A stretch of 64,000 bases of DNA from positions 960,001 to 1,024,000 of the forward strand of contig CAXXKT010000001.1 of NCBI GenBank assembly GCA_963662405.2, read 5' to 3'. The notes beneath the pieces are model-generated. The model ran no database searches. It had not been told where the DNA came from and was given only the letters and a program-made list of their open reading frames with translations. Origin of the DNA: Syntrophales bacterium. GTDB lineage: Bacteria > Desulfobacterota > Syntrophia > Syntrophales > UBA2210. Positions 1 through 64,000 of the stretch are shown in pieces. Positions within the stretch are counted from its first letter, which is position 1. Each line of letters starts with the position of its first letter. A program made the position numbers and the translations under genes.

Positions 1-930
1 TTAACTGTCGATCTGACGGGACAGGTCTGTTCAGACTCTCTGGGGTTCCTCTTTTACAGCGGTATCGGGGGTCAAGTCGATTTCGTCCGCGGGGCCGCCC
101 TGTCACGTCACGGAAAATCCATCATGACCCTCCCGTCCACCACGGAGGACGGCACCAAATCTCGTATTGTCCCCTACCCGGAACAAGGGAGCGGTGTGGT
201 CGTGACGAGGGGTGATGTCCACTACGTGGTTACCGAGTACGGAACGGCCTTCATTCACGGCAAATCGATCAGAGACCGGGCGATGGCCCTCATCAATATC
301 GCCCATCCTGATTTTCGTGAAGAGCTGCTCGAGGCTGCAAAGAAACAGGGATACGTATACAAGGACCAGATAATCCCCGTGGCTCTGTACCCGAAAGAAT
401 ATGAAATATCCTTTACCGATAAAAAAGGGCAGGAAATATTTTTCAGACCGGCGAAACCTACGGATGAACGGATGATCCAGGATCTGATCTATTCTCTGCC
501 GAAGCAGGATATCTACACCAGGTTTTTTACCAATCTTATGGCCTTTCCCCATACGGTCGCCATGCCTTTCGCCGCCATCGATTATGACGACAAGATGGCG
601 ATTATCGGCCTTATCGGCAGGGAAGACGCGGAGGGAAAAGAAAGGGTCGTCGGCGTCGGGCGTTATTACAGAAATCCCACCACGAATTATGCTGAAGTGG
701 CCTTCACGACCCACAACGAATGGCAGAACAGGGGAATCGGAACATTTCTGCTCCGATTCCTGATCCGCATTGCCCGGGAGAAAAATATCAAAGGATTTAC
801 GGCGGACGTCCTGGCCAGCAATCCGCATATGATACAGGTATTCACCCATGCCGGGTATCCTGTGACCAGTCATCTTGAACAGGGTGTTCACGAACTCAAG
901 ATACCCTTCGAAGCCGAATCGCCACAGTAA
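1..930 (+). CDS. Acetyl-CoA hydrolase/CoA-transferase C-terminal domain fused to a GNAT acetyltransferase (5' end outside the window)
   Basis: The frame is open from base 1: LTVDLTGQVCSDSLG..YSGIGGQVDFVRGA..DVHYVVTEYG..RAMALINIAHPDFRE (CoA-transferase motifs). It continues into the GNAT motif AEVAF..WQNRGIGTFLL. Confidence 0.9.
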   Translation, partial: LTVDLTGQVCSDSLGFLFYSGIGGQVDFVRGAALSRHGKSIMTLPSTTEDGTKSRIVPYPEQGSGVVVTRGDVHYVVTEYGTAFIHGKSIRDRAMALINIAHPDFREELLEAAKKQGYVYKDQIIPVALYPKEYEISFTDKKGQEIFFRPAKPTDERMIQDLIYSLPKQDIYTRFFTNLMAFPHTVAMPFAAIDYDDKMAIIGLIGREDAEGKERVVGVGRYYRNPTTNYAEVAFTTHNEWQNRGIGTFLLRFLIRIAREKNIKGFTADVLASNPHMIQVFTHAGYPVTSHLEQGVHELKIPFEAESPQ

Positions 931-982
931 CAAGGAAACAAGGGACTGATCCCGTGTAAAGATACTCGAAAAGGAAAACGCA

Positions 983-1017
983 AGAAGCGGTGACGGGCAC
1001 ACCCCGTCACCGCTTCT
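983..1017 (-). terminator. Strong hairpin, probable intrinsic terminator
   Basis: Perfect 15-bp stem AGAAGCGGTGACGGG/CCCGTCACCGCTTCT with a 5-nt loop. A T-rich tail (TGCGTTTTCCTTTT) follows only on the minus strand. Confidence 0.7.
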
Positions 1018-1525
1018 ATGTATACTGAAAGGTAGGCGATACATCAGGATACCTCTCAGGTTGCAAGGGGGGGGCGGTGGACGAATAGGAGGGGATTAAG
1101 ATCATCCACCGCCAGGAAAATCAGGGACATAATGTGTAAGTATCAGCGGAATAAGCAACCAGAATCTATCAAATCCATGCCTTCTAAGGAGCAAAACTAC
1201 CTGTGGTCCCTTGCTTTGATTATCCGCAACGGACCTTCTGTGAACGGCTAGTACCGATGCCAGCCCGTTTATCCGGAGCGTGCGCCCCGCTCCAATATAT
1301 ATCGATTCTCCCGGTACCGTGCCGGAGATGCACATGAGAGTGGGGGATTAGGAAAACAAGAGCCATCATGCGAAAACCGCTATCACTTCCTTGAGTTTGT
1401 CTCCCGTCCTAATCCCCCGGGGTAAATGCCGACAAATCTTCAACCTCCTTTACTACCGTCGACTGCTGACAGGCTGTTAATAACTGCGTTGACAACGCCA
1501 TTGAACTTTTCAACGTCAACGTTCA
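983..1525 (-). ncRNA. Candidate sigma54-dependent structured non-coding RNA (boundaries approximate)
   Basis: No convincing ORF. Stem-loops at 1342-1418, 1307-1328, 1275-1293, 1073-1113 and 983-1017. Upstream there is a -24/-12-like element and an enhancer-like palindrome. Confidence 0.4.
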
Positions 1526-1536
1526 GGCATTCGTAC

Positions 1537-1552
1537 TTCATGAATCATGCCA
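1537..1552 (-). promoter_or_regulatory. Putative sigma54 (-24/-12) promoter
   Basis: Minus strand reads TGGCATGATTCATGAA: GG-N10-GA, a variant of GG-N10-GC. Confidence 0.45.
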
Positions 1553-1723
1553 CGGCATGCCCGGCTCCGAACAAAATTGAAAATACAATGTATTTACAGG
1601 ATTTTAGTTGTTCTTTCTCATGGGGAATGGCATGCTTTTGAGGAGAGAGTCGGGATGGTCACAATAACATCACGGCAGAACCGAAATCTAAATTTACATA
1701 TGATATCAATACAGTAGGGCCCA

Positions 1724-1738
1724 GCGTCAAAACGGCAC
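1724..1738. promoter_or_regulatory. Putative enhancer (UAS) for a sigma54 activator
   Basis: Imperfect palindrome GCGTC-AAAAC-GGCAC about 175 bp upstream of the -24/-12 element and just past the activator's stop codon. Confidence 0.35.
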
Positions 1739-1746
1739 GCATTACG

Positions 1747-3141
1747 TCATTCTGGCATATCCGCTGCTTCCGCCCATTCTTGCAGCTTTCGCTGCAGCGT
1801 CCTCAGGCCGATCCCGAGGATCCGCGCCGCCTGGGTGCGGTTATTCCCGGTTGCTTCCAAGACATTAAGAATATGGGCTTTTTCTACATCAGCAAGGGGG
1901 ATTAACCTCTCGCCCCCCCCGGGGGATGAAGACTCATCAAACAGTTGATCATGAACGGCGGTGGAGGTGAGGGCTGGCCCCTGTTCCATCAGAACGGACT
2001 TCGCAATGATGCTCTCCAGCTCCCGGACATTCCCGTGAAAGGGCTGTTCGAGAAGATTGCGAGCAAACGCGGGATCGAGGGAATGGATATTTTTGTTGTT
2101 GTTCCGAGCATGTATCTTGAGAAAATGCAGCGCCAGCGGAATGATATCCTTTTTTCGCTCTCTGAGGGGTGGGATCGTAATGTGAAACATGTTGAGGCGA
2201 TAAAAGAGATCCTTCCTGAACCGTTCCTTGTCTATCTCTTCCTTGATGTCCCTGTTGGTGGCCGAGATGATGCGGATATCGATGTCCCGCACCTGGGTGG
2301 TCCCAAGCCGGTAAAACTCCCTCTCTTGTATGACACGGAGCATCTTTCCCTGGAGCGACGGCTCCAGTTCTGCTATCTCGTCGAGGAAGAGCGTCCCCCC
2401 CTTGGCGGCCTCGAAAAAGCCCTTTTTGTCAGCAACGGCGCCGGTGTATGCACCCCGAGTATGACCGAAAAAATCGTCTTCAAAGAGTCCTTTGCTGAAT
2501 GAGGCCATGTTGACCGCGATAAAGGGGCCCTGTGAACGGGCACTCAGATTGTGGATAACCCGGGCAATCATCTCTTTACCGGTCCCTGATTCACCGGTTA
2601 TGACCAGGTTGTAGTCGGTCGGCGCCACGACCTCAACCTGGTGAAACACCATGGCCATGGATGGATCCTCGGCAACGATGTCTTGGAAGGCTGACGGATT
2701 CTGCAGATCGGTAAATCGCTGTCTTCGCTCGAAGAGGGCCAGTTTGTTTTTGAGGTTGTACCGTTCGAGGGCACGGTTGACGGCGATGATAAGGCGCTCA
2801 CTGTTGATCGGCTTGACCAGATAATCATAGGCCCCGAGTTGCATCGCCTGCACCGCCGATGGGACATCATCGACAGCCGTTATGATGATGCACTCAATGG
2901 ACGGGAATTTCTCTTTGATCTGCTGCAGGAGTTGCATCCCCCCCGGTTCGGGCATGATCAGATCCAAGAGAACCAGGTGGAATCGGTTATTCGCGACGGC
3001 ATCCATCACCTGACGGCTATCCGAAATCAGCGCTGGCTCAGGCATACCGGCACTGGCCAAAGCAGCCTTGATGCTGAGAAGCAGGCCCTTGTCATCATCG
3101 ACGGCAAGGATAGTGCTTTTCGTTGAATGCATGGGATCCAT
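1747..3141 (-). CDS. Sigma54-dependent response regulator (NtrC/AtoC family: REC-AAA+-HTH)
   Basis: Receiver domain (AVDDD, LLDLIMP), Walker A GESGTGKE, GAFTGA-like GAYTGA, LFLDEI, FRKDLFYRL, and a Fis-type HTH (GNNRTQAARILGI). Confidence 0.95.
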   Translation of the reverse strand: MDPMHSTKSTILAVDDDKGLLLSIKAALASAGMPEPALISDSRQVMDAVANNRFHLVLLDLIMPEPGGMQLLQQIKEKFPSIECIIITAVDDVPSAVQAMQLGAYDYLVKPINSERLIIAVNRALERYNLKNKLALFERRQRFTDLQNPSAFQDIVAEDPSMAMVFHQVEVVAPTDYNLVITGESGTGKEMIARVIHNLSARSQGPFIAVNMASFSKGLFEDDFFGHTRGAYTGAVADKKGFFEAAKGGTLFLDEIAELEPSLQGKMLRVIQEREFYRLGTTQVRDIDIRIISATNRDIKEEIDKERFRKDLFYRLNMFHITIPPLRERKKDIIPLALHFLKIHARNNNKNIHSLDPAFARNLLEQPFHGNVRELESIIAKSVLMEQGPALTSTAVHDQLFDESSSPGGGERLIPLADVEKAHILNVLEATGNNRTQAARILGIGLRTLQRKLQEWAEAADMPE

Positions 3142-3167
3142 CAGAACTCCTTCAGTCGTGTTGAGGG

Positions 3168-6100
3168 TTATACGTTCACTGCTGGGAAGGTCACGGTAAA
3201 GGTCGTCCCTGCTCCCCGCTTGCTGGCAAAGGTAATCTCTCCACCATGCGCCTGAACGAGATTATAGGTGATGGGAAGGCCAAGACCGGTCCCGCCTTCG
3301 GCCTGGCGGGTGGTAACAAAGGGATCGAACAGTTTGTCGATGATTGCAGGATCGACGCCGGGACCGTTATCGGCAATAGTAACACATGCCTTGCCTCTTC
3401 TTTTCTGAAGACTGGTCGTTATCCTGATTGCGCCGCCGCCATGATCGACCGCCTGGATGGCGTTTATGGCAATATTCATCACGATCTGTTCGATACTCTG
3501 GAGATTCCCCTCTATCTCGGGAGATTTTTTTGCCATTTTCATCTCCAGGGTGATATTTGCTTTCCGCACCGTGGTTTCTATCAACCGGAGGGCATTGTGT
3601 ACAGCCGTATTGATCTCGATTACCGTTTTGTCGGTGATACTTGATTGCTTGGTATAACTCTTGAGGTTGCTCACGGTTTTGGCAACCCGATTTGCCGCCA
3701 TCTCCATGTCGGAGATAAGTTGCGGCAAATTCCCTTTTAAAAAATTACACGTCAACCCTCCATACTTGCGCGTCGGCATCCTCTTTTCTTCCTCTTCCAG
3801 GACAGGTATGACATCCGTCCAGACCTTCTGAAGGAGAGGAAGGTCAAACATGATCTTGTTGACCGGGTTGTTGATCTCATGTGCCACACCGGCCACCAGG
3901 GTCCCCAAGGCTTCCATCTTCTGGGCATGCAGCAGTTGTGCCTCGAGCTGTTCCTTTTCCGCCCCCGCTCGTTTTTGGTCAGTAATATCTTCAATCATAA
4001 CAATAAAATAAAGGGGCTTTGCGTTCTCGTCATATATGACGGAAGCCGTAACACTTGCCCATAGAATCGCTCCATCCTTTCTGAGATATCTTTTTTCCGT
4101 CTTATAATACGGTATCTGTCCTCGCAACAACTGTGCCACTCGTTGCAGATCCTGGTCTATAGAATCGGGGTGAGTGATGTCGACAAAGGTCAGTCCGATC
4201 AGTTCGGCCTCTTCATACCCCAGCATTGCGCAGAGGGTTGCATTGACCCGTTCAAATTTATAACTGAGATTGAGAAAGGCCATCCCGAGCGCCCCTCCCT
4301 CAAAGATCTTCCTGAAACGTTCTTCATTCTCCCGAACCTGCTTTTCAGCCTTCTTTCTTTCGGTAATATCCCGAAACGTCCCCTGCAGGACTTCCTTACC
4401 CTTAATGGGAATAACCTGCGCGAGGATTTCAACGGGTACCAATATCCCATCTCTGCGCCGGATAACCCGTTCATTGACTCGTTTCCCCCGCTTTTGTATA
4501 ACCTTCTCAAACCCTGCCTGCACGTCCGCCTTGAGATATTCAGGATACAGGTGCAGGTGGTTCATCCCGATGATCTCCTCCCGTGGGATCATGACAAGCT
4601 GTGCGGCAGCCGGATTGGCATCGACGATTACTCCCGTGTCGATATCGGCCAGAAAGATGGGATCCGGGGCACCTTCAAAGAGTGCCCGGTACTGTGTTTC
4701 GCTGTTCTGCAGGGCCTCTTCCGCCCTTTTCAGGTCAGTGGTGTCCCGGCCCACCGACTGATATTCTACCAAGACTCCCTGGTCGTCAAAGATACCGTGA
4801 TTGACCCATTCCTGCCACCGGAGCGCTTCATGCCTGTCGATGACCTGATGTTCGTGCCGTACCTCTTGAACCCGAGGGTCCAGCAGTTTCGCGTGGTATT
4901 CCTCAACCTCTCTGCGCTGCCCTTCGGGAATGAACGGCATGAAGCTCTTCCCGATCAATTCCTCCCGATCTTTACCGGTGTATCGGCAGTATGCCTCGTT
5001 GACAAAGGTAAGCCGCCAGTCCGACGTGTACCGACAGATCAGTTCCGCCTGATTTTCAACGACGGCCCGATACCTTTCCTCACTCTCCCGAAGCGCTTCT
5101 TCCGCCTTCCGGCGTTCGGTCACATCCTCCCCATGGACAATGGTAGCGATCAATGCACCACCTGCATCAGCGTAGATATTAGCGGAATTCCACAGCCCGA
5201 CCGCGATCCCACCGTCCCGGTGCCGAATCAAACCCTCCTCGGCATACAGATCTTTCCCCTCTCTCTGGGCCTGTGCGATTCGATTCAATGCCTGAATCCG
5301 GCTGGTATCGGGGTAAAGGACATCCAAAGAGCGACCGCGCATCTCTTCTTCAGTCCTACCGCTCATCCGCTCAAATGCCTCGTTGAAAATGGTCACCGCG
5401 CCATGGTCGTTCAGAACCACAACCGGGGCATTGGCACACCGAATCAGGTTATTCAGGTAATCGGTGGTTTCTCGCAACTCCTTCGTTCGTTTTTGCACCT
5501 CTCTCCGGAGGAGATCGGACCACCGATACACGGCAAGGGATGAAAAAAAACCGGCCACGACAAGAAAGAGAATAATGAAGGCAAAGGTTTGGAAGACCTG
5601 GGCTCCAGCCACTCGAATAATCTTATCCACCTCTTTGACGGGGGCCACCACGGCAACCGACCAGATCTGATCGATCACACGGACGGGGGAATAGGCGATC
5701 AGTTTTTCGATACGTCCCGTCTTCCCTCGGTGCCACCCTGAGACGTAGCGGCCGATCCCCTCGCTCCCCACCATGATTTTCTGCTGGATATCATTGATCG
5801 ATTCGTATGACAGCTCGGGATTGGTTTTCTCCCGTACCCGGAAGGCGTCCTGACCGACAAAGGTATCCACGTTGTGGGCGAGGAAATAGCCGTCCTGATC
5901 CATGAGCCAGGCATATCCCGTCTCCCCCGAGGTGATGGGCGCGATAAAGACGGACGCTATCGACTTGAGGTCGAAGGAGATGACGAGGACACCGGTACAT
6001 TTCTTGGTCTCTCCCGGTATATCTTTGACATAGACCGGCGCGGACATTCTGATGCGCTTTTCGCCGATTTCATTGACGGTTATGCCCGATAATATAACGC

Positions 6101-6566
6101 GCCCTTTTCCCAGTGCCTGCTGAAAATATGCCTCATCGCCGTAATACCCGCCAGCCAAGTCGCCATGCCAGTCATCCGAGGGGTAGATAAATCGCAATAC
6201 CCCCTCCTCATCGAGACGCCGGATGGAGGTCCTCGGAATGAACCCGAGGTACATATTCTGCATATATTCGGGGGCGTTTTCGGTCATGTGCCGGATGACA
6301 CTGACCTGCGTGGCCGATACGAGCGCGGCCTTGACCTCGCTGAAATAGGTCTCAATCCCTGCGGCGGCCGAACGAGCAAGGATCAGCTGGTGTTGATTGA
6401 ACTGTTCGAGGGCCGTGCGCCGGGTGGTCCCGTACGTTCTCATCCCCAAAAAGGCCGTTACACCAACTGCAAAGACGGTAATACCGATAATGGTTATCTG
6501 GATCCACCATGACGGTCGGTCGACACCGTGCTTACCGGCGATCATCTGTTCGTGGGGGTGGCTCAT
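3168..6566 (-). CDS. Membrane sensor histidine kinase (Cache-like extracytoplasmic domain, four PAS domains, HisKA, HATPase)
   Basis: Two TM segments flank a periplasmic domain. Repeated PAS/PAC ends (D-x-T-[ED]), H-box VAHEINNP, G-boxes DNGPG and GTGLGL. Start placed at the ATG with a GGAG RBS. Confidence 0.93.
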   Translation of the reverse strand: MSHPHEQMIAGKHGVDRPSWWIQITIIGITVFAVGVTAFLGMRTYGTTRRTALEQFNQHQLILARSAAAGIETYFSEVKAALVSATQVSVIRHMTENAPEYMQNMYLGFIPRTSIRRLDEEGVLRFIYPSDDWHGDLAGGYYGDEAYFQQALGKGRVILSGITVNEIGEKRIRMSAPVYVKDIPGETKKCTGVLVISFDLKSIASVFIAPITSGETGYAWLMDQDGYFLAHNVDTFVGQDAFRVREKTNPELSYESINDIQQKIMVGSEGIGRYVSGWHRGKTGRIEKLIAYSPVRVIDQIWSVAVVAPVKEVDKIIRVAGAQVFQTFAFIILFLVVAGFFSSLAVYRWSDLLRREVQKRTKELRETTDYLNNLIRCANAPVVVLNDHGAVTIFNEAFERMSGRTEEEMRGRSLDVLYPDTSRIQALNRIAQAQREGKDLYAEEGLIRHRDGGIAVGLWNSANIYADAGGALIATIVHGEDVTERRKAEEALRESEERYRAVVENQAELICRYTSDWRLTFVNEAYCRYTGKDREELIGKSFMPFIPEGQRREVEEYHAKLLDPRVQEVRHEHQVIDRHEALRWQEWVNHGIFDDQGVLVEYQSVGRDTTDLKRAEEALQNSETQYRALFEGAPDPIFLADIDTGVIVDANPAAAQLVMIPREEIIGMNHLHLYPEYLKADVQAGFEKVIQKRGKRVNERVIRRRDGILVPVEILAQVIPIKGKEVLQGTFRDITERKKAEKQVRENEERFRKIFEGGALGMAFLNLSYKFERVNATLCAMLGYEEAELIGLTFVDITHPDSIDQDLQRVAQLLRGQIPYYKTEKRYLRKDGAILWASVTASVIYDENAKPLYFIVMIEDITDQKRAGAEKEQLEAQLLHAQKMEALGTLVAGVAHEINNPVNKIMFDLPLLQKVWTDVIPVLEEEEKRMPTRKYGGLTCNFLKGNLPQLISDMEMAANRVAKTVSNLKSYTKQSSITDKTVIEINTAVHNALRLIETTVRKANITLEMKMAKKSPEIEGNLQSIEQIVMNIAINAIQAVDHGGGAIRITTSLQKRRGKACVTIADNGPGVDPAIIDKLFDPFVTTRQAEGGTGLGLPITYNLVQAHGGEITFASKRGAGTTFTVTFPAVNV

Positions 6567-6773
6567 GCTCTCTCCTGCCCGCCTGACAGCCAGTCTCCCG
6601 CATCCCTTCATGCCACAGGGTACAAAAGGTCATCCATCCTGGCTTAAGTTGTATGATATCTGAATAGAAAAGTTTTCCCCATCATCTTCCCGTTGGTTTC
6701 CTGTATGCTGATATCCGGTGTACTGTCCTGAATCTCGCGCGTTTTTCCGGCGAACAGGCGCTCAGGAAAAGGC

Positions 6774-9707
6774 CTACATCACCTTGACCGGTGTCAGCGG
6801 CGGCACATCCCCCCCTGCGGCATTCCCGATGGCACTCTCGGAGCCCAGCACCTTCACCAATCCGTGGCCCGCGACTTCATCCAGGACATCCGCAAAGCGT
6901 GTAAAATCATCCGCCGTCGTGGCAAAGATCTCATCGCGTACCCGCTGCAGGTCCTCGTCCGTATTCCCCGTCAGATATCGTATCATCGAGGCATATCCCT
7001 TGGCATCGGGGAACAGATAGGCATCCATATCCCCGATGGCGCCGATAATTCCCTTGTGCAGTTCATCCATGCTCAGTGTACCATTCCGGAGAAATCCGGC
7101 CGTGCCGTCAAAGGCCTCGACGGTCTTCAGGACATTCGGGTCACGGTATGAAAGGAAGGTCAATACTCCGGAAAATTTATCGAAATTACAGAAAGCCCCG
7201 TACGCGCCCCCCCGTACCCGCACCTGATCCCACAACCAGGAGGTCCTGAGATATCGGGTGATCACCCTGACAGAGCCGTGATAGGAATATCCCGACCGGT
7301 ACAAATCGGCCCCCTTCCCCACATAGCTGATCTGGGAGGGAACGATCAGCCCCTCATGTCCGGGTATTTCTCCGTTCGACACGAGCAGAGCGGAACGATT
7401 CTCCCGCGCGACGGGCGATTCGGCCGGGAGTTCTCCAACAAAATCGGAAAGGTGTGGCCGAACCTGTTTCCAACCCTCCTCATCAACCGTGACATTACAG
7501 AGAACGGACTCCTGATTGACCAGGACACGCCGCATTTCCTCAAGGGTGGCGCGAATAGCGTCCCAGTCCTTCTCCATCCGCTCGGCAAGATCCCGCAGGA
7601 AGAAGAGATAACTGACCCCGTTCAGCTGTTCAGAGAGCCGACCGGCTTCGTCGAAATGCGACCTCAGGCGCAGGTTGACGATCTGGTGTCCACTGGGGAT
7701 CAGGTGCTGCTCCTGCCGGGCCTTTTCTTCCATGACCATCTGCCTGAACCGCTCCCGGTTGTCCACCCTGACATCCATCAGGATATCTCTGATAATCGAG
7801 AAAAGATCTCCCGTTTGAGGGAGCATTGCCTTCCCACACAGAAACAGCCTCGCCTCGGGACCATGCTGTGCATCTTTGACCGATGACACAAAAAGAGACG
7901 GATAGAGCCCTCCCGTCTTCCGGTCAATCCGCTGGGAAAGGGAGACATAATCCTCGGTGTGCGTACCCATTTCCAGGAGCGCCCTGCTGAAGAGCGGAAT
8001 ATACTGCAGATATCCCGCGGGGAGGCCACGCAGATTGAGACCGACCTCGACATACGCTATCCCGCTCGTCGCTATGTCATGATACAGAACCCGGGAGCCC
8101 TTCTCATTCAGAACAGCGATCGGTATCGTCTTGTTCTGCGTTTCCAGATCGGCAATCTTCAAGGTTGGAATGGTCGCCAGGGCCTCGGGAGTGTCGGGCG
8201 TCTCCTGTATTGCTTTGAGGTGTGTGGTATTCTCCACCATCCGTTTCAATCCATCCGAGTCCGCTGCTTGGAGGACGGCTTGGAGCCGTTCTTTTTCCGC
8301 GGCCTCCATCCTGTCTTCCAGTTCCGGGTCCGGGTGTATGATGACCGTGGCACGGTGTGCATTCTCCAGGAAGCATTCCCGGATCAGGACCTCGAAGAAA
8401 TCCTTCTTCGAGGCGATGCGGGTATTGATCTCCGCCAGGATCGATTCGAAGGAAAGGAGGGCAAGGGGGTCACCGTCATACAGCCAGGTTGTCATCGCCC
8501 TGAGCATCAGGACCAAACCGCGGGGGTAACTGCCCGTATTGTTTTCACGGAGACTGAATTCGATGGTATTGAGGGCCGCCTCCACCGCCTTCGGATCGAT
8601 ACCGTCTGTTGCCAACCCAGTCAGGGTATCCATGATCAGGGCCTCGACGGCGTCTTCCTTCCCCGGTGTGATCCCTTTCAATCCCACGGAGAACACGAGC
8701 TGTCTCAGTTCTCCTTCCAACCCGCCTCCGGTGATATCCTCCCCCAGACCGGACTCAATCAGCGCCTTGCGCAGGGGAGACCCGGGGGTGCCGAGAAGAA
8801 TGTATCCCAGGATATTGAACGCCATGGAGGTCACGGCATCGCTTGTCTCCCCCAAGACCCAGTTGACGGTCATCATGCTCCCGGACGTGTCATCACCTGC
8901 GGCAAAGGGGCGTCTGATCCGTCGCGGGGCATCAAAGCGGGGCTGCAGGGCAACCGTCGAATCAACCGTTATTTGCTTGAAATCTTTTAGATATTCGTCG
9001 ACCAAACGGAGTCTCTCGCCAGGATCGTCATCACCGGAAAAGAAGATGCGCGCATTGGAGGGATGGTAGTACCGGCGGTGGAATTCTGTGAACTGCTCAT
9101 AACTCAGGTCGGGAATAACGGTGGGGTCTCCGCCGGAATCGAGCCCGTAGGTTGTATCGGGAAAGAGCGCCTGCTGTGAATATTCGGCAAGGACCCGGTC
9201 CGGAGACGAGTTCGCCCCTTTCATCTCATTGAAGACCACCCCCTTATAGACGAGGGGACCAGCGGGATCCTCTATCTCATAGTGCCACCCCTCCTGCTGG
9301 AAAATCGCGGGGGTAATACGCGGATAGAAAACGGCATCCAGATAGACATCGATCAGGTTATAGAAATCCTGAAGATTCTGGCTTGCAACGGGATAGCAGG
9401 TCTTGTCCGGGTAGGTGAAGGCGTTGAGGAATGTCTGCAATGAACCCTTCAGTATCTCCACGAACGGTTCCTTCACGGGATACTTGCGGGAACCGCAGAG
9501 AACGGAATGCTCCAGGATATGGGGGACACCCGTGGAGTCGACGGGTGGCGTCCGAAAGGTAATGCCGAACACCTTGTTTTCATCATCATTGATCAGAGAC
9601 AGGAGTTCGGCCCCCGTTCGGAGGTGCCGGTACAGCCGCGCCTCTGTCTTCAATTCGCTGATGTATTGTTTCCGTACGAGATCGAACCCATAGCATTGTT
9701 CTGTCAT
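6774..9707 (-). CDS. Insulinase-family zinc peptidase M16C (PreP/presequence-protease-like)
   Basis: Inverted zinc motif HILEH in TGVPHILEHSVLCGSRKYPVKEPF; also FLNAFTYPDKTCYP, RVRGGAYG and SYRDP. Confidence 0.93.
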   Translation of the reverse strand: MTEQCYGFDLVRKQYISELKTEARLYRHLRTGAELLSLINDDENKVFGITFRTPPVDSTGVPHILEHSVLCGSRKYPVKEPFVEILKGSLQTFLNAFTYPDKTCYPVASQNLQDFYNLIDVYLDAVFYPRITPAIFQQEGWHYEIEDPAGPLVYKGVVFNEMKGANSSPDRVLAEYSQQALFPDTTYGLDSGGDPTVIPDLSYEQFTEFHRRYYHPSNARIFFSGDDDPGERLRLVDEYLKDFKQITVDSTVALQPRFDAPRRIRRPFAAGDDTSGSMMTVNWVLGETSDAVTSMAFNILGYILLGTPGSPLRKALIESGLGEDITGGGLEGELRQLVFSVGLKGITPGKEDAVEALIMDTLTGLATDGIDPKAVEAALNTIEFSLRENNTGSYPRGLVLMLRAMTTWLYDGDPLALLSFESILAEINTRIASKKDFFEVLIRECFLENAHRATVIIHPDPELEDRMEAAEKERLQAVLQAADSDGLKRMVENTTHLKAIQETPDTPEALATIPTLKIADLETQNKTIPIAVLNEKGSRVLYHDIATSGIAYVEVGLNLRGLPAGYLQYIPLFSRALLEMGTHTEDYVSLSQRIDRKTGGLYPSLFVSSVKDAQHGPEARLFLCGKAMLPQTGDLFSIIRDILMDVRVDNRERFRQMVMEEKARQEQHLIPSGHQIVNLRLRSHFDEAGRLSEQLNGVSYLFFLRDLAERMEKDWDAIRATLEEMRRVLVNQESVLCNVTVDEEGWKQVRPHLSDFVGELPAESPVARENRSALLVSNGEIPGHEGLIVPSQISYVGKGADLYRSGYSYHGSVRVITRYLRTSWLWDQVRVRGGAYGAFCNFDKFSGVLTFLSYRDPNVLKTVEAFDGTAGFLRNGTLSMDELHKGIIGAIGDMDAYLFPDAKGYASMIRYLTGNTDEDLQRVRDEIFATTADDFTRFADVLDEVAGHGLVKVLGSESAIGNAAGGDVPPLTPVKVM

Positions 9708-9957
9708 ATACCGCTCCCATTGTTTCATGTATTCAAAAAAGATGATGTTGTGCTTATACCTGCTTTCACCTTTCGGTGCAACCGCTCAGAGAGCCCCCTC
9801 CCCTCCCGCACGAAAGGACAGAGGTATCCACACCGGGACAGAGACGTACAACGTGGTAAGATGCTAATTTGCGCACAAAGGTCTTGCATAGGTCCCGTGT
9901 TTTGAGCTATTTAAGTCGGAATATACCCATTGTGGTTTATTCTGGATGGAGAAACTT

Positions 9958-10587
9958 ATGTTTGGATATACCGTCAAAGAATTGAAGCACCATGCCCCCT
10001 TTACGCTGTTCGGTGCCCTGACCGGTGTTGGCATGATGATACTCTTCCAACACATCCCTACCCGCATTGCCTTCAACATTTTTTATATCCTTCACCCGGT
10101 ACACGTCGTCCTGAGCGCACTTGTTACCACATCCATATATCGGATGTATAAATCAGGGAAGGGGCGGTTCTCCCTGGTATCGCTCTTGGTGATCGGTTTC
10201 GTCGGCTCTGTCGGAATCGCCACGGTCAGTGACTCCCTGATCCCTTACCTCGGGGAAGTAATGCTCGACATGCCGAATCGGGGGATCCATATCGGCTTTA
10301 TCGAAAAATGGTGGTTGATCAATCCGTTAGCCTTCCTGGGAATCGCTATCGCCTATTTCCGGCCGTCTACCACGTTCCCCCATGCGGGGCATGTCCTGCT
10401 GAGCACGTGGGCGTCCCTGTTTCACATCCTCATGGCCACCGGGGGGGGGGTAAGCTGGGTGTCGTACGTCGTCGTCTTCCTCTTTCTGTTTATCGCCGTC
10501 GTCATCCCCTGTTGTGTCAGCGATATCATATTCCCGCTCATGTTCGTCGGAGCACCGAAAGAATCAAACGGCACGGAATCTTCGTAA
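9958..10587 (+). CDS. Uncharacterised polytopic membrane protein with His/Cys motifs
   Basis: About six hydrophobic segments; motifs KHHAPF, LHPVHV, PHAGHV and PCCVSD. GGAG RBS before ATG 9958 (alternative start 9946). Confidence 0.75.
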   Translation: MFGYTVKELKHHAPFTLFGALTGVGMMILFQHIPTRIAFNIFYILHPVHVVLSALVTTSIYRMYKSGKGRFSLVSLLVIGFVGSVGIATVSDSLIPYLGEVMLDMPNRGIHIGFIEKWWLINPLAFLGIAIAYFRPSTTFPHAGHVLLSTWASLFHILMATGGGVSWVSYVVVFLFLFIAVVIPCCVSDIIFPLMFVGAPKESNGTESS

Positions 10588-10599
10588 CACAGGAATCAC

Positions 10600-11361
10600 A
10601 TGGAGACCGAAGCGCTTACTACAGCAAAGATCCTTTCCGAACAGATCGCTCACGAGTGCGGTATTCCCTGTTTTTACACCGAGCAAAAAGCTCATATCGA
10701 CACATCGTCCCGCCTCTTCGCAGAAAACCCGCTGGTCTCATCCTGTATGCAGATCCTGACGGAACAGGCGGACATCTCTGGTCACGGCCTTTCTCACTCC
10801 CGCAAGGTTGCCCGGGATGCAGGTGCTATTGTGCTGATCGAACGGGGCTCGTCGGAGGAGGTGACGCGCTTGGTCACGCTTGCCCATATCGCCGGCATTC
10901 TCCATGACATCAAGCGATCGAGCAAAGACCACGCACGGCTCGGGGCCGAGAAGGCAAAAAAGATACTGAGAACTTTTGATCTCAGTCACGGAGAACGGGA
11001 GGCGGTGGTCGGTGCGATACGAAACCATGAGGCCTTTCAGCCCTGCGCGCCCCTTGCCGACACGGATGCACAGTTCCTCTCAGATGTCCTGTACGATGCC
11101 GACAAGTTTCGATGGGGACCCGACAATTTCACTGAGATGCTCTGGGATATCGCAACGGCCCGGCATGTCTCCGTTGAAGACCTCATCCCCTATTTCCCGT
11201 CCGGTCTGGATTCCCTGAGAGAGATCAGAGATACCTTCCGCACACCGACGGGGAAACGCTATGGTCCCGATTTTATCGATCGGGGGCTACGGATCGGGGA
11301 ACGATTGCATGCGGCGCTCCGCGAAGCATTCCCTCAAGAGCCCGACTCTTCGGAGGATTGA
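10600..11361 (+). CDS. HD-domain metal-dependent phosphohydrolase
   Basis: HGLSHSRKV, GILHDIKR, IRNHE and LYDADK motifs. Confidence 0.88.
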   Translation: METEALTTAKILSEQIAHECGIPCFYTEQKAHIDTSSRLFAENPLVSSCMQILTEQADISGHGLSHSRKVARDAGAIVLIERGSSEEVTRLVTLAHIAGILHDIKRSSKDHARLGAEKAKKILRTFDLSHGEREAVVGAIRNHEAFQPCAPLADTDAQFLSDVLYDADKFRWGPDNFTEMLWDIATARHVSVEDLIPYFPSGLDSLREIRDTFRTPTGKRYGPDFIDRGLRIGERLHAALREAFPQEPDSSED

Positions 11362-11386
11362 TACCATTCGTGTACGCCGCTGATCC

Positions 11387-13198
11387 CTAGAAATAATAGA
11401 GCATGGCGAGATAATCGCCCACATTCTCCCCGTCTCCCTGCAGTCGCTTGAAATAATCGTACAGGGATACATCCGTGTAGAGGTAATCCTTGGCCGTCGC
11501 ATGTTTCGTGTCCCAGGAATAGAACTCGTATATCCTGCGCCCGTCGGGGAGAATCATGATCACTTCATGGTCCTGACCCGCCCGGAGGTGAGACTTTCCC
11601 AACCGCGGCACATTAAAGACCGGCTCGTCCGTCCTGACAAGACCGGGAAGGAGCCGTGCCTCTTCCTTCCGTTCCTGCAGGATCCGCGCAATGGGGACCC
11701 TGAAATCGACGGTCTCATCCTTCCCCTGGCAGTTAAAGGTGTAGTAGGGATCGATCCCGGAGACCTTGAGGGTCTTCCGGAGAAAGGCCGTCTCGAATTT
11801 TTTGCTGTTGTAGTAGGTAAAGACCTGCTGGTTATAGATATTGATCCCCAGCCTTTTGATCTTCTTCACGGCCTCCAGGACCTCATCACACAGCTCGGTC
11901 GGATGTTCGCAATGGGTCACCAGTGCAACCTCCCGTTTCCCCCACTGATGGTATTTCTCAAGGATTGCAAGGAAACCCTCGTCGATTCTCTGGGGAAGAG
12001 TGACCAGCGTCCTGGTCCCGATCCGTATCCGATCCACGTGATCAATCGCCGCGATCTCCCCGACAAGCCAGTCGAGATATGAATTGCTCAGGGTCAATGG
12101 ATCCCCGCCGGTTATCAGGATCTCCGACAGATTCTTATCCTCCCGCGCCCACTGGATCATCTCCACCACCTTCTCTCGGGGCATCATGGGATTGTCATCC
12201 ATCTCCTTGATCTCCCAGTTCCTCTGGCAGTAGACACAGATCTGCGGACACGAATTGAAGGGCTTCATGATGATAATCTGAGGATATCGGCGTGTCACCC
12301 CGTCGATCGGGCTCGTCCAACGCTCCCCCATGAAATCTTCCCCTGCGACTACCTGGTGGGCAAGAAGGTTGGTACAATAGCGGGGGCCCTGGATGACCTG
12401 CGCGCGGACGGCTTGATCATGAAACGACCGGCCTTTTTCGTTGAAAAGGGAGAGGTAATGCGGCGTTATTTCAAAGGGGAGGTGATGTTCCTTGGCCATT
12501 CTCAGGCCTTCCGTCTCGTCTTCATTCAAGGCGACCAGCGCGGAAAGCGTCTCAGGGTCTCTGATGATATGCTTGAGGTGCCATTTATAATTGTTCCAGT
12601 CGTCCTTCGTACCTCCAAAATAGCGGAGAATTTTCTTTTTCAGACCATTCCTCCGGCGCATCAATTGCGGGTCGAGCCCTGTCTTATACCGTTTGAACGC
12701 CCTCCGCATCGCCACCGCATATGCATCCAGCTGCTCGGATCTTTCGATGGAAGCGGGGCGGGCCTCTTGCGGCTCCGGGAGTTCATGATAATGGGAATGT
12801 TTGCCGTACTTGCCCCTGAGCCCCTTGAGAAGGGCCAGATATTCGACCAGAAACCCTTCACTCACCCTGGACAGTGCCCCCTCTTCTCCCCGCGCAATAT
12901 CATACAAATGGTGCAACGGTGACGCCTGGGTCAGGTGTTCATTTTCCGTTCTCATGGTATTCGAGAGGACCCGGATACACTCCCGGGCCGTCCTCTTCTC
13001 CACGGGGGAAAGATCCGCAAAGGGCGTTGCTGATTTCATATTGTACAGATCTCGTCTGAAACGATCGAGATAATCGAACAGGATGTACCGCGCCTCTTCC
13101 ACATGCTTCGCATCACGTAAGATTTTCCTGAGCCGAGGTTCCGCTTTCCATATTCGTTGGATGAGTTCTTCCTTGGATAAATCGATCAGATGTTTCAT
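11387..13198 (-). CDS. KamA-family radical SAM protein (lysine 2,3-aminomutase-like) with a long N-terminal extension
   Basis: RRYP..CPQICVYCQR (CxxxCxxC), ITGGDPL, RIRIGTR and THCEHP. VPRLGK aligns with the PLP-lysine motif PGGGGK. GGAGG RBS before ATG 13198. Confidence 0.9.
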   Translation of the reverse strand: MKHLIDLSKEELIQRIWKAEPRLRKILRDAKHVEEARYILFDYLDRFRRDLYNMKSATPFADLSPVEKRTARECIRVLSNTMRTENEHLTQASPLHHLYDIARGEEGALSRVSEGFLVEYLALLKGLRGKYGKHSHYHELPEPQEARPASIERSEQLDAYAVAMRRAFKRYKTGLDPQLMRRRNGLKKKILRYFGGTKDDWNNYKWHLKHIIRDPETLSALVALNEDETEGLRMAKEHHLPFEITPHYLSLFNEKGRSFHDQAVRAQVIQGPRYCTNLLAHQVVAGEDFMGERWTSPIDGVTRRYPQIIIMKPFNSCPQICVYCQRNWEIKEMDDNPMMPREKVVEMIQWAREDKNLSEILITGGDPLTLSNSYLDWLVGEIAAIDHVDRIRIGTRTLVTLPQRIDEGFLAILEKYHQWGKREVALVTHCEHPTELCDEVLEAVKKIKRLGINIYNQQVFTYYNSKKFETAFLRKTLKVSGIDPYYTFNCQGKDETVDFRVPIARILQERKEEARLLPGLVRTDEPVFNVPRLGKSHLRAGQDHEVIMILPDGRRIYEFYSWDTKHATAKDYLYTDVSLYDYFKRLQGDGENVGDYLAMLYYF

Positions 13199-13227
13199 AC
13201 CTCCCTGCCTTTCTTCTCCACACGCCC

Positions 13228-14232
13228 CTACCAAACCGTTACGATCGGCAGGTCACGCATGGTGACCAGCCCGGGTGGCGCTTCGTACACACGACGCACG
13301 GCATTGACCGTGATCGCCACCGTGGCAATGTCTCCGTTGGTTCCCTGTAACCTAATCTCCAGATCCGGCCTCCCGGTAATCCTGATAGTGTCCCCATCCC
13401 CCGCCTCATCAAGGGCCGCTATGAATGTGAGGGTCATAAATTCACCCGCATCCGTATACCCGCGGGCCACCTGTTTCAGCCCCCGGACCTGTCCGGGTTT
13501 GACCGTACAATATTCGGTTGTGACCGCGTGGTCTGCCACGACGGGTTCAACTTCGGATTCGTATCGCGCAAGCGCCTTCCCCAAGGTATGGAAGACCATA
13601 CCCATCGATTCGGGAAGCCCGACATGCCCCATGCGTCCCTTCTTCATCTGCATGGAAAAGGCCTCCACCGTCATCCCGGCACCAATTTTTGCCTGGAACG
13701 GCCCGCGCCTTGCGGATGCATTCATGCGACGCGTTACGTCAATACGGTCCACCCGCTGGGAAATAGCGGTCAGGTGAAGGGGAAGCGTATCCATCAGGAA
13801 CCCCGGATTGACACCCGTCCCCAACACCGTCTTCCCGGCCTGCCGGGCGACGGCATCTATCCTGGCAGCGGCCTCCGGGTGGGCCAGCCAGGGGAACGAA
13901 AGCTCCTCGGATGTCGAGACGACATCCAATCCTTCCCCGAGAACCTCAAAGATCTGTGTCTCAAACAGATCAAAGAAGGAACCCGTGGTGTGTAATACCA
14001 CATCCGCCGGTCTTTTTTCCAGTGCCCGGGCAAGATTTTGGGTTACCGGAATGCCCAGCGGGAAGCCGATCCCTACCACATCACCGATATCTCTCCCTAA
14101 CTTGGCCGGATCGATATCCACTCCCCCCACCAGTTCTACGCCCTTGCGCTCCACGACGTGGCGCGCCATAGCACTCCCAATCGGCCCCAGGCCGTACTGT
14201 ACTACCCGAATGACGGTATCAGGCATGCTCAT
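13228..14232 (-). CDS. NAD(P)-dependent amine/amino-acid dehydrogenase (2,4-diaminopentanoate dehydrogenase/DapB-like family)
   Basis: Rossmann motif VVQYGLGPIG, VVSTSEELSFPW, LGTGVNPGFLMD, GHVGLPES, and GDIATVAITVNA..PGLVTMRDLP. Confidence 0.85.
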   Translation of the reverse strand: MSMPDTVIRVVQYGLGPIGSAMARHVVERKGVELVGGVDIDPAKLGRDIGDVVGIGFPLGIPVTQNLARALEKRPADVVLHTTGSFFDLFETQIFEVLGEGLDVVSTSEELSFPWLAHPEAAARIDAVARQAGKTVLGTGVNPGFLMDTLPLHLTAISQRVDRIDVTRRMNASARRGPFQAKIGAGMTVEAFSMQMKKGRMGHVGLPESMGMVFHTLGKALARYESEVEPVVADHAVTTEYCTVKPGQVRGLKQVARGYTDAGEFMTLTFIAALDEAGDGDTIRITGRPDLEIRLQGTNGDIATVAITVNAVRRVYEAPPGLVTMRDLPIVTVW

Positions 14233-16955
14233 GTTCCTCCATTCTTTTGTATTGCAGCCTTTCTCCTTCCCTGCATGATTATCACTAAAATCAATATGAT
14301 CATCCCGATCACATCGGTATAGCCTTCCGGTGTAAAGAGGCAGAAAGCAGCGATCCCTGACAGTACCCGTTCCACGAGCGTGGATCGCATCCTCAGATAG
14401 CCGATGACCGTAGCCCCGAGGGCCACGACCCCCAAGACCAGTGTGATAAAAACCCGGGCAAATCGAAGGTAATCAAACGAGGCGGCGGGGTCCAGGAGGG
14501 CCGGAAGCCACAAGACGATGGGGGAATAGACAAAGACGAAGGGAACATAGACCTTCGCCATCGAAAGGCTGAAGGCGGTAAATCCCGTCCTGAAGGGGTC
14601 CCCACCCGAAATCCCGGAAGCCGCGTAAGCGGCAAGGGCAACGGGCGGTGTCACATCGGCAAGGACGGCATAAAAGAGGACGAACATGTGCGACACGAGA
14701 GGAGGAATTCCCCACTGCAACAGCGCCGGAGCCGCGATCATCGATGCGATGATATACTGTGCCGTGGTGGGGATCCCCATTCCCAGGATAAAGCAGGATA
14801 TGGCAGTAAAGATGAGGGTAAAAAAGAGGGTGGTCCCCTCGAGGGAAAGCCAATGCATCACATCAACCATACTGATGAAACCCGCCACACCGTGGGCGAG
14901 CTCGATAACGGCGGCGGCAAACTTGAGTCCGAGTCCGGTCAGCGTGGTGGCCCCGACGATAAACCCGACGCAGGCACACGCCGCCCCGATGGCGAGTGCA
15001 TTTTTCGTCCCCGCCTCCAGTGTATCCAGGATATCGGGAACCCGCATGCGGCTCTCCTTGTAGCAGACGCCGACACCGATTACGGCCATCTGTCCCCAGA
15101 AGGCGCACAGCGACGGTTCTATCCTGCACCAGAGCAGGACCGACAGGAGGGCGGTTGTCGCGATCCCCAGCAGCCATGAGATACGATCGGTCTTGCGAGA
15201 AACATATATAAACCCCACTATCCCGATCCCGCCCCATATGATCAGTGAGGAGAGGGAATGGTGCAGTGGATTCAATCGCGCCAAGACACAGGGAACCGAC
15301 AGGAAGATCGTTATCAGGAGCGGCATGGTTCTCATGTGTATCTGGCCGATCGCCACGGAAAATATGATCCCCCAGAAGGCCGCCAGGAAGGGGCTGCTCC
15401 CCGCGATGAGGAGATACACAATGACCGCGAGCGGGGCAATGAGCAGACCCCGTTCCCTGAGGATGACGCCGACCCGGGGGAGCGATTCGCGGGGAAGACC
15501 CTTGAGTCCCTGTTTCAGAGCCTCGAAGTGGACCATGGTCCCCACGGCAAAAAAATGCAGGAAGGACGGGACGATGGCGGCGGCGGCGATCTTGACATAG
15601 GGGATCCCCAGGAACTCGGCCATGATAAAGGCGGCCGCCCCCATAATCGGCGGCATCAACTGTCCCCCCGTTGAAGACGCCGCCTCGACCGCCCCCGCAA
15701 ACCGCGGTGAATACCCCACCTTTTTCATGAGAGGGATGGTAAAGGCCCCCGTCGTGACGGTGTTGGCGATGGAGCTGCCGTTGATCGAACCGAGGAAACC
15801 ACTCGAAATGACCGAAACCTTGGCCGGACCGCCGACGGTCCCACCCGCCAGGGCCATGGCGAGGTCGATAAAGAGCTGTCCCAGGCCGGTCTTTGAGATA
15901 AAGATCCCGAAAATGACGAAGTGGAAGACAAAGGTGGCGACGACCCCGAGGGGGATACCGAAGATCCCCTCCGTTCCGAGGTACATGTGCTCGATAATCC
16001 GCTCGACGGAATATCCCCGGTGCGCGAAAAAGCTGAGGCCCGGGATATCGAGAAAATAGGGGCCCAGATAACAGTTGATCAGGACGAGCAGGGCGATGAT
16101 GGGGAGGGGTGGTCCGATACTGCGTCTCGCCCCTTCGAGGATCAGCAGGATGGCGAAGGCACCCACGACGACATCCATCTCGAGGGGGAGCCCGGCTCGG
16201 ATCACCAGGCTGTTGAATTCGAGGAAGATATACACGGAGACAAAGGTTGCGAGAACCGCAAAAAACAGATCGAAGTAAGGGATATGATCCGGCGTGTAGC
16301 CGAAGGTCCCTCCCCTGATCATGGTGTATACCGCCCGCACCCACTGGACGGTAAAGAGAATGATCAGGCTGAAAAAAACGCCGAAGAGAAACAGGCTCCA
16401 GAAGAGGAGGGACCATCCCGCATTATCGAAGGCCTCCTCCAGATGGAGGTGTTTCAGGACAATACCGCCACCGAAAAGGAGAACCCCGATCATCAGGGTA
16501 AAGAGGAAGAAATCACCATAGACAAAGATCCGTCCCGACAAAAATTCACGGCGCTTGCAATAGATGATCACCAGAAATGACATCACACAGAGGGCACCGG
16601 CGGCTAATACGGACAGATGCATGATCTCGCGGAACATGACACCGACGAGAGCGGCACCGATGATTCCGTATATACCATCGTACACCCAGTGCTTTCCGTC
16701 ATCTGTTCGGTCTTTCCGTATCGCATACAACAGATAGACCAGCGGCAGGACAAAGGCCAGGTGAAACGCCCGGTGTCTCCATTCCTGAAATACCCCGAAC
16801 CCGGCCGTGTAGATATGGAATATCGACAGGACCAGCGTCATAAAGAACGCGAGCTTCAGTGTCATGCCGGAAAGCCGGCGGAATCGCAACTCCGGATCGT
16901 ATTTAGCAAGAATCTCATGGTGTCCAGCGACGGCTGCGGTTCCCTGCAATTCCAT
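14229..16955 (-). CDS. TRAP transporter fused permease (4TM/12TM, TAXI type)
   Basis: Highly hydrophobic; GGPAK, GSSIANTVTTG, EAASSTGGQLMPPIMGAAAF, LGMGIPTTA and ADVTPPVALAA motifs. Confidence 0.93.
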   Translation of the reverse strand: MELQGTAAVAGHHEILAKYDPELRFRRLSGMTLKLAFFMTLVLSIFHIYTAGFGVFQEWRHRAFHLAFVLPLVYLLYAIRKDRTDDGKHWVYDGIYGIIGAALVGVMFREIMHLSVLAAGALCVMSFLVIIYCKRREFLSGRIFVYGDFFLFTLMIGVLLFGGGIVLKHLHLEEAFDNAGWSLLFWSLFLFGVFFSLIILFTVQWVRAVYTMIRGGTFGYTPDHIPYFDLFFAVLATFVSVYIFLEFNSLVIRAGLPLEMDVVVGAFAILLILEGARRSIGPPLPIIALLVLINCYLGPYFLDIPGLSFFAHRGYSVERIIEHMYLGTEGIFGIPLGVVATFVFHFVIFGIFISKTGLGQLFIDLAMALAGGTVGGPAKVSVISSGFLGSINGSSIANTVTTGAFTIPLMKKVGYSPRFAGAVEAASSTGGQLMPPIMGAAAFIMAEFLGIPYVKIAAAAIVPSFLHFFAVGTMVHFEALKQGLKGLPRESLPRVGVILRERGLLIAPLAVIVYLLIAGSSPFLAAFWGIIFSVAIGQIHMRTMPLLITIFLSVPCVLARLNPLHHSLSSLIIWGGIGIVGFIYVSRKTDRISWLLGIATTALLSVLLWCRIEPSLCAFWGQMAVIGVGVCYKESRMRVPDILDTLEAGTKNALAIGAACACVGFIVGATTLTGLGLKFAAAVIELAHGVAGFISMVDVMHWLSLEGTTLFFTLIFTAISCFILGMGIPTTAQYIIASMIAAPALLQWGIPPLVSHMFVLFYAVLADVTPPVALAAYAASGISGGDPFRTGFTAFSLSMAKVYVPFVFVYSPIVLWLPALLDPAASFDYLRFARVFITLVLGVVALGATVIGYLRMRSTLVERVLSGIAAFCLFTPEGYTDVIGMIILILVIIMQGRRKAAIQKNGGT

Positions 16956-16969
16956 GATCCCTCCCTTGT

Positions 16970-17479
16970 TCACGAAAGGTTTGCCTTCATGCAGACAAAC
17001 GCGAAAATTGAAACCTCTTCAACCGTCACCCTCAGGAGCGTGTTTCCCGCAAGATCGGGGAGCTTGATAAGCGGCTCCCCCTCCAACGCCAGAGTATTCT
17101 CATACTGCGCATTGACCCAGAGATCGAGAATCGGCACGACCCGGGCCATATTGAAGATGCGGAAATGATCACCGTCACGGGAAAACCGTTCATCGCCGGA
17201 GAGGGTTGTCGGCAGACCGGTGTTACAGGAAGAGAAGTGCGTCTCGTACAGTACGATCCGGAAATCCGTGTCGATCCTGAAATACTCCCGGACCGGAGAC
17301 CGTTCAACCGAATGCACATAGGCGGTCGAAAAGGTGCTATTCGGCTTTATTGTGCGTACAAAGACCGTTTGGCGTTCTCTTACTGCCTCAATCCGCAACA
17401 CATGGACATGAAAAGAAAAAAATGAAACGAGAAGCAGGGCGGCGAGAGACGAGACAATGATAACTCTCTTCGTATCCAT
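16970..17479 (-). CDS. DUF1850-like TAXI-TRAP-associated protein
   Basis: Signal/anchor followed by YVHSVERSPVREYF..GLP. Its position between the TAXI binding protein and the permease is typical. Confidence 0.75.
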   Translation of the reverse strand: MDTKRVIIVSSLAALLLVSFFSFHVHVLRIEAVRERQTVFVRTIKPNSTFSTAYVHSVERSPVREYFRIDTDFRIVLYETHFSSCNTGLPTTLSGDERFSRDGDHFRIFNMARVVPILDLWVNAQYENTLALEGEPLIKLPDLAGNTLLRVTVEEVSIFAFVCMKANLS

Positions 17480-17493
17480 GCTGAGACCGGGAG

Positions 17494-17519
17494 ACCGGGC
17501 ACCGCATCCGGTGCCCGGT
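17494..17519 (-). terminator. Intercistronic hairpin after the solute-binding protein gene (mRNA stabiliser or partial terminator)
   Basis: 11-bp stem ACCGGGCACCG/CGGTGCCCGGT with a 4-nt loop. Confidence 0.55.
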
Positions 17520-17545
17520 TATCTCTTGACAGTGCGTAATCGGCG

Positions 17546-18565
17546 TTATCGAAGAATCCCCTTCTCCCGGTAGAATTTTTCCGCTCCGGGATGCAGGGGA
17601 ATAGCCACACCATCGAGGGCTGTTGTGAGGGTGACATCCTTCCCCTTGGCATGGGCCTGGGCCATAATTTCCGCCCCGCTCGGGGCCTCTGCCGCTTTCT
17701 CACCCGCCTTTCGCAGGACGAAGGTCCCCTTATCCCACAGGGCCTTGGTTAGTAGATACACCGTCTTTTCAGGGACATCCGCATCAACGACCCATTGCGC
17801 CATGGTGGTAATGGCAGGAATATCAACATCGACACCCCGGTAGGTACCGGCAGGGATCGCAACCTTCGCATAGAAGGGATATTGCTTGATGATCTTTGCT
17901 ATGGTTTCGTCGTCCAGCGGGACCAGGGTGATATCGGAGGTCGTGGCCAGTTCCGTGATGGCCGCTGTCGGCCACCCCGCCGTGATGAACGCCACATCCG
18001 CCTGCCGATCCTTCAACCGCTGCGCGGCACCGGCAAAACTGAGCCAGTCGACATTGGCAAAATCATCATAGGTGAGTCCGAGACCCCACAGGACCGCCTT
18101 GCAATCGACCTCGGTCCCGCTTCCTCGATCACCGGGAACCAGTTTTTTCCCCGTGAGATCCGTGACCGTTTTGATACCGGCCCCTTCCCGGGCAACGATC
18201 TGGATCGTCTCGGGGTAGAGGGAGGCGATGGCCCTCAGGTTTTTGACGGGTTTTCCTTCGAATTGCGCGATCCCGTTGTACGCCGCGTAGGCGACATTGT
18301 TCTGCACGAACCCCGATTCTATCTGATGGTTTTTTATGAGATTGCAGTTCGCAACGGAGGCGTTGCCCGATTGGGCCGTAATAATAATGTTCGGAATTTT
18401 GTTGGACAGGGCCTGTGCCAGCACACCTCCCAGCGGATAGTACGTACCACCCGTACCACCCGTGGCGATGGCAAAGAAACTTTTTTGCTCCGCACCTGCC
18501 AGCCCGGCAACGACCATCGACAGCGCGATGATCAGGACAACGAACGGTACAAAAATGCGCTTCAT
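17546..18565 (-). CDS. TAXI-family TRAP solute-binding protein
   Basis: Signal peptide; IATGGTGGTYYPLG, SVAN, LYPETIQIV, GSGTE and IPLHPGAEKFYRE. Strong AGGAGG RBS. Confidence 0.93.
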   Translation of the reverse strand: MKRIFVPFVVLIIALSMVVAGLAGAEQKSFFAIATGGTGGTYYPLGGVLAQALSNKIPNIIITAQSGNASVANCNLIKNHQIESGFVQNNVAYAAYNGIAQFEGKPVKNLRAIASLYPETIQIVAREGAGIKTVTDLTGKKLVPGDRGSGTEVDCKAVLWGLGLTYDDFANVDWLSFAGAAQRLKDRQADVAFITAGWPTAAITELATTSDITLVPLDDETIAKIIKQYPFYAKVAIPAGTYRGVDVDIPAITTMAQWVVDADVPEKTVYLLTKALWDKGTFVLRKAGEKAAEAPSGAEIMAQAHAKGKDVTLTTALDGVAIPLHPGAEKFYREKGILR

Positions 18566-18835
18566 AATAGTACCCTCCTTTTAGATGTTATCCAACTTTC
18601 AAAATCTTTTTAGGAAATATTTCGAAACGTGACCTGTCCCCCGAAAACTGAGCCATTTTCAATTCGAGTCCTTCCCGATAATGACTAATCTGGGAAAAGA
18701 GATGATCTGCACCGAAGTAAAGAATCGGAATCGCTCAATAAACAGAGGGCGGCATCTCGAACAAGGATTATCAATTTGCGCTGCAGGAGAGAAGACTCAA
18801 TTCGCATCTTGTACATATTTCGGGGTGGCTCCACA

Positions 18836-18864
18836 ACGTAAACCATCTCAATGATGGTTGTCAA
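18836..18864 (-). promoter_or_regulatory. Sigma70-like promoter of the TAXI-Ord-KamA operon with a palindrome in the spacer
   Basis: Minus-strand TTGACA (18864-18859) followed by a TACGTT-like -10. Inverted repeat AACCATC-N5-GATGGTT at 18841-18859. Confidence 0.5.
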
Positions 18865-18909
18865 TCTTTTTCAGAAAGCGCGTGCCGCAACATCCACCGT
18901 ACCACGATT

Positions 18910-20244
18910 TTACAGTTGTCTCCTCAAGACCTGCGCGGCTATATGGATGGGATCCCATACCCCGCTGAAGGGGGGACTGTATGCAAGGTCCAGATAGCCG
19001 ATATCGTCCAGATCCATCCCCGACCAGAGACACGCCGAGAGGGTATTGATACGGCTGACCGCCCCGCTCTGTCCCACGGCCTGGGCACCCAACAGTTTTC
19101 CCGATGCCTTGTCTGCAATCACCTTGATCCCCAGCCGCCGGCCCGTACCCATGGATGCCGCTCTGGCGGATCCCCAGATGATGGTACTTGCGAAAGCATA
19201 TCCGCTCTGTTCCGCCTCACGTTCATCAAGACCGGTTGCGGCCACTTCCAGACCAAAGACCTTGAAGGCCTGGGCGCCGATAACACCCGGGAAAGCCATC
19301 GGATACCCCCCGATATTCCGGCCGGCCACCCGGCCCTGCTTGTTCGCGATATCCCCCAGCGGTATGGAGACCCACCGTTTGCTGATCCGATGGTACGATT
19401 CACAACAGTCACCGGCGGCAAAGATCCCTTCCTTTTCGGTCTGTTGCGCATGATCAACCGTGATGGCACCCGATTCTCCGACGGGTATGCCGGCCGCCCG
19501 CGCCAGCGTCGTCTCGGGCTTCACGCCGAGGGCGAAGATGATGAGATCCGTTTCTATTTTCTCCTGGTCGGTCACCAGACACAGTCGTGCCCGAGAGCCC
19601 TTCTCAACGGCGACGGGTGACTGATGGGACAGAAAGATCACCCCGTTATCCGTCAATTCATCCAGCACCACCTGGGAAAAGACCGGGTCCCATTTCTTGA
19701 CCGGCAGCTCGCCCCGGTAGACGATTCGTGTCTCCAGGCCGATGGTCTTCAGTGCCTCGGCCATCTCCATGGCGATAAAACCGGCCCCGACGATCGCCGC
19801 TCTGCGGCAGCGGTTTTCCTCGATATATTTCTTGATATTGATACCATCCCGCAGATTCTTCAGGACGAAGGCCCCATCGCTTTCCGTTCCCGGCATATCG
19901 GGAAGAGTCGCCTCGGCACCGGTCGCCACGACGAGAAAATCGTACGGCAATCGTTCTCCCCCTTCCAGCAGGACCTCCCCGCTCTCGGTTCCGATCTCCT
20001 CAACGTGGGTCCTGAGCCGCACCTCGACCCCGGATTCCTCAAATTTTTCAGGGGTCCTCGCGATAAGCCTTTTCGGGTCCTTGATTACATCACCGATGTA
20101 ATAGGGCATGGGTCAGGCGGCATACGAGATAAACTCACCCCGCTCCACCACCGTTACCTGCAATGAGGGGTCCCGTCTCTTTGCCTCTGCTGCCGCGGAA
20201 GGTCCTCCGGCACCTCCCCCAACGATCACGAGTCTCTTGGTCAT
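18910..20244 (-). CDS. Selenocysteine-containing CoA-disulfide reductase / NADH oxidase family flavoprotein (Sec44)
   Basis: ATG 20244 with a GGAGG RBS gives MTKRLVIVGGGAGG..ISYAA-TGA-PMPYY. The TGA (20115-20113) occupies the catalytic Cys of SYxxCGLPY. NADH motif IVGAGFIA and DLAYSPPFS are present, and a SECIS-like hairpin follows. Confidence 0.88.
20084..20102 (-). promoter_or_regulatory. SECIS-like hairpin
   Basis: ATTACATC-GGT-GATGTAAT (8-bp stem, GGT loop) begins 10 nt after the in-frame TGA. Confidence 0.75.
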
Positions 20245-21083
20245 ATGGTCCCTCCCTGTCGTCTCTTTACCAGCGTAATCACAATACCGACGAGTATCAT
20301 ACCGAGGCAGAGGAGCTGCCCCATACTCAGGTTGCCCAAGACACAGCCGAGTTGCGGGTCCGGTTCCCTGAAGAATTCAATACAAAACCGAACCAGACCG
20401 TAGCCGATCAGATACAGCGCGAGCATCCTTCCTCTGAAAAGCTCCTTTTTCCGGAGACCCCACAAAAGGGCAAACAGGACAACCCCTTCGAAAAAGGCCT
20501 CATACAACTGAGACGGGTGGCGCAGGGCCCTGAGAGGGTCCAGCGGGAAATACATCCCCCACCAGACATCCGTCATGCGACCGTAGAGTTCTCCGTTCAG
20601 GAAATTCCCGATCCGTCCGAAGGTGTACCCTAGGGGAATCGCCGGGCAGAAGAGATCGGAAAACCGCCAGAAATCGATCCTCCGCCTCACGAAAAACAAG
20701 ATGGAAACGAGAACGATACCGATCAGTCCGCCGTGGTACGACAGACCGCTGATACCCGTATAACGGAAGCCGTCTGAAAGATCAAACGGGCACACCACCG
20801 CGAGGGGGTGTGCCGCGTAGTATGCCGGGTTATAGAAGAGGACATATCCCAATCGTCCCCCCACCAGGAGGGCGGCGATCGCCCAGACAAAATAATCCTG
20901 GACCGTTTCCCTCCCGTACTCGAATCGCTCGTCCCGTATCCGATGGATCACGAGGAGATAGATCACGGCAAATGCAACAAGGTACATAAGTCCGTAGTAG
21001 CGCATCTGAAAGGATCCGATCTCCAGAAACGCCGGATTGATGTGCTCCGGGATATGTTGCCAGATATCGATCAGTCGGGCCAT
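20241..21083 (-). CDS. lgt: Prolipoprotein diacylglyceryl transferase
   Basis: RYYGLMY, GGRLGYVLFY, GLSYHGG, GRIGNFLNGELYGR, RHPSQLYEA and IEFFREPD motifs. Confidence 0.96.
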   Translation of the reverse strand: MARLIDIWQHIPEHINPAFLEIGSFQMRYYGLMYLVAFAVIYLLVIHRIRDERFEYGRETVQDYFVWAIAALLVGGRLGYVLFYNPAYYAAHPLAVVCPFDLSDGFRYTGISGLSYHGGLIGIVLVSILFFVRRRIDFWRFSDLFCPAIPLGYTFGRIGNFLNGELYGRMTDVWWGMYFPLDPLRALRHPSQLYEAFFEGVVLFALLWGLRKKELFRGRMLALYLIGYGLVRFCIEFFREPDPQLGCVLGNLSMGQLLCLGMILVGIVITLVKRRQGGTI

Positions 21084-21135
21084 CGCACGTCCCTTTTATC
21101 TCGGAAGGTCCAACCAACCGGAACCCCCATATGTC

Positions 21136-21158
21136 AACCCCGGCGACCCGCCGGGGTC
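21136..21158 (-). promoter_or_regulatory. SECIS-like hairpin of the FmdB-type gene
   Basis: GACCCCGGCG-GGT-CGCCGGGGTT begins 10 nt after the first TGA (21171-21169). There is no U-tract on either strand. Confidence 0.65.
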
Positions 21159-21162
21159 CGGA

Positions 21163-21366
21163 TCAGCCTCAGGTGGACGAACAGGACGGACCCGACAGGG
21201 AACAGGCCTGGCAGGACCCGTGAGATCCGGCGGGAAGTGAGACCACTTTTTCTATCTTTTTCTTCCCGCAGTCAGGACAGGCAACCTCGTGGAACTCGTC
21301 CTGGACCGGTCGGATCATCTCAAATTCCCTGCCACAGAGGGTACATCGATATTCATATATCGGCAT
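21163..21366 (-). CDS. FmdB-family zinc-ribbon protein, probably a selenoprotein ending ...CSST-U-G
   Basis: MPIYEYRCTLC..CPDCG zinc ribbon and a Cys-rich tail. It ends TGA GGC TGA followed by a SECIS-like hairpin. Without readthrough the end is 21169. Confidence 0.8.
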
Positions 21367-21434
21367 TTCATCTTCTCCTTATACGACACGGCGGTCTCCT
21401 CACCAACCGCCGTCAGGATCCCACCCACATGTTT

Positions 21435-22400
21435 TTAATATGACTGCCCTTTCAGATCATCCACATGCAGTGATGCGCTGTGAGCGGCCGTTGCCCCGTC
21501 GCCGCAGGCGGTTATCACCTGGCGCAGAGACTTCCTGATGCAATCACCACAGGCGAAGATACCGGGGACTGACGTCTTCATATCATGATCGGCAATAATA
21601 TAGCCATCCTCATCCACGTTGACAACCCCCCTGGCACAATTCGTATTGGGGACAAGACCGACAAAGATAAAGACCCCGTCCACCGGGATCTCTTCATATC
21701 GTTCGGGATCCTTGACGTTCCGTACCCTGACCCCCGTCACACCGTCTTCGCCGAGGATCTCTTCCACGACGGATTCCCAGGCGAAGGTGATCTTGTCGTT
21801 GGCAAAGGCCCGCTTCTGCAGGATAGCTGTCGCTCTCAGACGATCCCGACGGTGAATGACGGTGACGGTCGAGGCGAATTTGGTGAGGTAGATGGCCTCC
21901 TGAACGGCGGTATCCCCGCCGCCCACCACCGCAACCGCACGATTTCGGTAAAAGGGGGCATCGCAGGTGGCACAGTATGATATGCCGCGACCCACCATCT
22001 CCTCTTCCCGCGGTACCCCCAGGCGGCTCCAGGCGGCTCCCGTCGCGATAATGACGGCAAGGGTCGGGTAGGTACCTCCATCGGTCAGAATCTCCCATCC
22101 CTCGACATCCCCCAGCTGTTTGCGGCGTATCGCGCTCACCTGCTCGGGTTTGACATCCAGACCGAACGCAACCGCCTGCTTTTTGAAGGTGTCGTTCAAC
22201 TCGAACCCGCCGACGGCGGGGATACCGGGATAGTTCTCGATCAGGTCCGTCATGGTAATCTGGCTGGCCTGCGCGTTCCCCTCCACAAGGAGCGTTTTCA
22301 TATCGGCCCTGGATGCGTAGAGACCGGCGGTCAACCCGCCGGGCCCACCTCCAATAATCACTATATCATACGCTTCTTGCGGTATCTGTCTCTCGGCCAC
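21435..22400 (-). CDS. trxB: Thioredoxin reductase
   Basis: IIGGGPGGLTA, IENYPG, active site SYCATCD, VVGGGDTAVQEA, HRRD and FACGD..RQVITA. Confidence 0.95.
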   Translation of the reverse strand: MAERQIPQEAYDIVIIGGGPGGLTAGLYASRADMKTLLVEGNAQASQITMTDLIENYPGIPAVGGFELNDTFKKQAVAFGLDVKPEQVSAIRRKQLGDVEGWEILTDGGTYPTLAVIIATGAAWSRLGVPREEEMVGRGISYCATCDAPFYRNRAVAVVGGGDTAVQEAIYLTKFASTVTVIHRRDRLRATAILQKRAFANDKITFAWESVVEEILGEDGVTGVRVRNVKDPERYEEIPVDGVFIFVGLVPNTNCARGVVNVDEDGYIIADHDMKTSVPGIFACGDCIRKSLRQVITACGDGATAAHSASLHVDDLKGQSY

Positions 22401-22481
22401 GATGATCTTCCTTTCTCGGACTTTTTCCTCGTCAGTTTAGTCACATTTCATGGTTTGTCAAGCACCAAGCCCATGCACGGC

Positions 22482-23927
22482 TCAACCCTTGATACACCCG
22501 ACGGCCCTGATGCGTGCAACTTTCCTCGAGAGACCTGCCTGATGTACCACGTTCACCACGTCCTCAATCTCCTTGTATGCCTCCGGCATCTCTTCGCTCA
22601 ACGTCTTTTTTCCCGCGGCTATCACCGTCACTCCCCTTCCTGCCATCTCGGAGGCGATTGACCGGTTCCGGCTTGCCTTCAGCGCCCGGGTGCGGCTCAT
22701 GACCCGCCCGGCGCCATGGCAGGTGCTTCCGAAGGTCTCTTTCAGGGCCCGCTCCGTCCCCACGAGGACGTACGACCCGGTACCCATGTCTCCCGGGATC
22801 AGGACCGGTTGCCCCACGTCACGGTACATCGCGGGCAGGGCTGGGTGACGGGGAGGCAGTGCCCGGGTGGCACCTTTTCGATGCACGCAGAGCCGCTTTT
22901 TTTCACCGTTTACCTCAAATTCCTCTCCCTTGGCGATATTGTGACACACATCGTAAACCAGCCTCATCCCGATATCACGGGGAGAGCGATGGAGCGTTTT
23001 TTCAAGGGTCTGTCCCACTCCGTGCATGAGGATCTGCCGGTTCGCCCAGGCATAATTCGCCGCGCAGGCCATGGCGGCCATATACTCCTTCCCCTCATGG
23101 GATCTTAGGGAGGCACAGGCAAGCTGCCGGTCGGGGAGGATAAAATCCAGGGAACCGCTCCGCTTGACCATCCGCGCCAGGTAATCATCGCATACCTGAT
23201 AACCGAACCCCCGCGACCCGGTATGGATGGAGAGGGCAACCTGCCCTTCGGCTGTCAGACCGAAGGCGGCGGCAACCTCCCGATCAAAGATCTCGTCCAC
23301 AACCCCCAGTTCCAGAAAGTGATTCCCGGACCCCAGGGTCCCCAGCTGCCGCCGCCCCCGCTCGAGGGCCCGCTCACTCACACATCCCGGGTCCGCCCCC
23401 GGCATGACACCGCCCTCCTCGGTCGCAGCCAGATCCCTCTCGGAGCCATAGCCCCGGTCGACCGCCCAGGCGGCTCCCCGGCGGAGGATCGCCTTTTCCT
23501 CTTTGGGAGACAGTTTGAGCGTACTTTCAGATCCCACACCGGCCGGTATGTCCCTGAAGAGGGCAGTGATCAGGTCGCGCACCCTCCCCTCGATGTCGTG
23601 GATCCGGAGATCGGTGACCATCAGACGGACACCGCAGTTGATATCGTACCCCACCCCTCCGGGAGATATGATTCCTTCCTCCATGTCGAAGGCGGCAACA
23701 CCGCCGATGGGAAAACCGTATCCCCAGTGGATATCGGGCATGGCCAGGGAGTGGCTGACGATACCGGGGAGATGGGCCACATTGGCGACCTGTCTCGGGC
23801 TTTCATCCTTTCCCATGGACTTCATCATACGCTCATCGGCATAGATCATCCCGGGGACCCGCATCCCCCCCACCGGGGGTATGATCCACCGAAACGCATC
23901 GAGACGCTCGATCCTGATATCAGACAT
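22482..23927 (-). CDS. rtcB: RNA-splicing/repair ligase RtcB
   Basis: MPDIHWGYGFPIG, GGVGYDINCGVR, LGTLGSGNHFLE, HTGSRG, HRKGAT, IPGDMG, HGAGR and EEMPEAYK. Confidence 0.95.
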   Translation of the reverse strand: MSDIRIERLDAFRWIIPPVGGMRVPGMIYADERMMKSMGKDESPRQVANVAHLPGIVSHSLAMPDIHWGYGFPIGGVAAFDMEEGIISPGGVGYDINCGVRLMVTDLRIHDIEGRVRDLITALFRDIPAGVGSESTLKLSPKEEKAILRRGAAWAVDRGYGSERDLAATEEGGVMPGADPGCVSERALERGRRQLGTLGSGNHFLELGVVDEIFDREVAAAFGLTAEGQVALSIHTGSRGFGYQVCDDYLARMVKRSGSLDFILPDRQLACASLRSHEGKEYMAAMACAANYAWANRQILMHGVGQTLEKTLHRSPRDIGMRLVYDVCHNIAKGEEFEVNGEKKRLCVHRKGATRALPPRHPALPAMYRDVGQPVLIPGDMGTGSYVLVGTERALKETFGSTCHGAGRVMSRTRALKASRNRSIASEMAGRGVTVIAAGKKTLSEEMPEAYKEIEDVVNVVHQAGLSRKVARIRAVGCIKG

Positions 23928-24369
23928 CGCACACCACCCTTCCGACCCATCCCCCGGGGGTACTGCGCACCTCCACGTGATGATAGGTGACCGCCTTGAT
24001 CTCCGCCTCGACCGTATGGCGCTCCCGTGCAAAGGGCTCTCCGGTCACCGTCGCATGGAGGTGAGTCTTATCCACGGAGTGAATCATGCATCCTTTCACC
24101 AACCATCCGTCACCGTTGAAGAGTGCTACGATCTCTCTGAGAAAATTGACGAAGAGCTCCTCACGATCATTCCCCTCGGCGACAATCTCCTTCGATTCGT
24201 TTCCCTCCACGCGGGACCGGTCGATCAGGATATCGGCGAGGGCGAGGGCTGCATTCTTAAAGAGATCCGCTTCGTCCCTACCGTATATCTCCACACCAAG
24301 GTCCGCCGTATGGTCGAAGACCCGGTAGTGGGCTGGCTCTCTCTCTATAATCGTCCGAGACATGATCAT
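23920..24369 (-). CDS. Archease
   Basis: FDHTADLGVEIYG and EIKAVTYH motifs, C-terminal DV, and overlap with the rtcB start. The start is uncertain (24363/24369/24375). Confidence 0.92.
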   Translation of the reverse strand: MIMSRTIIEREPAHYRVFDHTADLGVEIYGRDEADLFKNAALALADILIDRSRVEGNESKEIVAEGNDREELFVNFLREIVALFNGDGWLVKGCMIHSVDKTHLHATVTGEPFARERHTVEAEIKAVTYHHVEVRSTPGGWVGRVVCDV

Positions 24370-24531
24370 CACCAACCTTTTTTCTCAAGTATAGAACACC
24401 CACGTGCGAAAGAAAACCCCCCGGCGTTTCTTTCTCTTCCGGTCATTCAGTTGATCGGGTTTCACATTGCGACCCCTCATCGGAGCTGTTACACTACCTG
24501 GCGATGTCATTATTCATGAGAGGAAGAGACC

Positions 24532-24921
24532 ATGGGAACACACATCGAGATATCGGAACACCCGGAGTGGAGTGGCGCTCGGTACGTGCGGGACCTGTCC
24601 TTCGCTGTGAACGAGGATCTGACGGCCCTTTACACCCTCCTTGCCGCCACCGGTGAAGAGATGGCGGGATATTTCAGCGCAGAGGAGATGTCCCTCCTCT
24701 GCGAGATATTTAAAAACGACGAATACGAACCGGCCCGTCTCCGGGAATGGCCTCTGCTGCTCGCCTGGGACGTGGAGGACGTGGAGCGGTATGAAAAGCT
24801 GAGCACCCAGTTCAAGGTCGACACCGATATCCTGATTGAAAAACTGGAGGGACTCACCCCCCTGAAGGCCCTGTGGCTTCTCCATACGATTCGGGAAACC
24901 GTTGCATCGGGAAATGAGTGA
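24532..24921 (+). CDS. Hypothetical protein, 129 aa
   Basis: GAGGAAGAG RBS and a clean ORF filling the gap between archease and ubiE; acidic and likely helical. Confidence 0.75.
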   Translation: MGTHIEISEHPEWSGARYVRDLSFAVNEDLTALYTLLAATGEEMAGYFSAEEMSLLCEIFKNDEYEPARLREWPLLLAWDVEDVERYEKLSTQFKVDTDILIEKLEGLTPLKALWLLHTIRETVASGNE

Positions 24922-24943
24922 ACCGGGTGGTTTTTGATTCTTT

Positions 24944-25675
24944 CTACTCGCTCGCTTCCTTCACTTTGCGTTTCAGCGTGTACAGTCGTGTCACACCCCA
25001 GAAAAACGTGCTTAATTCGACAGTAAACCCCCTCGTCCTGATTGTATCGACGAGTTCCTCAGGGGAGAGAAAATCGATCACTGAATCACGGAGGTACCGG
25101 TATGCGGAGGCGTTTCCCGATACAAGTCCGCCAACGACAGGAAGGATATGTCGAAAGTAGGTCAGATACACTGCCTTGAAAAACGGGTTTGAGGGGAGGG
25201 AAAACTCGAGAATAACGATTTTGCCACCCGGTTTGATGACCCGGTATACCTCGTCGAGACACCGATCAATTCCCGAGACGTTTCGTATCCCGAAAGCAAC
25301 CATGGCCCGGTCAAAGGCCCCGTCCCGGAAGGGCAGGGCGGTGGCATCCCCGTTCACGAGAGAGTACCGATCATGGAGGTATGCATCGCTTTTTCGTTCC
25401 GCTTGCTGAAGCATCCCCAGCGAAAGGTCAATCCCCACCACCCGGCACGGGATAGCACGCAAGGCTGCAAGGGCAAGATCTCCCGTGCCCGTCGCGATGT
25501 CCAGAATCAGATCACCGCTTTCTATATCCAGCGATCGGACGGTTCGTTTTCTCCAATAGCGGTCGAGAGAAAGAGACAGGATTCGATTTAATGTATCGTA
25601 AGAGGGGGCAATACGGTCAAACATGCCCCCGATTATTGTCGGTCGCTTGTCCACGTCTTCAATGACCTTCACCAT
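24944..25675 (-). CDS. ubiE: Demethylmenaquinone methyltransferase (UbiE/MenG family)
   Basis: MFDRIAPSYDTLN, ILDIATGTGD, LPFRDGAFD, AFGIRNV, LEFS and AYRYLRDSV. Confidence 0.9.
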   Translation of the reverse strand: MVKVIEDVDKRPTIIGGMFDRIAPSYDTLNRILSLSLDRYWRKRTVRSLDIESGDLILDIATGTGDLALAALRAIPCRVVGIDLSLGMLQQAERKSDAYLHDRYSLVNGDATALPFRDGAFDRAMVAFGIRNVSGIDRCLDEVYRVIKPGGKIVILEFSLPSNPFFKAVYLTYFRHILPVVGGLVSGNASAYRYLRDSVIDFLSPEELVDTIRTRGFTVELSTFFWGVTRLYTLKRKVKEASE

Positions 25676-25693
25676 GCTGACAGCGATCCCCGG

Positions 25694-28171
25694 TTATATA
25701 CCCAAGAGTCCGGGTTCATCGCCCTGCCCTTCATCGTCTTCCGATTGGGCGCGCTCCACCCGCGCTAATCCTACCAGCTTTTCACCTTCGGCCAGATCGA
25801 TGAGCTTGACTCCCTGGGTACTGCGGTGAAGTAGAGATACCTCTCCGACCCCCAGACGGATAATGTTTCCCGCATCACTGATCAGCATGATATCCTCATC
25901 GCCGGTCACCTGTTTGATCCCCGTCACACAGCCGATCTTGGACGTTGTTTTGAGGTTAATAATTCCCTTTCCCCCCCGTGACTGAAGTCGATATTCGGCA
26001 ATCTCCGTTTTTTTGCCGAACCCCTTTTCAGAAACGGTCAAGATTAAATTGCTGTCGGTGGTGACTTCCATACCGACGACTTCGTCATCCGGTGCAATCC
26101 GTATTCCGGTCACTCCCCGCGCGGTTCTCCCAATGGACCGGACATCTTGTTCATGAAACCGTATGGCGTTTCCCTTCCGGGCGCCGAGAAAGATATCCTG
26201 GTCGCCGTTCGTCTGCTTGACATCGATCAGCTCATCCCCGTCGTCGAGGGTCAGCGCTATGATACCGCCGGATCGGGGATTGGAATAGGCTATGAGATCG
26301 GTCTTCTTAATGATCCCTCTCCTGGTCGCCATGACGATAAATTTACCCGGGACAAACTCTCTTACCGGGAGAACAGCCGTAATTTTTTCATCCTGTGATA
26401 TGCCGATCAGGTTGACAATCGCCTTCCCTTTTGCTGCCCTTCCGGCCTGGGGAATCTGGTATATCTTCAGCCAGTATACCCGGCCCTTATTGGTAAAAAA
26501 GAGTATATGGTTGTGTGTTGAGGCGATAAACATTCGCTCGATAAAATCGTCTTCCTTCGTTCCCATTCCCACCTTGCCGCGACCGCCACGGTGCTGACTC
26601 CGGTAGAGACTGACCGGATTGCGCTTGATGTAGTTCTGATGGGATATGGTCACCACCATATCCTCTTCAACAATCATATCCTCGATCCCGATATCCGTGC
26701 TGCTGAGAACGATCTCCGTTCTTCTCTCATCACCATACCGCTTCTGGATCTCCTCCAGTTCCTCAACGATAATGTTCAAAACCTTCCGGGAATCTGCAAG
26801 TATCCCCTCCAGCCGCTTGACAAGAGCAGATATCTCGATGTGTTCTTCGCGTATCTTGTCGCGCTCCAGGCCGGTCAGGCGCTGCAGTCTCATCTCCAGG
26901 ATCGCCTTGGTCTGTTCCTCGCTCAGGCCGAACCGGGCCATCAGTTCTTCGGCAGCCGTCTTGGCGTTTTCGGATGCCTTGATAATCGCGATGACCTCGT
27001 CGATATTATCCAGGGCGATAATAAACCCCTCCAGTATGTGCAGCTTCTCCCTGGCCCGCGCGAGCTCATACATCGTCCGTCTGATAATAATCTCTTTCCT
27101 GAATTCGATAAACTTGACGAGGATCTCTTTCAGGTTCATGACCCGGGGCTGCCCCCGGTCAATGGCCAGCATGATGATGCCGAAGGTCGATTCCATCTGG
27201 GTGTGCTTGTAGAGCTGGTTGAGGATTACCCCCGACATTTCGTCCCGCTTCAGATCGATAACAATTCGCATCCCCTCACGATCCGATTCATCTCTCAGAT
27301 CTGAAATACCGCTGATCTTCTTTTCCTTGACCAGCTCCGATATCTTCTCGATGAGATTCGCTTTGTTCACCTGATAGGGGAGTTCGGTAATAACGATACT
27401 TTCCCTGTCATTACGGGAATTACGTTCAATGATAGCACGCGCCCTGATCCTGATGATACCGCGTCCCGTCCGGTAGGCGGAGACGATTCCGTCCCGGCCG
27501 TTGATAAAGCCGGCCGTCGGGAAATCGGGCCCCTTTATGAAGGTCATCAGGTCATCGACGGAAAGTTCCGGGTTGTGGATGAGTTCAATGATCCCATCGA
27601 CCAATTCGGTCAGGTTATGGGGGGGAATATTGGTCGTTAAACCAACCGCGATACCCGATGAACCATTCAGAAGAAGGGTCGGGATTCGTGCAGGAAGAAC
27701 CACTGGCTCCTGGAGAGAACCATCGTAGTTCGGAATAAAATCAACGGTATCCTTATCAAGATCGGCAAGCAGTTCATCGGCCAGTCGTGCCATCCTGATC
27801 TCGGTATATCGCATCGCGGCCGGCGGATCTCCGTCAACGGATCCGAAATTTCCCTGACCATCGATAAGCGGATACCGCATAGAGAAATCCTGAGCCATCC
27901 TGACGAGGGTATCATAGGCGGCCGAGTCTCCATGGGGATGATATTTACCGATGATGTCACCCACGATTCTCGCGGACTTCTTGTACGGCCTGTTCCACCG
28001 GTTTCCAAGATCGGACATCGCATACAATGCCCTCCGGTGAACCGGTTTGAGTCCGTCTCTGATATCAGGAATAGCACGTCCCACAATGACGCTCATCGCG
28101 TACTCCATGTAGGACTTTTGCATTTCTTTTTCTATCGTTACCGGTATGTTCCTCTGGAACAACTGATCCAT
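25694..28171 (-). CDS. gyrA: DNA gyrase subunit A
   Basis: [25 protein letters not shown], GyrA-box QHRGGRG and C-terminal beta-pinwheel repeats. Confidence 0.98.
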
Positions 28172-28297
28172 AACCTTGAAAAACCTTTCTTCCAGCTATA
28201 CTGATTTAGTAGTGATATCTCTATCCCACCCATCCCAACAGGCAGAGATATAAAGAGGGTGGATGAAAATCAGACCATCGATTCTCTTCTCCCCCGA

Positions 28298-31827
<3,530 letters not shown>

Positions 31828-31972
31828 ATCGTCACCTATTGTTTTGTAAATAATTTCTTAATAATAAAATATAGTAGTAATAGTAGGTATTGTGGATATG
31901 TGGAAAGACAGTATATAAATACCTTTTATTATTACTATACACTCCTCTTATTTATACTTGATAAGCCTGTTG
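31828..31972. other. oriC: Chromosomal replication origin (oriC) unwinding region
   Basis: AT-rich dnaA-dnaN gap. DnaA-trios TAG TAG TAA TAG TAG (31872-31886) sit next to tandem DnaA boxes TGTGGATAT (31891-31899) and TGTGGAAAG (31899-31907). Confidence 0.85.
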
Positions 31973-33304
31973 TTAGAGGGTGTGAAGGGACAACTCTATT
32001 TCCTCCACAGTTTTTCTGAGATGATGATCTCGTTCTATCATCTTTTTAATCTTGTTGTTCGAATAAATCACCGTAGAGTGATCCCTTCCTCCGATCTTTT
32101 CACCGATATCCGGAAATGAGTGATTCGTCAACTTTCTTGCGAGGTACATGGCGACCTGTCGTGAGAGTACGAGATTTTTATTTTTTTTTGGCGATTTAAT
32201 ATCTCCCACTCGAGTGTTAAAGTTTTTTCCAACGGCTTTTAAGATTTCATCGACAGTAATCTCCTGTTTTGCCGAGTGTTTAAGGATATTTTTAATAACA
32301 TCCCGTACTATATCAATGGTGATATCTTTTCCGGTTAGGGAGGAGTAAGCGGCTATCCTCGTCAGGATCCCTTCCAACTCTCTGATGTTGGAATCGGCGA
32401 CGGAGGCAATATAATGTGTCATCTCTGTCGAGACATCAATACCATTTTCCTGCGCTTTTTTTTCTACAATCGCGATCCGTGTCTCTATGTCAGGGGGTTG
32501 GATGTCAGCGATCAAACCCCACTCAAATCGTGATCTCAATCTTCCTTCAAGATTTTGAATTTCCTTCGGAAACTTGTCGCTGGTAACAACGATCTGCTTT
32601 CCCGAATCATGGAGGGTGTTAAAGGTATGGAAAAATTCCTCTTGAGTTCGTTCCTTCCCGGCAATGAATTGGATGTCATCTATCAACAGTGAATCTATCT
32701 TCCGGTATTTTTCCCTGAAGTTCGACATCTTGTCATATCTGATGGAGTAGATAAGTTCATTCATGAACTCTTCTGCCGAGACATATAAGATATTTTTTTT
32801 GGGGTAGAGAGAGACGGTATGAACACCAATAGCGTTGATTAGATGTGTTTTCCCCAGACCGACTCCTCCGTAAACAAACAAAGGATTGTAGTTACGAGCG
32901 GGTTGCTCTGCAACCGAAAGAGCGGCGGCATGGGCGAACTGATTGGACGAGCCGACGACAAACCGTTCGAAGGTATATTTCAAATTGAGTGACGAGTGCA
33001 GACGGACGGGAGGACTACTCACCGTCTCATGAGTTCCTCTCTCGATTGATATTTCTTTCTTCTCTGGTTTCCTGATAACGAACTGGACATCGACATTGAG
33101 GCCCGAGATATCCGCAAGAGAATTACTGATCAGCTCAATGTAATTATCTACCAGCCAATCCTTAAAAAACTTATTCGGGACCCCGAGGAGCACATTATTA
33201 TCCTCCAGCGAAACTATTCTGATCGGTTTAATCCACGTATCAAAGTTTTGCTGACTAACTTTTTCTTTAATTATTTTGATACCTTCATTCCAAAATGATT
33301 CCAA
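31973..33304 (-). CDS. dnaA: Chromosomal replication initiator DnaA
   Basis: YTFERFVVG, YNPLFVYGGVGLGKTHL, LLIDDIQF, RLRSRFEWGL and GGRDHSTV; TTG start. Confidence 0.98.
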   Translation of the reverse strand: MESFWNEGIKIIKEKVSQQNFDTWIKPIRIVSLEDNNVLLGVPNKFFKDWLVDNYIELISNSLADISGLNVDVQFVIRKPEKKEISIERGTHETVSSPPVRLHSSLNLKYTFERFVVGSSNQFAHAAALSVAEQPARNYNPLFVYGGVGLGKTHLINAIGVHTVSLYPKKNILYVSAEEFMNELIYSIRYDKMSNFREKYRKIDSLLIDDIQFIAGKERTQEEFFHTFNTLHDSGKQIVVTSDKFPKEIQNLEGRLRSRFEWGLIADIQPPDIETRIAIVEKKAQENGIDVSTEMTHYIASVADSNIRELEGILTRIAAYSSLTGKDITIDIVRDVIKNILKHSAKQEITVDEILKAVGKNFNTRVGDIKSPKKNKNLVLSRQVAMYLARKLTNHSFPDIGEKIGGRDHSTVIYSNNKIKKMIERDHHLRKTVEEIELSLHTL

Positions 33305-33378
33305 TTGCCCAACCCTTTATAAACAATGCTATCAACAGCTGTTAATAAAAATATGAATTGCGTTCAACTGCTTCCGGT

Positions 33379-34254
33379 TCAATATCGATCATTTCCGCTC
33401 ATAATGGCATCTAATACCCGATCGAGATCATCGGCAGAGAGAAACCGTATCTCAATGACACCTCCCTTTCGGAGCGGCTTTATGTTTGTTTTTGCCATCA
33501 ATCGCTCCGAAAGTTTTTTTTCAAGATCTACGATGTGTATCTCCTTCTTAGGAGTTGCCTGCTTCTTTTGGGTGCGGCGGGACGCAAAGCTCTGTGCCAT
33601 CTTCTCAGCTTCCCTGACGCTGAGTTTTTTAGCGATTATTTCACGGAGAGCCGACCGTTGTTCCTCAGATGAAACGATGGATAACAGAGCCCGCGCATGT
33701 CCGGCGGAGATTTCTTTTTTTATGAGAGCGTTCTTTGCCTCCTCGGGCAGATGCAGGAGACGCAAGACATTTGCTATTGTTGAGCGTTCCTTGCCGACCC
33801 GCAATGATATCTCTTCCTGTGAGAGGTGAAACCGGTTTATCAGTGTTTGATATGCTTCTGATTCCTCAATTGGGTTCAACTCTTCACGTTGGATATTTTC
33901 TATGAGAGACAATTCTGCAATATCAAGATCTTCTGTTCCTTGACGAATGATGATCGGAACATCCTTTAGCCCGGCGGCTTGAGCGGCGCGCCACCTGCGT
34001 TCTCCAGCGATAATTTCATAACCCGGGCGGTCGTTGGGCTTTCTCACGAGTATCGGCTGAAGAATCCCGTTTTCTTGAATCGAATCAGAGAGTTTCCTTT
34101 GTTCTTTTTTGTCAAAGACCCTCCGGGGCTGAAAGCGATTCGGTGACAGTTCCTCGATCCCACACATGGCAAAGTGTGATTTATTGACGGAATCGTCCAT
34201 AAGATCCGGAAATATAGCGCCGAGCCCCTTGCCCAAGGCGTTTTTTTTAGACAT
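33379..34254 (-). CDS. parB: Chromosome partitioning protein ParB
   Basis: LGKGLGA, NRFQPR, GILQPILV, IIAGERRWRA, IENIQREELNPIE and an HTH. Confidence 0.96.
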   Translation of the reverse strand: MSKKNALGKGLGAIFPDLMDDSVNKSHFAMCGIEELSPNRFQPRRVFDKKEQRKLSDSIQENGILQPILVRKPNDRPGYEIIAGERRWRAAQAAGLKDVPIIIRQGTEDLDIAELSLIENIQREELNPIEESEAYQTLINRFHLSQEEISLRVGKERSTIANVLRLLHLPEEAKNALIKKEISAGHARALLSIVSSEEQRSALREIIAKKLSVREAEKMAQSFASRRTQKKQATPKKEIHIVDLEKKLSERLMAKTNIKPLRKGGVIEIRFLSADDLDRVLDAIMSGNDRY

Positions 34255-35024
34255 TATATCCTTCCGTTCGTCATGATTTCCTGTGCCAGCGACATATACG
34301 AAACAGCCCCACTTGATTTAATATCGTACAGTATGATGGGCAACCCATGGCTGGGGCTCTCTGAAAGCCTCACATTCCTTGGTATAATGGTCTTAAAGAC
34401 ACTCCTCCCAAAAAAACTTCTCGCTTCATCGGCCACTTGGTGCGAAAGGCGGTTTCTCTGATCAAACATGGTCAGAAGGATACCAGCCAGCGAAAGAGAC
34501 GGGTTGAGCCGAGCCTGTACCAGCTTGACGCTGTGGAGTAACTGCCCCAGCCCTTCCAGTGCAAAGAATTCGCATTGCAACGGAATAATAAATGCGTCTG
34601 ATGCCACAAGGGAGTTAACAGTTAAAAATCCGAGAGACGGAGGACAGTCGATTATAATAAACTCATAAGCACTGTCAATTGTTTTCACAAAGTTTCTCAA
34701 CCTTTTTTCCCTGTCATTGAGAGATACGAACTCTATTTCAACACCGATCAGATCCCGATTTGAAGGGATGACGTCCAGCGTCTGAATATCTGTATGGCAC
34801 ACAAGATCCTGAAAGGGAGCATCCTGCACCAGACCATAGTAGAGATTTTTTTTCTGTACCACCGCTGGGTCGATTCCCACACCGCTGGTTGCGTTTCCTT
34901 GTGCGTCACAATCAATCAGCAGCGTTTTCCGCTCTGCGGCAGCCAGAGACGCTGACAAATTGATAGCGGTCGTCGTCTTACCGACGCCACCCTTCTGGTT
35001 GGCTATACATATGACTTTTTGCAT
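34254..35024 (-). CDS. parA: Chromosome partitioning ATPase ParA/Soj
   Basis: NQKGGVGKTTT, DAQGNAT, IIDCPPSLG and IPRNVRLSESPSHG. Confidence 0.96.
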   Translation of the reverse strand: MQKVICIANQKGGVGKTTTAINLSASLAAAERKTLLIDCDAQGNATSGVGIDPAVVQKKNLYYGLVQDAPFQDLVCHTDIQTLDVIPSNRDLIGVEIEFVSLNDREKRLRNFVKTIDSAYEFIIIDCPPSLGFLTVNSLVASDAFIIPLQCEFFALEGLGQLLHSVKLVQARLNPSLSLAGILLTMFDQRNRLSHQVADEARSFFGRSVFKTIIPRNVRLSESPSHGLPIILYDIKSSGAVSYMSLAQEIMTNGRI

Positions 35025-35155
35025 GTTTTCAGGATTGTTCTTTCCGCACGCGCACCTTCAGAATACTGGTCGAGATGCTAGCACACAAGAGAAGATTTGA
35101 GAAGCGGTAATTTGGGGTAACGAGCAACAGAAATGGTGGGGTCTGAGCTCCTGTT

Positions 35156-35821
35156 TTATGGTAAACGCCTTCGAAAACAGAATAGCTTTCTGAATTCACC
35201 GGTCACGGGGAGGAGCAGCTCCCGAGACCCGGTCAACTCAAGCCCCATTTGTTTGATGGTATCCTCCGCATGGGCCAGTTCTTCGTCCGCACATTGTCCC
35301 TTCATGGCAATCAACATCCCATCCTCAGACAGAAAGGGTTCCCCGATGGTAAGCAGTTGGGAAATATTCCATGTCGCCCGCGATATAACCACATCAAACA
35401 CGCCGCGGTATCGGGTTTCCCGTGCGGCTGATTCTGCCCTGGTGTTGACTGCCGTGATATCACGGATACCAAGAGTCCGAATGACGTGTTTGAGAAAAGA
35501 GGTCTTTTTCCGGGATGATTCGATCAGTGTCACGCGCAGTCGTCCCACCCGAATCTTCAGTGGAATACCGGGCAGGCCGGCCCCCGTTCCGATATCCAAG
35601 AGGGTGGCATCACCTTTTGTGATCAGCGGAATCGGCGTCAGAGAATCGATCAAGTGTTTTGTGATGTCATGGGGGGACTTGATCGATACAAGGGACATCT
35701 TCGCATTCCAGAGAATCAGTTCCCGAGCATATGTCATCAGGAGATCGATCTGAGGTTTCGTGAGGAGAATGCCCATCTCCTGGCTGGTCTTGGCAAGGGT
35801 TTGTTCTGTTTTTTTAATCAT
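35156..35821 (-). CDS. rsmG: 16S rRNA m7G527 methyltransferase (GidB)
   Basis: HLIDSL, LDIGTGAGLPGIPL, RAE, FDVVISRA and AMKG; adjacent to parA. Confidence 0.93.
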   Translation of the reverse strand: MIKKTEQTLAKTSQEMGILLTKPQIDLLMTYARELILWNAKMSLVSIKSPHDITKHLIDSLTPIPLITKGDATLLDIGTGAGLPGIPLKIRVGRLRVTLIESSRKKTSFLKHVIRTLGIRDITAVNTRAESAARETRYRGVFDVVISRATWNISQLLTIGEPFLSEDGMLIAMKGQCADEELAHAEDTIKQMGLELTGSRELLLPVTGEFRKLFCFRRRLP

Positions 35822-36027
35822 ATGGCCAAATAGCTTTATAAAAGAGATACGCCCAATCGCCCCCCGCACATCTCGAAGGTCTGGATATATTGTTACAACC
35901 GTCTCTTTTATATCCCGTGGAAGCTCCGCACAACTTGTGGTATACAGCACCCGATACCGATTCTAGGCAAACAATGCGGATTATGCAATACGAAAAGAGA
36001 CGCGGGTGGCATGTGGAACGGGCAAAG

Positions 36028-36786
36028 ATGGAAAATGTGACGATAGTGCTTAACAGGCCGAAATATCCCGGCAATATCGGTTCGATCGCCCGATGTGCCA
36101 AAAATATGGGAATACCCCGCATGATTGTTGTCAATCCCCTCAATCCTGATCGGGCGGTTATTGAACAGTTGTCGACCCACTTCGCTCTGGATATCGTAGA
36201 CACGATACAATACTCAGATAATCTGAAAGAAGCGCTTTCCCCTTTTCACTACGTAGTGGGGACCACCGGGCGGTCGGGAGATACCAGTCTCAAGAGATCG
36301 ATGGTATCTCCTCGCACCATGGCGGGAACGGTCGTTGATATATCCCACAACAACACGGTGGCATTGGTCTTCGGTCCTGAAGACCGGGGACTGACCAATG
36401 CGGAGCTCAAATTCTGCGATCTCCTGGTGAAAATACCGACATCTGACCACTTGAAATCCATCAATCTATCCCATGCAGCCATGATCATCTGCTACGAGAT
36501 CTTCGTCGCCTCGTCTGAACCCAGGACCGCTTTTACGCAAAAGCTGGCTACCGTAGCAGAGACAGAGGCAATGTATGATCACCTGAAAGAGGTGTTCCTG
36601 CGGATTGGATTCATCAAAACGCAGAACCCCGATTACTGGATGACGAATGTCCGGCGTCTCTTTTCACGGACGACACTCCTGGCCAAGGATGTAAAAATCA
36701 TACGAGGGATCTGCCACCAAGTTGAGCTGTACGGGCGAAAGAAAATCGTGAATGCTGATTCGGGAGAAGATCAGAAAAAAGCTTGA
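36028..36786 (+). CDS. trmJ: SPOUT RNA methyltransferase, TrmJ/LasT family
   Basis: PKYPGNIGSIARCAKNMG, ALVFGPEDRGLTNAEL and SINLSHA. The exact start is uncertain. Confidence 0.85.
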   Translation: MENVTIVLNRPKYPGNIGSIARCAKNMGIPRMIVVNPLNPDRAVIEQLSTHFALDIVDTIQYSDNLKEALSPFHYVVGTTGRSGDTSLKRSMVSPRTMAGTVVDISHNNTVALVFGPEDRGLTNAELKFCDLLVKIPTSDHLKSINLSHAAMIICYEIFVASSEPRTAFTQKLATVAETEAMYDHLKEVFLRIGFIKTQNPDYWMTNVRRLFSRTTLLAKDVKIIRGICHQVELYGRKKIVNADSGEDQKKA

Positions 36787-36811
36787 CTTTGCCGGAGGCG
36801 GATTTTACCTT
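36783..36811 (+). promoter_or_regulatory. Sigma70-like promoter upstream of rfaD
   Basis: TTGACT-N17-TACCTT. Confidence 0.45.
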
Positions 36812-36918
36812 AGTAGTTGAAACTGCAATATGATGTACTACAAGATCGTGTCGATGTGCCGGTGGCTTTTGCGGGATGTCCGTGAGGGCCTATCTACACG
36901 GGGCATGGGGAGAAGCAG

Positions 36919-37905
36919 ATGATTGTTGTGACGGGTGGAGCGGGGTTTATTGGCAGCGCTGTTCTGTGGAAACTGAACACACAAGGGGTTGATGATATCG
37001 TCGTGGTTGACAGTCTGGGGACATCTGACAAATGGAAAAACCTGGTCGGCAGCCGTTTTGCCGATTATCTCGATAAAGAGGATTTTCTGGAATTAGTTCT
37101 CGATGATGCTTTGCCGTTCGAGGTTGAGGCGGTTGTTCACATGGGTGCATGCTCCTCAACGACAGAGCGGGATGCGGATTACCTGGTGGAGAATAACTAT
37201 CGTTACACGGCCCAGATTGCCCGTTGGGCGGTCGAACGGGATATACGCTTCGTCTATGCCAGTAGTGCGGCAACCTACGGGAACGGCTCTCTGGGATTTG
37301 CCGATGACACAAACGTGAGCCAGTATCTGCAGCCCACCAACATGTATGGGTATTCGAAGCAGTTGTTTGATCTTTGGGTTCTGAGAAACGGGTTGGATCG
37401 GAAGCTGGCCGGGCTTAAGTTTTTTAATGTATTCGGGCCTAATGAATATCACAAAGGGGAGATGCGGAGCGTTATTCACAAATCATTCGAACAGATTCGC
37501 GACACGGGAAAGGTACAACTCTTTAAATCGCATCGGTCTGATTACCACGATGGAGAGCAAAAACGAGATTTCGTGTATGTGAAAGATTGTGTAGAAGTGA
37601 TAGCATGGCTCCTTGAAAGAAAAGATATAACGGGCATTTATAACCTCGGTACGGGACAGGCTCGAACGTGGAATGATTTGGTACGAGCGGTATTCAACGC
37701 TATGGGGATCCCCCCTTCAATTGAGTACATCGAGATGCCTGAGGAGCTCAGGCCACACTATCAATATTTCACAGAAGCCGCGATGGAGAAACTGACGGCG
37801 GCCGGGTGTCCCGTCCGGATCAGGTCGCTTGAGGATGCCGTATCCGATTATGTGAAAAATTACCTCGAACAAGATTCGAGATACTTGTCGAGAGAGATAC
37901 CATAA
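36919..37905 (+). CDS. rfaD: ADP-L-glycero-D-manno-heptose 6-epimerase
   Basis: MIVVTGGAGFIGS, HMGACSSTTE, YASSAATYG, YGYSK, FFNVFGPNEYHKG and YQYFTEA. Confidence 0.94.
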   Translation: MIVVTGGAGFIGSAVLWKLNTQGVDDIVVVDSLGTSDKWKNLVGSRFADYLDKEDFLELVLDDALPFEVEAVVHMGACSSTTERDADYLVENNYRYTAQIARWAVERDIRFVYASSAATYGNGSLGFADDTNVSQYLQPTNMYGYSKQLFDLWVLRNGLDRKLAGLKFFNVFGPNEYHKGEMRSVIHKSFEQIRDTGKVQLFKSHRSDYHDGEQKRDFVYVKDCVEVIAWLLERKDITGIYNLGTGQARTWNDLVRAVFNAMGIPPSIEYIEMPEELRPHYQYFTEAAMEKLTAAGCPVRIRSLEDAVSDYVKNYLEQDSRYLSREIP

Positions 37906-37916
37906 GGAGAAAAGGC

Positions 37917-38726
37917 TTGAAAATTATAAGATTCCGCGCACCGGGAGGGGACGTGTTGCGTGGTTCCTTTGATCCCGAGACTCCGGACCGGGCCACGGTC
38001 ATCGACGGTGATATCTTCGGAGAGATCGTCCCGTCGAAGAGGGTGGAACGAGTCGAGGCCTTTCTCTCACCGGTTGACCCCCCGAATATCATCGCCCTCG
38101 GCCTGAATTACGGAAAGCATGCCGGTGAAACGGGGTTCCGTGGTCCCGATCGACCGGTTCTGTTCCTGAAGGCGGCCAGCAGCATTGTTGGCCATGAGGA
38201 ACCCATTATCCTCCCCGCGGCGGGGCCGGATGAAGTCGACTACGAGGCGGAGCTTGCCGTTGTCATCGGGAAAAGGGCAAAGAATGTGTCCCCCGCCGAA
38301 GCCTTGGACTATGTGGTGGGGTATGCCTGCGCAAATGACGTGAGCGCCCGTGACTGGCAATGGCACAAACAGAATGACCAGTGGGCGCGGGGGAAGAGCT
38401 TCGATACCTTCTGTCCCATGGGACCCTATCTTGTAACGAGAGATGAAGTGGAAGGCGCCGGGAAACTCCGCATCAGAGCGATACTGAACGAAGAGGTCAT
38501 GCAGGATTCCAGTACGGCCGATCTGCTGTTCGATATTCCTACGATTATCAGTGATATCAGCTCTTCGCTCACGCTGTTGCCGGGGACGGTCATATTAACG
38601 GGGACACCGGAGGGTGTTGGCTATACCCGAACACCTCCCGTATTTTTGAAGGAAGGTGACCAGGTGACCATCTCCATCGAACAGATCGGTGATTTAATCA
38701 ACCCGGTGATGAGAGAAACGGCATGA
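37917..38726 (+). CDS. Fumarylacetoacetate hydrolase family protein
   Basis: GLNY, VDYEAELAVVIG, ANDVSARD, GKSFDTFCPMGP and ILTGTPEGVG. Confidence 0.92.
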   Translation: MKIIRFRAPGGDVLRGSFDPETPDRATVIDGDIFGEIVPSKRVERVEAFLSPVDPPNIIALGLNYGKHAGETGFRGPDRPVLFLKAASSIVGHEEPIILPAAGPDEVDYEAELAVVIGKRAKNVSPAEALDYVVGYACANDVSARDWQWHKQNDQWARGKSFDTFCPMGPYLVTRDEVEGAGKLRIRAILNEEVMQDSSTADLLFDIPTIISDISSSLTLLPGTVILTGTPEGVGYTRTPPVFLKEGDQVTISIEQIGDLINPVMRETA

Positions 38727-38748
38727 TACACCGGTCGGTGTATCATGC
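38721..38748. repeat. Near-perfect inverted repeat (13-bp arms) upstream of the HtrA gene
   Basis: GCATGATACACCG-GT-CGGTGTATCATGC. Confidence 0.7.
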
Positions 38749-38849
38749 TATGATGCATAACGGGTAACACCAGTGCGAGAACAGTGAGCACCGCCGGTAA
38801 TCAGCGGCGAGAAACAAATATGATGACAAGGAACAGGTCGGGGGTAACG

Positions 38850-40340
38850 ATGAAAGCTGACAATACACAACAAGCACGGCGTTTCATAGCGGTTCTGGGG
38901 GCGTTTCTGATAGGTGCCTTTATCCTTTCCCTGGCAGGGACGGTCCACTTTTCTTCTTTGTCCTTCGACCTCTCATCGCCTGAGGCTGTCGCGGCATCGA
39001 CAACGGAGGTGATCGGCGTCGCACCGGCATCCTTTGCGGACCTGGCCGAGCATCTGCGGCCGGCTGTCGTCAATATCAGTACAACAAAAACGATAGCCGC
39101 CGGCGGATACCGTTCTCCGTTCAACGATCCGCGGTTTGAGCGATTCTTCGGGGGTGATGAGTTTTTCAAACGGTTTTTTGGTGATATGCCGGAGCGGGAA
39201 TATAAGCAGAGGAGCCTTGGGTCCGGTTTCATAATCAGTGAGGACGGGTATATCTTCACCAACAATCACGTGGTTGAAAAGGCCGATGAAATTGTTGTCA
39301 AGCTGTCCAGCGGTAAGGAATATAAAGCGACGATTAAAGGGAAGGATCAAAACACGGATATCGCCCTCTTGAAGATAGAACCGGACAATGGCCTCCCGGT
39401 CGCCAAGTTAGGTGATTCTTCAAAGTTGCGCGTTGGGGACTGGGTCATCGCCATAGGGAACCCCTTCGGCCTTTCAGAAACGGTGACGGCCGGGATCGTC
39501 AGCGCCAAGGGGCGGGTCATCGGAGCGGGCCCGTATGATGATTTTATACAGACGGATGCCTCCATCAATCCTGGAAACAGTGGGGGGCCGCTCTTCAATT
39601 TGCAAGGAGAGGTGGTGGGTATCAATACGGCGATTGTTGCCCAAGGGCAGGGAATCGGGTTTGCCATTCCGGTTGACATGGCGAAAGATATCCTGCCCAA
39701 TCTGAAAGCCAAGGGAAAGGTGACGCGCGGTTGGCTGGGGGTTTCCGTTCAGGGCATCACGGAGGATATTGCCCAAAACCTGAAGTTGGAGACGGAAAAA
39801 GGGGCGTTGGTATCGGATGTCTTCGCGGGTGATCCTGCAGACAAGGCAGGGATCAAAACGGGAGACGTCATTATCAAAATCGATGGGAATGATATTCAAG
39901 ATACCCATGAATTGATCAAAATCGTCGCCGGTATCGCCGTAGGTGAAAAAGTCAAAATCATGGTGATTCGCGATGGTAAGCGCAAGATTTTTACGGTGAC
40001 GGTAACCGAACGCCCTGAGAGTGGAGATATCGCACGGGAGACATCTGATGAAAAGAGTGAAGAGCATCTCGGGATGACTGTTCAGGCAATTACCCCTGAG
40101 ATCGCCGAGCATCTCGGTCTTACCGATCCTTCCGGTGTGGTGATTGCCCAGGTCGAAAGCGGCAGCCCGGCGGACGAGGCTGGTTTACAGGGAGGGGATA
40201 TCGTCATCCAGATTAACCGGTCTCGCATTAGTTCATTGGAGGATTACCGGGACGTCATGTCGCGGGTGGTATCCAGTGACAGCGTCTTGCTTCTGATCCA
40301 GAGAGAGAAATCGAAGTTCTTTGCCGTGGTACGTAAATAG
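38850..40340 (+). CDS. DegP/DegQ (HtrA) serine protease with two PDZ domains
   Basis: GSGFII, TNNHVV (His), TDIALLK (Asp) and IQTDASINPGNSGGPL (Ser). Two PDZ repeats and an N-terminal anchor. The start is uncertain. Confidence 0.94.
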   Translation: MKADNTQQARRFIAVLGAFLIGAFILSLAGTVHFSSLSFDLSSPEAVAASTTEVIGVAPASFADLAEHLRPAVVNISTTKTIAAGGYRSPFNDPRFERFFGGDEFFKRFFGDMPEREYKQRSLGSGFIISEDGYIFTNNHVVEKADEIVVKLSSGKEYKATIKGKDQNTDIALLKIEPDNGLPVAKLGDSSKLRVGDWVIAIGNPFGLSETVTAGIVSAKGRVIGAGPYDDFIQTDASINPGNSGGPLFNLQGEVVGINTAIVAQGQGIGFAIPVDMAKDILPNLKAKGKVTRGWLGVSVQGITEDIAQNLKLETEKGALVSDVFAGDPADKAGIKTGDVIIKIDGNDIQDTHELIKIVAGIAVGEKVKIMVIRDGKRKIFTVTVTERPESGDIARETSDEKSEEHLGMTVQAITPEIAEHLGLTDPSGVVIAQVESGSPADEAGLQGGDIVIQINRSRISSLEDYRDVMSRVVSSDSVLLLIQREKSKFFAVVRK

Positions 40341-40445
40341 CGCATGCCGGTGGATGGGGAGCACCCGGAAGACGAAAGGGTCGTTGGTCCCCCGGTTGCG
40401 CATCTGACCGTCCGTGTCGCCCGCCGCGGCATGACAAGAGGGGGC

Positions 40446-41117
40446 ATGTCGATACAGGAAAAAATCTGGGCAATATATGAGACCCTGAATACATGCTTTG
40501 GTGATCTCCATTGGTGGCCCGGGGAAACCCCTTTTGAAGTGGTTATCGGTGCAATTCTGACACAGAATACTAACTGGAATAATGTAGAGACCGCTATAAC
40601 CGCCTTGAAAAAGGCCGATCTCCTGGATCCGCTCAGGCTCCATGAAGCTGACGACTTAGAAATATCCACACTTATCAGATCTTCGGGCTATTACAATATC
40701 AAAACGAAACGGATCAAGGCCTTTTTGGGTTTTCTCCATACGGTATATGCCGGGGACCTGGATGTGATGTTCAGTGAGGAGTGGGGAGTCCTCAGAGAAA
40801 AGTTGCTGGGTGTCAAGGGGATCGGTGAAGAAACTGCCGACAGTATCCTGCTCTACGCCGGTGGGAAACCAATATTTGTCGTCGATGCCTATACGCGCAG
40901 GGTGCTGGAGCGACATGCGATTATCGCTCCGGCCTGGGATTATCGGAAGGTACAGACCCTCTTTATGGAATCTCTCCCCTGCGACGTATCTCTGTATAAT
41001 CAGTATCACGCATTGCTGGTGCAGGTGGGAAAGCAATTTTGTCGGCAGGCCCCGCGATGCGGGGGGTGTCCCCTTGAACCCCTGTTTATGCGGTGGACCT
41101 CCGATCGAACTACCTGA
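40446..41117 (+). CDS. Endonuclease III-related HhH-GPD family protein
   Basis: WWP..FEVVIGAILTQNTNW, HhH LLGVKGIGEETADSILLY, VVDAY and C-terminal Cys cluster CRQAPRCGGC. Confidence 0.88.
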   Translation: MSIQEKIWAIYETLNTCFGDLHWWPGETPFEVVIGAILTQNTNWNNVETAITALKKADLLDPLRLHEADDLEISTLIRSSGYYNIKTKRIKAFLGFLHTVYAGDLDVMFSEEWGVLREKLLGVKGIGEETADSILLYAGGKPIFVVDAYTRRVLERHAIIAPAWDYRKVQTLFMESLPCDVSLYNQYHALLVQVGKQFCRQAPRCGGCPLEPLFMRWTSDRTT

Positions 41118-41143
41118 TTCGATACCATTCTCAGGGAGGAATT

Positions 41144-42202
41144 ATGGACCTCTATGATTACGCGGGGGTGATCCATCTCCATTCTGCCTATTCCTTTGAC
41201 GGACGGACGTCCGTTGACGAGATTGTAAGAGCGGCAGATGAAACAGGGACCGATTTTCTTATGATCACCGACCACTTCACCCTGGAAGCCAGGAAAAAGG
41301 GTCAGGAAGGATGGCATGATGGTGTCCTGCTCGTCGTTGGCCAGGAGATCTCACCACGATTCAATCATTACCTTGCCTTCGGTGTCGATGAAGAGATCAT
41401 ACTTGATGAATCCGACGAACACGCCTCGCCGCAGGAGTATATAGACAAGGTGCGACAACACGGGGGTATCGGGTTTATCGCTCACCCCGACCATGAAGGA
41501 ACGAAATTGTTTCACGTGAAACAATTTCCCTGGAAGGACTGGTCGGTCTCGGGTTATACCGGCATGGGTGTGTGGGATTTTATGACCGACTGGCAGTCCA
41601 CCCTGCAAAGTCTTCCCCGCGCCTTGGCAGGGTACCTCTGCCCCGCATATGTCTTGAGAGGCCCCCGGGAAATCACCCTGAAACGGTGGGATCGCCTTAA
41701 TCAACAGGGGAAAGTGGTCGGAATCGGTGAGCTGGACAATCATGATACCCCCTATACAATAGGGAAAATGACGATCGGAATCTTCCCTTTTCGCCGTGTC
41801 CTACGGCTTGTCAGAACCCATATACTGCTCGATAGTCCTCTCAGCGGTCAAGCGGGTGATGATATGAACCGACTCCTCCATGCCCTCGCGCACGGGCGGA
41901 CTTATATCGCCATGGAGCATTTTCGGAACGCCAAAGGGTTTTCCTTCATGGTCGCCGATGCGGATCGTGACTTTACCATGGGTGATGAGCTGGTATTGCA
42001 GGGAGAGGGCCTGTTGCAGGTGACCGTCCCGCATGCGGGACGGATACACATTATCCGTAACGGTCATTGCTGTGCGCAAAGGGTTGGGACGGAGATGAGA
42101 TATGCCATAAAGAAGAAAGGTGTTTACCGGGTCGAGGTATATGCCACGGTCTGGGGGCACTACCGTCCCTGGATATTTTCAAACCCCGTCTATGTTATAT
42201 GA
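41144..42202 (+). CDS. PHP-domain metallohydrolase
   Basis: IHLHSAYSFDG, ITDH, GQEIS, IAHP and C-terminal WIFSNPVY; GGAGG RBS. Confidence 0.85.
   Translation: MDLYDYAGVIHLHSAYSFDGRTSVDEIVRAADETGTDFLMITDHFTLEARKKGQEGWHDGVLLVVGQEISPRFNHYLAFGVDEEIILDESDEHASPQEYIDKVRQHGGIGFIAHPDHEGTKLFHVKQFPWKDWSVSGYTGMGVWDFMTDWQSTLQSLPRALAGYLCPAYVLRGPREITLKRWDRLNQQGKVVGIGELDNHDTPYTIGKMTIGIFPFRRVLRLVRTHILLDSPLSGQAGDDMNRLLHALAHGRTYIAMEHFRNAKGFSFMVADADRDFTMGDELVLQGEGLLQVTVPHAGRIHIIRNGHCCAQRVGTEMRYAIKKKGVYRVEVYATVWGHYRPWIFSNPVYVI
41508..41523. promoter_or_regulatory. parS: parS centromere-like site (ParB-binding)
   Basis: Exact consensus TGTTTCACGTGAAACA within a 26-bp perfect palindrome (41503-41528), about 7 kb from parAB. 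Confidence 0.9.
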
Positions 42203-42206
42203 GATC

Positions 42207-42605
42207 TTACAGCAGGGTGACGATGACCTGTCGTGATGCCCGGGGTCCGTCAAACTCACAGAAGAAGATATTCTGCCACGTACTGAGAAGGATTTGGCCG
42301 TCCTGCACGGGGATGACTTCCGACGGCCCCACGATTCCCGCTTTGATATGGGCGTCACCGTTGCCATCAATCCGATCATGCAGCCACTGCCCGTTGGGGG
42401 CTATGGTCCGGAGACAGCTGAGCACATCAATCGGTATGTTCGGGTCCCAGTTCTCCTGTATCATTATGGCCGCCGTTGCTCCCAGCGCGTAGAGTGAGCA
42501 GAGCGTATGCCCGGCACCATGCGCGGATACGATGGTTCGAACCTTCTCCGTGATATCCACCAGCTCTTCCCGGGATGAGGTGCTGAAGGTGATGGTCGTT
42601 CTCAT
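42207..42605 (-). CDS. yjbQ: YjbQ (UPF0047) family protein
   Basis: LVDIT, ATAAIMIQENWDP, HD..DGNGDAHIK and WQNIFFCEFDGPR. Confidence 0.88.
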   Translation of the reverse strand: MRTTITFSTSSREELVDITEKVRTIVSAHGAGHTLCSLYALGATAAIMIQENWDPNIPIDVLSCLRTIAPNGQWLHDRIDGNGDAHIKAGIVGPSEVIPVQDGQILLSTWQNIFFCEFDGPRASRQVIVTLL

Positions 42606-42720
42606 GATCTTCTCCCGTCGGTGGTCACGCGAAGGGAGATCGTGATCTGTTCGCGCGATTATGGTATTTCCCCTGCTCGGCCGGGGGAAAGTATACGAGA
42701 GAGGAAAACGGCGGTCAAGG

Positions 42721-44676
42721 TCAATCGTTACGCGTCATTTCGTCTATTTCTTCTTCAATAGCCGCCCATGTGTCGTACAGAGACGCCAGCCGGGAGGTTG
42801 TCTGGGTATATTCTACCTGGAGGGACCGGATGAAGGCATCATCCTGGTAGGTCTTTTGGTCTGAGAAGGCGCATTCCATCTCGCCTTTTTTCCGCTCATA
42901 GGCGTTGATCTCCTGCTCGATCAGTTCCTGCGATGCTTTCAACGGTTTCAGTTGCCGGTAGCGCTCCTGCCGACTCTCGGCTTCCTTCCGTTTCCGATCT
43001 TTCTGTGAAGAGGCCGGATTTGTCGTTCCGGAGAGGGTATCCGCCGCGGCGAGCGGTTCCTGCTGGTGGCACCTCTCCAGGTATTCGTCGACATTCCCAT
43101 GATACAGGTGTAGTGCATTGTCTTTCAGGACCGCTACTTTGGTGATAAGAGGAGTGAGAAAATCCCTGTCGTGAGAGACGATCAAATAGGCCCCGGGGAA
43201 GCGTTCGAGACTGCTCTGGAGGATGGCTTTTGACTGGGTGTCGAGGTGATTGGTCGGTTCATCCATGATCAGCAGGTTCGCCGGTTTCAGGATCATACTT
43301 GCGAGGGCGAGCCTGCTCTTCTCACCCCCCGAGAGGACGGAAACCGGTTTAAAGGCGTCGTCGCCCGAAAAGAGGAAACAACCGAGGAGCGTTCGCAGCT
43401 CGCCGGGGGCCTTCAGGGGAGAGGCGGCATCAAGTGTTTCCAAGATCGTCTTGCCCGGATCCAGTGCTTCCACGGTATTCTGAGCATAGTACGAGAGTAT
43501 GGCATGGTGTCCGGGCGTTCGGTGGCCGACCTGAAAGGTATCGATCCCGGCGATAATACGAGCGAGGGTCGATTTTCCGGAACCGTTTGGTCCGAGGAGG
43601 GCGATTCGATCCGTGCGTTCAATGGTGAGATCAACCCCCTCGAGGACCCGGTGGTCACCGTAGGCCTTCGAAAGGTTCTCGATTTCCATGACCACCCGAC
43701 CGGCACGGGGCGGGGCAGGAAAATCGAGGGACATGGAGTGCCCATCGCTCTCTATCTCAATCGTCTCCATCTTTTCGAGTTGCTTGATGCGGCTCTGGAC
43801 CTGCCGTGCCTTGGTGCTTTTGTATCGGAATCGCTCGATAAACCGGTTCGTGCTGTCGACCATGCGCTGCCTATTTTTGGAAGAAGCCTCGATGATCGCA
43901 CGACGGTCGGCCCGCTGGGTCAGATATGAAGAATAATTGCCGGAATATTCTGTCGCCATTCCCCTCGCTATCTCGATTACCGTGCCGACGAGGTTGTCGA
44001 GGAAACGGCTGTCATGGGAGACCAGGACGAGCGAACCGTGGTAGCCCTTCAGATATTCTTCGATCCACTCCAGTGATTCAATGTCGAGATGATTCGTCGG
44101 TTCATCGAGCATCAGGATCGTCGGTTCACGGAGAAGGAGTTTGGCAAGGGCTATCCGCATCTGCCACCCACCACTGAACTCCTCCGTCATACGGGAGAAG
44201 TCGGTTTCGGAGAAACCGAGACCGGTGAGGACCTGTTTCATCTTTACCTCGACGGTGTACCCCTCGCGCTGTTCCAGAATAGACTGCGCCCGCCCCATTT
44301 CGTTCACCAGTTCGTCCAGACCGGGAGTGCTTGATCCCCCGTGGGCGGTCATGGCTTCGATTTCAATCCCAATTTCTTCAATCCTCTTCTGGAGACGGTT
44401 CAGATCATCGAAGGCGGTTGCCGTTTCCTCAAGGAGAGAACGGCCGGTATGATATACGTGGTCTTGAGGAAGGTATCCGACGCTGTTGAAACGAGACCTG
44501 AGGATTGTGCCTCCGTCAGGTTCTATGTCCCCCAGGATGATCTTCATGAGGGTCGACTTCCCTGTTCCATTACGCCCGACAAAAGCGATTCGGGTCCCGT
44601 CCTCTATGTGAAGGGAAAGATCCCTGAAGAGATATTGTCCGCTATACTGCTTTGATATGTCCTGGAGAGAGATCAT
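42721..44676 (-). CDS. ABC-F family ATP-binding protein (ribosome-associated)
   Basis: Two ABC domains (GRNGTGKST/FSGGW/LDEPTNHLD and GPNGSGKST/LSGGEK/MDEPTNHLD), no TM segments, C-terminal coiled coil. Confidence 0.93.
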   Translation of the reverse strand: MISLQDISKQYSGQYLFRDLSLHIEDGTRIAFVGRNGTGKSTLMKIILGDIEPDGGTILRSRFNSVGYLPQDHVYHTGRSLLEETATAFDDLNRLQKRIEEIGIEIEAMTAHGGSSTPGLDELVNEMGRAQSILEQREGYTVEVKMKQVLTGLGFSETDFSRMTEEFSGGWQMRIALAKLLLREPTILMLDEPTNHLDIESLEWIEEYLKGYHGSLVLVSHDSRFLDNLVGTVIEIARGMATEYSGNYSSYLTQRADRRAIIEASSKNRQRMVDSTNRFIERFRYKSTKARQVQSRIKQLEKMETIEIESDGHSMSLDFPAPPRAGRVVMEIENLSKAYGDHRVLEGVDLTIERTDRIALLGPNGSGKSTLARIIAGIDTFQVGHRTPGHHAILSYYAQNTVEALDPGKTILETLDAASPLKAPGELRTLLGCFLFSGDDAFKPVSVLSGGEKSRLALASMILKPANLLIMDEPTNHLDTQSKAILQSSLERFPGAYLIVSHDRDFLTPLITKVAVLKDNALHLYHGNVDEYLERCHQQEPLAAADTLSGTTNPASSQKDRKRKEAESRQERYRQLKPLKASQELIEQEINAYERKKGEMECAFSDQKTYQDDAFIRSLQVEYTQTTSRLASLYDTWAAIEEEIDEMTRND

Positions 44677-44722
44677 GGCTGGTCGAATACCCGGTGACAA
44701 GTGTCATCCAGATTGTTGATAT

Positions 44723-45217
44723 TCAAACGCTTTCCTTCTCGGAGACTTCCACGCTTACCATGCGGTCACCCTGTCGGATTGCATCGACCACATCTTGGCC
44801 CGTTAGTATCTCCCCGAATACCGTGTGGTGTCCGTCCAGGTGCGGCTGGGGCGAATGAGTGATGAAAAACTGACTCCCGTTCGTATGCGGCCCGGCGTTT
44901 GCCATGGAGATGACCCCCGTCTCGTGCCTCAAGGGGTTGTCCTGAATTTCATCCTCAAATTGATACCCCGGTCCCCCCGCACCGGTCCCGGTGGGGTCAC
45001 CGCCCTGGATCATGAAATCGCTGATCACCCGGTGGAACAGCAGGCCATTATAAAACCCTTCCCGTATCAGAAATACGAAGTTGTTGACCGTCTTGGGGGC
45101 ATGCTGGGGATACAGTGCCAACTCAATATCACCCCTGTCAGTCTTCATAGAGACCTGGTAGATCATTTCCGTATTGATCTGCATGGCCGGAGGATCGCTC
45201 CATTGGTGTTGATTCAT
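44723..45217 (-). CDS. Cyclophilin-type peptidyl-prolyl cis-trans isomerase
   Basis: [28 protein letters not shown] and [17 protein letters not shown]. Confidence 0.95.
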
Positions 45218-45340
45218 AGGTTTTCTCCTTGTAATAATCGTATTGCCGCTCGTGTTTACATCTTGTTACGTCCCGCAACAATGGGGAAAGACTGAAAAAC
45301 GGAGACGTCGATTCATCCGTTCATGGTGGAAGCTCCTCCC

Positions 45341-46411
45341 TTATGCCACTGGGGATTTGAGCGACTCAGTCTGATAATGGGTGGTAAGGGTATCGATAAT
45401 CGTATCGATATCCCCATCCATAATATTTTCAAGATTATACAGGGTGAGTCCGATTCGATGATCCGTCATCCGACCCTGGGGGAAATTGTAGGTCCTGATC
45501 CGTTGGCTTCGATCCCCGCTTCCGACCTGCTGTTTTCTCGTTTCGGAGATCGCGGCATCGTGCTCCTCGCGGGCCTGTTCAAAGAGTCTGGCTCGGAGGA
45601 CCTTGAGGGCCTTTGCACGGTTCTTGTGCTGTGATTTTTCATCCTGACAGGTAACGACCAAGCCGGTTGGTAGATGGGTAATCCGGACGGCGGAGTCCGT
45701 CGTATTGACGCTTTGTCCTCCGTGTCCTGTGGATCGATAGACGTCGATCCGAAGATCGTTTGGATCGATATTGACCTCCACCTCCTCGGCTTCGGGAAGA
45801 ACGGCGACCGTGACGGCGGAGGTATGGATTCTGCCCTGTGCCTCGGTCAGCGGTACCCTTTGGACCCGGTGAACACCGCTCTCATACTTCAGCCTGCTGT
45901 AAGCGCCGTTTCCCTCGATGAGGAGGATCACCTCCTTAAATCCGCCGATACCTCCGGTGATACTGGAGCTGATCATTTCCATTTTCCAGTTGCATCGTTC
46001 CGCGTAGCGGGCGTACATCCTGTACAGATCCCCGGCAAAGAGTCCTGCCTCGTCTCCTCCCGTACCGGCCCGGATTTCCAGGACGACGTTTCGCTCGTCG
46101 TTCGGATCCTTGGGGAGTAAAAGGAACTTTAAGCGTTCTTCCAGGGCCTCCTGGTTTTCCTTGAGGTGGGGCAGCTCCTCTTTTGCCAGTTCCCGGAGTT
46201 CTTCATCGCCCTCTCGGAGGAGGCTTTTATTATCCTCTATCTGGGCGCCGACACGACTGTATGCCCGATAGGCCTCGACGATATCGGCAATGGCGGCGTG
46301 TTCCTTGGCATATTTCTGATATGAGTTATAATTGGCTATTATCGCGGGGTCACTCAGCAGACCTTCAAGATCCTCGTAGCGCTTTTCGATTTCTTTCAGC
46401 TTTGACAGCAT
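45341..46411 (-). CDS. prfA: Peptide chain release factor 1
   Basis: [25 protein letters not shown] (PxT motif of RF1), GGQ and [11 protein letters not shown]. Confidence 0.97.
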
Positions 46412-46613
46412 GGTGTCTTTCCTGGGTTACGAGTGACGTACTGCAATGGGAGAGGTGGCGTTCGAAGATAAACCTTACAAGAAGACCAAAAACCCCGAAC
46501 CAAGCCAACCGGACGGGCGTGCTGATGGCACGGTTCACGCCATAGCATCACTTCACACCGAAGAATGTTGGAGAAGCCGCGGCTACACTGTACCGGGTTG
46601 CTGACACATGTCA

Positions 46614-46820
46614 CTACTTGCTACGGTCGCCATATTTGCGGTTAAATTTTTCTATCCGTCCCGCGGTATCCATGATCTTCTGCTTACCGGTGAAGAACGG
46701 ATGACACTTGGAACAGATCTCTACCTTGATATCACCTGCCGTTGATCTGGTTTCGATAATATTTCCACACACACACGTCACCGTTGAATTCTTATATTCC
46801 GGGTGAATATCCTTTTTCAT
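46614..46820 (-). CDS. rpmE: 50S ribosomal protein L31 (zinc-binding type)
   Basis: [32 protein letters not shown]. Confidence 0.97.
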
Positions 46821-46906
46821 GCTCGTACCAGCCTCCTCACAAATTAAAACTGCGTATTATATCCATATCAAAATGGATTTCAAGAAAATAAATCAGTCAG
46901 AAGATA

Positions 46907-48154
<1,248 letters not shown>

Positions 48155-48518
48155 ATCTAATTCCTCTATATTGGGGTTTTCGTACCGACGCTTACTCGCT
48201 ATCACTTACACACGCTACGCGCGCACACAGGGCTCATGCGGTTCGGGAGGACAAACAGTGTATCTGACTGAAAACAATGGAATGCATACAAAGGCCTTGG
48301 AGACAATCCAGATCTTTCTTACGATACTCACTTCCTCACAACGGTATGGACCTGTTTGGTGGTCGTTATAGAATAATGCTTAAATTTATGAAGCATCAGG
48401 GCTTTCCAAAGGCCCTTTCATACAGGTTTTCCTGTGCAATGATCTCGTCTTCTTGGTAGCTAACACGGTCTCCTGAAAATCTTTAGAAAGGAAGGTTTTA
48501 GCACATGAAAGTTGCTTC

Positions 48519-49415
48519 CTATATGAAATCGGAGGGGGTGTCAAGTAGTTTTTTGCTTTTCATCAGTTCCGACTCCTCGTGCAGCATAAGGAAGCTGATC
48601 TGTCTGCCCGTGTTACCCTCCTCCGCCCTGTGCGAATAAAAGATGTCATGCCGACAGGAGGTACAGATATCAGCGGAGAATATGTTTTCCGGGGGAATCC
48701 CCGTGTGAAGAAGCTGCAAACGATTAGCTGCGGGCAGATTACACATCCATTTTCCCGCCCTTCTTCCCGGCGTGAAGGCGCGTTGTTGTGCCGGTGTATT
48801 ATCGAAGGAGTGAAAAACGGACGCATCCACTTCGTAACAGCACGGCCCGATGGAAGGACCGATGGCGACGATGATATCGGTCGGGTCGGAGGCGAATACG
48901 TGGATCATCCGCTCGATTGCGTTGGTGGCGATTCCACTGGCAGTGCCCCGCCATCCGGCGTGGACGACCCCGATGATTCTTTTCATCCGATCGGCAATCA
49001 GCAGCGGGACGCAATCGGCGGTCTTGATCCCGATGGCGATTCCCTGAACAGCGGTCAAGATCCCGTCGTATGGAAGATAAGCAGTGGAATCGAGCCGTTG
49101 CGTCGTCTCATCGATGATCAGAAGCCGGTCACCGTGCACCTGTGATACCGTTGCGGGATTATCGCGCGGAAGGTCGAAGGCGGTGCGAAGCCGTTCCCGG
49201 TTGTGTTCCAGGTGTTCTTCGCTATCGCCCACCTGCACCCCGAAATTAAAATCGGTCAGTCGCCCCTCGCTGGTCCCGCCCCACCGGGTGCAGAAGCCGT
49301 GGGTTATCGACCCACACTCCTCCAGTGCTCGGCACTCGATGTATCGCATCGTACCCCGGCGGGTGAGCATGAATGTACCGTTGGTCCCCCCGTGGTAGCT
49401 GGTATAGTCAGGCAT
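48519..49415 (-). CDS. pgeF: Peptidoglycan editing factor / purine nucleoside phosphorylase PgeF (YfiH)
   Basis: HGFCTRWGG, QVHG, TADCVP, HAGWRG, GPSIGPCCYEV and FYSHR..GRQ. The start is uncertain (49415/49370/49349). Confidence 0.92.
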   Translation of the reverse strand: MPDYTSYHGGTNGTFMLTRRGTMRYIECRALEECGSITHGFCTRWGGTSEGRLTDFNFGVQVGDSEEHLEHNRERLRTAFDLPRDNPATVSQVHGDRLLIIDETTQRLDSTAYLPYDGILTAVQGIAIGIKTADCVPLLIADRMKRIIGVVHAGWRGTASGIATNAIERMIHVFASDPTDIIVAIGPSIGPCCYEVDASVFHSFDNTPAQQRAFTPGRRAGKWMCNLPAANRLQLLHTGIPPENIFSADICTSCRHDIFYSHRAEEGNTGRQISFLMLHEESELMKSKKLLDTPSDFI

Positions 49416-50400
49416 GGCCGCTTCGCTCCTTCAAGGCCGAACAGACCCGGACTATATCATTCGGGAGCGGGGCCGAAAAGTGTCGTATCTCTCCGGATAT
49501 CGGGTGGTAAAAAGAAAGTTCGCTTGCATGAAGGGCCTGTCGGCGCATTTGTTTCAACGCCGTCTGCCCTGCGTTATCCGGTACCATGGCAATCCGTTTT
49601 TTTGAGTTTCCGTAGACGGTGTCTCCGACAACGGGATACCCGATCGCGTTCATGTGGACCCGGATCTGGTGGGTCCGTCCGGTTTCGATCCGGACGGCCA
49701 GGAGTGTTGCGATACCATACCGTTCCTCGACCTGCCAGTGAGTCAGCGAATCCTTCCCACGCCTGCTCCCGGTGGACATCTTTTTCCGGTCCACGGGGTG
49801 TCTCCCGATCGGCAGGGCGATGATCCCCTCCCCTTCCTGAGGCTCTCCATGCACGAGGGCTCGGTATAGTTTGGTCACGCTATGTTCCTTGAACTGGGTG
49901 GCCAGCCCGAGGTGGGCCGCATCCGATTTGGCGGTTACGATCAGGCCCGAGGTGTTCTTGTCCAGACGATGCACGATACCGGGTCTTTTAACCCCGCCGA
50001 TCCCTGAAAGATCGGTACAGTGAAACAAGAGGGCGTTCACGAGGGTCCCACCGTAGTTGCCCGCTGCCGGGTGGACCACCATCCCGGCCGGTTTGTTCAC
50101 GACAAGGAGGTGCGCGTCTTCGTAAATGATATCGAGGGGCAGGTCCTCCGGGGCAAGGTCGTATTCTTCCGGCTGTACCCGCTCGACGAGGATCAGATCA
50201 CCGCTCTTCAGGCGGTACCCCGGTTTTACCGGCAGATCCCCGACCCGTACCCGACCCTTCTCAACGACCCGCTTGATCTGAGAACGGCTTCCAAAGAGAC
50301 CCGTATACGATAGAAAGATATCGAGTCGTTTCCCGCCCTGATCGGGGGGTACCCTCATGGTAAACACTCTCTCATCTCCGGTTTGTGGCTGAATGGTCAT
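49408..50400 (-). CDS. rluD: RluA/RluD-family pseudouridine synthase
   Basis: S4 domain, VNKPAGMVVHP, GIVHRLDKNTSG, ETGRTHQIRVH and RQALHA; adjacent to pgeF. The start is uncertain. Confidence 0.9.
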   Translation of the reverse strand: MTIQPQTGDERVFTMRVPPDQGGKRLDIFLSYTGLFGSRSQIKRVVEKGRVRVGDLPVKPGYRLKSGDLILVERVQPEEYDLAPEDLPLDIIYEDAHLLVVNKPAGMVVHPAAGNYGGTLVNALLFHCTDLSGIGGVKRPGIVHRLDKNTSGLIVTAKSDAAHLGLATQFKEHSVTKLYRALVHGEPQEGEGIIALPIGRHPVDRKKMSTGSRRGKDSLTHWQVEERYGIATLLAVRIETGRTHQIRVHMNAIGYPVVGDTVYGNSKKRIAMVPDNAGQTALKQMRRQALHASELSFYHPISGEIRHFSAPLPNDIVRVCSALKERSGHA

Positions 50401-50480
50401 GGTAATAGTGGTTGTGACGGGGAGCAAAGAACCCTTTCTGTGAGTCTTTTCCGTGAACGGGCGATGGAATGGACGGATCC

Positions 50481-51899
50481 TCACGCCCCGGCGGCTATCC
50501 GTGCCATACCGTCCGCGATAAAAACGAATTCCTCATCCGTGACGGTACGAAGATCGAGGAGGACCTTGTCATCATAGACCCTCGTAATAATGGGAATTTC
50601 TGATTGTCGCAATTTCTTTTCCAGTGCGCTCGTTGAGAGCGAGCGGGACTCGACGGCGATAACGATAGTGGGAATCTCCTGCGTGGGGAGAGATCCTCCC
50701 CCGGCCAGCGATGTGTCTGCCCGCGTGGTGAATGTCATGTCCGAAAGGGAACGGTCCTTCAGGAGTGCCACCAATGACCGTGCCCTCTTTTCGACCTCGG
50801 CAAGCGGTTCCGTCAGGGCACGCAGGACCGGTATGTCGGAGATCGCAGCGCCGAGATCAAGATAATGGATCATCGTTGCCTCGAGGGCCGCCAGGGTCAA
50901 TTTATCGATCCGGAGTGCCCGATTGAGGGGGTTCTTCTTGATCTGTTCGAGGATAACCTTTCTCCCCACGATGATTCCTGCCTGCGGTCCCCCGAGAAGC
51001 TTATCACCGCTGAAGGTGACGACATCAACGCCACTTCTGATCACCTCTTGGACCGTCGGTTCTCCTGCGAAACCATAGGAACCGAGATTCACGAAGCAGC
51101 CGCTTCCCAGGTCGTTCATCACCGGCACAGTCTTTTGCTTGCCGAGTGCCACCAGCTCGTCCAGGCCAATTTCTTCGATGAAGCCGACCACTTTAAAGTT
51201 ACTCGTGTGGACCTTCAGGATCAAGCCGGTATTGGCGTCGATGGCCTTTTCATAATCGGCGTAGTGGGTGCGATTCGTGGTTCCCACCTCCCTCAGAATG
51301 GCACCGCTCTTTTCCATCACCTCGGGGATACGGAATTCACCCCCAATCTCGATCAGTTCGCCCCGTGAAACGATTGCCTCTTTCCCCTCAGATAGGGTGT
51401 TGAGGGCAAGGAGGACGGCGGCGGCATTATTATTGACGATGAGGGCATCTTCCGCCCCCGATACGGCGCAGATGATTTCTCTGACGTGGTCGTACCGTAT
51501 CCCCCGTTTCCCCTGATCGAGGTCGAACTCGAGATTGGAATACCCTTCGCTGATGGCGGAGAGTCGATTGATGGCTTCCCTGCAGAGCGGCGCTCTTCCG
51601 AGATTCGTGTGCAGGATGATACCCGTCGCGTTGACCACGCGGCGGAGGCTTGGGATATAGAGGGATATCAACTCATTGCGTACCCTCTGGGCCACCTCAT
51701 CGGGCGAAACGGGAGGAAACTGGACTTTTTCCCCCTTCGCGGTCAGTATCGTCCTTCGCATCTCTTCGACCACCTGGCGACACTTCCTCACCACAATCTC
51801 ACGGGACATCCCCTCAAAGGAACCCTCTCGTTCGAGAATGATAAGCAGTTCATCAATCTTCGGGAGATTTTTCAGTAGATCGTTGGCCGTATCACTCAT
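50481..51899 (-). CDS. selA: L-seryl-tRNA(Sec) selenium transferase (selenocysteine synthase)
   Basis: VVNATGIILHTNLGRAPL, VNNNAAAV, VSRGELIEIGGEFR, EVGTTNRT, KVHTSNF and FSGDKLLGGPQAG. Confidence 0.97.
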   Translation of the reverse strand: MSDTANDLLKNLPKIDELLIILEREGSFEGMSREIVVRKCRQVVEEMRRTILTAKGEKVQFPPVSPDEVAQRVRNELISLYIPSLRRVVNATGIILHTNLGRAPLCREAINRLSAISEGYSNLEFDLDQGKRGIRYDHVREIICAVSGAEDALIVNNNAAAVLLALNTLSEGKEAIVSRGELIEIGGEFRIPEVMEKSGAILREVGTTNRTHYADYEKAIDANTGLILKVHTSNFKVVGFIEEIGLDELVALGKQKTVPVMNDLGSGCFVNLGSYGFAGEPTVQEVIRSGVDVVTFSGDKLLGGPQAGIIVGRKVILEQIKKNPLNRALRIDKLTLAALEATMIHYLDLGAAISDIPVLRALTEPLAEVEKRARSLVALLKDRSLSDMTFTTRADTSLAGGGSLPTQEIPTIVIAVESRSLSTSALEKKLRQSEIPIITRVYDDKVLLDLRTVTDEEFVFIADGMARIAAGA

Positions 51900-51987
51900 G
51901 CTGGTACGAACCCTCCCCGTATCGGAACCTGTCACCGATCAGCCACGCAAATAGAAAAAACCGTTCGAAATTGCACATGACAAACCC

Positions 51988-53253
51988 CTATTTGCTCAAG
52001 CAGAAATCCCTAAAGTTGTTAACGGCGGTGAAGAATTCCCGCATCATGATGACCCAGTAATACCGACCGCGGTCTGTCAGGATCAAGGATCCTCCGTGAT
52101 AGCGCATCCCTCCGGCCAGCATGAAGGCGAGGATCTCCTTCCAGAGATAGCGGAGGGCCCGGCCCCGGTATTTCCTGTCCAGGGAGGCGATTTTCATCTC
52201 CAGCCCGAACAACTGCATCAGGAAATCGTACTGTGCCTGTTGGGGGGGGGAGAAGTCGCGCGATGCCATCAGGGGAATTTCTCCCCCGTCGATAGTGTCG
52301 ATATAACGAGGAATATCGAAAGTGTTTGCGTAACACCTCCCGTCCATATATCCGATTGATCCACTACCCAGGCCGGCGTATTCATCATAATCGACGATGT
52401 ACTCGTCGACCATTGTCCCGCGTCGGGAAAAACACCAGGCCGAGGAAAAACGGTACGAAGGGGTAAGCCGTTCTGAAATGATCCGGTAAAAGGATCTCTC
52501 TTTCCGGAAGTCAACCCGTCCCATCGTTCGCTCCACCTGCTGTCGCGTCGAGTCCGATACCATGAGGGGATAATAGGTCACCTGATCCACACCCGTGTCG
52601 ATCAGGATATCCAGGTCCCGGGTCAGGACCTCTTCCGTCTGGATGGGAAAGTTGAAGATCATATCGGCGTTCAGGGTATCGAACTGTCCCGACATTTCCC
52701 TGATCCGTTGAGCGATCGATGAGCCGCTCCCGTATTTTTCGTATCTTCCCATCGCCTTCAGGAGGCCGTCGTCGAAACTTTGCACTCCCACCGAGAGACG
52801 GTTGACCCCACACCCCTTCAGTATGGTGACGTTGTGAGGAACCAGATGGTTGGGATTCGTTTCGACGGAGATTTCTTTGATACCGAAGCAGTCTGTCGCG
52901 GTCGCCAGTGTCTGTGCCAACTCGTCCATGAGGATGGTTGGAGTCCCGCCTCCGACGTAGAGACCGGTGAAATCATACCCTGCGTCGCGATACAGTCGCA
53001 TTTCCGTGCGGAGGGCATCATGATATCGCCGGCAGAGCGGTTGGTCCAGGACGACACGATTGAAAGAACAGTAGGGACAGAGGCTCTCACAGAAGGGGAT
53101 ATGGATATACAGGAGTCGGGCGCGATGCGCCCGTCCCTGAGGGAGGGAGGTACCTACCCCCTCTTCGAAGCGCATGGCGCGCGAAAAGGCCCGCTTCGTG
53201 ACTGCCGTTATAATCTGATCTATCACCGTAAATCCGTCCCTTTTCCCTTTCAC
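51988..53253 (-). CDS. menK: HemN-like class C radical SAM protein, probably menaquinone methyltransferase MenK/MqnK
   Basis: LYIHIPFCESLCPYCSF, YVGGGTPT, RLSVGVQSF and QVTYYPLM, with a C-terminal MMREFF..N segment as I recall for MenK/MqnK. The family call is firm; the specific function is inferred. Confidence 0.68.
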   Translation of the reverse strand: MKGKRDGFTVIDQIITAVTKRAFSRAMRFEEGVGTSLPQGRAHRARLLYIHIPFCESLCPYCSFNRVVLDQPLCRRYHDALRTEMRLYRDAGYDFTGLYVGGGTPTILMDELAQTLATATDCFGIKEISVETNPNHLVPHNVTILKGCGVNRLSVGVQSFDDGLLKAMGRYEKYGSGSSIAQRIREMSGQFDTLNADMIFNFPIQTEEVLTRDLDILIDTGVDQVTYYPLMVSDSTRQQVERTMGRVDFRKERSFYRIISERLTPSYRFSSAWCFSRRGTMVDEYIVDYDEYAGLGSGSIGYMDGRCYANTFDIPRYIDTIDGGEIPLMASRDFSPPQQAQYDFLMQLFGLEMKIASLDRKYRGRALRYLWKEILAFMLAGGMRYHGGSLILTDRGRYYWVIMMREFFTAVNNFRDFCLSK

Positions 53254-53360
53254 ACGTGCACTATCAGGGTTTTCATATTATTGCAATAGCGTTGAAATAA
53301 CACTTGGATGGTGTTATAGGAATATCCATAATACGGAAGGAAATGCCCCGATAAAACGCA

Positions 53361-53918
53361 ATGAAGACTTGGAAACTATGGGAAAACCAGAAAATTAATA
53401 AGGAGGAAACGCGTCTCCTGCGGCGACGCGCCGATGAGATCCCGATTCCCTTCGATGCCGAAGGAAAAAGGGATATAGAGATCCTGATCGATGCCTTCCT
53501 GAGCCGAGATGACGCCGCGGGGCTTGCCGCTCCGCAGATAGGGATCAGCAAGCGGGCCGTGGTGTTCAAAAACGGTAATTTCGGAGACAGAGAACCGCTC
53601 AGGAAAGGAGGCGGCCAGTACGACGTCTTGATAAACCCCCGGATCACCCAAATACGGGGTGATCGGGAAAAGGAACGGGAGGGGTGTCTGTCTTGTCCGG
53701 ATATCAGCGTCGATGTCGTCAGGGCCACCTCTATCAAAGTGAAGGCGTTTGATGAAAAGGGGAACAAGATCAACAAACGCTATACGGGATTCCTCGCGCG
53801 TGTTGTCCAACACGAGCTTGATCACCTTGATGGAAAACTGATCGTCGATCGCGGGGTAGCGGTCTATTACCCGAAAGAGAAAGCACCGTTTTTTGACGCG
53901 ATCTTCACGGGGGAATAA
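53361..53918 (+). CDS. def: Peptide deformylase
   Basis: GLAAPQIG, EGCLS and QHELDHLDG motifs. Confidence 0.94.
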   Translation: MKTWKLWENQKINKEETRLLRRRADEIPIPFDAEGKRDIEILIDAFLSRDDAAGLAAPQIGISKRAVVFKNGNFGDREPLRKGGGQYDVLINPRITQIRGDREKEREGCLSCPDISVDVVRATSIKVKAFDEKGNKINKRYTGFLARVVQHELDHLDGKLIVDRGVAVYYPKEKAPFFDAIFTGE

Positions 53919-53945
53919 AAGCGTTTCGGATTCGGAGGTGTGTGG

Positions 53946-54521
53946 ATGGCTTACGATGCACCGAGTCGCTATTTTGAGGAGGCAGGGGACTCCAATACGA
54001 GCGACGTCCTCGATGCGGTCGCGCAATGCGCCGAAAGGCGTGGTATCCGAACGGTCCTGGTAGCTACCTGCAGCGGACGGACAGCGGTAGAGGCGGCTGA
54101 CCGGCTCGCTCACGATACACGGGTGATAGCCGTCACTCACTACACCGGTTTCGTCCGGCCCGATTATCAGGAGATGTCGGATGAGGTACGCCTGGCCCTG
54201 GAGGCCGCGGGGGTACGAGTACTGACCTGCCAGCACGCCTTTGGAGGTGTGGGGCGCGGCATACGGAGGGCCCTGGACACCTACCAGACCGAAGAAATCA
54301 TGGCCTACACCCTTCGGATGTTCGGGCAGGGGACGAAGGTGTCGGTTGAACTGGTGTTGATGGCCGCCGACGCGGGTCTGGTCAGAACGGACGAGGATGT
54401 GATATCCATCGGAGGGACCGCACGGGGGGCGGACACGGCCCTCGTGATTCGAGCCGCCAACTCATCCGACATTTTCAACCTGAAGGTCAGAGAAATCATT
54501 TGTAAACCATCATCATTTTAG
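53946..54521 (+). CDS. Pyruvate-kinase C-terminal-like alpha/beta domain protein (COG1751-like)
   Basis: YFEEAG..NT, VATCSGRTA, VTHYTGF, LRMFGQGTKV, MAADAG, GGTARGADTA and EIICKP. Confidence 0.82.
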   Translation: MAYDAPSRYFEEAGDSNTSDVLDAVAQCAERRGIRTVLVATCSGRTAVEAADRLAHDTRVIAVTHYTGFVRPDYQEMSDEVRLALEAAGVRVLTCQHAFGGVGRGIRRALDTYQTEEIMAYTLRMFGQGTKVSVELVLMAADAGLVRTDEDVISIGGTARGADTALVIRAANSSDIFNLKVREIICKPSSF

Positions 54522-54532
54522 AAAGATATCAT

Positions 54533-55735
54533 ATGCCATTGACACAAGATCATCTCGAGAGGTATGCGGACGCCCTGATATGGGGACTCATGAAGGCCCG
54601 GACCGGCCGGTTCAAGAGGGGGAACGTCATCCTGCTTCGCTATGATTCGGCAGGAACAAAGCTTCTCGAAGTCCTCTACGATAAGCTGCTTGACAGGGGG
54701 ATGCACGTGATTCCCCGTGCCGGTCTCAACGCGCGGATGGAACGCTCCTTCTTCGACAGGGCGAACGGGCGGCAGGTTGTCTTTCTCCCCCCCGGTGAGC
54801 GGGAGCTCCTCGAGACGATCAATGGGAGCATCTATCTCCATGCCCCCGAATCCCTGACCCATCTGAGGGACGCGGATCCCAAAAAGATTGCGAAGGCAGC
54901 GGTAGCGAGAAAGGCCCTGCGCGAGATCCTGGATCGAAGAGAGGAGGCGGGTGAATTCGGCTGGACCCTGTGCACCGTTCCGACGGACGAACTGGCGCAA
55001 AACGCGCACCTGACCATCGAAGAGTATACGGATCAGGTTATCAAGGCCTGTTTCCTGGACAGCGATAACCCCGCCGCCCGGTGGGAAGAGGTGTACCGGC
55101 AGGCGGGAGCGATCAAGAGGTGGCTGAACGGCATGGCCGTTTCGTATTACCACGTGGAATCGGATTCCGTGGATCTACGGATCAGACCGGGGAAACAGAG
55201 GCGGTGGATCGGCATTTCAGGTCATAACATCCCGAGTTTCGAGCTGTTCCTCTCCCCCGACTGGCGGGGAACCGAAGGATGTTATTATGCCAACCAGCCC
55301 TCTTTCAGGAGCGGCAACTACGTGGAAGGGGTCAAACTCGCCTTCGAGAAGGGACGTGTAGTGAAGGTCGAGGCCGAATCGGGCGAAGCCTTTGCCGTGC
55401 GGCAATCATCCATGGACCGGGGTGCCTCACGGGTCGGGGAATTTTCCCTGACCGACAAACGCTTTTCACGTATCGATCGGTTCATGGCGGACACGCTCTT
55501 TGACGAGAATTACGGGGGACAGTGGGGAAACTGCCACATCGCCCTCGGGGCGTCGTATTCGGATACGTATGATGGGAACCCGGCCGAACTGACCAAGGAG
55601 ATGAAACAAACTCTCGGATTCAACGATTCTGCACTCCACTGGGACCTGGTCAACACCGAACGAAAGCGGGTACGGGCCCGCCTGTCAAACGGGAAGATTA
55701 TCACCATTTATGAGGACGGTGTCTTTTGCCGTTAG
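54533..55735 (+). CDS. Aminopeptidase (M29, thermophilic metalloprotease family)
   Basis: NIPSFELF, RVGEFSL, TLFDEN, CHIALGASY and FNDSALHWDLV. Confidence 0.88.
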   Translation: MPLTQDHLERYADALIWGLMKARTGRFKRGNVILLRYDSAGTKLLEVLYDKLLDRGMHVIPRAGLNARMERSFFDRANGRQVVFLPPGERELLETINGSIYLHAPESLTHLRDADPKKIAKAAVARKALREILDRREEAGEFGWTLCTVPTDELAQNAHLTIEEYTDQVIKACFLDSDNPAARWEEVYRQAGAIKRWLNGMAVSYYHVESDSVDLRIRPGKQRRWIGISGHNIPSFELFLSPDWRGTEGCYYANQPSFRSGNYVEGVKLAFEKGRVVKVEAESGEAFAVRQSSMDRGASRVGEFSLTDKRFSRIDRFMADTLFDENYGGQWGNCHIALGASYSDTYDGNPAELTKEMKQTLGFNDSALHWDLVNTERKRVRARLSNGKIITIYEDGVFCR

Positions 55736-55744
55736 GGTGACCAG

Positions 55745-56764
55745 ATGGCGCAACCAACCGAGATCACAGGCAAAACAAGCCTGAGAGGTGATGCCAATCC
55801 CCATGAAGAGGAACAGATCCTCCGAGAAGTCTTCGAGAGTTCACCGATCCCGACCTTTGTGATCGACAAAAACCACAAGGTTATTTACTGGAACAGGGCG
55901 CTGGAGGCGATGAGCGGTATCACCGCCCAGGAGACCATCGGCACAGGGGATCACTGGAAGGCCTTCTACCTTGAACCTCGTCCCACCATCGCCGACCTGA
56001 TCGTGGATGGATTTCACCATGAAATTCCGCGCTGGTATGCCGGGAAGTACAATCGGTCAAAGCTGATAGAAGACGCCTACGAAGTGACCGACTTTTTTAC
56101 AGTCCTCGAGGGGAGCGGCCGGTGGCTTCGCTTTACCGCATCCCTCTTGAAGGATGACCATGGTGAGGTACTCGGGGCGATGGAGACCCTTGAGGACATC
56201 ACGGACCGCAAGCTTGCCGAAGATGCACTGAGGGAGAGCGAGGCACGGTACCGGACCTTGAGCGTGACCGATTCCCTGACGGAGCTGTACAACTCGCGTC
56301 ACTTTTATGAGCAGCTGCAGCTGGAGATTGAACGGGCCGAGCGGTACGGCCACCCCCTTTCCCTCCTCCTCCTGGATATCGATAATTTCAAGCGATTTAA
56401 CGATACGTACGGGCACCTTGAAGGCGACAAGGTCCTGATCCGGCTGGGGGATGTGATCCGCCAATGTCTAAGAAAAACGGATTCCGCATACCGGTTCGGG
56501 GGAGAAGAGTTTACCCTTATCCTGCCGGAAACGGCCGGTGCAGCGGCGATTGTTCTTGCCGAACGGGTACGGGAAGAATTTGCGGATGAGACGTTTCATC
56601 CCGTTGATAGCCCGGAGACCGTACATCAAACGGTCAGCATCGGCGTGGCCCAGTATCTGCCTCACGAGGGGTTGCGCCCCTTTGTCAAACGGGCGGATTT
56701 CAACATGTACACTGCCAAGAAAAAGGGAAAAGACAGGGTCTATTACCAGCCGGTAACCTCTTGA
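55745..56764 (+). CDS. PAS-domain diguanylate cyclase
   Basis: PAS domain, DSLTELYN, DIDNFKRFNDTYGHLEGD, I-site RKTD five residues before GGEEF. Confidence 0.94.
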   Translation: MAQPTEITGKTSLRGDANPHEEEQILREVFESSPIPTFVIDKNHKVIYWNRALEAMSGITAQETIGTGDHWKAFYLEPRPTIADLIVDGFHHEIPRWYAGKYNRSKLIEDAYEVTDFFTVLEGSGRWLRFTASLLKDDHGEVLGAMETLEDITDRKLAEDALRESEARYRTLSVTDSLTELYNSRHFYEQLQLEIERAERYGHPLSLLLLDIDNFKRFNDTYGHLEGDKVLIRLGDVIRQCLRKTDSAYRFGGEEFTLILPETAGAAAIVLAERVREEFADETFHPVDSPETVHQTVSIGVAQYLPHEGLRPFVKRADFNMYTAKKKGKDRVYYQPVTS

Positions 56765-56793
56765 TTGCTCCCAGCCCCCGGCGATTATAATAC

Positions 56794-56822
56794 TTGACAA
56801 GACAGTCTGCAGGCAGTATCGA
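56794..56822 (+). promoter_or_regulatory. Sigma70-like promoter
   Basis: TTGACA-N17-TATCGA upstream of the DUF401 gene. Confidence 0.4.
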
Positions 56823-56858
56823 TCTGCTCTTCGGCGTCGAGCCGATGAAGGAGTGTAT

Positions 56859-58157
56859 ATGTCAGTTATCATGAACATCCCGGCCATCATCCGGATCCTC
56901 GTGGTCTTTGTCTGTATCCTGGTAGTCATCAAGAAAAAAATCTCGCTGGGGAATGCCTTTCTCTTCGGGGCGATCCTGATCGGTCTGCTCTTCGGGTTGA
57001 GGCCGAATGCAATGATCTCTTCCGCCGTCGCCTCGATCCTGATGCCGAAGACCCTTGCCCTTGCCGTGGTTGTCACCCTTATTCTCGTTCTCAGCAGCAG
57101 CATGGAAGAGGGAGGCAACATGGAGCGCCTCGTCGGCAATTTCCGTGGGCTCGTGACAAATCCGCGATTGAATCTCGCCATGTTCCCGGCACTCATCGGT
57201 CTTCTCCCCATGCCCGGGGGGGCGATATTCTCCGCACCCATGGTGAAGGAGCTGGGGAATCGAAGCGGTTTGAGGCCCGATCAGCTCAGCTTTATCAACT
57301 ACTGGTACCGCCATATATGGGAATACTGGTGGCCTCTTTATCCCGGGGTTCTTCTCGCGGTGACACTGGCGGAGATAGATCTCTGGGTCGTTGTGATGAT
57401 TATGTGGCCCCTCACCGTAATCGCCGTCTCCCTTGGTTCCCTGTCGATAAAAGGGACTGACCTGGAAAACGCGGGGAAGACAGGAGACAGAGCACACCCT
57501 GCCGGGCCGTTTTTAAGGGAACTGTTCCCCATACTCATGGTGATCTGTGGGGGGCTCGGTCTGGGGATGATCCTTACGGCCATATTCCCCGGTCTTGACA
57601 CAACGAAAGAGATCGGGTTGATTGGCGCCCTCATCGCGGCCATTATCTTTGTCTGGTTCCGGAGCAGTATGACGGGCACTTCCATCCGGAAGATCCTGTT
57701 CTCGCCGCACATTCTGAAGATGTTTTATATGGTCACTGCTATCCTGATCTTCAAGGGGATGCTCGAGGACAGCCACGCCGTGTCGGCCATCAGCGCAGAG
57801 TTTACAGCGCTTTCGGTCCCCTTGGTCCTGATCGTGGTCGTTCTCCCCTTTATCGTGGGGGGGATCACCGGGATCACCATCGCTTTCGTGGGAAGTACCT
57901 TCCCCATTATCATCCCGCTCATTCAGACCCTGGGGGAAGGGACCTTCATGCCCGCCTACGTGGCTCTCGCTCTTGTGAGCGGTTTTCTGGGAGTGCTCCT
58001 TTCGCCGCTCCACCTCTGCCTCCTCCTTTCCAACCAGTATTTTGGCGCCGCCTTCGGTCGCGTATACCGGCATCTCCTCCTCCCCTGCGGGGTTCTCTTG
58101 GTGACCGGTCTCGCTTACTTTTTCTTTGTGCACTGGGTGATGACCTGGCTCCGGTGA
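56859..58157 (+). CDS. DUF401-family membrane protein (ion-transporter superfamily-like)
   Basis: Polytopic; PALIGLLPMPGGAIFSAP, INYWYRHIWEYWWPLYPG and LSPLHLCL. Confidence 0.82.
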   Translation: MSVIMNIPAIIRILVVFVCILVVIKKKISLGNAFLFGAILIGLLFGLRPNAMISSAVASILMPKTLALAVVVTLILVLSSSMEEGGNMERLVGNFRGLVTNPRLNLAMFPALIGLLPMPGGAIFSAPMVKELGNRSGLRPDQLSFINYWYRHIWEYWWPLYPGVLLAVTLAEIDLWVVVMIMWPLTVIAVSLGSLSIKGTDLENAGKTGDRAHPAGPFLRELFPILMVICGGLGLGMILTAIFPGLDTTKEIGLIGALIAAIIFVWFRSSMTGTSIRKILFSPHILKMFYMVTAILIFKGMLEDSHAVSAISAEFTALSVPLVLIVVVLPFIVGGITGITIAFVGSTFPIIIPLIQTLGEGTFMPAYVALALVSGFLGVLLSPLHLCLLLSNQYFGAAFGRVYRHLLLPCGVLLVTGLAYFFFVHWVMTWLR

Positions 58158-58337
58158 GAGAAATGAGAGGACCTCACAACGACGGGGGATTCCCCTCGCG
58201 CCGTCGACTGAATCGCCTCCGGGGCCACCGGATCAGTGTCCGCCTGTACTCGACGAACCGGACACCCGGCGGACCTCTCCTCCCCTCTTCCATAGGCCTT
58301 TTCTATGGGTGGCGGACTGGTTATAGCTTATTTGCAT

Positions 58338-58366
58338 TTGACTAATTCATCGTTTTTACGTAGACC
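58338..58366 (+). promoter_or_regulatory. Sigma70-like promoter of the desulfurase-yedF-DUF3343 cluster
   Basis: TTGACT-N17-TAGACC. Confidence 0.4.
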
Positions 58367-58428
58367 TACAACAATAATGGATGAGGGACACACAGGAGAG
58401 GAAAAGGGTGCAAAGCCGGTCACATCGC

Positions 58429-59601
58429 ATGAACGGGATCATATACATGGATAACGCAGCTACGTCTTGGCCGAAGCCGAAGGAGACCCTTGCGGCGATG
58501 GCGGAGTTTGCGCAGAACGTCGGGGCGAACCCGGGGCGCTCAGGGCACCGCCTTTCCGTCGATGCCGGGCGCGAGGTCTTGAATACACGAGAGGCCGTTG
58601 CGCAGCTTTTTGGGATTCCCAATCCCCTTCGGGTAATCTTCACCAAAAACGCGACGGAAGGACTCAATATTGCCATCCGCGGCCTCCTGAAGCCAGGAGA
58701 CCATGTCATCGCCTCGGGGATGGAACACAACTCGGTCATGCGGCCCCTCCGGGACATGGAGAAACAAGGGGTTGCCCTGTCGGTTGTTCCCTGTTCCCCC
58801 GCCGGGGAATTGGACCCTGATGATGTCAAGCGGCACATACAAAAAAACACGCGGGCGATCTGTCTCACCCACGCCTCCAATGTCACCGGGACCCTGATGC
58901 CGATCTCCGAGATCGGACGGATCGCCCGGGAGCGGGGGATTATATTTTGCGTCGATGCGGCACAGACCGCCGGTGTCGTCCCGATCGACGTGAAGGTTAT
59001 GTCCATAGACCTCCTGGCATTCACCGGTCACAAATCCCTCTTCGGGCCCCAAGGGACGGGTGGTCTGTATCTGGTTGAGGGGTTGGAGAAAGATATCGAA
59101 CCGATCATGACGGGTGGCACCGGCAGCAGATCCGAATCGGAAGAGCAACCGGTCTTTCTCCCCGACCGGTACGAGTCGGGCACCCCCAACTCGATCGGTC
59201 TTGCCGGTCTCGGTGCCGGTATCCGCTTTATCCGGTCTGTCGGGATCGAGGCGATACGGGACAAAGAACGCGCATTGACGGCGATGCTGCTCGAAGGCTT
59301 CCATGCCATGCCGGAAGTCACCCTGTACGGGTGCGGCGACGCCGCACGGCAGACGGCGGTGGTCTCCTTCACGATTCCGGGGATGAGCACCGCCGAGGTT
59401 GCCATGATCCTTGATGAAGAATTTTGTATCATGTCCCGACCGGGGCTTCAGTGCGCGCCGGCCGCCCACCGGACGATCGGGACTTTTCCCATGGGGACGG
59501 TGCGGCTCAGCCTGGGATATTTTCTTGATGAAGACAACATCCGAACCGCCCTTGCGGCTGTTGACCGGATTATTTCTACGAAGAAAGGAGTTGCCTCATG
59601 A
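58429..59601 (+). CDS. Cysteine desulfurase / selenocysteine lyase family (class V PLP enzyme)
   Basis: IYMDNAATSWPKP, ANPGRSGH, EHNSV, HASNVTG, VDAAQTAG, FTGHKSLFGPQG and active-site loop RPGLQCAP. Confidence 0.92.
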   Translation: MNGIIYMDNAATSWPKPKETLAAMAEFAQNVGANPGRSGHRLSVDAGREVLNTREAVAQLFGIPNPLRVIFTKNATEGLNIAIRGLLKPGDHVIASGMEHNSVMRPLRDMEKQGVALSVVPCSPAGELDPDDVKRHIQKNTRAICLTHASNVTGTLMPISEIGRIARERGIIFCVDAAQTAGVVPIDVKVMSIDLLAFTGHKSLFGPQGTGGLYLVEGLEKDIEPIMTGGTGSRSESEEQPVFLPDRYESGTPNSIGLAGLGAGIRFIRSVGIEAIRDKERALTAMLLEGFHAMPEVTLYGCGDAARQTAVVSFTIPGMSTAEVAMILDEEFCIMSRPGLQCAPAAHRTIGTFPMGTVRLSLGYFLDEDNIRTALAAVDRIISTKKGVAS

Positions 59602-60179
59602 TGCAGGAAATAGATGCGCGGGGGTTTGCCTGTCCCCAACCCGTCATCATGACCAAGAAGGCGATCGAGGAAGGGGACGATTGTGTCGTTATCGTCGATA
59701 ACGAAGCGGCCCGGGACAATGTGTGCCGGATGGCGAAGAGCCGGGGGTGTGAAACGAGAGTGGAGGAACGGAACGGTGCTTTCCGTATCCACGTGACCCG
59801 AGAGGAAGACCGGAAACCGGGAGAAAAACCTCTTCCCACCGTAGGTCCCACGGTGGTAGTCTTTCCCTGTGACTGTATGGGGAAGGGAGACGATGAACTG
59901 GGGGCGGTCTTGGTACGGGCATTCATACACACGCTGGGTGAGATCTCCCCGAGGCCCGACGGATTGATCTTCTTCAACGCGGGGGTCAAACTGACAGCGG
60001 ACGGCTCAGCGGTCATCGAAGACCTCCGCGCCCTGGAGGAGACGGGAATTCGTATCTTGGTCTGCGGGACCTGTCTCGACTTCTTCGGCCTCAAGGATAA
60101 ACTCCGGGCCGGCATGATATCCAATATGTACGATATCGCCGAGACGATGTTGTCCGCGGGGAGGATCGTCAGGATATGA
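59598..60179 (+). CDS. yedF: Selenium-metabolism sulfurtransferase-like protein YedF (TusA + DsrE domains)
   Basis: TusA motif IDARGFACPQPVI; DsrE-like part MGKGDDELG..FFNAGVKL..CGTCLDFF..SNMYDI. Confidence 0.85.
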   Translation: MMQEIDARGFACPQPVIMTKKAIEEGDDCVVIVDNEAARDNVCRMAKSRGCETRVEERNGAFRIHVTREEDRKPGEKPLPTVGPTVVVFPCDCMGKGDDELGAVLVRAFIHTLGEISPRPDGLIFFNAGVKLTADGSAVIEDLRALEETGIRILVCGTCLDFFGLKDKLRAGMISNMYDIAETMLSAGRIVRI

Positions 60180-60406
60180 CGGATACGCAGTCCTTCTGGG
60201 TGATTCTCTTCGATTCGACAAGCGAGGCCCTCCTCGCCGAAAAACTGTTGAAAGCAACACCTGTTCCCCACAAGGTGATCCCGGTTCCCCGCAAAATCAG
60301 TTCTGATTGCGGTGTCTGTATCCGATTTTCAGCCCCGGATATCGAGCGGGTCGGCGCGATCCTCGACGGGGCCGTCCCCTTTCGCGCGATCACCCCCCTT
60401 GAATAA
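60176..60406 (+). CDS. DUF3343 small putative Se/S carrier protein
   Basis: F-x-STSEALLAEK..IPVPRKISSDCGVCIRF; ATGA-coupled to yedF. Confidence 0.82.
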   Translation: MTDTQSFWVILFDSTSEALLAEKLLKATPVPHKVIPVPRKISSDCGVCIRFSAPDIERVGAILDGAVPFRAITPLE

Positions 60407-60413
60407 TTCCTGG

Positions 60414-60460
60414 TTGACAAGGCAAAAACGGTGCTTATTATATAATCGTATATTGACGAT
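60414..60460 (+). promoter_or_regulatory. Promoter and putative ArsR operator
   Basis: TTGACA (60414-60419) and TATTATATAAT, followed by the inverted repeat ATCGT-N6-ACGAT (60445-60460). Confidence 0.55.
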
Positions 60461-60567
60461 AGGCGATATCTGTGATAGTCCCCTCCGACGATATGAGGCA
60501 ATCAAGGCCTGGCAGGGAATTTTTTACCATATGAGAACTCTAAAATGGATAGGGGAATAAGCGATCG

Positions 60568-60933
60568 ATGGCACAAGGTGGATGTATCGGTGGAGCGCGT
60601 TTTGTAGATCTTGAAGAAATTGAAGGAATAGACCGAAAGACGTGCACGGAAATACTGGCTCGTCTCTCAAAGGGGCTGGCCCACCCCGCGCGGATCGAAA
60701 TTATCCGGATGCTGTACCATAAACCTCCGGAGAAAAAGTATATCTGCTCGGATATTGTCGCTGTACTTCCCCTGGCTCAGGCCAGTGTGTCCCAGCACCT
60801 GAAAATACTGAAGGAGACCGGCTGGGTGTACGGAGAAGTTGACGGCCCGCGCGTCGTATGTAATCTTGTGGGGAATATTGTTGAATATTACAAAGTAGTT
60901 GTGAGGAAGGCTGTTCAGGAGAATACCATATAA
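60568..60933 (+). CDS. ArsR/SmtB family transcriptional regulator
   Basis: KGLAHPARIEII, ICSDIV..LAQASVSQHLKILKETG..GEVDGPR. Confidence 0.9.
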   Translation: MAQGGCIGGARFVDLEEIEGIDRKTCTEILARLSKGLAHPARIEIIRMLYHKPPEKKYICSDIVAVLPLAQASVSQHLKILKETGWVYGEVDGPRVVCNLVGNIVEYYKVVVRKAVQENTI

Positions 60934-60948
60934 AAGGAGAAAGAAAAT

Positions 60949-61269
60949 ATGTTTACAGTTTCGGAAAATGCACAAGAGATGATCAAAAAAGTCCTCGAAT
61001 CGCGGGACGAGAAACTCCCGATCCGCTTGTTTTACTCCGGAGGCGGGTGAGCCGGCCCATCGCTGGCGATGTCTCTGGATGAGACACGGGACGGAGATAA
61101 GACGTTTCAGGAAGACGGGATCACGTTCACTATAGATGAGCAGTTGTTCGAAGAGGCAAAACCGATCAATATCGATTATATCGATTCGGTCGGAGGAGCC
61201 GGCTTTTCCATCACTTCAAACCTGTCGGTTGGCGCCGCGTGCAGCACGTGTGGTGGAGGGTGTAGCTGA
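60949..61269 (+). CDS. IscA/HesB-like selenoprotein (Sec34)
   Basis: AGGAG RBS and ATG 60949 give MFTVSENAQE..PIRLFYSGGG-TGA-AGPSLAMSLDE..CSTCGGGCS. The TGA (61048-61050) is at the GGC Cys of A-type carriers, and a hairpin follows. Confidence 0.9.
61052..61078 (+). promoter_or_regulatory. SECIS-like hairpin
   Basis: CCGG-cc-CATCG-CTGG-CGATG-tct-CTGG directly after the in-frame TGA. Confidence 0.6.
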
Positions 61270-61481
61270 TATCGGCATGGCTGAAACCGACCAATTATGT
61301 CTCATGACGACCACCTGCTCCAACCGGGAAGAAATCGGCCTGGTGCCGACAGCCCGATGGCGGCGGGTGGTCGAGTGAGAGGGCTGTGCTCCGGAAATCA
61401 TCCATATCCTCTGCACACGTGCAGGGGAAAGGCCGTTCGGAAGGAACGGAGACCGTTTTTCCAGAGGGGGGGGTATACCGG

Positions 61482-62717
61482 ATGCACGTTGTCATATATA
61501 TACTGAAAGAAATAGTCTTTTTTTTCAATGAAATAGCGATCTATCTTCTCTTCGGGTTTATTGTCGCCGGTGTTCTCCATGTCCTGTTTCCCGAATCGAT
61601 CATCCGGCGCCATCTCGGTCATAATTCATTTCTCTCCGTCATGAAGTCGACCCTTTTCGGCATTCCGCTCCCGCTCTGCTCGTGCGGAGTGGTGCCCATG
61701 GCGGCTTCACTGAAGAACAGCGGGGCCTCGAAGGGAGCCACCGTCTCATTTCTCATTGCGACCCCGCAGGTTGGTGCCGACAGTTTTATGATCACCTATT
61801 CCCTGATGGGGTGGGTCTTTGCCCTGTTCCGTATTGTCGCTTCGTTGGTGACGGCCCTGGCAGCGGGTATCGTGGTCAATATCATCGGGAGAAAGGAACG
61901 CGATCAACCGGAAGGTCTGGTGTCATGCGTCAACGGGTCCGACAGCTTTGCCGGGCGCCTGAGGTCGATTGTCGGGTATGTGGAATACGACCTGCTCGGT
62001 TCCATTGCCAATGCGCTTCTCGGAGGCCTGATCATTGCCGGGACCATAACGGCCTTCATTCCTGCCGGTTTCTTTGAGCGGTATCTCGGGAACAATTTTC
62101 TCTCGATGGTCCTGATGCTTGTTGTGGGAATTCCACTGTATGTGTGCGCCGCAGCCTCGACGCCCATCGCCGCATCCCTGGTCATGAAAGGCATTTCACC
62201 GGGGGCGGCCCTTGTTTTTCTCCTCACCGGTCCCGCGACCAATGCCATCACGATCACAACCGTCCTGAAGGTGTTGGGCAAAAAATCCACGGTCGTGTAC
62301 CTCGCGGCCATCGCCATCGTTAGTCTGGCCCTGGGCTACCTTCTGAATATCCTGACGGATTATTTCGGTTTTCAGAATATCATGATGCTTCATGATCATG
62401 GAGTGCTCCCGCCGTGGCTGAAGATCGGCGGGTCGGTCATACTGGCCCTCATGATCGGGTGGTATTATCTGAAGGTAAAGGTCTTGGACAAATCACGAAA
62501 GGAAGAGGCAATGGACAGTCAAAAAATAAGCCTGCCAGTTCGGGGTATGACCTGTATGCATTGTGCGGGAACGGTGAAAAAGGCGGTAGAATCGGTAGCC
62601 GGAACATCAAATGTCACGGTTCTCTTGGATGAAAACAGGGTGTCATTTGCACTAGAGACTGCCGACGACATTGAAAAAGTGAAACAGGCAATTGAACGTG
62701 CCGGTTATGATGTCTGA
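61482..62717 (+). CDS. ArsP/SO_0444-family permease with a C-terminal heavy-metal-associated (HMA) domain
   Basis: GIPLPLCSCGVVP, SFLIATPQ, GIPLYVCAAASTP, FLLTGPATN and HMA motif GMTCMHC. Confidence 0.9.
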   Translation: MHVVIYILKEIVFFFNEIAIYLLFGFIVAGVLHVLFPESIIRRHLGHNSFLSVMKSTLFGIPLPLCSCGVVPMAASLKNSGASKGATVSFLIATPQVGADSFMITYSLMGWVFALFRIVASLVTALAAGIVVNIIGRKERDQPEGLVSCVNGSDSFAGRLRSIVGYVEYDLLGSIANALLGGLIIAGTITAFIPAGFFERYLGNNFLSMVLMLVVGIPLYVCAAASTPIAASLVMKGISPGAALVFLLTGPATNAITITTVLKVLGKKSTVVYLAAIAIVSLALGYLLNILTDYFGFQNIMMLHDHGVLPPWLKIGGSVILALMIGWYYLKVKVLDKSRKEEAMDSQKISLPVRGMTCMHCAGTVKKAVESVAGTSNVTVLLDENRVSFALETADDIEKVKQAIERAGYDV

Positions 62718-62736
62718 AGAATAAGCGATTGAACGT

Positions 62737-62757
62737 AAAAGCGTTTCGATTGCTTTT
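62737..62757. terminator. Possible bidirectional terminator between convergent genes
   Basis: AAAAGC-GTTTCGATT-GCTTTT; the stem is weak. Confidence 0.35.
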
Positions 62758-62798
62758 CCCTCCCGAACCCTGTCGGGCCGAGCCCATTTGTGGGGTTG

Positions 62799-62945
62799 TC
62801 ATATATAGGGGAGGAAAAAGAGGCTGATGATCGCGACCACAAGGATAATGACGCTGGCGAAGAATACCTCCAGATACGCGTCGCCCTGTGAAGAATATTC
62901 ATCCCAGTCGGTATCTTCAATATAGTGTTTGAATTTGAATAACAT
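62799..62945 (-). CDS. Small membrane protein, 48 aa (below the ORF-track cutoff)
   Basis: GGAG RBS 6 nt before the ATG. Sequence MLFKFKHYIEDTDWDEYSSQGDAYLEVFFASVIILVVAIISLFFLPYI: acidic N-terminus and one C-terminal TM helix. Confidence 0.65.
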   Translation of the reverse strand: MLFKFKHYIEDTDWDEYSSQGDAYLEVFFASVIILVVAIISLFFLPYI

Positions 62946-63257
62946 ATTTTTCTCCAATCACAAAAACTCATCCGAATACCTCCGGGCGCGTGGAATAAAA
63001 CGCTCCGGTACCCTTTGTATCGGTAGAACCGAGGACAAACTTCAATGAGTGTCCCATTCTTCACTGCTGCGGTTGAGCAATAACGGCGCCGGTCGGTTCC
63101 TGGTATGGTGGTGTATGGGGTTTCCGCGTTTTGGCATCGCCGCGATGAAGGAAGCGGCGCGTCAATATGTCGAGGTGCGTCACAATGACATGCCAACGCA
63201 GGCACTTCAAAAATCCGGTTGATATGCATCCTGGCTGACGGGTACAGACCCCCATGA

Positions 63258-63668
63258 ACCAAGAGCAAGGGGGGTGGGGAAATACTCAATATTGCCTCCA
63301 TCGGCGGGGGCATGCCCCTCGATTTCCTCGCCTGCTATGATGTCAGCAAGGCAGGAGTAATAGCACTGACCCAGGCAATAGCGATGTACATGGCCCGCTC
63401 CAACGTCAATGTCAATTCCCTCTGCCCCGGTATCATCAAGACCGAAATGGGGGTGAACAGGGTACACCTGCTCAGTGCTTCCCATCTTGTCTTTCGCGGG
63501 ATGGATTCCGAGGAGGTTTCCAATACCCCGGGAAGAAATTCTCTACGCAAGCGGCCGCCCCAGACGGCCGAAGGGAGTGGAAACGACGTCGTTTTTCTCG
63601 CTTCCGATGGGGGTAAAGAGATCATGGGTCAGGGGATCAACGGCTGCGGGGGGATGTATCTCAGCTGA
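63258..63668 (+). pseudogene. Truncated short-chain dehydrogenase/reductase (C-terminal half only)
   Basis: GEILNIASIGG..YDVSKAG (YxxxK)..VNVNSLCPGIIKTEM..VVFLASD..GQGINGCGG. In-frame TGA at 63255 and no TGxxxGIG N-terminal half. Confidence 0.72.
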
Positions 63669-64000
63669 CGGGGCATGCTTTTTTCAATACGGTCATCACA
63701 GGTGACACCCGCACGGGTCAAGTCTCCGCTTGGCCCCTCTTCTTATGTGATAAGAGTCGATCCTGTCTGTATGGGAGGAAACGTAATCATGAGTAACACA
63801 CCGAATTCGGACCTTCTCCTTTCACCACGATCCAGAGTCGTTGTCCTGCGCTCCGGGGCAGAAACTGAGCAACAGGCAATGATAACGGGACATCCGATTA
63901 CCGAAACCATTCCCAGCGCCCGACCGGCATATGCCCGTGAATGGTACTCCCCGCAGAGTGCATAGCGTGATGTGAATCCTTTCAGAAAAAAACCGTCCGA

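Follow-up and report, generated by a model that had tools for sequence, protein, structure and literature searches.

A probable C-terminal selenocysteine in an FmdB-family zinc-ribbon protein of a Syntrophales bacterium

Introduction

Where does the protein encoded by the FmdB-type zinc-ribbon gene of this locus end? The gene lies in a stretch of 64,000 nucleotides from a Syntrophales bacterium (the window, by which we mean the whole stretch of DNA analyzed here), and its reading frame runs into a TGA codon that is followed by one glycine codon and a second TGA. A previous reading made from the letters alone (the sequence-only reading) had proposed that the first TGA encodes selenocysteine (Sec), with a hairpin just behind it as the decoding signal. 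Bacterial SECIS elements lie just 3′ of the UGA and carry a G in the apical loop. The established mode of bacterial Sec decoding, by SelB together with such a hairpin, is set out in the sections of PMC12013277 drawn on here.

An FmdB selenoprotein is already in print, and what would be new is Sec at the C-terminal site. In the published form, predicted from two GOS reads (Zhang and Gladyshev, 2008; PMC2398784), residues 8 and/or 11 are Sec (Dataset S2); the relevant entries give it as UxxU in PMC13188914 and as U/CxxU in PMC9312934, and the deep-Sep supplement lists the same FmdB representative with Sec in the ribbon. The GOS protein and the one considered here share the TIGR02605/COG2331 domain, Sec in place of a Cys and a SECIS after the UGA, but the former has Sec in the first ribbon CxxC, whereas the latter has all four ribbon Cys and its predicted Sec next to last in the tail. 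Since Cys8 and Cys11 are specified by Cys codons, the protein falls outside the GOS UxxU/CxxU subfamily.

Results

The FmdB Gene and Its Predicted Protein

The gene is on the minus strand (21366-21163), which we add to the earlier account, and starts with ATG at 21366. Under translation table 11 it has 65 codons and ends ...CQACSLSGPSCSST (SGPSCSST), followed by TGA (21171-21169), GGC and TGA (21165-21163), so that the end C-S-S-T-TGA-GGC-TGA previously described for it is borne out. Its features are the following.

21163..21366, minus strand: complete reading frame including Sec read-through, 67 aa and a TGA stop (TIGR02605, PF09723)
21241..21366, minus strand: zinc-ribbon domain, residues 1-42, with Cys8, Cys11, Cys30 and Cys33 (HMM matches, invariant Cys, AlphaFold2)
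21166..21237, minus strand: Ser/Gly-rich tail, residues 44-67, with Cys52, Cys55, Cys62 and the predicted Sec66-Gly67 (sequence)
21169..21171, minus strand: in-frame TGA, predicted Sec66 (sequence and homolog comparison)
21163..21168, minus strand: Gly67 codon and predicted true stop, here TGA (sequence)
21136..21158, minus strand: SECIS-type hairpin with a 10-bp stem and a GGU loop, wholly in the 3′ untranslated region (folding, homolog comparison)
21375..21380, minus strand: Shine-Dalgarno-like AAGGAG, 8 nt 5′ of the ATG (sequence)

The protein exceeds the FmdB-family cut-offs of TIGR02605 (61.7 bits against 31.3) and PF09723 (55.6 against 34.4) and shows the architecture of the family, in which a Ser-rich low-complexity tail comes after two CxxC pairs. 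The four ribbon Cys are invariant in two alignments of Sec-form proteins (42/42 and 60/60). AlphaFold2 models the ribbon (residues 1-40) as three strands at a pLDDT of 82-91, and the tail at 51-58 without secondary structure.

The first TGA is no assembly error, as it is kept both in relatives (see below) and in contigs of related strains from another study. One such contig spans both TGAs, with none of its 4 differences, all of them listed, in these codons; a second likewise spans both, with none in these codons among the 11 of 12 differences listed. The expectation that gene callers would miss a Sec-Gly end also holds: database entries stop at the TGA, and of 10 truncated FmdB forms checked against the records, 8 are present there in that shortened state. 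Sequences matching truncated Sec forms exactly are deposited for Thermodesulfobacterium commune (AIH03923.1), T. geofontis (WP_013909295.1), T. sp. TA1 (WP_150071834.1) and Dehalogenimonas alkenigignens (WP_058439672.1). One protein that clusters with the truncated form of this locus carries the label Syntrophales.

Genes Around the Locus

Three neighbors on the same strand are of relevance.

21435..22400, minus strand: trxB, thioredoxin-disulfide reductase, 68 nt upstream of the FmdB gene (TIGR01292, 363.8 bits, cut-off 343.45)
20241..21083, minus strand: lgt, 79 nt downstream of the FmdB gene, its stop overlapping the next start (ATGA) (TIGR00544)
18910..20244, minus strand: CoA-disulfide reductase-like selenoprotein, 444 aa, Sec codon 20115-20113, hairpin 20102-20084 (TIGR03385)

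The last of these scores 383.9 bits against TIGR03385, under the cut-off of 578.8; its active-site codon is TGA in the context YAA-U-PMP, with an 8-bp GGU hairpin of its own. ORF calling under table 11 starts the reductase gene at 20109, past the Sec codon; the full gene runs from 20244 and overlaps the lgt stop.

The order trxB-fmdB-lgt-reductase is kept in most family-level loci, and the trxB neighborhood is limited to the source family and its near kin. Beyond the source family we scanned 104 of 142 ORFs flanking Sec-type loci, many of which are probably antisense frames and many without a Pfam match, and found among these 104 no shared gene context, no chaperone genes at E ≤ 1e-18 and only two thioredoxin-fold neighbors, both in other lineages. 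NikR, a CsoR-type repressor, SufBD and a FeMo-co domain occurred as one-offs. Elsewhere in the window (25694-35950), genes labeled from their translations as gyrA-gyrB-dnaN-dnaA together with parB-parA-like genes presumably mark the replication origin region.

The TGA and a Known Sec Codon in Close Relatives

A search of close relatives matched 59 of 61 genomes, and the 30 best loci were examined. In 29 of these (own locus included) the gene ends in [T/S/A/G]-TGA, one or two residues and a stop, with a hairpin; the TGA is thus kept in 28 of the 29 best-matching loci of relatives, and the second stop may be TGA, TAA or TAG. The exception is a genome of the same genus (G003), in which the FmdB tail ends SCSSCDCCQ and the hairpin is missing. 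The same genome, which has selB, carries TGT in place of the TGA of the reductase and has lost the stem there, at a position where 13 of the 14 reductase loci examined have TGA. A known Sec codon and the candidate have therefore been lost together.

G003 keeps a Sec-type FmdB paralog elsewhere (L247). Together with a locus of another genome (L035, G057) it forms a paralog group ending GGGFT-U-GT(G/S)GC, in which the partner Cys stands after the Sec and not before it.

Stop Codon and Reading Frame Across a Wider Homolog Set

The wider set was drawn from a phylum-wide search (matches in 295 of 301 genomes, 110 loci read), a Chloroflexota sample (30 loci), 80 loci of named genomes from a single-protein scan, mostly distant, and 16 loci from five chosen genomes. 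It comprises 275 distinct homologous ORFs matching the ribbon pattern, loci that did not match being left out, and the ORFs were classed blind to the stop, using solely the protein sequence that precedes it. Because the ORFs are related to one another and were retrieved with Sec forms as queries, the counts that follow are not independent.

Two classes stand apart. Among 157 short ORFs without a terminal Cys pair the first stop is TGA in 148; a further in-frame stop follows within three codons in 133 and at +1 in none, against 2 and 6 such stops in the other frames, and a hairpin of ≤ -7 kcal/mol is present in 121. Among 54 ORFs ending in a Cys pair the stops are TGA (23), TAA (20) and TAG (11), near stops number 5, 5 and 7 in the three frames, and no hairpin was found (0/54). 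The remaining 64 ORFs have TGA in 34 cases and a hairpin in 3. The Cys-ended homologs are the counterparts by which the sequence-only reading had proposed to check itself. Their Cys column matches exactly for CxxU forms (SCST-U-SH against SHCST-C-GH); the CxxxU protein of this locus is one residue off. The conserved in-frame UGA, together with Cys homologs at about the aligned position, is what would be expected of a selenoprotein.

In the 148 Sec-type genes the codon after the TGA has G at base 1 in 123 and G or C at base 2 in 142, with base 3 spread over 62, 37, 25 and 24; it thus appears constrained at bases 1-2 and free at base 3, as one expects of a translated Gly, Ala or Ser codon. For the second stop, TGA is used in 69, TAA in 44 and TAG in 35. 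That the second TGA is also a Sec codon was considered and rejected, because TAA or TAG stands there in 79 of the 148.

If the first TGA were instead the true stop, the second a back-up and the hairpin a terminator or mRNA-stabilizing stem, the first codon should vary as it does in the Cys-ended paralogs; instead, 148 of 157 ORFs have TGA there, and the next stop never falls at +1, being preceded by a constrained small residue. That gene callers end the protein at the first TGA is in line with a true stop, and so are properties of the hairpin taken by itself (below), but overall we consider this explanation very unlikely.

Two loci resist the simple classes. In L137 (G126) a TGA with a hairpin occupies the second Cys position in the first CxxC of the tail and the frame continues TSTNCGSCH, a possible further Sec position. 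L313 (G532), a Cys-ended Acidobacteriota homolog, has a TGA followed by a very stable hairpin with a CGUG loop at +20, a candidate for either SECIS or terminator; its close relative L311 ends in TAA.

A tree of 202 proteins gave 18 changes between Sec and Cys, only 3 of which are forced by strong branches; it was built on 76 columns that include those of the trait itself and leaves 112 of 199 forks open, and the number and direction of the changes should be interpreted with caution.

The Hairpin 3′ of the TGA

Folding agrees with the earlier description of a GC-rich 10-bp stem with a GGU loop ten nucleotides past the first TGA: the stem starts at +11, consists of 9 Watson-Crick pairs and one G-U, and has a free energy of -19.8 kcal/mol. 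Placed just 3′ of the UGA and with a G in its apical loop, it has the form of a bacterial SECIS element. The sequence-only reading had also compared it with the hairpin of the reductase, and here the offset (+11) and the GGU loop sequence agree; the loop position does not, being 2 nt off (+21 to +23 for FmdB, +19 to +21 for the reductase), as the reductase stem has only 8 bp as opposed to 10.

Single-sequence folding was rejected as proof of a SECIS, the FmdB hairpin being non-significant by this measure (z -1.28; 24 of 200 shuffles at least as stable). This unexceptional value, along with the fact that GC-rich hairpins are common after stops, is what speaks for a terminator or stabilizing stem. 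Nevertheless, the hairpin exceeds chance relative to the ordinary stops of its own genome, where a hairpin of the same geometry at ≤ -9 kcal/mol follows about 1% of ORF ends (18 of 2077 TGA, 14 of 1117 TAA and 11 of 860 TAG), although this background set is rough and may include antisense ORFs. The absence of a U-tract noted by the sequence-only reading was confirmed, and an intrinsic terminator, defined as a hairpin with a U-tract, was not called between the FmdB gene and lgt; only 12 of 129 Sec forms have five consecutive T after the hairpin, which again argues against a terminator.

Conservation of the hairpin, the other check proposed at the outset, is seen across the homologs. In 42 aligned sequences a six-pair stem is paired at 79.8%, with two-sided changes at 6/6 pairs, and 0 of 500 shuffles scored as high, in a control that ignores relatedness. 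Sliding the alignment by -3 columns gives nearly as good a score (71.3% paired, covariation 0.310 vs 0.328), a consequence of one hairpin type being aligned in a different register. The loop lies mostly at +17 to +23 across the Sec-type genes, and of 148 folds, 146 have a G at loop base 1 or 2 (a raw count with no control set). A covarying stem with a loop G is not what a true stop would lead one to expect.

Formate dehydrogenase-type SECIS elements are the closest comparison, sharing a stem-loop just 3′ of the UGA and a G at loop base 1 or 2, and several relatives have an FmdB loop region, CGGTCTG, identical to that of the two fdhA genes of the source genome. The FmdB element differs in sitting after the true stop. 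With Sec penultimate and the element past the stop, the FmdB SECIS would be free of coding constraint, hence the two-sided changes.

Presence of the Sec Machinery

The window contains selA, as previously stated.

50481..51935, minus strand: selA, Sec synthase (TIGR00474, 606.8 bits, cut-off 267.9)

The remaining components, selB, tRNA-Sec and selD, are on contig C3 of the source genome, which thereby has selA, selB, selC and selD. The selD gene (G000 C3:552135-553065, outside the window) is itself a Sec form (HGAG-U-ACK) but is split by a frameshift of one base in a run of G around codon 151, which is probably an assembly error. A rough scan of the source genome gave further likely Sec codons (G000 C1:169558, 172919, 400544 and 535318; C3:501757), which we take from their motifs to belong to two formate dehydrogenase alpha subunits (UH), two peroxiredoxin-like proteins and one heavy-metal-domain-like protein with GCWG-U.

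Within the order and the phylum the machinery provides only a weak test, as nearly all genomes have selB (58 of 61 in the order; over cut-off in 76 of 80 and 60 of 73 across the phylum). Of five Sec-type genomes without detected selB, four have selA and the fifth only a TGA-containing selD, and in two genomes that are at least 98% complete but devoid of selA and selB, none of the 5 TIGR02605 matches has a tail of the Sec type. We therefore turn to two other phyla, in each of which the 30 top-ranking genomes were represented by their best locus (60 loci in total), with the caveat that the center genome of each sample was in the query alignment and that selA baselines are high. In the Chloroflexota all 18 Sec-type loci are in selA genomes (baseline 90 of 121, 74%) and three selA-less genomes gave Cys ends; in the Acidobacteriota it is 21 of 21 (baseline 51 of 61, 84%, including the unpublished G546), and four selA-less genomes gave non-Sec ends. 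A true stop would not be expected to track selA in this manner, nor to vanish together with a known Sec codon as in G003.

In principle, a near-cognate tRNA or an altered genetic code could have the UGA translated as a different amino acid such as Trp or Cys, and Cys does align at that column in the paralogs. However, TGA is the commonest ORF end in the source genome (2077 of 4054), tRNA-Sec is present there, and in its position and loop G the hairpin is similar to the ones that follow the Sec codons of the two formate dehydrogenase genes; we give this explanation almost no credence.

Taken together, we read the first TGA as a Sec codon, with a probability of about 0.9, predicting a 67-residue protein that ends Cys62-x3-Sec66-Gly67. 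The inference made by the sequence-only reading is supported at the level of sequence by the kept TGA, the free second stop, the covarying hairpin and the Cys counterparts. The particular end C-S-S-T-U-G is correct for this locus; as a description of the family it does not stand, the conserved unit being one tail Cys at a variable distance before [T/S/G]-U-[G/A/S].

Cysteines of the Tail

Ser makes up 28% and Gly 21% of the tails of the 148 Sec forms. All 60 aligned Sec forms share an invariant tail Cys, at a distance from the Sec of mostly 3-10 residues and up to over 10. It is the only tail Cys in 68 of the 148 Sec forms, 44 have three Cys plus Sec (the source protein included) and 2 have none, whereas 52 of the 54 Cys-ended forms have at least four, in CxxC-x4-CxxC tails. 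A lone Cys beside the Sec fits a two-center Cys/Sec unit rather than a four-ligand site.

This distribution bears on what an inserted Sec might do. One proposal is a second metal site, in which Cys and Sec form a linear site for a soft metal such as Cu(I) or Hg(II), or join the other tail Cys in binding Zn or an Fe-S cluster, for sensing or hand-over. The CxxC-x4-CxxC tails of the Cys-ended paralogs are a metal-site pattern, 44 of the 148 Sec forms keep three Cys plus Sec, NikR, the CsoR-type repressor, SufBD and the FeMo-co domain occur next to single loci, and C-terminal CC/CU motifs are described for organometal systems in the available part of bioRxiv 2022.07.06.499078. Against these stand the Sec forms with one tail Cys, too few for a tetrahedral site though not for two-coordinate binding, and the one-off nature of the metal-related neighbors among the 104 ORFs, so that we regard a metal site as possible but rather doubtful.

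Alternatively, Sec insertion could be mainly regulatory, read-through reporting the selenium supply and altering the C-terminus (stability) or the expression of downstream lgt and reductase. Read-through adds two residues only, and the FmdB gene lies upstream of another selenoprotein gene, with Sec lost at both in G003. The invariant tail Cys points to chemistry instead, and outside the source family the genes downstream of FmdB homologs differ in strand and kind; a chiefly regulatory role is thus improbable.

Discussion

The closest characterized protein is Ruc (Rv0991c), a redox-regulated holdase that binds one zinc through C8, C11, C29 and C32 and, when oxidation releases the zinc, acts as a holdase needing its disordered tail (Becker et al., 2020; PMC7448276, in the parts drawn on here). 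Ruc is annotated as FmdB family in PMC13407613, and its family is described as common in Deltaproteobacteria, Chloroflexi, Acidobacteria and Nitrospirae (PMC7448276, PMC13407613; relevant sections). By architecture, on which the likeness is based, both proteins have a CxxC-x17/18-CxxC ribbon (C8/C11/C29/C32 vs C8/C11/C30/C33) followed by a disordered tail. They differ in that Ruc has four Cys only, with no Sec mentioned in the available text, whereas the tail here has about 24 residues with three Cys and the predicted Sec; and where Ruc genes in some lineages lie near DnaK/ClpB/GroEL-type genes, the locus has trxB-lgt-reductase.

We suggest the following scenario. SelB would bind the hairpin and deliver Sec-tRNA at the first UGA, upon which the ribosome would add Gly and terminate at the second UGA. 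The four N-terminal Cys would hold one zinc, as in Ruc, and the exposed selenolate would be the first group to react with oxidants; the oxidized Sec could then close a selenenylsulfide with the tail Cys, by which the zinc-thiolate switch would be protected or reset, and re-reduction would proceed via the thioredoxin system, the reductase gene of which is directly upstream in the source lineage. The flexible tail as a Cys/Sec redox arm of this kind is favored on account of the zinc release of Ruc on oxidation and the Cys/Sec pair on a flexible tail. Support for this function is architectural in kind, and we put the redox arm forward as a proposal with as much to be said for doubting as for accepting it.

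Terminal Sec occurs in other proteins as well. In animals, thioredoxin reductase (GCUG), SelK and SelS have Sec at or next to the C-terminus. Among bacterial selenoproteins, SaoC and KCU-star have Sec in such a position (PMC13188914; bioRxiv 2022.07.06.499078; entries drawn on here), and they share with the FmdB form a terminal Sec on a flexible end that is hard for annotation pipelines; PGAP, according to the section on SaoC in the preprint, cannot predict C-terminal Sec. They differ in having CU dipeptides, whereas the FmdB form has Cys and Sec 3 to 10 or more residues apart and a zinc ribbon as the carrier.

Searches for a previous record were in keeping with a new Sec position. Outside Haft and Tolstoy (2025), the families of which are tabulated in PMC13188914 (as seen in its available part), and the BSepDB family list, we found no description of a C-terminal Sec in the FmdB family in the literature: the main text of PMC5029168 gave no match, and the available parts of PMC11227280, PMC13745706 and PMC13326102 yielded no C-terminal Sec form. 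No selenoprotein model was among the 25 matches listed of 34 NCBIfam r20 families for the 60 aligned Sec-form members, and a sequence search of the PDB returned generic zinc fingers and RNA polymerase subunit P only.

The 2026 inventory of prokaryotic selenoproteins (PMC13188914, in the part available) counts 119 families, has FmdB only with ribbon Sec and treats another Sec position as a separate subfamily. By that standard the C-terminal Sec form would add a family, with 148 distinct genes, as opposed to two reads for the GOS form, and 20 further Acidobacteriota loci; the Sec-type records are named as Thermodesulfobacteriota, Myxococcota, Chloroflexota, Acidobacteriota, Nitrospirota, Bacteroidota and KSB1. 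The contribution of this locus to our view of the family consists in the joint loss of Sec with the reductase, a test of the reading frame and a connection to Ruc. Many database proteins would be missing their reactive residue, the selenoproteome counts of anaerobes would be too low by one or more, and search methods would be blind at C-termini.

Tentatively, and as speculation, the penultimate Sec could serve a Ruc-type zinc chaperone both in sensing oxidants and in resetting its switch. Such a protein would be a chaperone of anaerobes gated by selenium and would form a widespread, uncatalogued subfamily in at least seven phyla; its SECIS elements, lying outside the coding sequence, would amount to a natural library of SelB-binding hairpins without protein constraint. 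For the FmdB family, which has one characterized member, the predicted Sec would provide a chemical handle, and in cultured hosts that are not pathogens.
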